From: Podarcis melisellensis
Taxonomy: Eukaryota
Direction: 5' to 3' (one strand)
Assembly: GCA_964234715.1 (NCBI GenBank)
Contig: OZ174280.1
Length of the DNA: 64,000 nt
Part shown: positions 1 to 64,000 of the stretch, in pieces
How the letters are laid out: the number at the start of each line of letters is the position of its first letter
How positions within the stretch are numbered: the stretch's first letter is position 1
Made by a program: the position numbers and the translations under genes
The notes under the pieces: generated by a model
Told to the model about the DNA's origin: nothing
The model's database searches: none
What the model saw: the letters and a program-made list of their open reading frames with translations, nothing else

Positions 1-3000
1 ACTTTAAATCCACTTGAGTGACAACAGGAATGCTTAATGTTAATATGGGGCCAAACTTTTAGATATTCAGAAGATTGATGCTGTCAGATTAATGTATTTC
101 CTACATCATTTTTCATGTGTTAAGCATAAACTAGACTCAAATGGATCAAAATCAATGATCCATTAATTTTAATAGCAGGTTACATTAATGTTATATGGAA
201 ATGCTTTATTGATTATGTTGCTAAAAATGAAAATCTCTATACTAATAGTATATCACACCAGTGCAGATGAACAAGTCAGAAAATCCATGATAAATTAGCA
301 GAGAAGTTAGAAAATAGAATTTAGAAGTAGCCAAAGCAATTCCTTTTCCACAAACATTGGCTATTTTACTTTTATGAATAGGTTTTTTAAATGCTCTGAT
401 GGTTTTGTCACAATGATAGTCACATACAAACTGAAATAAAATTGCTTCAAGTGTTGGGGCTTCTCATGTCAAATATATTACTTTAAATTCTTGCTTTGTG
501 CGATGTGTTCTGGGCATTATTTTGAGCTGGTTATAACATAATTTAGTTCTCACAGTTACATATGGAAATCAGATGAGTCCTAAAGAACTTGGAAACTTGC
601 TGCTATTTTTTGGCATTTCTGTTGGTCCCAATAAATGTATTGCTCAACTAGATTTTTTAAAGGGTTTTGCTTTTCTCACGGACCAACATGACTACTTTTT
701 GTTTTTATGTACCTTGGAGAATACCAAATCTAGCTCTTCAGGGCAGCATCTACAACTAGAGTAAGATAATTTGATACCAACTGAAAATGGACTTTGGATT
801 GGACAGCTTTATCCCTGCTAACCATTTGACACTATGTTTTTTGATACTGTATATTTTGTTTTTGTCCAGTACACCTTCAAAACTAATCTCTAGTTTTAAT
901 AATGCTGCTATATTTGTCTTTTATTCTGCTAATTAGGAACCTATGTGTTTCATTTAAGGTGTTGGACAGATCTAGGTAACACCTGGAGTTTTGTTTTCAA
1001 AAATAGGAAGTAGTTATTGCTTTTTTTAAATCACAGAATCCTAGTATGTAACCTCATATCTGCAGTCCTTATCAGAGACTTATTCAGCCTGCAATCTATT
1101 ATCTTGGAAATGAGTTTACAAGCTGACCTTATGACTACAATATCCAGCCTAATTTTGGTTCTTGTTTTTTCCTTCCCCATACCTACATTGTGTATCGTAT
1201 TTCCTAATGAATAGTTCTGCTACTATTATATGACATTTTTATTAGTCCTGTGATAAATATATTGCCCAGTTGTGGATTTTGGATTTTTTACCAAAACCAC
1301 TACATTTGCTTTTTATGGGTTATCTCTGTTCAAAAGATAAGCCTACAAATGGAACCTTAGATTGGGTTAATATAGACAGTCATCTAGGTGAGTAAGAATC
1401 ACCTTCAAGCACCAGTCAAGAAAGCTTCCAGCTGATGTTGTGCTACAAATCACTTCCTAGGGCACTGAAGATCTGGAGAAGTTTGTGGATTTATTTCCAT
1501 GCATTCTAGATCACTGTTGTATTCTGCCTATGATCATCTGTGGAAAGTTAAATGGATAATCCATTCCAGTGCAGTTTTGCTACATATGTGTACTCTTTCA
1601 CTACCTAATGTCACATGAATGCAAAATTTTGCAACTAGTTCAGAATTGGTACAACTGCATACTTTTGTTTTAGGAAGTTCACCTGTGAGTACATCCCACT
1701 TATATTACAAAAACTGCCATCTCAAGTTTAAGAGAAGTAGCAAAGCTGCCCTGATGGATTTTGCTTACACCTTCAGTGTCTTACATATAAGCATATACAT
1801 ATCATAATTGTTTGTAACTTGCCTATTGCTGGATGATTTGCAGGAAAGCAGAAATTTAGGATATGATCAAGTGGATCCTGAAAAGGTAGCATGAGTAATT
1901 CTGATATAATACTTCCATGTGTATTCTTTCCATGGAATCATGATTTCTTTTAACCATGGTTTGTTCAAACAAGCAGACAAGCAAACGAGCCATGGCTGGT
2001 TTCTCCAAAGCTTGGTTTGTTTTCCAGCTGTTCTTGCCTCATGCCCCTGTAGCTTGGCAAGTATCTACAGTAGGGTGGTCAAACAATGCATGGTTAAGGA
2101 AGACTGTTGTGTTAGGACATAACACCAAACCATAGTAAAAATAAGTGTGGTTGGTGTCTGTCTGTCTTGGGAGACAATGGAAGAGTGCACCTTCGGGAAC
2201 AAAGTCAAACTGTTGGATAGTTACAGTGCCTGCTGGAACGATATGCGAAAGTCATGCTTTGTTGCAGCTGGGGCAGATGAATGCAGCTGATGCAGGTGTA
2301 CCATGGCATTTCTTCTTGCTGCACTGCTCCCAGCAGTTACTGCCCCTCTGGTCACTTCTGTTCATAAATAAGCAGCACAGAACCACAGCTTCACATTGTG
2401 ATTTGTTACCAGAAAACAAACCATGGTCTGCTGGGCTGGGTTCAGACACTGGAACAAACCACACTGTAGCTGAACAAGCCATGAATTAGTCTAATGTATA
2501 AACCAGGCCATTGTCAACTTTAGAAACCAAATTTATGCATAATATTGTATCTAAAGGAGATTTCTGCATTAAAGTATATAAAAGCATGAATAGCTCCCAA
2601 TCATTTCTTTTGCAGGACAGACATAAGTAATGTTAAAAATTTCTCTAACTTCTGTTTTCCTTGTGGATTCATCCAACCAGTCATTTTAATGAAACAGTGT
2701 GATTTCATATATTTTCTTTTTAAAATAGTTTTAATTAAAACCACAAGAACAGAAGTTGGCCTTTCTGAAAATCAATTACTACATAAATACTTCATTCAGT
2801 TGCCTAATATTAAACTAATATTAAACAAACCTAAACTGTATGTTTGTTTTTTGGTGTGTAGAAAAGCTGGGGTTCTGAAATGGTGTAAGTCTGTGTTGTG
2901 CTGCATAATTCTGTTGACATGTTTGTAACAATGGGAAAGAGGAAAGCCTCTTCTTTACCTGATGGCAAAAAAGGTGAAACAGGAGAGCTGAAATTAGTAC

Positions 3001-3914
3001 CGACATACTTGCTTGCTATCCCTAGAGGTTCTGCTGCCTCTTAGAAGAGCTGCTATATCATTTCAGATAATGAAAAATAGAAGCTCACCAGCCAGTCAAG
3101 CTCCACGGTTGAAAAGGTATCAGAGGTTTGTAAATTTTAGATAACTAATAATCCAGTATTATCCACTGCTGGATAATTAATATTCAGTAGTTAATGCTGC
3201 TAATTAATATCCAGTGGTTCATACTACTAATAAGGTTAAATAGCAGTTTCCTGGCAGTGAAGATAACACTCTCCTTTTGCTAGATTTTGGTGATGATTTC
3301 CTTGGCTAGATCATAGCTCTACTCTTTGTAGAGGGGAGGGGCAGATGAAATACAAATCTGGTAATGTAAAAATAGTATTCCTAACCTCAAGAGAGTGAAC
3401 AGCCACAGGTGATTTGTCTAGTATTTCTCTTGACAGTTTGCCAAAAGGCTATTACCCTCTTGTTGCATATGGGGGTCTTAGAAAATACTGCAATAAATAT
3501 TTGATACACAGAGCATAGAGCTGGAAGAAATTTGTTGAGAGAGAGGATTAGCAGATGTCGTTCATTTTCACGCTTATAACTTGATACTACACAGTGATTT
3601 GTAATTAGAGGGTTAAGATGGATTAGCTTGAATGAAAATGAAATTCAAACTGCAGAAAGTCTATATGAGCAGGCAGGAATGAAGATGCAGCCTCATAGTG
3701 CAATAGCACAAGATTTGAACTTGATATGCTATAGTGGAGGGCTATATTATTCAGTTAAATAATGTGATATATATTTATTATTTCGTTTATCTACCACTCT
3801 TCATAACAATATGACAGCATGGTTTACAAATATAACCCAATACAGAACCACATCAGTCAGTAAGAACAATCTTAAAATCTGCTCCAAACAACAGTGGGAT
3901 AATATTTTGATTTA

Positions 3915-4123
3915 TTATATTTATATACCACCTTTATATTCAAAGGATATCAAGGTGGTGTACATGGTTCTCCTCCTCCCCATTTCATCCTCACAACAAC
4001 CCTGTGAGGTAGGCTAGGCTAAGAGATGGTGGCTGACCCAAGGTCACGTAGCGAACTTCATCGCTGACGGGGGATTCAAACCTTGCTCTCTTTCTCCCAG
4101 GTCCTAGTCCAACATTCTAACCC
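3915..4123 (-). mobile_element. CORE/MIR-like SINE
   Basis: Contains ccatttcatcctcacaacaaccctgtgaggtagg...cccaaggtcac...ggattcaaacc, the typical reverse-complement CORE-SINE body and B box. Confidence 0.7.
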
Positions 4124-4376
4124 ATTCCCTCATTGCGAGAAGCAAAGCTACAGGGAACCAGGCAGAGGGCCTTCTCGGTAGTGGCGCCCGCCCTGTGGAA
4201 CGCCCTTCCATCAGATGTCAAAGAGATAAACAACTACCTGACATTCAGAAGACACTTGAAGGCAGCCCTGTTCAGGGAAGTTTTTAATGTGTGACATCTT
4301 AGTGTATTTTTGTTCTTTGTGGAAGCCGCCCAGAGTGGCTGGGGAAACCCAGCCAGATGGGCGGGGTACAAATAAT

Positions 4377-4427
<51 letters not shown>
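4124..4427 (+). mobile_element. Young L2-type LINE 3' end with (TAT)n tail
   Basis: The ORF2 C-terminus reads RAFSVVAPALWNALP..., followed by the 3' stem gccgcccagagtggctgggg...cccagccagatgggcggggt and the microsatellite tail at 4378-4427. It retains CpGs. Confidence 0.8.
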
Positions 4428-4428
<1 letters not shown>

Positions 4429-4559
4429 GCCACACTGGCTCTCTTAATATGACTAATCAACCATTCAGTAAATCAAAGGTCTCAGGGACCAGTGTGAAAC
4501 AACTTAAAATGTCCCACTTGAATAAGTGCATCTTAAGTAACAAGTGAAACTGAAATAAA

Positions 4560-4860
4560 AATGATACCTGACACACCTACAGAGATAGGGAGTTCCATAA
4601 AGAGGGTGCCACAGCAGAGAAGGCCCTAGCTTGGGACATTGCTCCTCAGACTTAGCCTATAGGCAGCAACACAAGAAGCCCTTGGCCAGTGATCTGAATT
4701 GTCAAGCTGACACATACCAGGCGAGGTAGTCGGTCAGGTACTTGAGCCCCAAGCCATTATTGTCAGCATCAATACTTTGAAGTCAGCTCATTACCTAAAA
4801 GGCACACAGTGCAGATTCTGGGGAATATGACTTATTTAGCATGCCATTGAACTGAGCAGT
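4560..4860 (-). mobile_element. Old L2 fragment
   Basis: agggagttccataaagagggtgccacagcagagaaggccct is the reverse complement of the L2 RAFS..AP.LWNSLP motif. Confidence 0.55.
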
Positions 4861-7800
4861 GGTGTTGTTGTTACCCTCTGGCCCCATTTACTACAGGCAA
4901 GGCCCAAAAGTTGTCCATGAGGGAATGTAACCATTGGGCAGAAAATTATTTCCCACTCCTCTCTTATGGCTTCCCATTTTTCATCTAGGAACATTAAAAT
5001 TGCCTCCTTGTTGAGTCAACCTGTCCATTATATTTTTGTCCAGAATATGACCAGAATTGAATGCTGCAGTAGAAAAGCACGAGACAATTATAGTGCGAGC
5101 CATTTCCTACCATCTAGAGAATTAGTTTAGGGGCACTTAAAAGACTAAGGGTGTATTTCCTATTAACAACCTCGTCTTCTTTTGATTTGCCAATTTGTTC
5201 TTTATTGGTGTTGGATTTTTTATATATTTTTAAAAATGCAATAAGCCTTTAGAAGTTTGGGCTGACTCAGATGATTTCTGTGTGTGTGAACAGTTATGCT
5301 TTAGGTATTTTTCAGGTACCAAATATTTGTTTATGTTCTGCTCTTGTCTGTTGTTTCATGTGGTTAAATTCCCTAGAGATGATCCTTTTAAAAGCTTCTT
5401 ATTTCCCTGAGAATGGAACATTTTGAAAATGTACCTTCGGTGTGTCCCTTCGGAGTGCCACATCACAGTCTGTTGGCGGGGCTGTCATTAGAAGCTGCTA
5501 TGTATTTCTGTTGCTAGGAGTAACCTGAATTATTTGCCTTTCTCATGGTTGATGCTAAGTTGTTTTTGAAGTCCTTGTTTTATGGACCTCTCCTTTTGGT
5601 TCTTGGGTACTCTTGAGGTGTGCTTGGCTTTGGCAGGAACAGACCCTCACTTGTTCCCGCAAGTCCATAGTATATCACCTACGTATGCATTGCTTGCTTT
5701 ACTACACTTCCCTGCCAACATGTGCTAATATTATTATTTTTTAAGAGTCACTGTTCACCCCTGCAAATTGTTCATAGAAATCTCTTAGTTCAGTTGTAGT
5801 CATGCCTGACCAGCACTGGACCTCTTGCCATATAACCTGTAGTCATTCCTCTGGCCCTTGATCTGCTCTACTGCTCTTGACTGCCTGGCCTTAATTGAGC
5901 AACAGCACCATGTCACCAGCTTAAGGCTATATATTCAGCAAGCAGAAGGAGTGGAGTGTAATGTGCGTTGGCATCTTAGAAGCTTGAACCTCCCATTAAC
6001 AAATGTTTTAGTTTCTCAAAATGTTATAAATTATCTCATTTATCTAGAGCATAATAACTTATTTTCTGTTAAAACATTCAGAGTGGTATACAAACGATCA
6101 AAACAAAACAAATGGTATGTATAAAAAGCAACAGTAATAACATACCATTCTAATTAAACTAAAAATGCTCCGTAACAAAATATTCAGAAGCTTGTGGGAA
6201 AACAGAAAGGCACTTAAGCTTGGCTGCAATCCTCAGAAGGTTGTTCTAAATCTTAGTGTGAGCACATGTAGATCTTCACTAAGTACCGTAGATTTTATCT
6301 AGAGAATAACTTTCCTAACTTGATATACAGGAATATGAAGCTGAATATGGAGGGAAAGCATGACATAAGGTGGTCATTCATTCATTCACCTGGAAAGTTA
6401 GCCCATCTAGGAGAAGGAAAACTCTGATCCTAAAGCCTTGCGGGGTATCTTTGGGAGAAGAAAAGATGGAGTAAACCCTTCACAAATCTAGAGTGGAGTC
6501 CCTAAGACGGTTGGATGGTGCCTTGTATGCCTCCTTCTGGCAACTCGTGTAGCCAAGCTGGTGTCAAATGTATTGCTCTGCTTTCCTTTGGATCACATCA
6601 GTGAGGCCAAAAGGGGAATTGTATTGTTTGGGCAGCAGCCTCCATAAACACTGCTCAGACTTGTGCCCTGGGAAGGTGACTTTTGTGCTGCTAATGCAGC
6701 GGTTTGTCATCACCCCCAGAGGAGCTCTCTCTCGACAGATGGATACCAATAACAGCAATATATTTTGAGTGAATATGTTGATAATGATAAATATTCTGTG
6801 CAATTTCTTTAAAAATATTCTGCACAAGTATGGAATCAATATGGTATATAGCACAAAACTTGGAAGCCTGCAAATGTGTAGGCAGTGTTTGAGGGGAGCA
6901 TTTTGACAGTTGTGTGACAAGCAGAAAGGAAACAGTACAGCTTTTCCTGACATGGTGTGAAGAGATAGGGAAATGGCACCTGGCAAATGCCTCTTATGCT
7001 GCTTTTAAGTGCCTAGTTTTATCGCACTCCTATCTCCCCTAACTCTCAGTCTGTTATCCACTCCCTACTGTCCTCTGTCACGGCAAAGTGGCACTATCCA
7101 TTGTCATTTATCAACCCTTTCCATATTAGGCCTTCTCAGGTCCGTAGTACCCTCACTTATCTTTTTGGAGTAATTAAAAATGAATGCAAGTGGAACTTAA
7201 AAAAAAATAAAAGTAATTTTTTGACCTTTAAGTCCTACTAAGCATGTGACAACTAACCACAGCACAGATCCTTTTAGAAAGGTAAGTGGTTTTCGCACAA
7301 ACTGATAAATGTAGTTTTTTTCCAGACTAATGAGGAAAACCACCCAGGGGGAAAATACTTGGCTAAAAAATTTCAGACATGAAAGTTATTTGTTTAAATT
7401 TTTGAGATAGTCAGGCATTTTCTTGAGTCTACCTCCTACCTTCCTCCTTGGGTTTTCAGTTCTTAATTTATTTCTCTTGCATCTTGATAGCTTAAATACT
7501 CAAAATAATGACCATTTTCCATATTCTGATTTTCATCATTCCTGCCAATATAAAGATGAGCTGATTGCTATGGTATGATTGACCCGTTATTTGTGAGAGC
7601 CTGAAGTATATTCACAGTGTGCCTACTGGTCTGTCACTGTTTTTTCATGTAATTACTTTGGGTTGTGTCTAGTGCTAGCCCTACTCAGTGTATACTCATT
7701 AAAACTAATGAACACGACTACCTTAGGTTCATTCATTTCAATGAGACTGCAGTCAAGTAGGACTAGTTCTGACTACAACTTTTTGTCTTTCATCTAAATG

Positions 7801-10800
7801 CATTCAAAGGATTAACCCAGATTTTCTGATGTTGATTCATAATATCTGAGTAGCAGTATTAAAGAGTCTCCAAATTGTTATGCATATTGCGGTTTTTCAT
7901 ACCATATGTCCATAAACAGTTTCTACAGTATAGTATGATAGGTATTTTGGAACTACAAAAATGTGGGATTGTTTATTAATCAAGCATCCTATAGGACGGA
8001 ATATATAACTAACCTTCAGAGTCCAGAATGAACCTGGACCTTGTATAATATTACCAGCTGTGAATATTCAGAAATTTTCTCTTATTCCTAGTCAGAAAAA
8101 TGTCCAAAGAGCTCATTTGGGATTGCATTATTTATCTTGGGGAATCTGAAACTGTTTTTTGAAATCTGAATAAATTTGTTGCATACTACTAAAATTACTA
8201 TTACTAGATACTAACACCCATGAGGAATAATGAGGAGCTTGGGGGGGGGGAGTAAAAAAATCCCCTCCCACTTCATGGTGCTTAAGTTTTCATGTTCAGA
8301 ACACCCTTGAGTTAGCCACAAACCTCCCCTGCTTTTTGAACTTCTTGTTTAAAACGAAGTCTAGAGATGTGTACCTCACCCTATTTCTTTCCCCATCCAG
8401 TTCACCCAATTCTAATTAAACCTCCAATGCATGCTCGTGCACGCACCCATTCACACACCAGTTTGTGCTACAAAAGGGGCTACGAAACCCTAACAATTTA
8501 AAGCAGCATTGTGGAACATCTTGGGTGTGCCTGCAGAATAGGTCCACTGGCCTTTCCTCAGGCCCAATCTCCCCCCCCCAACCCCCTGTCAGCTGGACAG
8601 TACAGCACACAGCATGGAAGAAAAGCAAGCTGCCCATGGAGGAAAAGATCACACTCCATGGGCAATTGGCAGCATTTCTGCACTGCATGTTGAGAAATTT
8701 TTAAACCCCTGAAGATGTATCCAATGTGTAAGGAAGGGTTATGGGCTGTCGGTCCATGTTTTCTTAGATGTGTGGAGTCTTTATTGGTTAAGCAGAGAAC
8801 TCTTTTCCTCTTAGCACAAAAAGAAACTGAGAAAGTGTGAAAAATGTCCATAAATATGTTTGCAGTTTTCTTTAACATTTTTGAAAGAGGATTGTGATAA
8901 ATGTGCTTACATAAATGGGATTTTTGTGGAGGAGGGAATTCACAGGTACCCATTTGTAATGACCTGCAAGGCTTTTGTACCTGGGTCAAAACAGTCTAAC
9001 AGGCATCTGTCACATCATGGTGCTTGCTCTTGACTAATGTTCTCTATTAATGAAAATGAAGAAACACAATTGGCAGATCATTCAGGTATGGGTAAGAACT
9101 GTCACTCAGATTGAAAATAATTGCATCCACAGTAGAGATCGCAATAATAGTTTCCAGAAGTCTTTGTTTAAAAACATATATGTGTTTCTTTCCTTACTGC
9201 CAAAGAACAACACCACCAAGAGCAAGAGTTCTCTGGCCTCCTCCTAATTTCACCTTTCAGAATCCAGGTTCAGATGTACGGATGCAATAGCAAATTAATT
9301 TAAAGAGAATATGATTCCATCCCAGTCTTTTGATTTCCAATTGAACCATACAACTGTTTATGTGGCAGCAATATGGTAAGCCCATTACCACTTGATAAAT
9401 TTTGTGCTGCAACTAGTCTTGTGGGTGCTTTGGCACATGGGTGTAGAATTGAATCCAGTTTGTGGGCCTGACCTTTACCTCCCCTTCCATTCCAGATCAG
9501 CTTTAAGAGGTGGGTGTGGCTCACGTCTCCTATCTTCTTGTAATGACTTCACTAAGCTAGCCAGGACAATTTGTATGCCTGTCCCACACCAGATGTCCTA
9601 TCTGACGTCAGGTGTACAGCAGATGGGCATAGCTTGGCCAAATCAACCTAGCAGGTCAAATGGAGAGGCCTGGTGGGCCTATTGAAGCCTGTGGACTGGA
9701 GGTTCCCCCACTGCTGCTTTAGTAGGTCCTCATTACATGTTGAGTTCCTTATGTTCCAGCTCAACTCTTCTTCTTTCTGAGCTTTCCAACAGGTGGTATG
9801 AGAGATGTCAGTGAACTCACAAAGCTAATCACTGCCAGAAATTAGGAAAGACCACTTGAGGCAGTTTCACTTCATCTCCAACACCTTGTTTAAAATGTTC
9901 ACATGAAACATCCCTTAGTCATGAACAGCAGTATTGTAGAAAGAGCTTAATTTGGTGGGGCGGAAGGGCTATGTGTAATGCTTATTTTGCATCGCTTTGT
10001 CCTGCTTAGCTGTCACTGCCATGAGTAAGTCCTGATAACATGTATTTTCTCTACTGCAACTTGAAATGGCAACATTGGACTACGTTAATTCACTGGGTCT
10101 TTGCTTCGTGTATTCTCACATACAAACTGGGAAAGACTGCAAAAGGCTTAGAGATTAAATTTGATCACTTGGAGGGTTTGGCCTCCCTGGATTAACCACC
10201 TATTTTATATTGCAGGCAGCAAAGGTGCAGCTGTAATTCAGGCACACTTGGCTAGTTCCAAAAGACTGTTTTTGTTTGCTATTCTTTGTGTATGCCTTTG
10301 CAAGCTAAGCTGTGTCTCGTGATACTCTTCTATATCCCTGCTTTTGTTTAATTTTGTACTGTAGAGGAGTGTGTGTTGTGGTTGTATTGGTGCTGCTGTT
10401 TCTTGTTTTTGAATGCTAGCTCTGGTGTCTTTCCAGTTAAGCTCTGTGTACCTTTTGTCTTTGAAAATCAATGGAGAGCAAATAAAAAAGAACTAGTTTT
10501 CAGTGGTACCTTTTGCACAAAAACCCTTTTATGTTTGCTAGTGAAGAGGCGGTTTCTCGGGATGCCAGACTTTGCATACAAAAAATGGCTTGGGCTCTTA
10601 TTAAGCTTCAGTTGCTATTTTTTTGGTATTTCTTTTGAAAATTATAGATACCCACCATAGCCCCTTAACTCTGCGAAGTCAGAAACCAGATTCATTTCAA
10701 TGTTCTCTCATGCTATAGAATATGGAAAAAGTAGTGTCTGCAAAGTGGATTTTTGACAAGATAGCAGACAAGGACGCCTGATAAAATGTGAATATTTTTT

Positions 10801-12131
10801 ATTTGCACAATTTTGCATTGCCCTGTAAATAGGTTGACCATTCAGAGATAAGCAGAATAGAGGAGAAGGCTGGAGGGACCAAAATGTTATGCAAATCATG
10901 AATATGCAGATTGGACATAGGAACTTAACATGAAGGACAGAAGTATAAAACACTTAGACTTTGTTCATACAACACTTTAAACCGTACTTCAACTAAATGT
11001 TGCTTTAAATGTGAACACACAGCATGTGCTGGTGCACGCTGCTAAAATCACAGACCATTTGCTCTTCTTCTACCCACCATGTGGGAAGGAAGAGTAGAAT
11101 GCTTGACTGTGTAGTCTATAAAAGCACAGGTTTGTCTTAATCCAGTAGGATGGAATGATTTCCGTAGCTAAAATATCCAGATAAGAACGCCAGCTGATGT
11201 GGGACTGGCTGGTAAGAAGAGATCTAACACTCTAGTTTTGCTTAAGTATCTGCAAACAAAAGGATGACATGAGAATAAATGAGGTTCTAGTATTTTAAGA
11301 AGCTTTTAAATGGTGTTCTGACTTTTCTCATATATTTGTCTGTCTTGCTTGCAACTCATGTTTAGCAAAGAACAGTACATCTTGCCTAAGATGTGAGGAA
11401 ATGTGCTGAGCTTAGGAGATATTTGCTGAAGTGCTGCTCTGGAGCATTTGGGGGTTTTCTGTACAGGCCTCATAATGGCCTCAGCTACACTTACCTGCAA
11501 GGGTAGTACAGCTACTGCAGATAGAATTACCTTTTTCTCTCACTGCTGAATTTTCTTTTTTCAAACTGTTCATCATAGTGATACTTTCATCTTATAATAG
11601 AGCAGTAAGCCACGGCAGGGTGTACATTGCTCATTTTCTGCACGCCTCAGGTATCTTCAATTGCCTGGGAGAGTTTCTGGCAGCTTCTTAATGTGCACCC
11701 TGGCATGGATTGGTGCAATTGCTTTGGCTTGTTAATTTTACATTCATTTGTTCATCATAGTCATTTAATAATCATATGTGCCTTTGGAAGATCAGGACAA
11801 CATGGGGGAAATTCAGTGAAAACTGAAATGAAAAATACTTGTCAGAGATTTGAGCTGCCTCTTCACTATTTTTGCTATGCTTATTGTTTGAGAGTCATAT
11901 ATACAGTCATATATTGTTTGAATGGGTGAGCTGCTGTGGAATTATGGACTCACGCCAATCTACATATATGTACAATTGCATGATCAAGCTTAGGAAAATA
12001 GGTTTGCCAGAGGAGTCACCTGTGCACAGCCCTAACTGGCTGGTGCTTGCAATATTGCAAACCAATTTCCTGTTTTGGAATTTTGTCCCATTGCTACCTG
12101 GTAACATGATTCTCTTTCTATTGTGTTTCAG

Positions 12132-12320
12132 AGAACCAGATCCCATCTGGCTTTCCAACCATAGACATGGGTCCACAGCTCAAGGTAGTAGAGAAGGCCC
12201 GCACTGCTACAATGCTCTGTGCTGCCAGCGGTAACCCTGACCCTGAAATATCCTGGTTCAAAGACTTTCTTCCTGTGGACACAGCCACTAGCAATGGCAG
12301 AATCAAACAGCTCCGTTCAG
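12132..12320 (+). CDS. PTPRF: PTPRF/LAR coding exon, first part of Ig2 ([30 protein letters not shown]...NGRIKQLRS), 189 nt, phase 1-1
   Basis: Acceptor tgtttcag and donor G|gtaaaa. The translation is near-identical to LAR as recalled ([44 protein letters not shown]). EKAR, EISW and ATSNG favour PTPRF over PTPRD/PTPRS. Confidence 0.97.
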
Positions 12321-14559
12321 GTAAAACAATAAAGTCTTCTCATTTCCTGACCCGACTCCACCCCAAATCTTTCTCTACAGGAAGCAACTGTGGTATTTTG
12401 TACCTAGATTGTGGGGTTCACTTTTTCACCCAACTTCTGCTACGTTTAAAACATTGTGTGATATGAAGAAAGGTTTGGGATTTGGGTGAGAGAGTGGATT
12501 TTAATAGTTAGGATATTTGTCCTTGTTAACTGAAGAAGCAGAGCCTTTTGAACATGCTTTCTTGTGTCCCATGAGCAAATGAGATTTCTTATCCATGACC
12601 TGGTAGCATATTGGATCAGAAATATATCACTCCAATTCCAATATAGGTTCCTGCTTTCAGGATAGTAAAACACATGTCACTAGTTGTTCCACTTAGACCA
12701 ACAGTCTGACAAAGAACATTTTGATTCATGAATAGTTACTCAGTTGGGCCAAAGACAGAAGCTCTTAGCCAGTTTCCAAAATGTGGAAAATCTGGATTTC
12801 TAAAATGCACAGGACATTCATGAACAGAAATCTTCCCTGCTGCAGAAATTTTCCCCATTAAATGAGAAAATTATAAGAATGAAGGTTGGGGAATGATGGG
12901 AGGTAGCCTACTCACCCAGCTGCCTCCCTCATGAATTTATGTTAACCTAATGGCAACTCTGAAGAGGGCTGCTTAAAACATTTCAGTGGCTTCATACGTT
13001 CTACAATTCTGCCTCTTTTGGTAACAGGGAAACTCTTCATATAGCCATGGTGCCAGAGCACAGTGTGGATAGGAAGTTAGGATAGTCCTTTTGAGGGAGA
13101 GAGAGAGAGATTGTGATTGGGATATCTGCCCCATTCTAATAAGCATACATGCCCATTAGCTGGCCTCTGATAACTACTTGTATGCAAAACTACTACCCCC
13201 TGCAAGCAATGTAACTCATGTGTGGTAGTGGTCGTGGCTCTTAAATTGATATATATCAGATTCTGCAGAAATGAGTTTATAATTAGCTCCTTGCTGACAC
13301 CTGTGAGACCTCAGTCTTGCAGTAGGCTCCCCCGCATATAGAGCAGTGAGCACTAATTACACTGATAAATTTACAGTTTATATAATTTCACAGTGACCTT
13401 TAGCGTAATCTCAATATGTTTGTGCTGAAAGAAAATATCATCCTCGTTAATTTAACTTGAAAGGCACTAAGCAGGCAGCATTAGGGAAGTGCATCCATGG
13501 ATACTTGCTCTTCATACTTACTAAATCAGCATCCTCATCTAGGAGGATTGCAGATGAGCTGGGCAACCCTTAGGCACATGCTGGGCTCTCAACAACATTC
13601 ACATCATGTGCACTCGCCTGCTGCTGAGCAAGCTTCAGGGAGGAAAAACCTGAGTTTAAAAACAAAACGTGTTCAGCACTACCGTCACGTCCAAAGTTTA
13701 TTTTGTTTTTCTTCATTGTAAGCAGTGTCTAAACTGAATTTCACCAGGGATTCAGAGTCCCCAGTTGTAGAAGACACTTGAATTTCCGGGAGGAGGGTAG
13801 AAATCAATGAGTAGCATATCTGCAGGCCTGAGAGAAAATTGATTAAGCTGTATGGAAGTAAATGAGGTTTATAGACTTGCATATAGTGAGCTCAAAAAAA
13901 AAGTTTAAGGTATTTATTGGTAGGAACATTGGAAGAGCTCACAAAGCAACATTAGTATATGCCGCTGATCCAAACTGCCTCTACTCAATGAAGCTTCCTT
14001 TCCAGCAAGTGTGTAGAGGACTATTGTAACAAAGTATTTCATTTTCATAATCAAAAGAGGGAACTTTATAAGTCTGCAGTTCATAGGGTTCTGAAACTGC
14101 ATAGAACAGATAATGACCCAATTCACATGTAGCACTAAGCCAAACAGAAGCTTAGCATGGAGGAGTCAAATCTCAAACTTATGTACAGATGTAATGCTAA
14201 GCTAAATCGTGGTTAATGCCTGGGCCATTTAGCAGCACCAGGGGAGGAATGCTTCATTGCAGTCTTCATTCTGGGAACCTGCATGTTTGCTTTTCATGCC
14301 AAGTTATGGTTTGGCTTTGCACGGCATGTGAACTGGGCCGTTCTATTGGTCAGCTGCTGAAGACTTGGTCCCTTCCAAACACTCTCCATTTCTGTGTAAT
14401 ATTTTCCCAGTATTCAGACTGCAGTATATCTCTGAACAAATGCAGTTGTTTTCCCACCAGAATCTATAAGATGTACTGTGCCATGTCAAATGGGATTGTC
14501 TGAGTGTCATGACCACCATTTGGATAGGCCCTGTGACACCACTAGTCTGAGAAGCTGAG

Positions 14560-16470
14560 GCAAATAGTGTTGGATTTCTAGGCCCTATTGACGAATTAAA
14601 AAATGACAAGTCCCTGGGTCTGGGTGGCATCCACATGAGAGTTCTTAAATAATTCAAAATATCTAACTTCTCCCTAAGATTAGACTGCATATCTGAGAAA
14701 TTGAAAGCGGCCAATGTAACACCAATTTTTAAACAGCGATTGGGGCGGGAGGAGGAATCCAGGAAGTTACAAGCCCTTTAGTTTGTTCTGGGAAAGCATT
14801 CTTAAAAAATAGAATTAGCAAGCATATTGAAGAGCAAGTATTGCTGAAGAAGAACCACCATAGCTTTTCCTAGAGTAAGTCCTGTCTCAGTGTCTCAATA
14901 ACCTTTTAGCATGTAAATAGAGGTAGACATTGTGTACTCCAGCTTTCAAAAAGCCTTTGACAGAGTACCAGACCAAAGACTCCCAAGTAAGTTCAGCAGG
15001 CATGGAATAAGAGCAAAGGTCTCTTATGGATCAGGAACTGTTTCAGAAACAGGGAACAGAAAGTTAGAATGGAGATCCCTTCCAATGGAGGAATGTTGGA
15101 AGTAGAATTTCTCAAGGATTGATGTTGGAGCCTTCTCCCTTTGACTTGCACAGAGTTCAAGGTGGCAAAGTTTGTTAATGATACCAAATCGTTCAGTGTG
15201 TTTAAAACAAAAAAAGGATTGTAAGGTGCTCCAGAAGGATCTCTCCAAATTGGGTGAGTGTGCATAAAATGGCAAATAGAATTCAATGTAAGGAAGTGTT
15301 AAGTGATGCACACTGAGGCAAAAATAAATAAATCGTGAATTGGTGGTGACTCACTAGAAATGAGATTTTGGGGTCACAGCGGATAACTTGATGAAGTTGT
15401 TGACCCAGTGAGCAGCAAGTGTGAAAAGTGCAGATTCCATGCTAGGGATCATTAGGAAAGGAATTTAAAATAAAACTGCTGATATCATAATGCTGTTATA
15501 CAAATCTATGGTGCAACTGCATTTGGAATACTGTGTACGCTTGTGGTTGACTCTCCTCAAAAAGGATATTGTGGAGTTCAAAAAGGTTCAGAAAGGGAAA
15601 GCCAAAATGATCAAGAGGTTTCAGCAACTCCCCCATGAGAAGTTTACAATACAAGTTGAGTGACAGGGACATGGTAGAGGTGTGTAAGATTATTCATAGT
15701 GTGGAGAAATTAGATAGGGAGTCATTCTTCTCCCACTTTCATAATAATTTGGGCCCATCCAATGAAGCTAAATGTTGGAGGATTCAGGACAGACATATAA
15801 AAGAAAGTACTTCTTCACACAGGTATATAATCAGCTGAAATAAAATTAACTAATTTATTATTAACTATGGCTATTTGCAGTTTAGTAGCTCTGCAGAGAG
15901 CTTGCTGGGGAGACCATGCATTAAAAAGGGACTCAAAAATAACTTAAACAAGGTTTTAATAACAAAAACAAAAACTCCTTATACACTAAATACATCAACA
16001 ACAAACCAGACCCAACCACCAACCCATCCCCCAGGGTAATGAGGGAGCTAGGTGCTGCTCCTTATATACTATGCCCAAATGCTGACACAGCTTAATTAAC
16101 ACAACCTAGTAGCACCTGCTAGGTTTCACAGCTGTAAGACTGGGTCTCGTTATTTGCCTTGGCTCTGGCCCTTAAAGACGTACACAACTTGTTAAGCAAT
16201 AATGAACCTTCACATTTTAAAGTGACCATTCAACAATCTACACCACCAAAATGTAGTTGTAATTACCACTGTGGGTGGCTTTAAAAAGAGGATTAGGAAT
16301 AAATTTATCAGTGGCTACTAGTGCCTTGATGTCTATGTACTATCTCTGTAGTATTGAGGTTACTGGGAATCATCAGTGGAAAGGGTGCTGTTGCTTTCAG
16401 GTCTTGCTTCTGAACTTCCAATAGGCATCTGTTTGGCCACTGTAGACAGTTTCTGAGCCAGCAGGGTTCT
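14560..16470 (+). mobile_element. Degraded CR1 LINE (ORF2 RT region and 3' UTR), interrupted at about 15836-16235
   Basis: Decayed motifs corresponding to KSPGPDGIHPRVLKEL (about 14610), VDIVYLDFQKAFD (about 14922), VAKFADDTK (about 15162) and WQM.FNV.KCKVMH (about 15270). Many stops and indels. Confidence 0.85.
15836..16235 (-). mobile_element. Probable solo LTR (about 400 bp) nested in the CR1
   Basis: TG...CA termini. On the minus strand a TATATAA box (16062-16068) precedes ATTAAA (15955-15960). CR1 homology resumes on both sides. No clean TSD. Confidence 0.5.
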
Positions 16471-18052
16471 TCTAATGTATGCCACTTACCCCTATAAGCA
16501 TGCCTTAAAGTGACTCACAGCAAAACAGCAAAAACATATGAATACGTCACTACACTAAATAGTCCAAAACCAATTCATTACAAAATATAACAAAATTTGA
16601 ATAAACAATTCATTTCGATAAAACAAACTTTATAATGTTTATATAAGTCATTAAATCTTATCAGTTGATATTATTTATATTAAATAGGTAAGCCAAAGCC
16701 AGATATGAGAAAGCCTTCCAGTATAATCATGCATTAACAAATAATATAACCAGTGCTATGTGCAATAAATGGCAAGCATATTTTATAGAACCTGCAGCAG
16801 ATAATCTCTCACATGCCCCACTCTCATATTCTGATTAACTTTCTTACTTATGAAAAAAGAAAACAAGTATTTAAAGGTTATAGTCATATTTCCTACATTT
16901 ACTGTGGAAGAAAACTAATGCCAAGTCTAGACAGTGGCTTGCAGCTCCTCCTCGCTATTGATTGTACCGAGGCTGGACAGGGCAATTTGTGGGCTTTTCC
17001 TCCAGGTGCAACTAAAAGTGGCATCCCAAAATGAAGTAAATAGTAATAAATGTTTGATCATAAAAACTAAACTGTGCCTTTACATGATACAATCTAAGAG
17101 AGGCAGTTGAACTTACTTGTGTAAGATTCAGGCTGTGACATTCAATCTGAGTTTGTTTAAAGATGAACAAGATTAAAAAGCAGTCAAAATGTGTTAGGTT
17201 TTTACCTCAAGTGTTTAGGACATTGCTTTCAAAATGGAACATAGCCATAGAATGATTATGTCAGAGGCCTAGTTTCCCACTTCATCACTTGCTCCCGAAG
17301 CAAAGGAAGACAGATCTGCAACATACGAGGTTTGGCAACACAGTTCCTCTAATGCTCCTGGCTGATGAGTGATGTAAAGATTTGCTGTTGTTAATTGTTT
17401 TTCTTTCTATCACACCCCTCCTGCACTTGCTGCTCAAGGTACTATTAAATAAAATAATGTTGTAAAATAAAGTAAGGGCATATTAAACATTGACTTATGT
17501 AGAGTGGAGGAAGGCATGGCAGTGAAGATGTAGGCTAAGGAGACGCATTTACACTTTGCTGAAAAATTTGTGTAAAAATGAGAGGAAGTACACAAGCCAA
17601 AGCTGAAATGGGAGGCGAGATTGTATCATTGGCAAGGTTATGATTAAAAGATACTCCTACAGTACCAGATCAAGAAAGTGGCCAGCAAAGTTGCTCTTGC
17701 TGCTTGGGCCAGGCATTAATAGAAAATGTGTCTGGTCATAAATTAAAAGTAGGAATGAAATGGATTTAGTGTGGGCAGAGTCATTCATTCCTTAAATGTA
17801 TTTATGTGACTGCCATTCTGCCAAGGCACCCAAAATGGTTTATAATTTTGAAATACTAAAGCAACCAAATACTACAAAATTTTGAACAACAGAATTCTCT
17901 CAGTAAAGCCAACCCTGGGAATGTTACTAGGAGGCATTGTAGGATGGAAGGCATTTTATACACATTGGTGGGATCTGCATTACTTAACACCCAGAGCATC
18001 CAGTATAAGGAACAGCAGAAGTGTAGAAAGGTTTTAGAATTAGGGTGGCTTG

Positions 18053-18139
18053 GGCTGCAGTCCTAACTAACTTTCCTGGAAGAAAGCCCCATTGACTCTA
18101 GTCAGACTTACTTTTGAGTAGACATGGTTAGGATTGAGC
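18053..18139. repeat. Short imperfect-palindrome interspersed element (related copy at about 31556-31637)
   Basis: Both loci share ggctgca.tcct...ccca.tga.t....tg.ga.tt.ctt.tgagta. Confidence 0.5.
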
Positions 18140-18406
18140 TTTTACTCAGAGTAGCACTCGCGTACCAACATTCTTTTCAAATATTATTGGCCTAGTTACC
18201 TCGTTGGGAAAGTCAGATCCTCAGGTCTGCTATATCTGTAGTTCTGCATTCAAGGCTATGCAAAGTGCCATATACCTCAAATTGGTTTGGATTTGGTTTA
18301 AATGGTCATTCAGACCTGAATGTTTCTAATGTAGATTATCAACGATATGGACAAGCCTTTTGGTCACATTCAAAGCTCCTTTATGCTAGAAAGTGAGCAA
18401 ATGAAG

Positions 18407-18445
18407 ATCATAGAATCATAGAGTTGGAAGAGACCACAAGGGCCA
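18407..18445 (-). mobile_element. Extremely 5'-truncated young CR1 (39 bp of the 3' end)
   Basis: Exact reverse complement of the 3' end of the CR1 at 59101-59705 (tggcccttgtggtctcttccaactctatgattctatgat). Confidence 0.8.
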
Positions 18446-20657
18446 GATGTCATTCCTTAACTATAATTTCCTATTTTCATCCAAACCAGGAAATTTTGGT
18501 TAACATCTTCAGAACAAACCAAGATATTAAACAGTTTTTCAAAGTTTAATTAACTGGTAACCATGGTTTCCTAGTTCAGATGAAATGGGAAACTATCGTT
18601 AATGGAAGACATCGTGGTTTGTTTTGCTTGAAGTGAGGAATGAAAGGACTGTATGCACAGCCAAATTCCTGCTCTTGTCTCTGCTTACTAAGGGTGCTTC
18701 CAGACAGAGGTTTATTGTGGAATTGCTGCTGAACCATGCAATTTTTTGTTGCAATCTCCACATGAAGTTGTTGTCACCAAAATGCCAAGCAATATATATA
18801 TATATATATTTAAATTAAATTTCCATACCCCTTACTGCGAAAAATAGATAAATAAAAATAACTTGTTATAAACCTAAAGTCACTGCGGGAGTGGAAGCCA
18901 GTTAGTGCATTAGCACTTTTTTGTGTGGTGATGGTGGCAGTTTGTCACATGTGGTGACATTTCAGTGGGTGGCCCCTAATGCGACGGTCTGCACACAGGT
19001 ACAGAAATACCTGCATACATGCACAGAGCAGAAGGCAATGGAGGGTGGTGGTGGAGTGTTGGACCGGAGGGACAACAAAACCATCTTCATATACACTCTG
19101 TTGAGGTCCTCTAATGTGGACAGCAACTGCAGAATAGCAATGATATCCATGACTGGGAGAGAGGTGGGGAACAGAAATATGTGGAAGCTAACATGCCAAA
19201 TGTGCACACTGAAATATCTGATCTGAGCATTATGTTTGCAATATAAGCCCCGTCCTGGAAGCACCCTAAGGCAGCACAATAATAAGTGTCATTAATTATT
19301 TAGGTTGGGTGGATGTCTTATAAGAACACTGGAAGCTGCATGCAGAGTCAGTCCATTGGTGCATTTAGCTGAATATAGTCTAAAATGACTAGCAGTTGGT
19401 CTCCAGGTTTCAAGCAGGAGTCTGGAGATGCCAAGAATTGGATAAACTGGCAGCTTCTGCATTCTTGTTCATGCTGAAAACATACTCCATTAGAATTAAA
19501 ACTTAGGATGTTGTCCAAATTTTTATTTTGTAGCATATGACTTACATCTTCATTTGGTGATCCTGACCACTATCATGGGAGTTCTGAATAATTTTTATTT
19601 TATGTCTTTTATTGCCATATTCTCTAACATATATTAGTGCATACTAAACCTCCAAAGAGATCTTGTTTCATTGCTTCAGAGCCACTATACAGCTCTGGCA
19701 AGGGCTATCTTACACTAAGATCTGGAGATTGGGTTTTAATAACATACCAGCTAAACTTTAGGAAATCCATTTTGAGTGTGTGTTGGGATTCCTTAGCTTT
19801 GCATCCATACAGAATTTTCAGTGACTAGGTGGATACAGAACAGCTCCAGATGATCTGTTTGGCAGCAACATAAAACAGAAGCTGCTTCAGTTAGCCAGGA
19901 ATCATTTCTGGACTCTGTTGTAAGAGATGCTTCTTGTCTCTTAGAGTGGGGGAAGGATAATGTAGATTACAGTGATAATTTGGAGATGGTTCGGGGGCAA
20001 GTAAGCACTCAGCAAATTTTTCTTTGGGGCATGAACCAATAACCCTCTTCTTCCTGTCAGTACAGCTTGTGAGCCATACAAGCTTCCGTGATGAGAATGG
20101 TTCTGTCAAGGGGGATGGAATGGTAGTTAGAAAAGCAGATAAATAGGCAGCAGATTTATTATGGTAGAGATTACCCGCAACTTCAGCAAACAGCATTAGC
20201 CTTCCTGATGCTTCACTCATCTGTGGACAAAAGCATCAGCAAGTATAAACCAGCCATAAAGCGAAAATGGAGTAATGTCATCTCGGCTGTGGAGAATGCT
20301 AAACGAAGCAGCTGGAACTGCTTCCTCTGATTAAAAGCTAGGGCTACTGCCTGAAGGAACATACACTAGGAGAGTGGGAGGGAAAGCGATAACAAGTGTA
20401 AATATTTTAATTACTCTTTAAGAGGCAAGTTAAACATGCTTAAAATCTGCCTTCTTTGTATTTACAGAAATCTTTGAGTGTCTTTCTTTGTTTCCCATTG
20501 GGTGATCAGTGCTGTGGATAATGGAATGTGGGGAGCGGTTAATCTCAGATACACAGCACTCATATGCTTACTGGTATTTATTGATCAATACACGGAACAT
20601 GATTTGACGCTCTGTGTCCTGTTTAACCCTCTCTTTCTATCTGTTTAAACTCCCCAG

Positions 20658-20666
20658 TTTTCTTTG
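20658..20666 (+). CDS. PTPRF: Candidate 9-nt microexon (meA3 position), adds V-F-F to Ig2
   Basis: tttaaactccccag|TTTTCTTTG|gtaagt. It has a pyrimidine tract, a perfect donor and phase 1-1, and lies upstream of meA6 where meA3 sits in PTPRD/PTPRS. TGCATG at 20742 and ACTAAC at 20763 lie downstream. Confidence 0.7.
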
Positions 20667-21730
20667 GTAAGTGCTTGGTGTTCAGATGTGCAAAATCTGC
20701 ATCAAACCAACACATACCATGAACTGCCTACAAATTAGATCTGCATGAATCTCCCTCACCTTACTAACAGCCTTCATTTGCACAAAATAAGACCAAGGGG
20801 ACAAAACTGGGGATCAGAGGAGTTTTCTGTCAGTTTACATACACGGGTCTCCCTCTGCACATCTGGACCATGCTAACAATAAAGCCCATGACTGAGCAAA
20901 CTGCACTTTTGCTTGACGTTTTGGAGCAGTTAGCTTTGTAACCAAGCCTTCCTTATAAGATGCACTCATAGCATGTGAACTTATTTTCTGCTCCCTTATA
21001 AGGAGGGTTGGAATCCCTTTCCTCTGCCTACTGTATAAATTATGCAGAGCGAGTCTGGTGCTCCATTGGTCCAAATAAAAACTAGAAGAAAGTGCTTTAG
21101 ATTTTTATTTGAAAAATCTGTTGTGTAGAATACCAATTTCTGGCCAGGGGGAACCTGGTGTAGGTTTTATTAAAGTTACCCCTGAATTCATCACTCAGTT
21201 TTTAAGTTTCAATTACATAATCAGATTTTGTCCCCAACGGTCCATGTAATCTTAAACCAAGAATGTGTGTCTCACCAACACCATATGCTTAATTTTTCTC
21301 CCCACACACACTCTCTCACAACACTCACTCTGGTACTCCCACAGCCCCACCTTCTGGCAGAATAAAAGGGCGCAGCACCCATATCCCAGTGGCTTCTCCA
21401 TCTCAGTTGTGACAATGAATGCTAGTGGTTTTGCTTAGGAGTCAGAGCCCTCCTTTGTGTAGGACCAGCAATATATTAATTGGGTAAAATGGGGCCAGAC
21501 TCTGTGTTCTTGGTAGCAGAGAGCTTTACTAACCACCTGAGGGCATCACTCTGACTTGTTACTGCGCATCCTTTATTTATTTTTATTTATTTATTTTTGT
21601 TTGTTCCTGTTGCGCTAATACAGATTCTAGCTTTGAAAAACTTTCTACTTTTTTATTTATAATTTTCTTCCTTTCCTCTTTGTACTAACGCTTCTCTCTA
21701 ATCTTATTTGCATTCAAATTACCTCACCAG

Positions 21731-21748
21731 GTGGTACACCAATCAGAG
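21731..21748 (+). CDS. PTPRF: 18-nt microexon meA6, adds GGTPIR to Ig2
   Basis: cctcaccag|GTGGTACACCAATCAGAG|gtaaga. The peptide matches the LAR-RPTP mini-exon A6. Consensus branch point TACTAAC at 21683-21689 and UGC at 21709. Confidence 0.95.
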
Positions 21749-22297
21749 GTAAGAATGCTGAACTGTGCCTCTAATTGTCATGTCACTCCATATCCTTTCT
21801 GCCATGCCCGTCTCCAACAGTATATCATCTCCAGCTATTCTTTCACTCCAAACTCTTGTCAGCTCACTTGCGCATCTGCCGTTCCTTCCTGTGTGTGCTT
21901 GTTTTTGTTTATTTTTAGTGTGGCGCCTTGTAGAATCATCCATCGCAGGTGTGCACAGGTCAAAGGGGGTTATTCAACGGGAGGTTTTCAGAGGGAGAAC
22001 GCTATCCCCATTCATGCCACAGAGGGCTCTGAGGTCTTGAATCTTTCAGATTCAGTCACCCTCTGGGGCACCACGTCCTGGCAGGTCTGAAATAGCTGCT
22101 GTGGCATGTTTTGAAGGATGTAACACTTTCACAAGAGAACAGTGAAGCCCTTCCTTCTGCATTATTGCTGACAGGAATTGAACTAATACAAAGGAAATAA
22201 ATTCTTAAAATGCCAGGCAAATCTAACTTGAGGAATAAGACTGGAGGACTTTCTTTGAGAGCTGAAGGTGCACCTTTTCATAAATTTAATAAATAAC

Positions 22298-22300
<3 letters not shown>

Positions 22301-22352
<52 letters not shown>
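22301..22352. repeat. (TAT)n microsatellite
   Basis: Read directly from the sequence. Confidence 0.95.
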
Positions 22353-25300
22353 TTGCTGGCCCTTCTCTGATATGAAGGTGAAGGGAGGAGATCTAAGATG
22401 CCAGCTCCACCCCTTCTGAAGCCTGACAAGAATTCATGGTGCACTGTAGCATAAAGATTTGTTGTGAGTAAATGAATCAGACACACATCTGGCTGCATTA
22501 AGTCTTCAGTTGTTCAATCCACCTCCAGTCTGACAGCTCTGCATTCCCAGACCTTGCTAGTTTCACTGCCTATATGTGCTAGTAACATTTCTAGCCTATA
22601 CACTCAAAGTAGTCCCATGAATTAATTTTAAGGTTGTAATCAGTACTATATAGTATGACTCTGATCTCTTGTGATTTCAGTTACTGCTGTTGACTGACCC
22701 CTGAATTTCCTGATAAACTTTTTAGCACCACTAAATTACACTATCTCATTTGTCCAATGCTTCCCTTCTTTCCTCCCCCTTCTCTCTCCACTGAATCACT
22801 GCTGGAAGTTAATAATCCAAGTCTTTGGAACTGATTCTGTTGCTGGGGGTTAATGTTTTCAGTTCTTGTTAAGTGATTTTGGAGCAAATGGGGGTTGCTG
22901 TTTCAAGTGTATTTGCATCAAGTTGCTTCTGTGAAAAATCTGGGTCAGGGGAAAAACTGTAAACCTCATTTTGATATGAATGGGTTTCTCTGTCATCTTC
23001 TCTCTGGAATGCTGCAAGATTGACAGCTGTGATGCCACACATTTTTAAAACCTTTTCTCTGCTTCTATCACAACTCTGAAAGCAAAATGACAGACTGAAT
23101 GCTAAGTAACCAAACAAGCCCTATCGTTGCCCATATCAGGTTGGGCCTTTCCCAGCACACAACTGCTATGTATTTCTTCTGTATCAACAAGTGAGGGCAT
23201 TAATGACTCAGCACCAGAACCGCCTGGATGTTCCGTACATCCTTTTTGAGGAAAGTGGACATATCTTTATAATGAGAATCATCCATCTCATAAAACATAA
23301 ATCTCCCTATCTGAGTCCTAATGAGGTATTTTAAGAATGTGTCTGACATTATTTAAAATGTATGTGTCCCGTTTGAATGTCAAAGATGACATTTCTGTAC
23401 GTGCCAAAAAGCCACCTCTTAGCATCTCATACAGGATTTGTCTCAGACTTACACCTTTTGTTAAACACACAGGCTATTGAGTCTCTAAAGATTACCAGAT
23501 GTGGTAGGTGAAGGCACTTTTGTGAAAGGGAGGTTATACTCACATAGTGGTCTGTACTGTGGTTCTCACTAAGGTAAGTTTGTTGCACTTCTGGGATCAA
23601 TTTGATGTGGAAATAAAACTAAATTATTTTTTTGTTTGCACAGCTAGTTGGATGTAAAATTTTCAGTGGTTCATGTTGAGAGGTGGATTCTATGTTAATG
23701 CATTGAAGGGCCAATCATACTTTCTGCCTATTGAATGGAAGTGTTATGGAAGACAGGCCGGAGAAGCAGGATAAAATTTTATTTCTGAAACTAACCTTTC
23801 CTTTGGGCCCTGCAGCCGCAGTTCTACTCTTGCTGTCCAGAGGTGCTGTCATTTTTCTAACTGAGAGCTCTGTGTTCACAAGGCATGTTGTCACTTTTAA
23901 CATTCCCCCTTTGCCTTTCAGGTGAGACCCAGGCTGAAAGGTCAGGGTGAGTTTTGATAGACTGTTCAGAGATGCATGGGTCTAGTTGGTGACTGGCAGG
24001 TTAGACAAGAGGATGGATGAATGGATGTGTATTTTGAAGGATGGCTAGTAAGCAAAAATAAAAGCTGCTTTAGGGGAAGTGACTTGACACATGTCCCCTT
24101 TCTCAAAGTTCAAATCAAGTTTTCTATGTTGTTATAGAATGCAATTAAATATTATGAGAAATATTTCTCCTGGAAGCAGAAAATGCTGGCATGTCATGGA
24201 CCTCTGATGCTTCAGATTTTGCCATTGCAGGTACATGAGAAGCAGTGGAAGTGTTAAAGGGAAGACAGCATTTTAAATGGTCCTTTTCTTCACAAAATAA
24301 ATTGGAATCAATTGGAAAGCGTTCGTACCCGTTGACTGGATAGACTTTCCTCCAGTGTGAGTTTCACCACTGCAAAGCAGAAGGACAATTACTTTGAAAC
24401 AGAAAGATCTGATAATTGGCAGAGAAGGGCTGAGAAACTTTTTATCTAATACTTTTACTATTGCCAAAATTTCACGCTGTTTTGCCCTTAGCACCCTCTT
24501 TGGCAGCTGCTTTGCTTCTCTTGGGATCTGCATATCTCAATCTCTCTTTTTCTGTATCTGGAGTACAAGAGGAGTACAAGAGGAAAGTGCATGAATGCCA
24601 GATGCATGATACACAAAAGGAAGGGGAATCAGTGATTGAGCTGTATTCCTGCATTTGCCCTTGTGTGCCGCTCAGTTTCATAGCTCTCCGTCAGTGACTG
24701 CCTCACTTGTATATATCACAGAAACCCAGCTTCATTCCAGGTCCCAGCCATGCCAATCATCATGCTCAGGAAGAAGAGGCACAGCTGAACAGGAACATAA
24801 TGAGCATCAGTAATAACATCACTGTGGTAGTTTTGTTTTTATTTATTTAGCTTATTTGGCCGTAAAAAATAAATAAATTTGAGATGGGGGCATTTGGCTG
24901 CCATTCCAGGTAGCACCTAGGATTATTAGAGCTGAAAATCTAAGCGGCATGTTAAGTAGAGTATTGATATATAAATCATGATCCAGAAAATTTTGTGCAC
25001 CATTTTACTCTACTGACAACTGCAGAGCTGCAAGAATCCAGTGTGAGATTGTGAAAGTAGACTTTTGCCTTCCTCGTCAAATCCTCAAATTTATATAAAC
25101 ATAAATTTAACTGAACACAAGTGAAGCTTCTGAGTAAACATTCATAGGATTGCTCTGTTAATGAGACAGTCAACATTTTTCATTAACTTTGCTGGCAAAG
25201 CAAGGCAGATCCTGCCAAAACCAGAACACTTCTATGTTCCATAGATTAGACCTACCTGCAGAAATGTAAGGTGAGAAGGTATCTGTGGATTTATTTATTT

Positions 25301-25899
25301 TAGCCATCTCTGCCCATGCTTATGAAGCCCACCAACCCCCACTACCTATTTTCACTTTCAATTACAAGTCAGTAGAGAGTAGCCTTCCCCAATTCCCATC
25401 AGCCCCAGCAAGCATAGCCAATGGTGAGGAATGATGAGAATTCTAGTACAAAACATTTTGGGGTTGGGGAAGGTGATATAAAGCATATGCATGTGCCTCA
25501 CAAGTAGAGAGGAGCAATGTAAGGAAACGCACATAAATAATGTTTGGAAATATCCAGGGTCAAGGAACAGGAGGCTAGCAGTTTGAATCCCCTTTCTTGG
25601 GGGTTCCCTCTGCCTCCTGTCAGTCATGAAGCAGGTCATCATTGCTTGCTGTTACTATATTTTAATACTCGCTTTTGTTATATTTGAAGGCAGTGATGGA
25701 CTGGTTGTGGGCCAACAAATTAAAAATGAATCCTGAAAATCCAGGAGCTGGGAGGGCAGCCTCTTCTGAGCAGGGTTGCAATCCCCTGGAAGAAGCAGGT
25801 TCATAGCTTGAGGGTGTTGTCCAGCATTGTCACTTGAGGTGGCTAATTTCCTGCTATGGCTTGGTTTGCCAGCCACAACCCCTTGTGGACAGAGGTGAC

Positions 25900-26450
25900 T
25901 TCGTCACAGTGCTGCATGCTCTGGTAACTTCCAGATTGGACTACTCTTCATGAAGATGACTTGGAAACTTCAACTGGTTCAAAATTCAATGGTCAGATCG
26001 CTTGCTGGTTTTGCCTTTAGCACTTATGCAACTCATGTTCTAAAACAGCTACATTTTTCTGCCAATTCAAGGTGCTCATGCTAGTTTTTAAAGCTCTAAA
26101 TTATTTAAGCCCCAAATATCTGAGACACTGCTGCCTTCTCTACAGACCCTCTCAGATATTAAGATCAGCAGAGGGACCCTTTGGGTGGCTCTGCCACCCT
26201 CAGAAATTCAAGGTGATGGCTCAGGAGAGGACATTCTTTGCAGCAGCTTATGAATAGTGGCACCTTTGCTATATAGCCTTTGTCAGTTGCTGAAGACACA
26301 CCTTTTTATCCTGGTGTTTTTGGTGTTTTCAGATGTGTGTTTTCAGGACCCACCTGAAATTAGTTTTAACTGTTTTTAATACTGAATTTAAATCATAGTA
26401 ACCAGCCCTGGCACCTGCTGATGAAGGGTGGGTAATAAATTTAATAACAG
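25900..26450 (+). mobile_element. Old L2 3' fragment
   Basis: Decayed HALVTSRLDY and LVFKALN.L.PKYL motifs, and an L2-like end gaagggtgggtaataaat. Confidence 0.7.
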
Positions 26451-27915
26451 CAGCAACGTAGCAGCAGCAGTAGTAGTATTGGTAGTAGTAGATGTTTTCC
26501 TGGTCTGGGTTACAAAACATTAAAAACAAACCTGACAATGCTGCTGCTGCTGTATAAAGAACAGTCAACTTATTAGTATTATATGTGAAAGCACCTTAAG
26601 AGTGGCAGAAGGAAGGCTTTTCTGGCTGGCGTTCCCTGCACTGCCCCCTGCCAGCCCCAGCGTAACAATAGGAAGGGCTCCCTACATCATTTTTATTACA
26701 TAGCAAAGCTCAGTGAGGTTCATTTTTTCTCTCCCTGACATATAGACTTAGGCTACAGTCTCAATTTATCCTTCTAAATAATGTAAGTGGCGGCAGTTGA
26801 TTCACATTAGTTTTCCTTCTGTTGCAATGATATGAAAACTGAATTTGACCTCCGTTCCTTGAAGTGGGAAGAGCGGAGACAGCAATTTTGGCTTCTGTTC
26901 ACAGTGCTGTTTTCTCTGGCAAATGGAAATGGGTTCAGACTCTGACAAGCAGACAGGTTAATGCTTTTTCTCTTGGTTCAGGTGTGTATGTGTTTCTGAG
27001 CAAATGCCCTCTTCTGCCATCTCTGGAATCTCAACTTCTGGAAGAACCAAGAAAGTCTTTGCTACACAGGAAGTATGGAGGTTCTGATCTAGCAATGTGA
27101 CATCAAGGCTACTTCTACATTCACCCTTTGCTTATTTTCCCCTTCACCATTGTCATCCTTACTTCCTCCACAAACTAGATGCAGCCCATTTTAAATGATT
27201 TCCAGAGGAAACAACTGGACAGGGTTCAGCACTCATCTATGATGGACGAGATAAGGAACAAGAATGCTATTCAAGCCGTATTTGTCCCTAATGTGGGTTG
27301 GGCTGATTTCAGGTTTAAATTGGATTTAACACAAGTTGTACCATTTTCTGATGCTGACTTATTAATTGTATTGATGGTTGTATTGAGGTCTTTATCATAA
27401 AGGAGTAGTCTTCAGAAGCAGAGATGCAAAGGACTTCTCAGGGTACAATCTTGTAATCCTTTTGGTTTGTAGGTTTCTAAGGTTCTGTTATTCGTACTTT
27501 ATGGGGAAGTGAAGGTTTAATTTTAGAGAATCGAATTGATAAATAAAGGAAAGAGAGTAGTGCACCAAGATGCAAATTGGTTGTGTGAAGATGGTATTTG
27601 TTGTGATATTTCAACGAATAAACCTGAATTCTTTTGAAAGTTTCTGTGCTTGGTAGAAATGGATGTATTCTGTAAGAAGTGAATTGAAAAGGTATCAGTA
27701 ACTGTTTGCCTGTGCAGCTATAAAAACTGGACACAGCAGGTGCTTTTTAGCAACACCAAGTGAAAGTGGTGTTTGGTGGACCCTCTGAGAAGTGCCATGC
27801 CACACATTTACCAGAAACCCTTTGTGTCCTAAGTTAGGGACACAGAGCAAAAATTTACATGTTTTGTAAATATATTATTGTAACCAATATTGTCTGTGTT
27901 CTATTTTCCACATAG

Positions 27916-28026
27916 GAGCTCTACAGATTGAGAACAGTGAAGAGTCAGACCAAGGCAAATATGAATGTGTCGCCACGAACAGTGCTGGGACCCGTTACTC
28001 TGCTCCAGCCAACCTTTATGTGCGAG
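27916..28026 (+). CDS. PTPRF: PTPRF exon, end of Ig2 ([37 protein letters not shown]), 111 nt
   Basis: ccacatag acceptor and G|gtaaag donor. My own translation (absent from the ORF track) matches LAR. Confidence 0.97.
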
Positions 28027-29358
28027 GTAAAGTTGGAGAAGGCAAACTTCCATCCCTTTCTACCTTCTCTTCCGTGTCTACACCTTCTCTAATGACACAT
28101 GAGACGTTGCAGTGAGAGGTTACCTTTATGATGTATTGTAAATGATGAAACCTAAATGCCCAACCAGTCACTGAGTTCAAGTCTTGGAAAGTCAATTCTT
28201 GCCACCATTTTTTTCTTTATTTCATTTTTTTTGCCAGAGATTCTTTAATGGTCAGACTGGTTAAACCACTGTCATAAAGGGGGCAGAAGTTCATGTTTAA
28301 TTATTTGTATATTTTGTTAAACAAAAGCATGTTGGGGGGCTTTGTGAAATTAGTGGGTCTCTCTTTTTCTCACTGCCACCCTTTTTGGGGAGGGTTTATT
28401 TATTTATTTTAATGAGATAAAGCTTTGAGCATTCATTTCATAAGCTTGACTTGTTCTCTTGCAGGTGAGTTGGTGCATCATGTTGACTCTGGAATAGCAT
28501 GTTAGTTTCCATAAGCTCTCTTGGTCAACACCTTGTCAGCAACGGGGATTATTGCAGAAGCTATTACAATAGCTTCCATTCCTGCTGAGAATCAGCTTCA
28601 GTTTGTTACATGAAGCCACTTTGCCAGGCTGTTTTCTTAACTTGTTATTATTCCCAGATCTCAAAGTCTTTTCACTCACTACGTTAAATTTGATACAGAA
28701 TTTTGTGTTTGGAGAGCAAAGAGTTTGGTACTTTATTAAAAGCTGATGAGTTTTCTGTTCTGTTTTACATGGGGACAATGTGTGTTCTCCTTGGCCAGAC
28801 CTTGTATTAGCCAGGGATATTAATGTAAGACACCCCTTGGAGGTGTGTTTTGGTACTTACATAACAGTGGGAAAGAAGAAGAGTGTCAGTTTGGTGCCTT
28901 TGACTGGTTGGCAGTTAAACTCATATATTATTCCTTCTTAGGTCCTGGATCTCAATAACTACCCATTTAGAAATACTGTTTCCATCTTCATTCCTTCCTC
29001 TGTCTTTTCTCTTTTCTCTCTTTCTCTGTCTCTCCACTTGACCGTTGCTTCCTAATACTCATGCACACGCCTTTTATTTGTGGGGTGGAGGGGAGCTGCC
29101 TTAACCAAGCTAAGGAAGAGTTATTCCCAGGAGAAGCCAAAATGACTTACTGTGTGATTGCTTCTAGGTCTCTCGGTTACTCTCATTGTGTTCAGCACTC
29201 ATTTTCTACAGGTGCCGTTTCATCTTGCAGAACAATTTCAACATACAAATCTGTACGATGCTGAAGTTTCAGATAGTCTCAGAACTCTTTATCTGTGCAG
29301 CAGAAATGCCCATTTCTCAAGCATAATGTGCTTATTATTGACCTTATATACCCTGTAC

Positions 29359-29360
<2 letters not shown>

Positions 29361-29395
<35 letters not shown>
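29361..29395. repeat. (TG)n microsatellite
   Basis: Read directly from the sequence. Confidence 0.95.
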
Positions 29396-29397
<2 letters not shown>

Positions 29398-31814
29398 TCA
29401 GCTCTAGTAAAAATAATGTTATATCCAGAGTAAAGGGAGGGTGTTTGTTTGAACATATTTCATGTTTACATTGTTGTGTAAATTTTTGGACATTCTTAAT
29501 CACTTTCGCTTTTCCCCCCCAAGTATCTTTCTCTGTGTCAAGCCTTTCCGAAAAAGCTTGGGAAGGCTAATGTTTCACCTGAATACACAGCTTGCCAAGG
29601 CAAAGAAACCTCACCTTTAAACCTGGCTGATTCCCTGTTTGTTGAGACTTTCTTTATTTAGCTAGAGAACTCCCCTTAGATTCTAAGGAGTGCAGTAAAC
29701 TGTGACCCCAGGTTTGATGCGAAGAGCAGGTTGTTCAGCTAGCTGGCTGGCTCTCTCTGGAGATAAGGTGACACAAGCCAAGCTTCTAGTAAGGTTCTGT
29801 TTCTAGCCCTGTGTGTGAGGCTCATTTTCTATTAACTGTTGTATTTCTCAGGCATAAATTTCGAAACAAGCCTCTTTTTATTGCGTATAATCTTTACAAG
29901 GTTGGACTCCAAGCTGCAGGATTGAGATAAAGCCCCATAGTATATAAAAGACAGGTTACTACATAAATTGTCCCCTGTGGAGGTTTGCCATATGCACTGT
30001 TTCTCGGACTATATTTGTGCAGGCGGCTTCATTTTATAGAACAAAATAGACACCCTAACCAGCCCAGTGAAAGGCTTTCACCATTCCTTTGGCTCCCAAT
30101 CCATTGCTAAAGCAGGAGGCTACTTCCCTTGTTTGAGAAAACAGACCAGGATGTATGCACAAATAATATCCACATGTTATATTACTGAAACCATACAAGT
30201 TTCATGTCACTAGAGGCAAGGAATACTGTAGCCACGATGACCCCTTCTTGCTTGCAAAGTGTCCTAAGGTAGGGTTGGTTTGCATCAGGGGATGGAGTAT
30301 TCAGTTTTCCCACTGCTGTTCCTGTGTGGGTGTGTATATGCGCGTGCACATACACACACACACACAGCTGCTTTTATCCCAAACAAGGTTCTGGATTCCT
30401 GGTAACTTTGAAATCACAGGTCTGGACCCTCACAAACGAAAAGATGAGGGTTGCAGTTTCAAGGGAAAGTGGCTGGTAAAGGAAGGTTAAGAATCACTTT
30501 TACTCCTTCCCCTTTACTCCTCCTCCTCCCTCCTTGCACTGCATCCCCTTGCAACAGCACTTTGCAAGGGAGGAGGAGGAACCATTCAGGGGTTTGTTAC
30601 CCATAGCTGCAACATAACATGTAGCTTGTCCCTTACCCTTGTTCAGATGTGCATCCAAAGAGTTAGAAGCATCCTACAGTGTGTGGTCTCTGTGTAGCTC
30701 TGAGAAGAGTAAATGGCAAGCCACAGTAATCTGTGTAGCTGGCGCCACCAATGCCATATAGTTTTCTGTGTGTATAATATAACCTGCATGTATAATAACC
30801 GAGCACTTTTCCTTAGTGCTCATATCATTTTCATAACTCCTCTCAATAATCCTTACACTCTGTAAAATAGACCACTACCAGTATCCACATACTGCAAATT
30901 AGGGAGTGAAACTGAGAGAGACCTGCTTATTGGGAGCAAATCATAACTGAGCTCTTTGAACTGGGTACTTCCTCTCTCTTAGACCACACCTTTAACCACT
31001 TCCCTACATCAACTAATCTTGTGTACATGGGGGTAAACAGTCAGTGGGAAAAGGAGATAATTCTTTCCATTAATAAAATATAGCATGCATGTGAGCTGAG
31101 GGATGGTCTGAGTAGCTGTACATAGGCTGAATGTGGTTTGTGGATCTCAGATGGTTGGATTAGCTCTTGCGCATCCTACCAAAATCTTTTTTTCTCTCTC
31201 CTAGCAACCTTATAAGTTGAAATGGTTGTCACTTGGCCTCTTCTGCATTTTCCGTCAGTTTTTCCCAACCAGCTTCAGTGGATACAAACTCCAGGGTAGA
31301 TAATTTGGTTTAGTTATATTCCTCCTGCACATAAAAAAGTTTGCTCTCTGAGCCACATCACTTAAGAGTTCTTGAGTGCTGTAAAACCAAAATAAATTGA
31401 GCATCAGCTAAGAGTTTACATCTCTGTGTCATCCAGATTAGGTCAGCCCTGTTAGTAATGCCATTTTGAAGGAATTTTTTTTTATGAACAATAAAATTGC
31501 TAATTGAATCAACTATTAAAGTAAAATGTTGACCCACAAAACCAGAGATTGGTTAGGCTGCAATCCTGTACCCACTTATTTACATGGGAGAAAGACCCAC
31601 TGAATTCAGTGGGAGTTGCTTCTGAGTAAATAGATGGAACTGTTACTACCCATCTGTACGAAAAGCTGATCACATTGTGACTTTTTAAAAAATGTTAAAC
31701 TTCATAAGCCTTATACAGAAAGGTGCTATGATTAAAAAAAACACCAACTTTATACTGCGATAAGGCATGTCTTGCCCTTTTTCTATGCACAACTAGCTGG
31801 TAGGAGTTAGCATG

Positions 31815-31864
31815 TAAAGATTTTAAATAGGAGTTCTTAAAGATTTTAAATAGGAGTTCTTAAA
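31815..31864. repeat. Perfect 23-bp tandem duplication (taaagattttaaataggagttct x2)
   Basis: Read directly from the sequence. Confidence 0.9.
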
Positions 31865-34800
31865 AATAAATATTAAGCAAGCATACCTGTTTCTTTGTCA
31901 CAGACTTCTCCAGTATGATGAAATGCATTGTATTGTTAGTTAAATTATAACAGCTATTTCTAAATGGGCATCTATACGTACAAATTGGCATATACAATTT
32001 TTAGGCAAACCAGTGCCCTCTTTTGTCCTCTTTTGGGGTGATGGATTTTCTTGTTTGGGTGGGGGTTATTGTACAAGTAGTCACCCTGTTACCACTTTGG
32101 CTCTTCTGCAGAGGATAGGAGAATGTGCTATAAGGTTTATACATAAATTATCAAAGTGATCGGGGTACTGGGAGCTTCTCTGACCTTATCAAAGTAATCA
32201 GGGTTAGTAGGAGTTTCTCAACCTCTTCATTTACTTTCTGTTTCTCTGTGGAATACTGGGAACAGCATTGTGCTTCTGATTGCTTGTCCAATATCACATT
32301 TGTTATTTTGATGCTGTTGCCCCTCATCAAGTGAGACTAGCAGTTGCTGTCAGACTACTGACAGATGGGGCCCATGAAACATGGAACACTTAAGGCCTTT
32401 CTTGGCTCCTGTAGGTGATAGCAGAACTTGAGGTTGTGGTGTCAGGTATATTTTGCATATATTGCTCTTTCCATGGAAGATGTAAACTACTGCACTTCTT
32501 ACTGTCATGCTTTTAAGTCCCAGTGTTCTGAAAAGAGCAGAAGGACTTGCTTCCTGCAGTGCCAGAGATAAGGGATGAAGAGAAGGGCTCTGGGGAGAAA
32601 GTGAGCATTCCAATTCACTAGGTGTTGGCATATTTACTGATAAAGCAGGCACAATTTCAACATGAGATGAGGTGTAGCTGCTTCCATCCAGGGTCTTTCC
32701 AGAGCAGACTCAGCTGCAGATGTTCATTTCCTATAATCCATTAGTATAAGAAGTGATTAAGAGATAATCCAGCAATTAGTAACAAATTACAGGCCCCAAG
32801 ATCATTCTTGACTGACGGGCTAGAAAGTTATCTGTTTGTATTAGTGTGCTTCATACGTGAACCTTGCTTACTGTAATCTAAAGTACAAACACATGTGGGC
32901 AAACCATTACAGCTTGCCTGGCCTGGGCTTTGTACTGATGAGTTGTATAGCATTGCTGTGCACCTCAGATAGCACAGTCTTCTTTTCATATTGCCTACCT
33001 CAGTGTTAGTTCCTTTTTTGTGGAATGCTGGTAATTTTGCAAAGTAGTTGCCTCTATGCAACTACTTTTCACTGGAGTAGTAAAACTATATCTGGGCTGA
33101 TACATTTCAGACCGCTAGTGGGGTTCACATGATTCAGTGCTCTCTTTCCTATAAAAATATCACTTCCACCTAGAAAACTAAATGTCAAAGGGAAAGATTC
33201 TAGCCTAGCCTTCTCTCAGAGAATACTAATTTATTAACGTATAGGAATTATTATTAATATTTTGGCTCCATATTGGCGAATATGTAATCCTCCTATCTGT
33301 ACTCTGAAGCGGTACAGCCCCAGACACAGGTCTGCTCACCTCATTGAGAAATGTAGGTATGCACTGGGGAACTGAGCCAAAATTCAAACCCACCCAAATT
33401 GCTGAACTCCCAAAGATTTGAACCTTTTTTAATAGGAAGGTTATATAGCTGGGATTCTAATCTCTTCATACAGCAGATTAGGTTCAAATAATAGAATCTT
33501 ACAAACAATCATTTGACTACATATCCAAAGGCGGAACCTTTGGCATCTTCCCATCATCCCCTGAAACAACTGTGGAACTACAAATGTGGTGCAATCCTCC
33601 TGTCACACTCAGAAAAGACAAAGTACTTTTTCCATTCACTCCTGGGTGGTGACAAAGGAGTAAGCAGAACCAAAACTATATTTCGACTTTCTGTACTTAA
33701 CGGCTACTGCAACACACTTCATTCTGGTCCTTGAGCAAAGAGAAATATGCACTGTGGAGTATATCTTAGCTTCCATGGTACTTCTTGGTGCAGTCTGTTT
33801 AAGGAGCAGGTAGGTGGCTGCACATCATGAAAACTAGCTGAAATCCCATCCTCTCTCATCCTTGCAAATGAATTACTGATGGAACCAACCATACAGTGTA
33901 TATCTTTCCCATTAAGGGTTTTAATTGAGAGTGTGTTCTGCCGACAGGCAGTGTTCTCCCCCCCACACCCGCCGTGCCGTTTCCCACCCTTAAAATGTGA
34001 CTCATAAGCAGTTTCTAACCACCAGAACAGTCTCTGCATTCTCTCAGCAAGGGTTCAATTTCAGACGATTCACCACAGATATTAGCTGCTATAAGGTCAT
34101 TCCTGCAAAGGAAACAAGGTCTTCCATGCCCTTCAGGGAAACACAACTAACCTCTTACTATCTCTCCTGCAGGAACAAAAACAGGAATGCACTGGATTGC
34201 CCTGCTGATTTGGGGTGATCGTTGCTTTGACTTCTTGCCCTCCTTTCTTTCCCAGTTCAGTGCATCAGGGGTCCTGACACAGCAACTGGTTCATACTGCA
34301 CTAATGTTTCTCTGCTGCTTTTAGCTCTGTTTGGAAAGAGGCTCTTCATGCTTAAAGAATTCCCATTGTTCACCAGGACTGCTTCCTCTGTGTTGAGGAG
34401 TGATGGGGCGTGTGTGCAGATACTGAGCTGTGTGAGAGAGGCAGGTGGGGGTTAAAGTGCCTCCGCTACTGTCTGTACAGTTGGAATGGAGCTTGGCACT
34501 TGACTGAAAATCCTGTGGTGTCTGAAATGTGGTGGGTATGTCCATGAGTGTGTGCACACTTGTTCTTGCCTGTACTTGACCAGAAGTGGAGGCAGCCTAT
34601 CCAAATAAACTTGGCTCTTGGTGTTCCCGGGACATGTGCTCCTATATACTGATGGTCTGCTTGTGTGCATCTGGATGAGGAAGAGAAGCTGAATCCAGTG
34701 TTCTGTGGCAGGAATGTTTGTGTGTGTGTGCGTGCGCAGTTGCACAGTGGGTAGTCCTGGCCGGTCTCTACCATCATGTCTTGTTGTTTCAGTGCTGTGC

Positions 34801-34914
34801 AGACACATGCAGCTTGGCCTGTTTTTACTCTCTGTGTTTTTCCTTGTCTTTTTTTATTCCCTTCTCATCTTCATCGCACAATGTCATCAAACAAAACAAA
34901 CTTTCATCTCTCAG

Positions 34915-34926
34915 ATCCGCGAGAAG
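34915..34926 (+). CDS. PTPRF: 12-nt microexon meB, adds DPRE to the Ig2-Ig3 linker
   Basis: ttcatctctcag|ATCCGCGAGAAG|gttggt, phase 1-1. It resembles meB as recalled (ELRE in PTPRD/PTPRS, DQRE in mammalian LAR). About 100 nt of AG-free pyrimidine-rich sequence lies upstream. Confidence 0.93.
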
Positions 34927-35117
34927 GTTGGTCCTTTTCACTTCTTATCCATCTACAGTATGCCACCTCTGATGAGACTTTTCCAGTAGGGGATGGAGAG
35001 CCAGCCCTGCAAGGGGAGGGTCTGATGGCCCCTGGCTCTCTGCCAGGCACTGCCATAGCAGGCCTGAATCTGCTTCCTAATTGCTATGTCCTTGCTGACA
35101 GCATTGACCACACTGCT

Positions 35118-35218
35118 TGCATGCCTTTTGTCGCTTGATGTTTAAAATGCACAGACCCTTATCTGCATGCAGTCCATCCCAAAGATTTCCGTGTTTTGAG
35201 ATGAGAATGGGGTGCATG
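35118..35218 (+). promoter_or_regulatory. Cluster of three TGCATG (RBFOX) splicing motifs downstream of meB
   Basis: TGCATG at 35118, 35164 and 35213, about 190-290 nt after the meB donor. Confidence 0.6.
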
Positions 35219-36168
35219 TACATAGAGAGTAGGCAGCAGAGTGGGTTTTGCCTTAATCTGTTACTTTGTTAGACTCCTGTGTGACCTTTCCTTTTTGTTG
35301 AGGAACGCAAAGTACTGATTTGAAGTTTCGGTCAGGGTGGACACCCCTTGCTCACAGTGTAAGCTGCTTGGTATAGAGTAGGAAGAGGAAGGAGCAACTG
35401 ATAGAGGCACCATAGCTGCCTTTTTAACACATTGAATTCATTCCACATCACACTTGAGTTTGAGATGCTGTGTTCATGATACATACAAAGCACCACTGAT
35501 GTAATTGAAAAAGCAGAGTTTTTTCATGCTGGATCATTTTTGTTTATAAGATTGATACCTGTATACCTGAAACCCAGGGACTTCATTCTTCCCTGGACAA
35601 AGACTCACTCAGCAAGGGCAACAACTGTACTAGAGAAAGGAAGGTGTGCCGTTATCTTACCTGCCTTTCTCTTATTGACAGTGCTGTGTTGCACCAAGAT
35701 ATTAGACAAAAGGTGATTGGTAGACATCAAAATTAGCAGGTGGCTTAAGCTACTCCAATATTTCCATTGAAGTTCAACTTCTGTTCTAAGTCAGGTATTT
35801 TCAAAATGGTGCTGAGTATTGAAATTAAGGGAGGATGTTGCCTGGACTTAGCAGTGCCATAACCTGAAGCAATTCCTATTGATATATCAACAGCTTTCTC
35901 TGACCCAAGGTAGTATTCCTTTGATGAAAGAAACAGAATCCATAACTTTATAGGCCCTAAAATGACCAATTAATAGAGAATGGTGGATATTGAGAGTTGG
36001 GAAATGTCTATGCATTAGTTCTGAAGGGGGATAATGTTCATCCTTCAGTCCACATGCTCTGCTATTGCATCCCTTATGTTCCCACACTTTTTCCTGTGTA
36101 CCTGTAATGATCATAGGACAGTGACTACCCTATTCTGCATGCCAGGACTTATGGTTGGAGTCTGTACT

Positions 36169-36170
<2 letters not shown>

Positions 36171-36218
<48 letters not shown>

Positions 36219-36410
36219 TTTTATTTATACCCCACCCTCCCCAGCCAAGGCTGGGCTCAGGGAGGCTAACAAGCAATAATAAAAACAAGTTGAATGAATA
36301 CAACTTAAAAACAAAATTAAAATACAACATTAAAATATTAAATATTAAAATGTAGCCTCATTGCAGGAGGAGAAAGGAAAAGAAAAAAGAAAGAGGGGGA
36401 GGGAATCAAA
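36171..36410 (-). mobile_element. L2-type 3' end with (AAT)n tail (36171-36218)
   Basis: (AAT)n followed by tttatttataccccaccctccccagccaaggctgggctcagggaggctaac, a reverse-oriented LINE tail stem-loop. Confidence 0.65.
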
Positions 36411-39400
36411 AAGCACCTACTTTTCCAAGTTACTCTTCTGTTGTTTGTGCTTCTTGTTTAGCACAATAGCACTAAAATACATGAAGCCTGAGACACTGCT
36501 ATTTGGACATTCCCTTAAACCAAGACTCCTCAATCTGCTACACAGCCATACGAAGTGAACTTCATTAGAATTAGAATTAGAACTTGTTTAATGAGCTGCC
36601 ATTGCAGTTGTCCCAGAGCTGTTGCTTTTGTTTTCATTTTAGTTCTCTGAATATGCTCCCCTTAACAAGGGGAGAAAGTTTTATTGTTTTCAGACATAAA
36701 CCAAAGCTTGTTTAGGGCAACATTGCATGTGATCCTGGCAGGAATTGTAGCTGAGAGATAGTGAAACAATCTGAAGCTGCACAGATTCTGTTTGCCTGGC
36801 ACTTTCATGTCTAAGGTCAAGTAACCTGAAAAAATTAAATCCCTTCTTCCAGTGGAACCACCAGCATATATCAATAGCAAAAGTAGCCTTGATTGACAGA
36901 TATACGCTTAGGGCTGTTTCATGCATTATGCTTACACCTTCACATATTAAAATCATAAGTGTGACTTCCATTTTCTCCAGTGCACAAATGGGTGTGTTTT
37001 ATTTTTATTATTAGTTACACTTTGCAAACCATATATAAACATCATTAATGTTATTCACAAGTGTTATGTACACACTTCTCTATAATTCAGCATATCTCAA
37101 TTTATATGCTTAGAATTCATTTTAAATCCAACTTTTTGTTCCAGTTTCATTAACATATATCATATTCTGCATCTATAAATAAAATTTCTAATTCCTTTAG
37201 GTTTCCATTCCATCCAGTTAAGCTTCCATAAAGCTATTTAAAAATCTATCAGAATACTTCATCTAACAAACAGCTTTTCAGTTGTCTTTCTTTCTTTCTT
37301 GTTTCAAAGCCACAACCACTAGCCTGTGGAAAACAGGCATTATTTTCACACTATATTCCCAGATGTACATGTTTCCCAACACCCTTGTGAGAAAAAGGCA
37401 TATATGGAACAGCCCTTGACCAGGATGTTGCTTGGTCCCAGCCCACGAGAAATGTCCCAAAGCTCAAACATTTAACGGGGAGAGATATGTTAGATGCTAA
37501 ATATTCCAGTGGGATGTTCCAAGCCTTATAATTTGTTTGGCACTGATAATTATATCTTAGTTTTTGTCCCCCCCCCCCCAGCTTTACTTACAACTGTGTA
37601 CTGTTCACCCATGCATTTAATTATTGCTCTACGATTGCTACCAGGTTATTTATTAAGGAGTTGTTTTATCTTGATATAGCAGCTCTTCTCTCTCCCCCCT
37701 TAATGCTGTGTTATTTTCAAAAGTGAATGAATGCAAATTCCAGAGCTGCAGAGTCTGCCTCTCCCTTGCTTTGCTATTAGCGTGTCACCAGGCCGAACCG
37801 TGATAGGTCTTTGGCATTGCTCTGCTGTAATGATAGATCCTCTTTTATATGGGGTTGTCAGCGCAAATAATTAGCTCTAAAAGTTATAGCTGAAATATAA
37901 TCCCAAAATGGCTAGGCCCTGTTTTGGAAATTGTCTATAAAATGTCAGCACTCAGGGATGTATTGGGAACATAAATAGTGAGGCATTGTTTGAGCAGGAG
38001 TTTAGACTCTAAATGCATCTTTTTTCCCCTTCCAGTCTTCTCCCTCCTGCTGGTGATTCTGTCAATAGATTGTGAGGCCCTAGGAACTACCTTTCCATCA
38101 GGAGATATTGTTTAAAACAGTAATGACAAGTATGAGAAGGGGTGGAGGGGTTATTCAGATCTGATAATTTTTCCAGTTTGCCCACCTTCCAGAAGCAGTT
38201 GTGATAAAGCAGAGTAAGATAGAGCCATGGACACTGGACAATACAGGAGGAAGGATTGTTCAGTTTCCCAACAGCATTGCTTTTACCCCAGCGTTCCCAC
38301 AAAGCCAGAAACAAAACCATACATGTAAGCTGACCCAGGTAGCAAACTTGTGCAGGTGTCAGGAAAATGAGATTTATATTATGGAAGAATTGAGAGAGGA
38401 GGCAGTTGTCTTTGGCATGAACAGCTTATTAAAGCAGTTTCGCTACCTGAAGGAGGGGATCAATTTGCATAGTCTCCAGCTCAAAATTAAGATATCTTGA
38501 ATAAAATGTTTTGCGAAAGACAAAATTATATTGCAATGATGGTTACTACCTTGCCTTTGTTTCTGGATGGTTCTGGCATTTTGTCACAAATAAGAGTGCT
38601 AAAAGCTAAATCAAGACTCACAATGTTGAACTTTAATTAATACTCTAGAATCTGGAAACAACTTTTGACAAAGATTAAAATCCCTAAGCACGTCATGGTC
38701 CGATGCAATACTTGCAGAAGATGAAGTGGGGTTTGTGTATGAGATTTTAAAGTCAGACTATGAAAAGAGTTGAAGCTTTGTGAGTGACAAAAGCAAATTG
38801 CTTATTAAGGAATTTTTAAAAATAACACACCATTGATCCTACTGTCCAAGAGTGCTAACAACAACAACAACAACAGGAATTCATCTTTTACTGTAAATTA
38901 ATTTTGGCTGGCTGGTGCCTTTCACTTTTAGTGTGACTCTAGCACTCCTTCTGTTATTATTTTCCAGTGGCCTTCTCTTAGCTCTGCTGTAGTAATCAAT
39001 TAATAGTTGTTAAAACTGCCCAGCTTTTAGCAATTGCTTAGTGCCTGGAGTTTCCCATGATGGAAGTAGAAAAGTGATGGGAGGAGGACTTTTAGTGAGA
39101 TGACCTCAGTGTTTTTATGAAAGCCGAGAAGCAGCTGCTCTAATCTGAGCTAAGCAGGTTGATTGATCCATGCACATTTATTCTGGATGCAAGGAAGGTG
39201 CACGCTAATGCATGCTAAATTATTAACACTTCTCCACCTCCCTTTGTGGTATTGCCTGCATCTCCCCTCCCTACCTTCCAGAATGTGGAGCTGGTCTCTA
39301 CTGGTGTGTTCTTATCACCTCCACTGCTGTGAGATGGCTCAGAATATGTCACTTACTTTCCACCTTGACTGCCAAATGATTGCCCTGCATGCTCCATTCC

Positions 39401-42400
39401 GTAGGGAAGCCTGGGGGATTTTCCTCTTTTGTGAGTCATATAGGATGCCATGCTCTGGGATGAATAACAGTGAATTTCATGTTCGATAGTCTGCTGAAAT
39501 AAACCTTGAACACCATTACCCATAGACCTTTACAATAGTTTCCCCCATGTGGTTTCTTCCAAAATCACCAAGTTGCTCACTTCTGCTTTATCTAAAAGGA
39601 GTTTACAGAAAACAAAACAAAAAAACTGACAAATTCTACTGAGAAAAGAAGTCATGATAGTGTGAATGATACTGGAAATATTTAGGAGGCATCTACTCTC
39701 GTTTGGTCCTTGTGATTTGCTTTGTAAATTGGAAGAGGATTTCTGCAGATTCCTGCGATTGGTGGGAATGGATCTGCCTTAATTATTGATTGTCATGCCA
39801 GAGGCAGGAGAAAGATTGGAGCCTAGTGGAAGCTAGAACCATATGCATGCTTGGGGATGCTGTGTAAGCAACCTTCACTAGTTCTGCTCTGCCAGAATGT
39901 TCTAATGCTGATTGACAGCTGTGCTTCACATCCCACTGGACTCTGCCCACAAAGAAGCTGCCAATTACCCAGGAATGCTATACTGCTGCTAGGTTGGAAT
40001 CCACCTCCTTTGTAACCTTCCCAGGCATTCTTTCTAGATTATAATCCAACCTGGATTGACAGTAGCATCTCTAAGCCCATCTGTTCCTGTTTTATTGACA
40101 TTTTAAGATCTCAGTGTGTAGTTTAATAGCCAAGGAAAGACTAGATAGAAGGGAGGTTGCCTCCCACTCGCTAGTAAGGCACACAACTGAGCCTCCATTG
40201 ATCACCTTGCCTCTGTTCTTCCCCTCTACATAATGAGAACTACAGTTTGATTTGCAGCACATCTGAAGAGTATTTGCAACCAGACTGGAAGAGAGAAACC
40301 ACCAAAGTGATGCTACAGAGGCAGGCACAGCATAAGGGCAACAAACACTGGATACTGTCTGAGTCTTCACAGCCTTAGTGTGGGAGCTGCTCCTGCCACC
40401 ACCCCTTCTGACCAGCAGAAACAATCTATTCTGCTTGCACAGTGCAGTACTTAGGCAACGTATTGTGGCTGGAGGACAATTTGTTGAGGCTAGGTCATTA
40501 ATAGGGCAACCTAGGGCAGGAAGAAGGCAAGCATTTTTTTGGAAATGAAACAGTGGAAACTGAGTGAAGAACTAAGGCAGCAGCCTCACTTTTGCACCTT
40601 TGTGCCCTGTAACCAATCTCGAACTGTTGCTGCATCAACGTACCAATAGGAAAGAAAAGGTTCATCAGCTTAGTGTCTGTGTTGGCCTTAGGGAGATGCA
40701 TATCTCTGCTCAGTCATAAGAGTGACATTTGGCTGAGTCGTCTTGTGGAATCAGAAGTGCTCTGATTTCCGATCCTCTTTTTGAGTAACCTACCCCTGGG
40801 GAAGGGGCTTGCCTACAGCCTTTCTTCAAATCGGCTTGGTTTTGTGTGGAGATGGGGGGGGGGGAGAGATTTTCATTGCCATTCATCCTGTGGCTAGGCT
40901 AGAAGAGACCCCTCTCTGATACATTGTCGAGTAACCTTTTCTCTTCCCCTGCCGCTAGAATAGTAAACAGCAGCTTTCAAAAAGGGCGAGAGGTTTTCTC
41001 GATAGCTCTTTGCTGAATGAACTAAAGCGCTTATCGGCAGATTCACAAGCCGTGTTCTTTCTTCCCAAGCATGGTCTTGACAGGTCTTTTTACGGCCACA
41101 AAGGAGATAGCTGGGGTCTGATGTCTGAGAGATATGTCAGGGAATGCTGTTCTGGTGGAGATTCACTCTAATTCTAACCACTGCTCAAGCATGCACCTGA
41201 AGGTGGCTTAGGTAATCGGAGGTAGTTGTAGGAGTATCTTGCTTGGTTCTCACTGGAGTGGATGGCAGAGGTGGTTTCTGCATGCTACTGAATTCTTTCA
41301 GCCCTTCTGCATGAATTCCTTCCAGTCTCATTCCTGTTCCTCGTGCTTGCCTATCTGTGCATTTCAACCTTCCCACCCTTGTTTTTTGTCAAGATTTTAT
41401 GTAGCAGCAGCTTTCCCATACCTGGCCTCTTTCCTGTCTGGCGCATGTCAAGTCAATTAATTATTGCCGTGCACGAGCCTGTTTTTGTTACTACTCAAGC
41501 TTGCTTTTCTTTGAGACCAGTTTGGTTGGTGAGCGGGTGGGAAGTTGGTTGGTCCCTGGAATAAAACACAACAAATGAACAAACCTCTTCATGTACTGGC
41601 TCAATACCATGTTCATTGTGGGGGGGAGAACAAGTCCTGCCTCTTGCCGATCAGAACCAGGCTGCGTTGGACAACCACCCCATCATGTTGATCCATTGCC
41701 ATGTCCATTAAATACCAGGGTATTCTCATAACTCTGTTAGAGCACTGATTTGCTTTAATTTCTGTCTTGTTTGGGGGTGCACTCCCCTGTCAGGCAGGGA
41801 GCAAGCCTTTCACTGGTGACCATGCACACAATTATTGATCTGAGATTGAACAATTGATTAAAAGGAACAACCCACTAGATTATAGATTTAGACATTTGAT
41901 AACATGCACATTATCATTATGGGAGGGCCCCTTAAAAAAAGCTGGTGAGGAGCTGATGAGCTCTGCTTTGTCACTGTTGACAGCATTGTCTAATTTATCC
42001 CCAAACCCTCACTCTGTTGTACATTCTAATGTGGGGGCTTCTGTGTTCAGTCTATTTCTGTGAGTCTGCTGGTTTGGGAATGAATCATCAAAGAGAGCTC
42101 AAGCGAAATTTGATTAGGGGAAGTGTCAGGCTGAGCCGAGTCTTGTCAGCCTGTCTGTCAGCAGCTGCCCCTTTTCTAACGAGATTTTGTGGTGCTGGAG
42201 ATGACGCAGGAGGCGGCCCAGCATGAGGCAGTCCCAGTGGGCTTTAGCCCCTGAGCAGGTCTCTCCCATCTTGCTAACAAATAGTCCACCCCACTGCTTT
42301 CCAGCTAACCCTGTCCCTCTGCATTGCAGCTCTTCACTACTCTGCCAGCCCTGACTCTGTGGACTGGAGAGGCTGTGATATTAAATGTGTAGTGACATCT

Positions 42401-43389
42401 CCATTCCAGAAAAGCAGGCTTCCCAGAAGAGACACATTGCACCCTCCCTCCCACACTTTTAATTTTTTATTTTATTGTATGTATTTGAAATGAGTTTGCC
42501 CAGAGGAGACAAAGATTTACTATGTTCAGTTGTGTTCCTCTATCCCTCCTTAAATTGGCCCATAACACTGGCCTTAAAGAAGGGTCCTGATTTCTCAGCG
42601 TCATTTCCCTGACTGATGTGTGTACAGCAAACAGCTGGGGCACTTTAGCCCATCTAATGGTTTGTCTACAAAATAACCCAAGTGAGACTTTTATATGAAT
42701 AGATGCTGTGTGATGAAATAAGGAGTGTTCTTTCTCCTGGAGCACATTCCCAATGGGAGAGAAGACCCTGTCACCCAGGCCCTCTGCTGTCACTTGGATC
42801 TGATCTCCTGTCTATTAGGATGAAGCTCCTACCCAGCAAGGTGTTCTGATCCGGCTGTGAGGTGCCCCAGGCTCACTGCTGAATCTTGCACAGGAACACT
42901 GTTTTAGCTAGCAGTAATGCATGCAGTAATTTAAAAATAAAACCCTGTAGCTGCCCCTGCAAGATAGGTTTGTCCTGCAGGTTGCTTTGCTGTGAAACCT
43001 ACCAGTAGTAGCTTATTCCACCTTGCAGAGGTTCTGCACACCCTATGGACAGGGAGTGAACATATTTTCTAATTAGTGGATACATTTGAAACAAGGAGAC
43101 ATTTTAGAGTCCGTAATGTAACTTAGTTGAGAGAACAATAATGGTGGCAGTCCTATAGTTGAGCTCCTGCCGAAAACACCAGTGGCTCAAAGGGAGAACC
43201 TTGGGTATGAAATTTGGCAGAGCAGTGAACAGCTCTTGTTCAGAATTCTTTTTTTCTTTTCTTCTTTTCTGGATTGATTTGCTACTACTTAGGAGAAATG
43301 TTGATCCTTCCCCCACCCCTTGGGTATGGAGCAAGTGAATATCAATGGTCTAGGCTGTGACCCTACTAGTTGTCTATTCCTTGTTTCAG

Positions 43390-43659
43390 TGCGGCGAGTG
43401 TCCCCTCGATTTTCAATCCCTCCAAGTAACCATGAGGTGATGCCTGGAGGGAGCGTGAATCTCACATGTGTAGCAGTGGGGTCCCCAATGCCCTACGTGA
43501 AGTGGATTGTTGGAGACGTGGAGCTGACGAAAGAAGATGACATGCCAATGGGCAGGAATGTTTTAGAGTTGACCAACATCACACAGTCGGCCAACTACAC
43601 TTGCGAAGCCATGTCCTCACTGGGGGTAATCCATGCAACAGCTCAGATCACTGTCAAAG
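43390..43659 (+). CDS. PTPRF: PTPRF exon, Ig3 ([27 protein letters not shown]...ATAQITVK), 270 nt
   Basis: tgtttcag acceptor and G|gtaaga donor, inside ORF 43320..43751. Confidence 0.97.
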
Positions 43660-44948
43660 GTAAGAATGGTATCCTATACCTCTGCATGGTACCAGGTAGC
43701 AGAATGGGGTACACTTGTGACATAAGCCCTACTCAGTCATTATTGGTGTGAATGGGGAACCTGAGTACAAAGATGCTGTGGAGCCTCACCATTAGCCCTG
43801 TCCCCATTGTTGCACAGGTCTTTCCAGCTTCTCGTATGTTCACGGCAAACATCTGTAGCAGGGAGTCTGCTGTACATGTGTAGACTTTTAAGACACATCA
43901 CGTGTGCCTCCCCCCCACCCCACCCCGTCTCTGTTACCCAACATTTATCTCCCAGGGTTTTCTTATTTGTTTTCTTGTAAAATAGAGGCTTACTTACAGT
44001 GCATAAATGGAATGGCCAAACATCAGAATTATAGAGCAAGTCTCTGGGAGAAATAATAAGGCCTCTCCACTGTCATTCAAGAGCCCTGCCCAAGAGCTAA
44101 TATTTGTTTGGTTTGTGCATGTATCTGGATGGTGTGAAATGGCATCCAGGACAGCACATCTCTGTCAGGTCACTTGAAAAAGCTTTGTGGGAGCACCTGT
44201 CTTTCAGTTCTGTTACCTTACTAAACATCCTATAACCTAATGTGATTTCAGTATTTACATTAATACAGCTCCAGAGGGTGATCATTATGGAAGTCAGGGA
44301 GTCTCTCAATCTTTTCTTCATGATCATAAATGTTTTCCTTGTGCCTAGCCAGTACATAGAAGGATCCCAAGATAGTAGAACACAGTACTGATCACAAATT
44401 TATCTTTTTTGGATAAATGGCTGATGTGATCAGTTGTGCTAGAGTAGTTCTGCTTTCTTGTTAATGCTGGGAACTTTCATAACAGGATTGGCTTCCTTAA
44501 TATCCCACCACAAAAATATGCTTGCCACAAGTCCCTGCAGTCCGCATATTCTTGCTGTTGCAGCAACAGTAGACATGGAACTACTTTTGCCCCGGTATAC
44601 TTTCCGAAAAGGCCATGAACCTGGCTTCCTAAAGTGTACCTCAGCTGAATAACCCTTTCTGCTTTAGAAAACCTGACTTGGTTCCTTGTTTAAATTACCT
44701 TTATTTAGCCAGCTGCCAGCAAGTGCTTTGAGCACATCTAATAACATGATTGCTGTGTTTACTCTTCCATTAAGAAGCACTTCAAGCAATATATGGTAAT
44801 GTGTAATATAAAAATGTACGTTCTTGACTATGAAATGATTTCTGCCTTTAAAGGAAAATGTTAGCAAGCATCTAAGCCTCCTTTATAGCTCTGCATATTA
44901 CAGCATTTGCACTAATCAAATTACTGACATTGTGCTTTTTGCTTTCAG

Positions 44949-45530
44949 CTCTTCCAAAACCTCCAATGGAGCCATTAGTAACGGAGACGACAGCTACCAG
45001 TGTGACTCTCACCTGGGACTCAGGAAATGCTGACCCTATCTCCTACTATGTCATCCAATATAAGTCCAAGTCATTAGAGGGCACTTTCCGAGAAGTAGAT
45101 GGTGTGGCAACCACCCGCTATAGCATTGGTGGCCTAAGCCCCTTCTCAGAATATGAGTTCCGCATTATTGCTGTAAACAACATTGGCAGGAGTCCCCCTA
45201 GTGAGTTGGTGGATGCACGGACAGGAGAGCAAGCTCCATCAAGCCCACCCCTCAAAGTGAAGGCACGGATGCTGAGTTCCAGCACCATGCTGGTCCAATG
45301 GGAACAACCTGAAGAGCCCAATGGGATGATCCGTGGCTATAGAGTGTACTACACCATTGATCCCCACCTACCACTCAGCAAGTGGCAGAAACACAACACT
45401 GATGATCATCATCTCACCACTGTAGGAAGTTTGATAAATGGGGCCACCTATAGTATTCGTGTCTTGGCTTTCACCTCAGTAGGAGATGGACCCCCTTCTG
45501 ATGCCATCCAGATAAAAGCCCAACAGGGTG
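44949..45530 (+). CDS. PTPRF: PTPRF exon, FNIII-1 and FNIII-2 (ALPKPP...IQIKAQQG), 582 nt
   Basis: gctttcag acceptor and G|gtatgt donor. Contains the LAR-type motif [21 protein letters not shown]. Confidence 0.97.
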
Positions 45531-45918
45531 GTATGTATGTTTTGTGTGAGCTCTATTCCTTCTCTGTCCTACTGTTTCCAAGAGCTAATATTTTGAGCTG
45601 AGGTTGAGGTGTGATCCAGAGACTTTAGGGATTTGGTAGGCAATTTGACCTTTTCAAATAGGTGTTCCAGCAGCACTCTGTTGCCAGCGTAGTTAACAGT
45701 TGACTTAAGCATAGTTGTGGATACTTTGGTTAATCACTAGTTTGAGAAAGAACATAGTTGTCTTTGTTTGAACCTGGAGCTTAGGAGAATGTGTTAAGAT
45801 TGTGTTTATGACAATGCTGTTGTTGAAGTGCGTTGATGATAGGGCTTGCACCTTGAAATTTTCTAAAGCTGCTCTGGAGTCCCCTCCCACAACTGACTCT
45901 TGTTTTATTGGTTTCCAG

Positions 45919-46052
45919 TTCCATCTCAGCCAGCTGATTTCCAAGCTGAGGCAGAGTCTGACACACGGATCATGCTGACCTGGCAGCCAGCACCTCAAGA
46001 ACGTGTCACCAAGTATGAGTTGGTGTATTGGGAAGAGACAGATGGGATCCAG
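45919..46052 (+). CDS. PTPRF: PTPRF exon, first half of FNIII-3 (VPSQPADFQAEAESDTRI...YWEETDGIQ), 134 nt, phase 1-0
   Basis: gtttccag acceptor and CAG|gtgagg donor. Matches LAR VPAQPADFQAEVESDTRI as recalled. Confidence 0.96.
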
Positions 46053-46733
46053 GTGAGGGACAACATGACCCATTGGTGGTTAAAGACCTATGCCAAAGTA
46101 GCCTATGGGTATGGGGCACTTATTTTTATATCTGTTGGAGTTAGGCCCAGTATGATTGTTGTGGGAAATGGCATTTGCATGACTAGATATTTGTGCATCT
46201 GTGAGAATTCTGCAATCCAAATCCCATTGGATTATGAACCTATACCAGAGTCTCACCTCCCTATGATAGCTGCAAGAGCTCCTGCTCCTGCAAGAGCAAC
46301 AGTAAGTTTTATTGCCACATAATAGTAGGATCAGGTCCCAGAGGTTATCTGGCCTTGAGCTATTAGGTGGTAGCTCTGAAGTGAAGACCTATCACAGCTT
46401 GTCTTCTATATATGCTAATTTACTCGCACTTATGTCAACACATACTTCATTAGCCAAAAGCATGCAGTGTCTGGGAAATGAAAGTGATTTTTTTCTCACG
46501 GCTGTAATGAGAATGCACAACATCTGTGGGGAAGTGAAATCATCTCCTTTAAATAATGGCTTTCAGGGTTACATAGGATGAGCATAGATTGCTCTATTGC
46601 ATGATTCCTAGTATGCAGTACTGGTAGGCATCCACAGCCAAGAGTCCAATACTCAGGTGTCAATAGCTATGTTATTCCCTCCCTCCCCCCCCCCATCTGA
46701 GTAAAAGAAAAACTTGCCTCTTGCCTTTTCTAG

Positions 46734-46878
46734 CATAAGGTGGACTTTGACCAGACCTCATCATATGCACTCGAAGGGCTCAAGCCGGACACACTCTACA
46801 AGTTCCAGCTGGCAGCCCGCTCTGAGCTGGGCCTAGGGGTCTATACCCCAGTTTTGGAAGCTCGAACAGCACAGTCCA
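46734..46878 (+). CDS. PTPRF: PTPRF exon, second half of FNIII-3 (HKVDFDQTSSYALEGLKPDTLYKFQLAARS...EARTAQS), 145 nt, phase 0-1
   Basis: ccttttctag acceptor and A|gtaagt donor. My own translation matches LAR HKVTFDPTSSYTLEDLKPDTLY as recalled. Confidence 0.96.
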
Positions 46879-49109
46879 GTAAGTGTCTCTGTTTGGTTGA
46901 GAGTGAGTGAGGGACAAAATCTTATTGCACTTTTGTATGAGAGTTAATGGAGAGGTTGGAACCAGTAGCAAGAGAAATGTGGAGAGGACAGGCCAGCTGT
47001 GGCTCTGATGCAGGGGCCATTTCCCAGGGTAAGTCTTGTCCCATTGTCCTTCAGTCCATGCTTTCCCCTTTCAACAGGTGGACTCACAGATATGCTGGGC
47101 AAAGGGAATAGGTGGGAGAAGCTGATGAGATTTATTCCCTGTATCTCTGTGAGTTTACTGGCACATCCTCTTCCCCATGCAATTCAGTTGTAGTGGGTGT
47201 TTGATATCTGCACCTCGTGCATGCACCTTCCTGCTGTGCATGTACCTCATACCCCAGTCAGAGACACCATTGCTCGCCTTTTCCCTGCCCCTTCCAGACA
47301 ATCATCTCTGTACAAGAGGAGGGATGCACACATTGCATTACTGCTACACCGCAGGCATTTGCAAGCCTGGAAGAATTAACTTGGGGGGGTGGTGGGATCT
47401 TTGCAAGTAGATTGAATGATTAATAGCTTCTTAAGGGGATGTGTGCTGAGTGAGGTGTGTGGTGCATGTGGATGCTTGACTTTTATGGAGTGGAAGGAGG
47501 AAGAAGACTGCTGCGTGGGTTTTGCTCCAAGGCTTTGAAGGCTTGAGGCAAACAGTGAAGTAAGTCAGAAGGCCAGATAAAGAGGTGACCCAAGCTGGAT
47601 CACTTTCATTCTCTTCTGAGCCCATGTGCTGGTGGAGTAGGAGACCAATGCACCTTTATTGGCAGCTCAAAGTGCTGCACATAAGCAGATTAAAGCTATC
47701 AAAGAGCTCTGAGATAAGCTTGTTTTCACTAACGATTTTGGGGCTTGCTTTTATGCAAAAAGCATTAAAGGGGAAAAGTGAGACATTTTCATTTGTGCCA
47801 TCTGTCAAGGATTTAGTGGCTGTGTGGGGCAAGCAATAGCGGAGGCAGCAGCCGCCCTCTCTGTGTGGAGCCAGAGAGTGCCTGGGATGAATCAGGGTGG
47901 GGAAGAGCTGCTCCACTTATGATTGGAATGACCTTTCCTCCTTTCATTAGCACATCAATCATAAGAATTCCAACAGTCCTGTTTAACTTGCTCTTTAGCT
48001 AATGGGATCTTGGTGCCAGGACGATTGGACAAAAATATATGAAACAATATTCAGAGGGAGGCATCATAAATATTTTACATTGGGGGACACAAACTGAATG
48101 TGGATACTATTAATTGTTCTGTTAGCAGCTACTGATGGAGCATGTGTACTGATATGCCTTGTTAGTATGATGGCTGGGCAAGTGCCCAGTCATGGCCTAA
48201 CAGACAAATATCAGAAGCAAATAGTAATGCAGATATCTCCAACCTGTGACTCATGCATAGCTCTGTGTAGCTGGGCCATGTTAGGAGTCTGTGCAAAGAA
48301 TTTAAAGTCCAGCAATTAAAGGAAGGCTAATCCTGATGTTGTGCCATTTTAGCCATTCATGGATTCTAGTCCACAGGTAAAGGAATAAACCTCTCTTCAC
48401 ACCTCCCAGGTGAGGGGTGAAGGCATGTAGTTCCAAAGCACGTTTCCCTATGAAATGTAACATTTGGAGCATGAATTAAGTGGCTATGATCACTGGGAAA
48501 CCTGTTCTAATGAGCCTATCGGTAGGAATTCTAAAACTTACCTTTCCTTGAACAATGTCTGAAAACAGCTTTTTTTGCAGACCTGAAGTGTTGTGAGAAA
48601 CCTGTAGAATCCAAGTTTCTGCTAATTGATGGAAAAGTTAAGGGGATTGCATGCCTCAAGACCAATTTCTGTTGAACATTTTTCTCATCTAGTCTTGCTT
48701 TTTTGCCATCACAGATTGCATGTGGAGGTGGTGAAGCATCTGAGTTTAACATAGGGCCATATGCTGATTTAGCAAACTACCAAGCTATATTTCTAAAGTT
48801 TTCCCAGTAGTATACTAAATGGTCTCTGGGGACAGAAGCAAGGGAGATCTCTCTGACACAGAACTCCCATGATACTGATCCTTCTCAGCAATGTTTCATA
48901 CTATAAAAAGATAGGTGCTCTGGCTCCATCCCTGGCTATATCTCCTAGTTCCAGGTGTCTGTTCTTTAGCTTTTATGAAGGAATATAACTGCATATACTC
49001 CAGGCTAAACTATATATTACACTAGTCATAGTCACCCATGTGTCATGTTAGCCATTAGTCCCTTCCTCATGGAAGGACAGCTTAGCAGTGGGAAATGGAT
49101 AGAGTAGGA

Positions 49110-49232
49110 GTAGCCAACACCATGCCTTTCAGATGCTTTGGGCCCAAACTCACATCAACCCCAGCCAGCATGACCAATGGTCAGGGATTATCAGAGTTGT
49201 AGTCCACAACATACAGAGGAGACCACATTGGA
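49110..49232. repeat. Short DNA-transposon-derived repeat (related copy at about 25385-25470)
   Basis: Both loci share ccatca.ccccagc.agcat..ccaatggt.agg.at.at..ga.tt.tagt.ca.aacat. Confidence 0.55.
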
Positions 49233-51079
49233 CACAGTGCTTTACCTTTCAAGTTGTTTTCCCCACCCAACCCCAATGGAGTTCAAGGTTTGTGCTAGCA
49301 AGGTAAACACATTCAGTGAAACAGACAAGCGGTGGGGTGGAGTTTGAGGGAAAGACAGCTAACAAGGGAAGCAACTCAGGCAGGGCATGATTTTTGAGAA
49401 CTTGGGATCCAAGGCTGCACCCTGGCTCAAATGAAAACTTGAAGCCATTTTTTTTCTGTTTTAGAAGAATAGTTTGCAAAGGCAGATATGGGGAATCCTG
49501 ACCTTAATTGTTGAACAGCCCAAATAAGATGCTCCTCTAATCACACATAGGATCTATGTCCTTTGATACGTTATCTCTGGGGAAAGTGCTGCCGCTCCTA
49601 GCATTTTACTTGAGGATAATATCATGTTGAGAAGATCAGTCATCTGGTACTAAACATAGAAACATTGAAATTAGGTTACCCAGTGCTCATCACACAAGTA
49701 GCCATTCTCATAAGCATGATTTAGAGGCCCTTACATCTCCAGGGAGGGCATAACCTGAGAATAGTGAATGGGTTCATTTTGCCTCTGAGAATATTTGTGT
49801 GTGTCATGGTTCAAAATGTGTGGTGTGTGTGTGTGTGGTGTGCGTGTGCGCGTGCACGTGCATGTTGGTGTGCATTTCTTTCTCATGTACTTTTCCCATG
49901 TATTTTGCTTGTGTTGCTGTGTTTTATTTTGTCCTCTGATGTTAAGCTGCAGCTTATTATTGGCACTATTCAGGTGTGACTCTTACCCAGCCATCAGTAG
50001 ATGTGGGAAATCACTGTGTCTCATGTTTTGATCCATTTATTATGCTTGCTGATAGTTCTTCTTCTTCTAGTTGCTGAGAGCTTTGTCAAGTGAGGCCTGT
50101 TCTCCAAAATCTCCAAATTCATTAGTAAAAGGATTGTTTCCAGTTAATTTAGGCTCTCTTCTTGTCTGCTTCTCATACCCCGTTTATCCTTCTTGGGTTA
50201 TACCTATATTCACTTTGTCTACTTTCCTGTATTGCCTTGGCTTTCTTTCTTTACTCTCTACCTTTCAGTTCCACCTCAGCAGTGTTGTTTGTAGTACTTT
50301 TTTTACCTCTTTAGGAACCTTCCTCATAGCCTTAGGAGCCTCCAGTTCTGGGCCCTGCTCCCAGGTTTGGAGCAATATGTCAGATGCAAAGAATCCAATT
50401 TTCCAGGATTGCTTGCTTGCCAGTTAGTGTACAGTCAGATTGTCCTCAGAAGATGTATACTCCAATAGCCTTCCTCAGCTTGAGCATCATCAGGTTATTC
50501 AAGGAACAAAACAACACTGTCCTTACTTTTCTTCTTGGTTTCAATAATTTTCATACTTCAGATCCTTCCTTCTTGATTCCTGCTCTCCTATTCTCATCTG
50601 TTACTTATCCTATTCATCTCACATCTGTCTAAGTCTTGTACTTTCTAGTTCTCTCTTCTTTTTAGGCAACCTCTACAGAGGAGGCTAGGGGAGAATTAGC
50701 TGTGGGGTCTCAGAGCGGGTAATCTTCATAAAAGGGGATGGGGAGGGAAGAGAAGGAAAATAATAGATCAGGCTCAATTCAAATTAAAGGCCAGGCGGAA
50801 TAGCATATCTGCTTGCCAGATGGAATAATACCACTTCTACTCCCCCCCCCCCACTGCACCCAGTTCTGGGGGTTCACCCAATCCCCCAGAGTAGTTGGTG
50901 GGGTGCACAGGTGAATGAGAGGGAATAGCCAGATGGCTATTCAATTGAATCGGGCCTAGTGGGTTTTGTTCTATGTTTATTGAGGCTCTGTTGGCTGGGT
51001 AAGAGCTCCCTGTAAAGTATGTATTTTGCCCAATCATTTCCCCTCATCTCCCCACTTGCTTCATTTTATTTATCCCTAG

Positions 51080-51385
51080 CCCCTTCTGCCCCACCCCAAG
51101 AGGTCGTGTGTGTAAGCACCAGCTCCACCTCTATCCGGGTAAGTTGGGTACCACCACCGGCTCAGAGCCGCAATGGAGTCATCACACAGTATTCTATCGC
51201 ATACCAAGCGGTGGAAGGAGAGGACACCAGCAAGCGTGTGGTTGAGGGCATTGGACACGAGCATTCAAGCTGGGAGATCAACAGCCTGGAGAAATGGACA
51301 GAGTACAAAGTGTGGGTGAGGGCTCACACAGACGTGGGTCCTGGGCCAGAGAGCATCCCGGTCTGGGTTCGCACTGATGAAGACG
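51080..51385 (+). CDS. PTPRF: PTPRF exon, FNIII-4 (TPSAPPQEVVCVS...VRTDED), 306 nt, symmetric phase 1-1
   Basis: tatccctag acceptor and G|gtaggt donor. Contains LEKWTEYKVWVRAHTDVGPGPES. Confidence 0.97.
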
Positions 51386-52999
51386 GTAGGTTCCCGACCC
51401 ATGACTGAAGGTAACAAGGGCTCTTTTGGGTCCTGCCAAAGGAATAGCATTTGTAGTGCTGTTCTCGGCTCTACAGAAAGGGGGGGGGGTCTAAATGTAG
51501 TCAATAAGAATGATGGGGTTAATATGTATGAAATATAATCAAAATGCCTGCTTCCTACATGAATCTGTTCCTCTTCTCTATCACATGGGCAAAGCAGCTC
51601 TCTTATCAAGGACATTCTGAAGCAAAAATTGCATTGTTATGGCTAGTCTGTCAGATATGTCATGCCAGCTTAAATCTCTTCTGTAGAAAGTGCCAGTCCT
51701 TGCACTGTCAGAAGGCGCTTCCCAGGCTGCATCCTTGCCTCAGAGACCAAAAAGGGCACAGAGAGACAAATAGAAAAAGGGAGCCACTCAGTAAACTGAG
51801 AGCAGGCATACTTCAGTTGTACCACCCATGTTGTGCCGTTGCTTGCACCACTGCAACCCTGTAAAGCCTTGCATAGCAATGTTCATTGCCTACTTCTGAA
51901 GCTTGCTTGCACATCTGTATGCCCTGCTGCCTGAATTGTTTGCTTCAGTTCTCATTTAGCAAAGCCTTAGCCGGAGGGACACTGCTACCCTAGAAATGTC
52001 GCAGCAAGCTCTCTGCATAAGTTTGAGGTCCGTACAGTTGGCTCTTCCAGCTAAGCTCTCTGTCAGGATTGGTTTTAAAACCTGATGCACTCATTTTTCA
52101 TAGGTGGTAGCACAAAAAGGGGGTAAGAGTGCTTTTTGAATCTTGAAATATTACTGGTAGCTAATATACCCTCCTCATAATTGGGGTGACCTCCATTGAC
52201 CCAACAATTCAGTCCCTTGGCAGTTGCTGTTAGCTTAAGACTCTGCCCTTTATCGGCAGGTATAGGTAAGTCTCGTGATTTCTGTGCCTTGACGGAACCG
52301 TCACAAGCACTTTCCCAGCCATGTCTAACTGTTGGAGCAGAAGGGGAGTGTTGTCCAGTTACTACACTGCAATGTAGTTTGCTTTCCACTTATTTTTCGG
52401 ATGAGGAATAACCATCAGGGAAAGACACACCATTTTGCAGTTTATGGAGAAAGATGGAATGAGGTCCATGATCCCCTTTCTCATTCACCGATTAGGCTTG
52501 CCTCCTCCCCCTGCTAATATATGTATCTTTCCCCTCTGTGCTCCTCTTCAAGTAATTATCTGCAATTAAGAGTGAGATCTGTGGAAACAACCAGTTGCCA
52601 GAGGGTGAGCGGCTGCCTTGCCTGCCTGCCGAGTGTCTGCATAGAACAGTCCTTACAGGTTCCATCCAGTTCTCTGCCCCCAATTAACCTTGTTTTGCAC
52701 TAGCAAATGGGACACAGTGTGTTTACAGGGGCTGTGGATTTGCCCTGCAATAACAGAATTCTGGTCTTACTTTTTTCAAGCAAATTCTGAGTAGCAATAC
52801 AGCAAGGATACTCTCTGGAGGGAACACTGCTCTCAGAGATCATTCTATAAGCTGAATGGCTAGCCAAGAATATGACTCTCCTAGGACTGCCTTCCTCCCT
52901 CATTACCAGCCTCCCACTTTAGGCTATAGAGCAGCTGACCTTAAAGCAATTTTAATAAATTTAATAAATTTTCATCAGTGGCAGCATTTGGACACAGTA

Positions 53000-53810
53000 A
53001 ATCATTGATTTCAGTCCAGTTTCAGGCCCAGACTTTACACCAAAAAGCACCTTAGTCCCCCTGGTTGATGACATTTGTTGGGAAACAGATGGGGGGAGTG
53101 TAACCCTGCTTGTTCTCCTTGATCTTTTGGTAGCTTTTGATACCTTTGACCGTGGTATTCTTCTGGAGCAACTCCAGGGTTTGGAGGCACTGTATTACAG
53201 TAGTTCCACGTCTACCCTTGGAGCTGTTTCCAAAAAGTAGTTATGGGGTAGCTATTGCTCTGCATCATGGGAGCTCCTGGAAGGAGCAGGCTGGGAGTAC
53301 TCTTGGATCCAAGATATTCAATGGAAGCTCAGGTGGCATTAGTGGCTAGGAAGACCTATTTCCAACTATATCTGGTTTGCCAGCTACAGCCCCTTTTGTG
53401 CAGAGATTACTTGGCTACTGTACTCTGTGCTCTGGTGACTTCCAGATTTGATTATTGCTATGCTGGGCTGCCCTTGAAGACTACTTAGAAACTTCAAATG
53501 CAGCAGCCAGGTGGGGTTCCATTTCGAAATCACATAATCCCTGTTTTAAAACAGTTGCCAATTCATTTCCAGGGACAAGGTGCTCATATTAGTGTCTAAG
53601 GCCCTAAATGTTGGGCCCCAATTATCTGAAAGACTGATTTCCCTACATACCATTTCAGGTGCTAAGATCAGCATAGGGAGCCCTCTTGGTAGTTCCACCA
53701 CTCTCAGAAATTTGGACTTATTAGTGACCTTGGTGAGAGTCTTCTCCGTGGCTGCCTCTACACTGTGTAATTCCCTTTTCACTAGATTGTGTCTAGCACT
53801 TCCATTGTAT
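53000..53810 (+). mobile_element. Degraded L2 ORF2 fragment with internal deletions
   Basis: Decayed FQSGFRP, LLVLLDL..AFDT.D.GIL, LGVLLD, ALVTSR.DYC and LQNAAAR-like motifs. Confidence 0.75.
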
Positions 53811-54201
53811 AGCTCTCATTATGGAATCTAATAAATAATTAAAAATCCCCACAGCTAGGGGTTGTGGTTTGTTTTTTCCATTCACTAATAAGGAGGTATG
53901 AAGTGGATGCTCCTGGCATATTCATGGTAAATCATTAACTATGTTCCCATTGTGCCTGTAATATGTCCACTCATTGATATGTATGTATTGGGTTGTGTGG
54001 GTACTAGTAATCTAGACAAAGCTTTGCATCTCCTTATGCCATGCCTTGAATAGCAGGACAGCTTAGTCCAGCAGTACAATCATGGATATTTACCATTCAC
54101 TCTACTGTGAATTCTGCTTTGTAATCTGGGGTGATGTGTGCCTCCTCCACCCCAGAAGCAATGCTGTTGTCTCTGATGAAATTTTCTCATGTGCCTTCCA
54201 G

Positions 54202-54395
54202 TGCCCAGTGCTCCACCTCGGAAAGTGGAGGTAGAATCAGTGAACTCCACAACCATTCGTGTTACCTGGAAGTCACCTATCTCTAACAAGCAGCATGGCC
54301 AGATCCGAGGCTACCAAGTCATCTGTGTGAAGCTGGAGAATAATGAGCCAGTTGGGTTGCCTATCATGAAAGACGTCATGGTAGCAGAGTCCCAG
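54202..54395 (+). CDS. PTPRF: PTPRF exon, first half of FNIII-5 ([12 protein letters not shown]...DVMVAESQ), 194 nt, phase 1-0
   Basis: ccttccag acceptor and CAG|gtatat donor. Contains [11 protein letters not shown]. The next constitutive exon is not in the window. Confidence 0.96.
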
Positions 54396-54794
54396 GTATA
54401 TCCTGGTATGAGTGGGATGGATGGATGGATGCATGCATGGACAGACAGATAAATAATATATTTTGGAGAAGGCTCTGTATTTGCTTTGTCATGGGCTTTT
54501 TCACTTTATATGGTTAGAGAGAAAGAGAGCTATATTATGGCAAAGAACATGCATTTTCTTTGTTACAGGCTTCCTTACTATAGTTGAGAGCCTAAAACAA
54601 ATTTTGGGAGAGAACGATGTGAAAAGGGTTGAGATGGAATGAACTGGGAGTATCAGGGAGCAGGACAAGGCAGACGTTTCTGGGACATCTACAGTTGCAG
54701 TCTAGGTGTGATCATTTGTGAGCTAGACTGTTTGAATGGCACCCAATAGGACTATTGGAGAGCTATGTTGACTAATTAACAGTTGACTAATTAA

Positions 54795-54957
54795 CAATGG
54801 CGTAGCGTGGGGGGTGCAGGGGGGGCCAGCCGCACCGGGCGCAACATCTGGGGGTTAGGGGGCGCAAATCCACAGGTTAGGGGGCACAAATCCACGAGTT
54901 AGGGGGCGCAAATTACTTGCCTTGCCCCGGGTGCTGACAACCCACGCTACGCCACTG
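54795..54957. mobile_element. Non-autonomous hAT-type MITE, 163 bp
   Basis: 17-bp TIRs CA(A/G)TGGCGTAGCGTGGG with 1 mismatch. Perfect 8-bp TSD CTAATTAA at 54787-54794 and 54958-54965. CpG-rich, so probably recent. Confidence 0.9.
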
Positions 54958-56742
54958 CTAATTAATATATCTCATTAATACAACACTTGATTCATTTGCA
55001 TCTTTCTCAGCAGGGAGTAAAACATAGCCAACCCCCCAACACACATACAACCACTACCCACCCCACATACAACCCAAACCCACCCCAACAAGGAGTGGGG
55101 GGGGGGGGAATAAAGTGAGACAAAGACCTGCTAGCTTAGACCATCATGATTCCTACAGACTTTGTCGGATTTTTGTATTTGTGAAGCAGCCCAATGTCTC
55201 TTCCAGTTTCCTCAAAGTTGTCCTTTAGGCTGGTGAAATTAATCATCAACTTGCTGCAGTGTTCTTTTGGTCTTTGGGGTTAAAGATTTGGTCCCAAGTA
55301 AACTATGCTGTTAATCTCCTCTAAATGAAATAATTTGATTGCATTTGCTTTTTGAACTGGGGGGAGGGGTTCCTCTGTTAGAGAGAAAATGAACCTTCCT
55401 GGGCATTAAGAACAGATTTCACCACTGTTCTTTTAGAACACTAAGTTTGCAAGTGCATGTTCCATGGTCTCCTGTCCTTCATGGGCATGTCTCTGCATTA
55501 TGGCAGAGATCAGAGGCTAGCTAATGTCCCTTCACACCTGTCCTTTGAAAGGTAGAAATGCAGTATAGTAGTCTGCTGCCATATCTTGCTGAATTCCTAG
55601 ATTCTTCCTATCCTACTTCCCTTCCAGGGTAAATTTATATAGAAAGGGGTTCCATAGGTTCAGTTGACCTTGCTGAAGGTGGGAACTGAGACCTTATGAT
55701 GGGGAAACATTTCCTTGTGCCCCCTCCATACCTCTTTTGTTCCCTACCTATGGCTACAGTGCTAAGTGCTTTTATCATGCACATTTTATTGATTCTGATA
55801 TTCCTCAGCCATGTGACTGGGAGCGAGTCCCAACAGAGTTAAGAACCAATTATGTAATATTTCTGAGCCTGGCAGGTTAGACTGCCACCTCATCCCACTC
55901 CACCACTGCCTTCCACTTGGACCTTGGAGACAGAGGCAGGGAATCTTCAGACCACCTGGGAGGTTTGCTTGCCAGGCTGCTTTGGGTAAAGAATGCCCTT
56001 TCCCACTCCTCCCCTTTCCCCTTCAACTGCCCACCCATCCGTCATATTAGTTGAAACCAGGAGGACTGCCTTACCATATACACACTTTCCTGCTTCCTGG
56101 AATTACCTAACACAAAAGCCAAATAGGCCATATAAACCTGCTGTCTCTTAGCTTTGCTACACAGTCTGAGTAACTCATTGCTCAGATGCAGACCAAGTTG
56201 GATTTGACCATTCCTGCTTCCCTGCTTGCCTCTAGCCCTGGCATTGCTTCATTCTGATTTACTTCCTGATGCCATGCTTCATTTATTTCTTATGTGATCA
56301 TCCAGTTTCCGGCTGAGATGCTTCACAGTATTTTGTAGAGCTCATGCCTTAGGCCAATCCTGGCTCAGTTCATCCTTGGATTGGATCTGGGCTGTTTTCA
56401 CACCTTGTACTTTGATACTGTGTGGTATCAAATAAGGCATCTAACGGTAGAGTCTCTTCTCAGACTGTCTGATTTGCAGCCACAGGCTTCCTTCCTTATG
56501 GAAATGTTCACACATAGAGGCATAGAGACAAAGACTATATAGATGGAACAAATAAACTTGGTCAGTTTATTCAGATGACTATAGGAAAATGAAGCTAATG
56601 TCTGCCATTTCTTACAATCCCATACATATTTAGGATTATGTATTAAAATTATATATGGGAGCTTTCAGGAAGCAATAATCAGTTTAGAGAACAAGATTTC
56701 CTAGCCCTCGTATATGTAGTTAAGGAGAAATATGAATGTGTA

Positions 56743-57073
56743 AAGGTAAAGGGACCCCTGACCATTAGGTCCAGTCGTGGCAGACTCTGGGGTTGCGGCG
56801 CTCATCTAGCTTTACTGGCCGAGGGAGCCGGCGTACAGCATGACTAAGCCGCTTCTGGCAAACCAGAGCAGCACACGGAAACACCGTTTACCTTCCCACC
56901 GGAGCAGTACCTATTTATCTACTTGCACTTTGACGTGCTTTCGAACTGCTAGGTTGGCAGGAGCTGGGACCGAGCAACGGGAGCTCACCCCGTCACAGGG
57001 ATTCGAACTGCCGACCTTCTGATCGGCAAGTCCTAGGCTCTGTGGTTTAACCCACAGCGCCACCTGCGTTCCC
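56743..57073 (-). mobile_element. Sauria SINE (lacertid-type), near full length
   Basis: tRNA-like head with GGTTCGAATCC-type B box and (ACCTTT)n tail on the minus strand. 11-bp TSD ATGAATGTGTA at 56732-56742 and 57074-57084. Confidence 0.9.
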
Positions 57074-57273
57074 ATGAATGTGTAGGAAGCATCTGAAATT
57101 GACCCATCAATTAGAAAAGAGTGGATTGTCTTCCAGTACTTAGAGTTACTGTTTTGAAGTCAGGTTACACCCTCCTCCCTATTGTGTTTAGCATCTCACA
57201 ATTAATTTAAACCACAAGAATAATCTAGGTACAATAATTTGGTACAAAATCCATTTGGGTGTTACTATGTCTT

Positions 57274-57315
57274 TAGATCCTTAGGTCGCTGGTTCGTTTC
57301 TAGTTTGAAGGACCA
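57274..57315 (+). pseudogene. Retroposed 3' half of mature tRNA-Tyr(GTA) including CCA
   Basis: TAGATCCTTAGGTCGCTGGTTCGTTTCTAGTTTGAAGGACCA matches the recalled vertebrate tRNA-Tyr 3' half TAGATCCTTAGGTCGCTGGTTCGATTCCGGCTCGAAGGA+CCA at 37 of 42 positions without gaps. Confidence 0.8.
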
Positions 57316-57317
57316 AA

Positions 57318-57438
57318 GGGACGTGGGTGGCGCTGTGAGTTAAACCACAGAGCCTAGGACTTGCCGATCAGAAGGTTGGCGGTTCGAATCCCCACGACGG
57401 GGTGAGCTCCCGTTGCTCGGTTCCTGCTCCTGCCCACC
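57318..57438 (+). mobile_element. Sauria SINE 5' part, 3'-truncated
   Basis: gggacgtgggtggcgctgtg...ggttcgaatcc...gagctcccgttgctcgg is the reverse complement of about 56955-57073 with few mismatches. Confidence 0.85.
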
Positions 57439-57524
57439 AACAGGATGCTGGTCTAGATGGGCCATGTTAAAAAGTTGCAAGCCTTCAGAATAGAATAAGA
57501 GCATAGGCAGCTGTCTTATACTTA

Positions 57525-57690
57525 TATCACATCCACACTGTATGTTTAAAGCACATGGTGTCTCTCCCCCCGCCCCCCCAAAAGAATTCTGGGAACTGTA
57601 GTTTGAATTTTTGCTCTATGAGGGATAAACTACAATTCCCAGAATACTTTGGGGGAAGCCCTGTGCTTTAAATTCATGTTGTGGATGAGT
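57525..57690. mobile_element. Palindromic MITE-like DNA element inside an old CR1 tail fragment
   Basis: Inverted arms catccacac..tttaaagcaca..gaattctgggaactgtagttt and aaactacaattcccagaat..tgtgctttaaa..tgtggatg. Confidence 0.6.
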
Positions 57691-59100
57691 CAAATCCAGT
57701 GGTCCATCTAGCTCAGCAGTCTCTGACATCAGCTTGAGATAGCACAAGCACATAAATATGTCTTTAGAACTAGCCATCTCCACACCAAAGAACAAGAAGA
57801 ATAGCAACCTCTCCTCTGAGACGAGGATTCTGTAACCACTTAAGTTGGCTTTATTAGCAAAATCCACATGATATCCATTGGTAAAAAACAAACAAAAAAA
57901 CCCGACACCTGAAGTGAAGAATTATTGTGCATTCAGCAGGCGTGTGTATGTGCTTCTAGGGCAAATCTTCACTACAATGACAGTTCACACGCAGGGGAAA
58001 TAAATGTCAGGGTAGGGCTAGTCCAAGTAATCCATATCACAGCTCTCTCCCCCAGAACTGCAGACATGGTCAGAGAGACAGTGGCTATAGAGAGTCATGA
58101 TGAAGACTAAAATGAAATGCTGTAAGGGCATTGCAGCCAGCATAAATACCAGCTGCCAGTGTTAGCTCTGCTTGTATTGGTTCTGGTGCTTCCAAGCAGT
58201 GGCAGCAGCTGAATCTTTTTTATTAAGGCCGCTGCCTTCCTAAAACCCATTTATCTTACTCAGCAACGCTAAATACTTAAGAAGCAATTGGGCTGGTTTA
58301 GCAGAGAAATGTTTTTATCTGCAGGTGACTGTTTCATAAATTCAGACATTTGGCTGGAGCAGATTTCAGAGAGATGCTCCTTCTGTGGAGGTTCCTCTGA
58401 TCTGTGAGGAGATTAGAGTCTGGTGAAGATGTCAGGGTAAACACTACATTTAAATAAACTGTTAAGATTGAATGGGTGCCACCAGGATGCTGGTCTGCTT
58501 CACATATTTCTGCTTTGCCCTTCAGGGAAATTGTGGAGTTCTCCTGCAGTTTGGAGCATTTTGCTCATTTGCACAGTCTGCTTTCACGGTCTGCTTATTG
58601 ATATTGGCTTGGATGTCATATTTTCAATACATTTTATATATGCAAAATCTATCATCATTCTGGTATAATAATCATTGTTATCATTATCACCTCACTTTTC
58701 AGGAAACATTAGATGTAGCTTACAAAAATAAGTAGTAAAATAATACAATCTAAAAGAAATACATAAAATATTAAAATTAGCAGGAATAAAACATAGGAAT
58801 TAAACAACAGCAGTCCATAAAGGCTCTAGAAGAAACAGATATTTCTTCCTTTATTTAAACAATTTATACCCCATTTTTAAGCTTCACAAAGGGCCCCCGG
58901 ACATAATAAAAAATACAAGCACTGATGAATAATAAAACAGAATATAGAACAGCAAGGATAAAAACCCTCAAATCAAGCTAAAAGCTTGGTGAAGCAAAAA
59001 AAAATATGTAACTCTCGAAAACTCCATTCAGGCTTCTTGGGGAAGGAATTGTACAGCTTGGGCACCACAACCAAGAAGCCCCTGTCCCAAAAAAGTCCTT

Positions 59101-59705
59101 AAAAAGCCAATGCAATTCTGGGCTGCATCAATAGGAGTATAGCATCTAGATCAAGGGAAGTAATAGTGCCACTGTATTCTGCTCTGGTCAGACCTCACTT
59201 GGAGTACTGTGTCCAGTTCTGGGCACCACAGTTCAAGAAGGACACTGACAAACTGGAACGTGTCCAGAGGAGGGCAACCAAAATGGTCCAAGGCCTGGAA
59301 ACGATGCCTTATGAGGAATGGCTAAGGGAGCTGGGCATGTTTAGCCTGGAGAAGAGGAGGTTAAGGGGTGATATGATAGCCATGTTCAAATATATAAAAG
59401 GATGTCACATAGAGGAGGGAGAAAGGTTGTTTTCTGCTGCTCCAGAGAAGCGGACACGGAGCAACAGTTCCAAACTACAAGAAAGAAGATTCCACCTAAA
59501 CATTAGGAAGAACTTCCTGACAGTAAGAGCTGTTCGACAGTGGAATTTGCTGCCAAGGAGTGTGGTGGAGTCTCCTTCTTTGGAGGTCTTTAAGCAGAGG
59601 CTTGACAACCATATGTCAGGAGTGCTCTGATGGTGTTTCCTGCTTGGCAGGGGGTTGGACTCGATGGCCCTTGTGGTCTCTTCCAACTCTATGATTCTAT
59701 GATTC
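59101..59705 (+). mobile_element. Young 5'-truncated CR1 LINE with open ORF2 C-terminus, inserted in an old antisense L2
   Basis: ORF 59166..59630 reads [20 protein letters not shown]...[11 protein letters not shown]...[11 protein letters not shown], and the element ends in (ATTCTATG)n. The flanks look like minus-strand L2. Confidence 0.93.
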
Positions 59706-60325
59706 ACTTCCCAGTCAGCTGGATGTCCCCAAACAGCAGGATATGGAGCAGGGCTTTGAATGAAGAGTGTAATGGGCCAGCAGCCCTTAGAAACAAAATA
59801 TTGTGTGTGTGTTTTTCCTTTTTCAATAAAAGCTTAAAACGCTTGGAAGGCAGAAATCTCTTTCTAGTACCAAATTCTGTACAACTTCAAAGCATGAGGG
59901 AAATCAATCGAATGCACACAGGCTTGGATATAGTCTACTGCTTTTGTTTATAATATTTCTAACCCACTCTTCATCACAATGGATCCCAGAGTGGGGTGAA
60001 AACGAACATTCATATTGATAGAATAGTTCTGAGCAGGCAGCTGAGAAATGTAATTATTAATTAGCTTGAGAGAAAGCAAGTTTAATACAGATAGAGGAGC
60101 TCACATTCTGATATACACAGAGCAAGTTAAGGCACCTTTGCAATCTCACCTGCAGATGGCTGAGCAAGAAACCAGCCTTTGATGTAGCACACTGTAACCT
60201 CATAGGTTGCAACATTCTTGAGCAGTGATCAGCTGTGCATATTTTCATGTTCCTGTGAACAGACAGGATAGACGTTCATATCATTGTCTTGAATAATTGT
60301 GCCATTTTGTGTCTCGTTCATCCTA

Positions 60326-60535
<210 letters not shown>

Positions 60536-63500
60536 TCAGTGTGTGTTCTTCCCTATCTCCTCCTTTCTTTTATTAATTCTCCATCCTCTGAATCCCCCTT
60601 TGCATAGGTGTTGCCTAAGCATTTATAAAACATGGTTTGATTGTATTACTTTACTTGGGCCTGCGCCTCTGCTCTCACTGCTTGCCAGCCTTGTCTACAT
60701 GTCACCCCTCCAAATCCCCAGCCCTCTTCCACTTTACACCTCAACCCCGCAAACCTCACCCAAAGCCTCTTCCCTTTACACTTCACCACTGGTAGGGTGA
60801 AATGAAGTAAATGAAGAGGAGAAAGTCTTTTCTCACCTTAGCACTCCTGCCCTGCTGCAAATTTCCTTTTAATTGTCCCACCACTGTCACTCAGAGAGAG
60901 AAAAAGAAATTGCATTTTAAAATGCAGGCTTTTTCTCTCCTTCCCGCAGCAACAGCCTCCCAGCAGAACAGCAGGCAGGCAAGAGGGGAAGGCAGACCAA
61001 GCAAGCAGCATGGGTGGCCCAAGTGAGCCGCACAGCAGCAGAAAGGTCAGTGTTGGACATTTGGCTCTGCTGCTGCTTCCTGCCTCATTGTCCTCCAATG
61101 CTGGACCAAAACTGTGGTTGCTGGGCAACTGCCCTGCCCTGCCCTGGCTGTTTCTCTGTGACTTGTCTGTCCACAACCCACACCACTTGCCTGGACCACC
61201 TGCCACCCGTGTCACTCACCTGCCTGTCTGGGCTGCCTGCCTGCTGTTCCGTCATCACTCTGCAGTTGGTCACACCAACTGCAGTGTGACAACATTATTA
61301 CAATCTTAATACATACCAAGAAAAACTGAAGTTCAATAAAACACAATGACACACATTTTGAAAATGCCATTGTTGGGAATGGAAGTGGGCAGTGATTGAG
61401 ATAGTGGCAGTACATTTTGTGAACTGGAGGAAGCAGAATTGAGGGGAGGGGGAGTTTCCAAAGCAGGGCTGTGGACATGTACAGACCTGTGGCTCTCTTG
61501 ATTACTTCTATGGGACATCATGTCTTTGCAGCAGTTTCAGGTATTTCTTCCTACAATAGCTTTTGCTGCTGGCTGGTGCCTTAGTAGCCGTGGATCTCAC
61601 TTGTTTTGAAGAGCTTGTTTCTGCGTTTTGCTGCCAAACTCATTTGCTACAGAGCAAGTTGCAGCAAAGAGCTCCTCTGTCCAGACAGTTCAGTAGTATG
61701 AGATCACTTGCCTGCCTGGAGTGGGGTGGATGCGAATCCTTGTGAGCCTTCCTTCAGAACCCGAGCATGTTGCTTTGGAAGGCAAAGAGATGAGTAAATG
61801 AGATGTGCACCATAAATCTGCTTGCTTTGTAAGATGCACTTTAGGTAAATGCACTCTTTGCAACAATTTAAGTAACTCTGCTTGATGCAAGAAACTTAGA
61901 AATTGATTACACTGATGATCATGCTGCTTCTCTGGCTGGTTTTTGAGGAAGCTTATCTCAGTATACAGGTATTGCTTATCTTAACAGGGAGGGTTACAGG
62001 AGTCTGAGAATTATGGTTGAAAGGGTTCAGCTGGTGGAAGGGGGGGGGGCAAGTATTGCCCTGAAGCTTTGGGAGGTCATTTTTCCTGATTTGGTTTGAG
62101 TCTCTTGGCTTGTGCTGTCTCATCAGAGGCTCTGGAGCCCAGCCACAGCATTTCACAAAGACATTTCTATGTCCTATTTCCACTAGGATCATTCACTACA
62201 GGAGGAACATACTATTTTCACATGTGTTTCTCCTTGTTACTGTTAATTCCTTTATTGCTAACAGTAGCAATATGTTGTTTCTAAAGCTGGTGTCCAGAGC
62301 TAGCATATGTACCTACATAATGTAACATATCAAACTCCCAGGTTAGTGTGTATAGGATTGCAGCCTTAGATAGTCTGCAGTTTGAAGAGGGGGGTTGTTT
62401 CTGTAGTTCTCGGGGGGGGGGCGGAGAGAAAAAGAGCTACAATTCTTTGTGTGAGAGAGGTGTTTGTGGAAGAAAGCAGTAGATACACTTGGGGGTCGAG
62501 ATAGTGCCAAATCTCGTGTGTGTGCTTGCATGTGTTAATAATCCATAGTTTGTCATCACAGTTCCCTTACTCTTTCCTCCTTCCTGTCCCCCCATCAGTT
62601 AAGGTTTAAGGACGCTATTGACCACGTAAGTACCATTTGTTAGAGTGTTTGCTTGGATCAGATGGGTCTGAGGATCATTTTGTGAAATCTGTGTGCATAG
62701 TGCTGTCAAAACACCCCTGTCAATCCTCAGATGGTTCTAGGGAGTTGCTCTGTGGAGCTTCCACCAGCCACAAATCCTGAGCAAATTGGCATTTAGATTG
62801 CTGCTAAATGCAGAAAAGCAATTGACATTTTTCATAATCTGTATTTCCAGCTTGTTGCAATGCAATTTCAGGCAGATGCGGGGGGAGCAGCCCACTTTCT
62901 ACAGTCTTTGGTCCAGCTCGTTACATGGCAGAGTCAGATCTGTAATCTTTAAACCTCATTGATCCCAGTCGTGAAAAATACCCTGTTCTCTCAGCTGTGA
63001 CCTTTGGTTGAAACAGAAGCTGTAATAAGAACACAGTCACATTCAAACAGTTAAATTCAATTTTTCCAAGTAATTTTGAGATATAAATTTGGAGGAACAA
63101 GCTTGAAAATTACCTTTGGAGAAAGAGAGATTAAGTTACATACCCTGCTGTGGCTTCCCTCGTCTCTTAGCAGAAGGACTTTGCTTAGAAGGGGTTTGCA
63201 GCGACAGCCCTATGTATGGTATCTCTCATTCCACCTTCTTTCTTTCCTCTCTCCCCCTAACTTGCTTTGTTCTAGTGGCATGCTCTTCCCTGTGTGAGAA
63301 TTACTCTCCTGTGTGGACTGTGGTGATGACTACATCTTTTCGTAGCCTTTGTGTTGTGTATTTGAGTATCTCCCTCTATATCAATTTATTGCCATTGATT
63401 GATTTTGCTCTCTCATACAACTCCAGGGGGAAAAGGAAATCTTACTTGAGCTCTGATTTTGGTGTCATTCTGATTTCTGTTTGCTAATTTGGGTTTGCAA

Positions 63501-64000
63501 ATGAAAGCAATGAAGGAATAATCTGGGTTAGGTGGCTGAATCCTGTAACTTACCTGGGCTGCCAGTGAGAAAAAGCCTATTCACATTTGTTTGTTTGTTT
63601 GTTTTATTCAAGTAATTAACAATTACATGACAGCCAAAAACAAAGCACCCTGACAAACCAAGGTTCTAGGAAGAGATTGTGCTCTATCTATCCATCACAA
63701 TACAGATTTATTCCTGGTTATATCACATTTTTATTTTTGTGCATTAACAGTCATTCCTTCATGCATAGGGTTAATGGTTGAAATTCTACTAGAAAACTGC
63801 TAGAGGTTGTTTTTGAGCAGGTCTTTCTCTGTGGAGTCCTTCACAAGGGCCCATATTTGCTAATAGAATGTAGAAGGTTTGAGAGAGCTGGAGTAAGCTT
63901 ATGGTTACAAAGCCAACCCCGTCAAGTGATCCAGTGAGATAGTTCAAGGTCCTACTGCTACTTGCCTCTGCTGGTGTCTCTAGCCTGCACAGCTGGGGAC

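What the first reader, a model, noticed from the sequence alone, without database searches (positions are those of the whole stretch)
20600..20770. Candidate 9-nt meA3 microexon in LAR/PTPRF encoding a hydrophobic V-F-F
Seen: ...ctctctttctatctgtttaaactccccag|TTTTCTTTG|gtaagt at 20658-20666. It is in frame, phase 1-1, about 1.06 kb upstream of meA6, and followed by TGCATG and ACTAAC. Splicing it in gives IKQLRS-VFF-GGTPIR-GALQ. Known (from memory): PTPRD splits mini-exon A into ESI + GGTPIR, PTPRS has ETF + ESTPIR, mammalian LAR is usually described with only the 6-aa part, and meA controls binding to IL1RAPL1/IL1RAcP. Inference: this lizard LAR keeps the ancestral two-part meA, with an uncharged aromatic A3 peptide. 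That would give 8 meA3/meA6/meB combinations and possibly a different synaptic ligand code.
Basis: partly seen in the sequence, partly recalled or inferred. Interest (0 to 1): 0.85.

Follow-up and report, generated by a model that had tools for sequence, protein, structure and literature searches.

The report
Conserved 9-base microexon candidate in PTPRF
A 9-base candidate exon in the lizard LAR (PTPRF) gene is kept letter for letter in birds and most lizards and is broken in a mammal, so it is very likely a real but so far undescribed third piece of this synaptic receptor's splice code, though no RNA read yet shows it in use.

Summary
It is in phase 1-1 and would insert V-F-F.

The motif alone is weak evidence: one match in the window against 0.11 expected. 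Conservation is strong evidence.
- The exon, both splice sites, TGCATG and TACTAAC are identical in three squamates and three birds.
- They sit in a 400-nt island that is as conserved as the neighbouring coding exon, while most of the rest of the intron does not align between the two groups.
- One squamate has TTAACGTTG (V-N-V) with the splice sites and frame kept.
- One mammal keeps a recognisable relic that has lost the acceptor AG.
- A bonefish has nothing at this position.
- A predicted hairpin, found in each sequence folded alone, pairs the exon and its 5' splice site with an invariant downstream run.

The one RNA run that expresses the gene skips both this exon and the known meA exon, so it tests nothing. 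I found no isoform or paper with VFF.

Verdict: probably a real cassette microexon of meA3 type, shared by birds and squamates, not lizard-specific, and lost in at least one mammal. It is a new member of a known kind, and expression is not shown.

The parts
12132..12320 (+). PTPRF Ig2 exon a, ending ...IKQLRS; upstream splice partner
   Evidence: RNA reads of run X22 cover exactly 12132-12320.
20414..20812 (+). Conserved intronic island around the candidate exon
   Evidence: Three-way identity among the window, Lerista and Phrynosoma is 92-100% here against 30-60% in the flanking intron. Identity to three birds is 83-85%, where most of the intron does not align. Substitutions show no 3-base periodicity and there is no long ORF.
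20627..20657 (+). Pyrimidine tract and acceptor AG of the candidate exon
   Evidence: The tract is 78% pyrimidine. The AG is kept in all 7 sauropsid sequences and is GG in the mammal relic.
20658..20666 (+). Candidate 9-nt cassette microexon TTTTCTTTG (V-F-F), phase 1-1
   Evidence: Identical in 3 squamates and 3 birds; TTAACGTTG (V-N-V) in L012.
20667..20673 (+). Donor site G|GTAAGTG
   Evidence: invariant in all 7 sauropsid sequences and kept in the mammal relic.
20655..20726 (+). Predicted hairpin pairing the acceptor AG, the exon and the donor with the downstream run 20706-20726
   Evidence: The fold is the same in lizard, bird and L012 when each is folded alone: -22.3, -20.4 and -22.3 kcal/mol, z -2.3, -4.0 and -2.5. 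Only 3 of 16 variable columns fall in the 48 paired columns out of 79, P = 2e-4. The pairs never vary, so there is no covariation.
20706..20730 (+). 25-nt run invariant in all 7 sauropsids; 3' arm of the predicted hairpin
   Evidence: second-longest invariant run.
20742..20747 (+). TGCATG (RBFOX-type motif), 76 nt into the downstream intron
   Evidence: invariant in all 7 sequences. Its role is inferred from the known motif.
20762..20770 (+). TACTAACAG (branch-point or QKI-type motif followed by AG)
   Evidence: TACTAAC is invariant in all 7 sequences. Its role is unknown.
21731..21748 (+). Known meA6 microexon (GGTPIR)
   Evidence: The nucleotides are identical in the bonefish and the flanks are 85-92% identical in bonefish and mammal.
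27916..28027 (+). PTPRF Ig2 exon b (G)ALQIENSEE...; downstream splice partner
   Evidence: The loose-end consensus of the RNA reads equals its first 30 letters.

Best explanation
This is a cassette microexon of PTPRF (LAR), the counterpart in position of the 9-nt meA3 (meA1) exon of PTPRD and PTPRS. When it is spliced in, alone or together with the 18-nt meA6 exon 1 kb downstream, it adds three residues to the Ig2 loop between ...KQLRS and GALQIE.... These are V-F-F in most sauropsids. In PTPdelta this same loop contacts IL1RAPL1 and IL-1RAcP. The exon is skipped by default. It and its donor site are predicted to be locked in a conserved hairpin with a downstream invariant segment. Inclusion would need cell-type-specific factors acting on the conserved flanks, such as the TGCATG 76 nt downstream and the pyrimidine-rich, UWAA-rich upstream region, most likely in neurons, as for the other LAR-RPTP microexons. 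Shown here: the sequence, the frame, the splice signals, conservation over the roughly 280 million years since birds and squamates split, and loss of the acceptor in one mammal. Inferred: that it is spliced in, where this happens, the hairpin gating, and any effect on ligand binding.
For: The site and frame are confirmed. It is the only well-formed AG-N9-GT in the intron, here and in each orthologous intron. AG, TTTTCTTTG, GTAAGTG, TGCATG and TACTAAC are identical in the window, Lerista, Phrynosoma and three birds. Species are identified. The island is 92-100% identical among three squamates that differ by about 20% or more in the alignable flanking intron. It is 83-85% identical between squamates and birds, the same as the coding Ig2a exon at 82-86%. 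One mammal has a relic in the syntenic place, about 370 nt upstream of its GGSPIR exon, with AG changed to GG (score 34 against a shuffle mean of 20.9 and maximum of 32). This fits the literature, in which rodent LAR has only a six-residue meA (PMC4578660, PMC10883964). L012 changed 3 of the 9 exon bases but kept both splice sites and an open frame.
Against: There is no RNA evidence. In the only run that expresses the gene, all 88 junction reads join 12320 directly to 27916, and one RNA contig shows the same. The long-known meA6 exon is also absent there, so the run is not a test. None of the 446 retrieved LAR-RPTP proteins has VFF, but the ranking favoured insert-free isoforms and isoforms are collapsed at 90% identity. 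The peptide is unlike E-[STA]-[IF] of the paralogues, and it is not conserved in L012 (V-N-V). The zero synonymous change elsewhere points to constraint at the RNA level, which a non-coding splicing element would also show. There is no UGC (SRRM4-type) motif in the 90 nt upstream of the acceptor. The hairpin has no compensatory changes.
Confidence: 0.7

Rival explanations
1. It is a regulatory pseudo-exon or decoy. The paired splice sites recruit U2AF and U1 and the hairpin, and so control whether the neighbouring meA6 exon is used or how the 15.6-kb intron is removed. The 9 nt would never, or hardly ever, appear in mature mRNA.
For: Constraint acts on nucleotides, not codons: there is no synonymous change in six taxa. 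The one lineage that changed the exon made two radical residue changes while keeping the splice sites. The flanks are as conserved as the exon. No junction reads were found.
Against: The size, phase, open frame and position match the proven 9-nt exon of the two paralogues (PMC4423211, PMC10883964). High flank conservation and nucleotide-level constraint are also usual for true neural microexons. The mammal that lost the AG still keeps and uses meA6, and the meA6 flanks are 92% conserved, so meA6 does not depend on the element.
Confidence: 0.15
2. It is a conserved non-coding element unrelated to splicing of these 9 nt, such as a transcriptional enhancer or a structured intronic RNA. The AG...GTAAGT arrangement would then be incidental.
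For: The island is 400 nt long with invariant runs of up to 36 nt. The hairpin is thermodynamically better than shuffles. The motif alone has about a 10% chance of appearing in the window.
Against: Nothing in Rfam comes near threshold: the best E-values are 0.4, at a third of the gathering score. The conservation peak is centred on the splice-site pair. It lies in the same intron, and on the same side of meA6, as the 9-nt exon of the paralogues. In the mammal the whole island has decayed, together with loss of the acceptor.
Confidence: 0.12
3. It is a chance look-alike with no function.
For: 10 of 100 shuffles of the window contain the core pattern.
Against: The element is identical across birds and squamates, inside an island as conserved as the coding sequence, while the surrounding intron is unalignable.
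Confidence: 0.03

Closest known systems
PTPRD (PTPdelta) meA3 / meA1 microexon (Glu-Ser-Ile), used with meA6 (GGTPIR) to give meA9
   Same: It is a 9-nt, phase 1-1 cassette exon in the intron that splits Ig2 after ...KQLRS, upstream of the 18-nt GGTPIR exon. It can be combined with that exon or used alone. Its third residue is hydrophobic.
   Different: The peptide is V-F-F (V-N-V in one squamate) instead of E-S-I/E-S-F. No mRNA or binding data exist. PTPdelta meA3 is documented in mammals, whereas this exon appears broken in the mammal examined.
PTPRS (PTPsigma) meA1 + meA2 (nine-residue meA)
   Same: The two-part architecture is the same. A teleost PTPRS-like protein retrieved here reads RS-EAI-ESTPIR.
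   Different: It is a different paralogue, the first residue is acidic, and its expression is documented (PMC10883964).
Mammalian LAR/PTPRF meA (six residues, GGSPIR)
   Same: It is the same gene and the same insertion point. The 18-nt exon and its flanks are conserved from bonefish to lizard to mammal.
   Different: Rodent work describes only the six-residue insert (PMC4578660, PMC10883964). The mammal contig holds only a relic of the 9-nt exon, without an acceptor.
Donor sites gated by a local hairpin (for example MAPT exon 10 or SMN2 exon 7 TSL2; from general knowledge, not tested here)
   Same: The predicted stem covers the donor site, and here the whole exon too, which would favour skipping unless the stem is opened.
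   Different: This is a prediction only. It rests on folding energy and on where substitutions fall, with no compensatory changes and no experiment.

Membership tests
LAR-RPTP meA3 (meA1) microexon | Lies in the Ig2 intron between ...KQLRS and GALQIE..., upstream of the 18-nt meA6 exon | tested here: met
   Exons at 12132-12320, 20658-20666, 21731-21748 and 27916-28027.
LAR-RPTP meA3 (meA1) microexon | 9 nt, phase 1-1, open frame with or without meA6 | tested here: met
   Also open in the L012 variant.
LAR-RPTP meA3 (meA1) microexon | Usable acceptor and donor, kept in evolution | tested here: met
   The pyrimidine tract, AG and G|GTAAGTG are invariant in 7 sauropsid sequences. This is sequence-level evidence only.
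LAR-RPTP meA3 (meA1) microexon | Included in mRNA (junction reads or cDNA) | tested here: inconclusive
   In run X22, 88 of 88 junction reads skip it, but they also skip the proven meA6. Two other RNA runs have no PTPRF reads.
LAR-RPTP meA3 (meA1) microexon | Peptide of type E-[S/T/A]-[I/F] | tested here: not met
   The peptide is V-F-F, or V-N-V in L012. ESI, ESF and EAI are seen in the paralogues (PMC4423211).
LAR-RPTP meA3 (meA1) microexon | Common descent with the PTPRD/PTPRS exon (present in the ancestral vertebrate gene) | tested here: inconclusive
   Present in birds and squamates, a relic in one mammal, absent from one bonefish ptprf locus, and not in the longest frog isoforms retrieved.
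LAR-RPTP meA3 (meA1) microexon | Changes binding to postsynaptic ligands | not testable with these tools
   It needs the spliced protein.
Neural microexon programme (SRRM4 / RBFOX-dependent) | Length of 27 nt or less, a multiple of 3, with highly conserved flanking introns | tested here: met
Neural microexon programme (SRRM4 / RBFOX-dependent) | UGC-containing enhancer just upstream of the acceptor | tested here: not met
   There is no TGC between 20567 and 20657.
Neural microexon programme (SRRM4 / RBFOX-dependent) | Downstream UGCAUG | tested here: met
   20742-20747, invariant in 7 sequences.
Neural microexon programme (SRRM4 / RBFOX-dependent) | Neuron-specific inclusion | not tested
   No neural RNA run could be laid, because the single read-laying run was used on runs of unknown tissue.

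The most novel reading that the evidence does not exclude
Birds and squamates have kept, for about 280 million years or more, a hairpin-gated 9-nt PTPRF microexon that puts an uncharged, aromatic V-F-F into the ligand-contacting Ig2 loop of LAR. At least one mammal lost it through an acceptor mutation. If so, the LAR splice code at synapses differs in kind between sauropsids and the mammals in which it was worked out.
Probability: 0.55. Interest if true: 0.65.

Novelty: new member of a known kind. Interest (0 to 1): 0.55.

Why it matters
The meA and meB inserts of LAR-RPTPs decide which postsynaptic partners they bind, among them IL1RAPL1, IL-1RAcP, Slitrks, SALMs and TrkC. All of that work is in rodents, where LAR is taken to have only the six-residue meA. 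A third, hydrophobic insert in LAR of birds and reptiles would double the number of LAR Ig-domain isoforms in those animals. It would also give a natural case of a splice-code element lost in at least one mammal. It could be tested at once in chick or zebra finch. The predicted hairpin offers a concrete model of how a 9-nt exon is kept silent and then switched on. If automated annotations of bird or lizard genomes already carry the isoform, the exon is not new, but the comparative picture still is.

Tried and rejected
1. Annotated isoforms. The search for homologous proteins with a frog PTPRF returned 8000 hits but listed only the 120 best. These were almost all insert-free, with GGTPIR or GGTPIK in 11 and no 9-residue insert. 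Ranking and the 90% clustering hide isoforms, so this is no evidence of absence.

2. Exon-sized queries found mainly gene calls that read through into the intron. P0270, 'GKSFLFGGTQ', looked like a spliced form but is intron read-through in a skink-like genome.

3. The zebra finch isoform P0248 is not on record for contig look-up.

4. RNA reads. Two of the three RNA runs had no PTPRF reads. The third shows only the form without either microexon. The stretch could not span an anchor exon and the microexon within 6,000 letters, so I used loose ends at the Ig2a exon end.

There is therefore no structure prediction of the V-F-F loop and no junction k-mer search.

6. Rfam gave nothing meaningful.

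7. A literature search for VFFGGTPIR and related strings found nothing. PMC3789601 and PMC40467 are not held.

8. Earlier notes of this scan say nothing about meA.

9. Covariation in the hairpin could not be assessed, because the pairs never vary.

10. The mammal contig L015 was taken as non-human, because its Ig2 peptide (DPSTSNG) differs from the primate, cat and pig peptide (DPATSNG). Contigs with the latter peptide were deliberately not fetched.

Full report
**What is in the sequence**

At 20658-20666 on the + strand the window reads ctctctttctatctgtttaaactccccag|TTTTCTTTG|gtaagtgc. The 18-nt exon ag|GTGGTACACCAATCAGAG|gtaaga is at 21731-21748, which is 1,064 nt downstream.
- The upstream coding exon is 12132-12320 and ends ...IKQLRS with CGTTCAG|gtaaaac. 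The downstream exon is 27916-28027 and begins (G)ALQIENSEE.
- Both small exons are multiples of three in phase 1-1. The 9 nt would read V-F-F and the 18 nt G-G-T-P-I-R.
- The Ig2 exon cannot tell the three LAR-type paralogues apart. The FN3 exon 51082-51384 matches PTPRF structures at 2e-67 against 4e-44 for PTPRD, so the gene is PTPRF (LAR).
- TGCATG is at 20742-20747 and TACTAAC at 20762-20768.

**Is it more than chance?**

The 15.6-kb intron holds 55 AG-N9-GT sites. Only this one combines a pyrimidine tract of 65% or more, a near-consensus donor and an open frame. The same filter picks the same site, and almost nothing else, in each orthologous intron. The core pattern YYNCAG-N9-GTAAGT occurs once in the window against 0.11 expected, and 10 of 100 shuffles have a match. 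Taken alone it is suggestive, no more.

**Conservation**

I fetched orthologous introns through gene calls that contain the Ig2a exon.
- L001 is the skink Lerista edwardsae and L002 is the iguanian Phrynosoma platyrhinos.
- L012 is a further squamate.
- L014 is the passerine Pitangus sulphuratus.
- L007 and L011 align with L014 end to end at 81-85% and are therefore birds.

Among the window, Lerista and Phrynosoma, three-way identity is 92-100% over 20414-20812, against 30-60% a few hundred bases away. This peak is at least as high as the one around the proven meA6 exon.

Between squamates and birds most of the intron does not align. The island does, at 83-85%, which is the level of the coding Ig2a exon at 82-86%.

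The acceptor AG, all nine exon bases, GTAAGTG, TGCATG and TACTAAC are identical in three squamates and three birds. Substitutions in the island show no three-base periodicity and there is no long open frame, so this is not part of a larger coding exon. Rfam finds nothing.

**Three informative exceptions**

1. In L012 the exon is TTAACGTTG. Three of the nine bases changed while the 300 nt around it are 95% identical. Both splice sites and the frame are kept, and the peptide becomes V-N-V.
2. A mammal contig (L015) has Ig2 peptide DPSTSNG, and its meA6 exon encodes GGSPIR with flanks 92% identical to the lizard. About 370 nt upstream of that exon it holds tctgtctgcctaaatgccctGG|TTTGTTTGG|gtaagtgcc. 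This aligns to the sauropsid core with score 34, against a shuffle mean of 20.9, sd 2.6 and maximum 32. The acceptor AG is lost, one base is inserted, and the rest of the island is gone.
3. A bonefish ptprf locus (L013) has the meA6 exon with identical nucleotides, but no island and no acceptable AG-N9-GT.

Among the proteins retrieved, the longest frog, coelacanth and sturgeon isoforms have at most the six-residue insert.

The simplest reading is that the element existed in the amniote ancestor, is held tightly in sauropsids, and decayed in at least one mammal. That fits rodent work, where LAR has a six-residue meA and PTPsigma and PTPdelta have nine residues (PMC4578660, Figure 2 legend). 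It also fits the treatment of mouse Ptprf meA as a single microexon, whereas Ptprd and Ptprs have meA1 and meA2 (PMC10883964). Whether the element goes back to the gene that gave rise to all three paralogues is open.

**A predicted hairpin**

Folding 79 nt around the exon gives the same structure in the lizard, a bird and L012, each folded alone. CAGUUU, UGGUA, GUG and UUGGU cover the acceptor AG, the exon ends and the donor. They pair with ACCAA, CAC, UACCA and GAACUG at 20706-20726, which lies inside a 25-nt run invariant in all seven species. There is a small apical stem, CAGAU/AUCUG.
- Energies are -22.3, -20.4 and -22.3 kcal/mol, with z-scores of -2.3, -4.0 and -2.5.
- Of 16 variable columns, only 3 fall in the 48 paired columns out of 79 (P = 2e-4). 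The result holds at P = 6e-4 to 8e-4 when the splice-site consensus, or the whole exon and donor, is left out.
- The apical loop differs between birds and lizards while its stem does not.
- No pair shows a compensatory change, because the pairs never vary.

The structure is therefore plausible and fits the substitution pattern, but it is not proven. If real, it would hide the donor and favour skipping until it is opened.

**RNA**

Only one search for runs and one laying of reads were allowed, with at most 6,000 letters. That is too short to hold an anchor exon together with the microexon. I therefore laid reads on the Ig2a exon and read the loose ends.
- Two RNA runs of the species had no PTPRF reads.
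- In the third, 88 reads run past 12320, all with the consensus AGCTCTACAGATTGAGAACAG..., which is the start of the exon at 27916. One RNA contig shows the same.
- So this sample, of unknown tissue, uses neither the 9-nt exon nor the long-established meA6 exon.

The run is not a test of a neuron-type exon. It supports nothing and refutes nothing.

**What it most likely is**

It is most likely a cassette microexon of meA3 type in PTPRF that is skipped by default and included in particular cells, probably neurons. It would add three residues to the Ig2 loop. In PTPdelta this loop forms the connection between the two strands that contact IL1RAPL1 and IL-1RAcP (PMC4423211).

I put this at about 0.7. 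The main rival, at about 0.15, is a pseudo-exon that acts only in splicing control. It is favoured by the purely nucleotide-level constraint and by the radical V-N-V change. It is weakened by the exact match in size, phase and place to the paralogues' exon, and by the fact that the mammal without the acceptor still keeps meA6. An unrelated conserved element is at about 0.12 and chance at about 0.03 or less.

**Novelty**

No paper in the searchable library contains the peptide, and the reviews and primary papers consulted give LAR only the six-residue meA. I could not check whether RefSeq or Ensembl already list such an isoform for birds or lizards. I rate it a new member of a known kind and of moderate interest. 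The interest lies in the contrast between sauropsids and mammals, and in the possible hairpin gate. It does not lie in this lizard being special, which it is not.

Noticed in passing
window 21508-21990; L013:14000-14121; L015:8833-8925: The 18-nt meA6 exon has identical nucleotides in lizard and bonefish. About 90-125 nt around it are 85% (bonefish) to 92% (mammal) identical to the lizard, which is unusually deep conservation of intronic flanks.
   Followed up: partly
window 22436-23535: About 1.1 kb of intron downstream of meA6 still aligns between squamates and birds at about 69%, although most of the intron upstream of the island does not align at all. Its function is unknown.
   Followed up: no
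window 13344-13533 and 26651-27013: Two further intronic blocks are conserved between squamates and birds. The first is 70-72% identical. The second is 92% identical to Lerista and 73% to Pitangus.
   Followed up: no
window 21916-21965: This block is 90% identical in three lizards. The Lerista gene model P0058 uses it as a coding continuation after GGTPIR (VWRLVESSIAGVH...). That is probably a misprediction, but the conservation is unexplained.
   Followed up: no
window 20400-20455: A dense, conserved cluster of UWAA words (TAAATATTTTAATTAC...TTTAAG...GTTAAAC...TTAAAA) lies about 200-260 nt upstream of the exon. This resembles binding sites of STAR-family splicing factors. That link comes from memory and was not tested.
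   Followed up: no
window 12130 (left end of the Ig2a exon): RNA reads of run X22 and a contig of X12 carry AAATACCAGTGCCAAACTGACAGTGTTAGA before 12130. This is the end of the preceding (Ig1) exon, which was not seen among the long open frames of the first 12 kb of the window.
   Followed up: no
L012:7568-7576: Three substitutions fall within five bases of the 9-nt exon (TTTTCTTTG to TTAACGTTG), inside an otherwise 95% identical island. This could be one complex mutation, positive selection or an assembly error. It rests on a single contig.
   Followed up: partly
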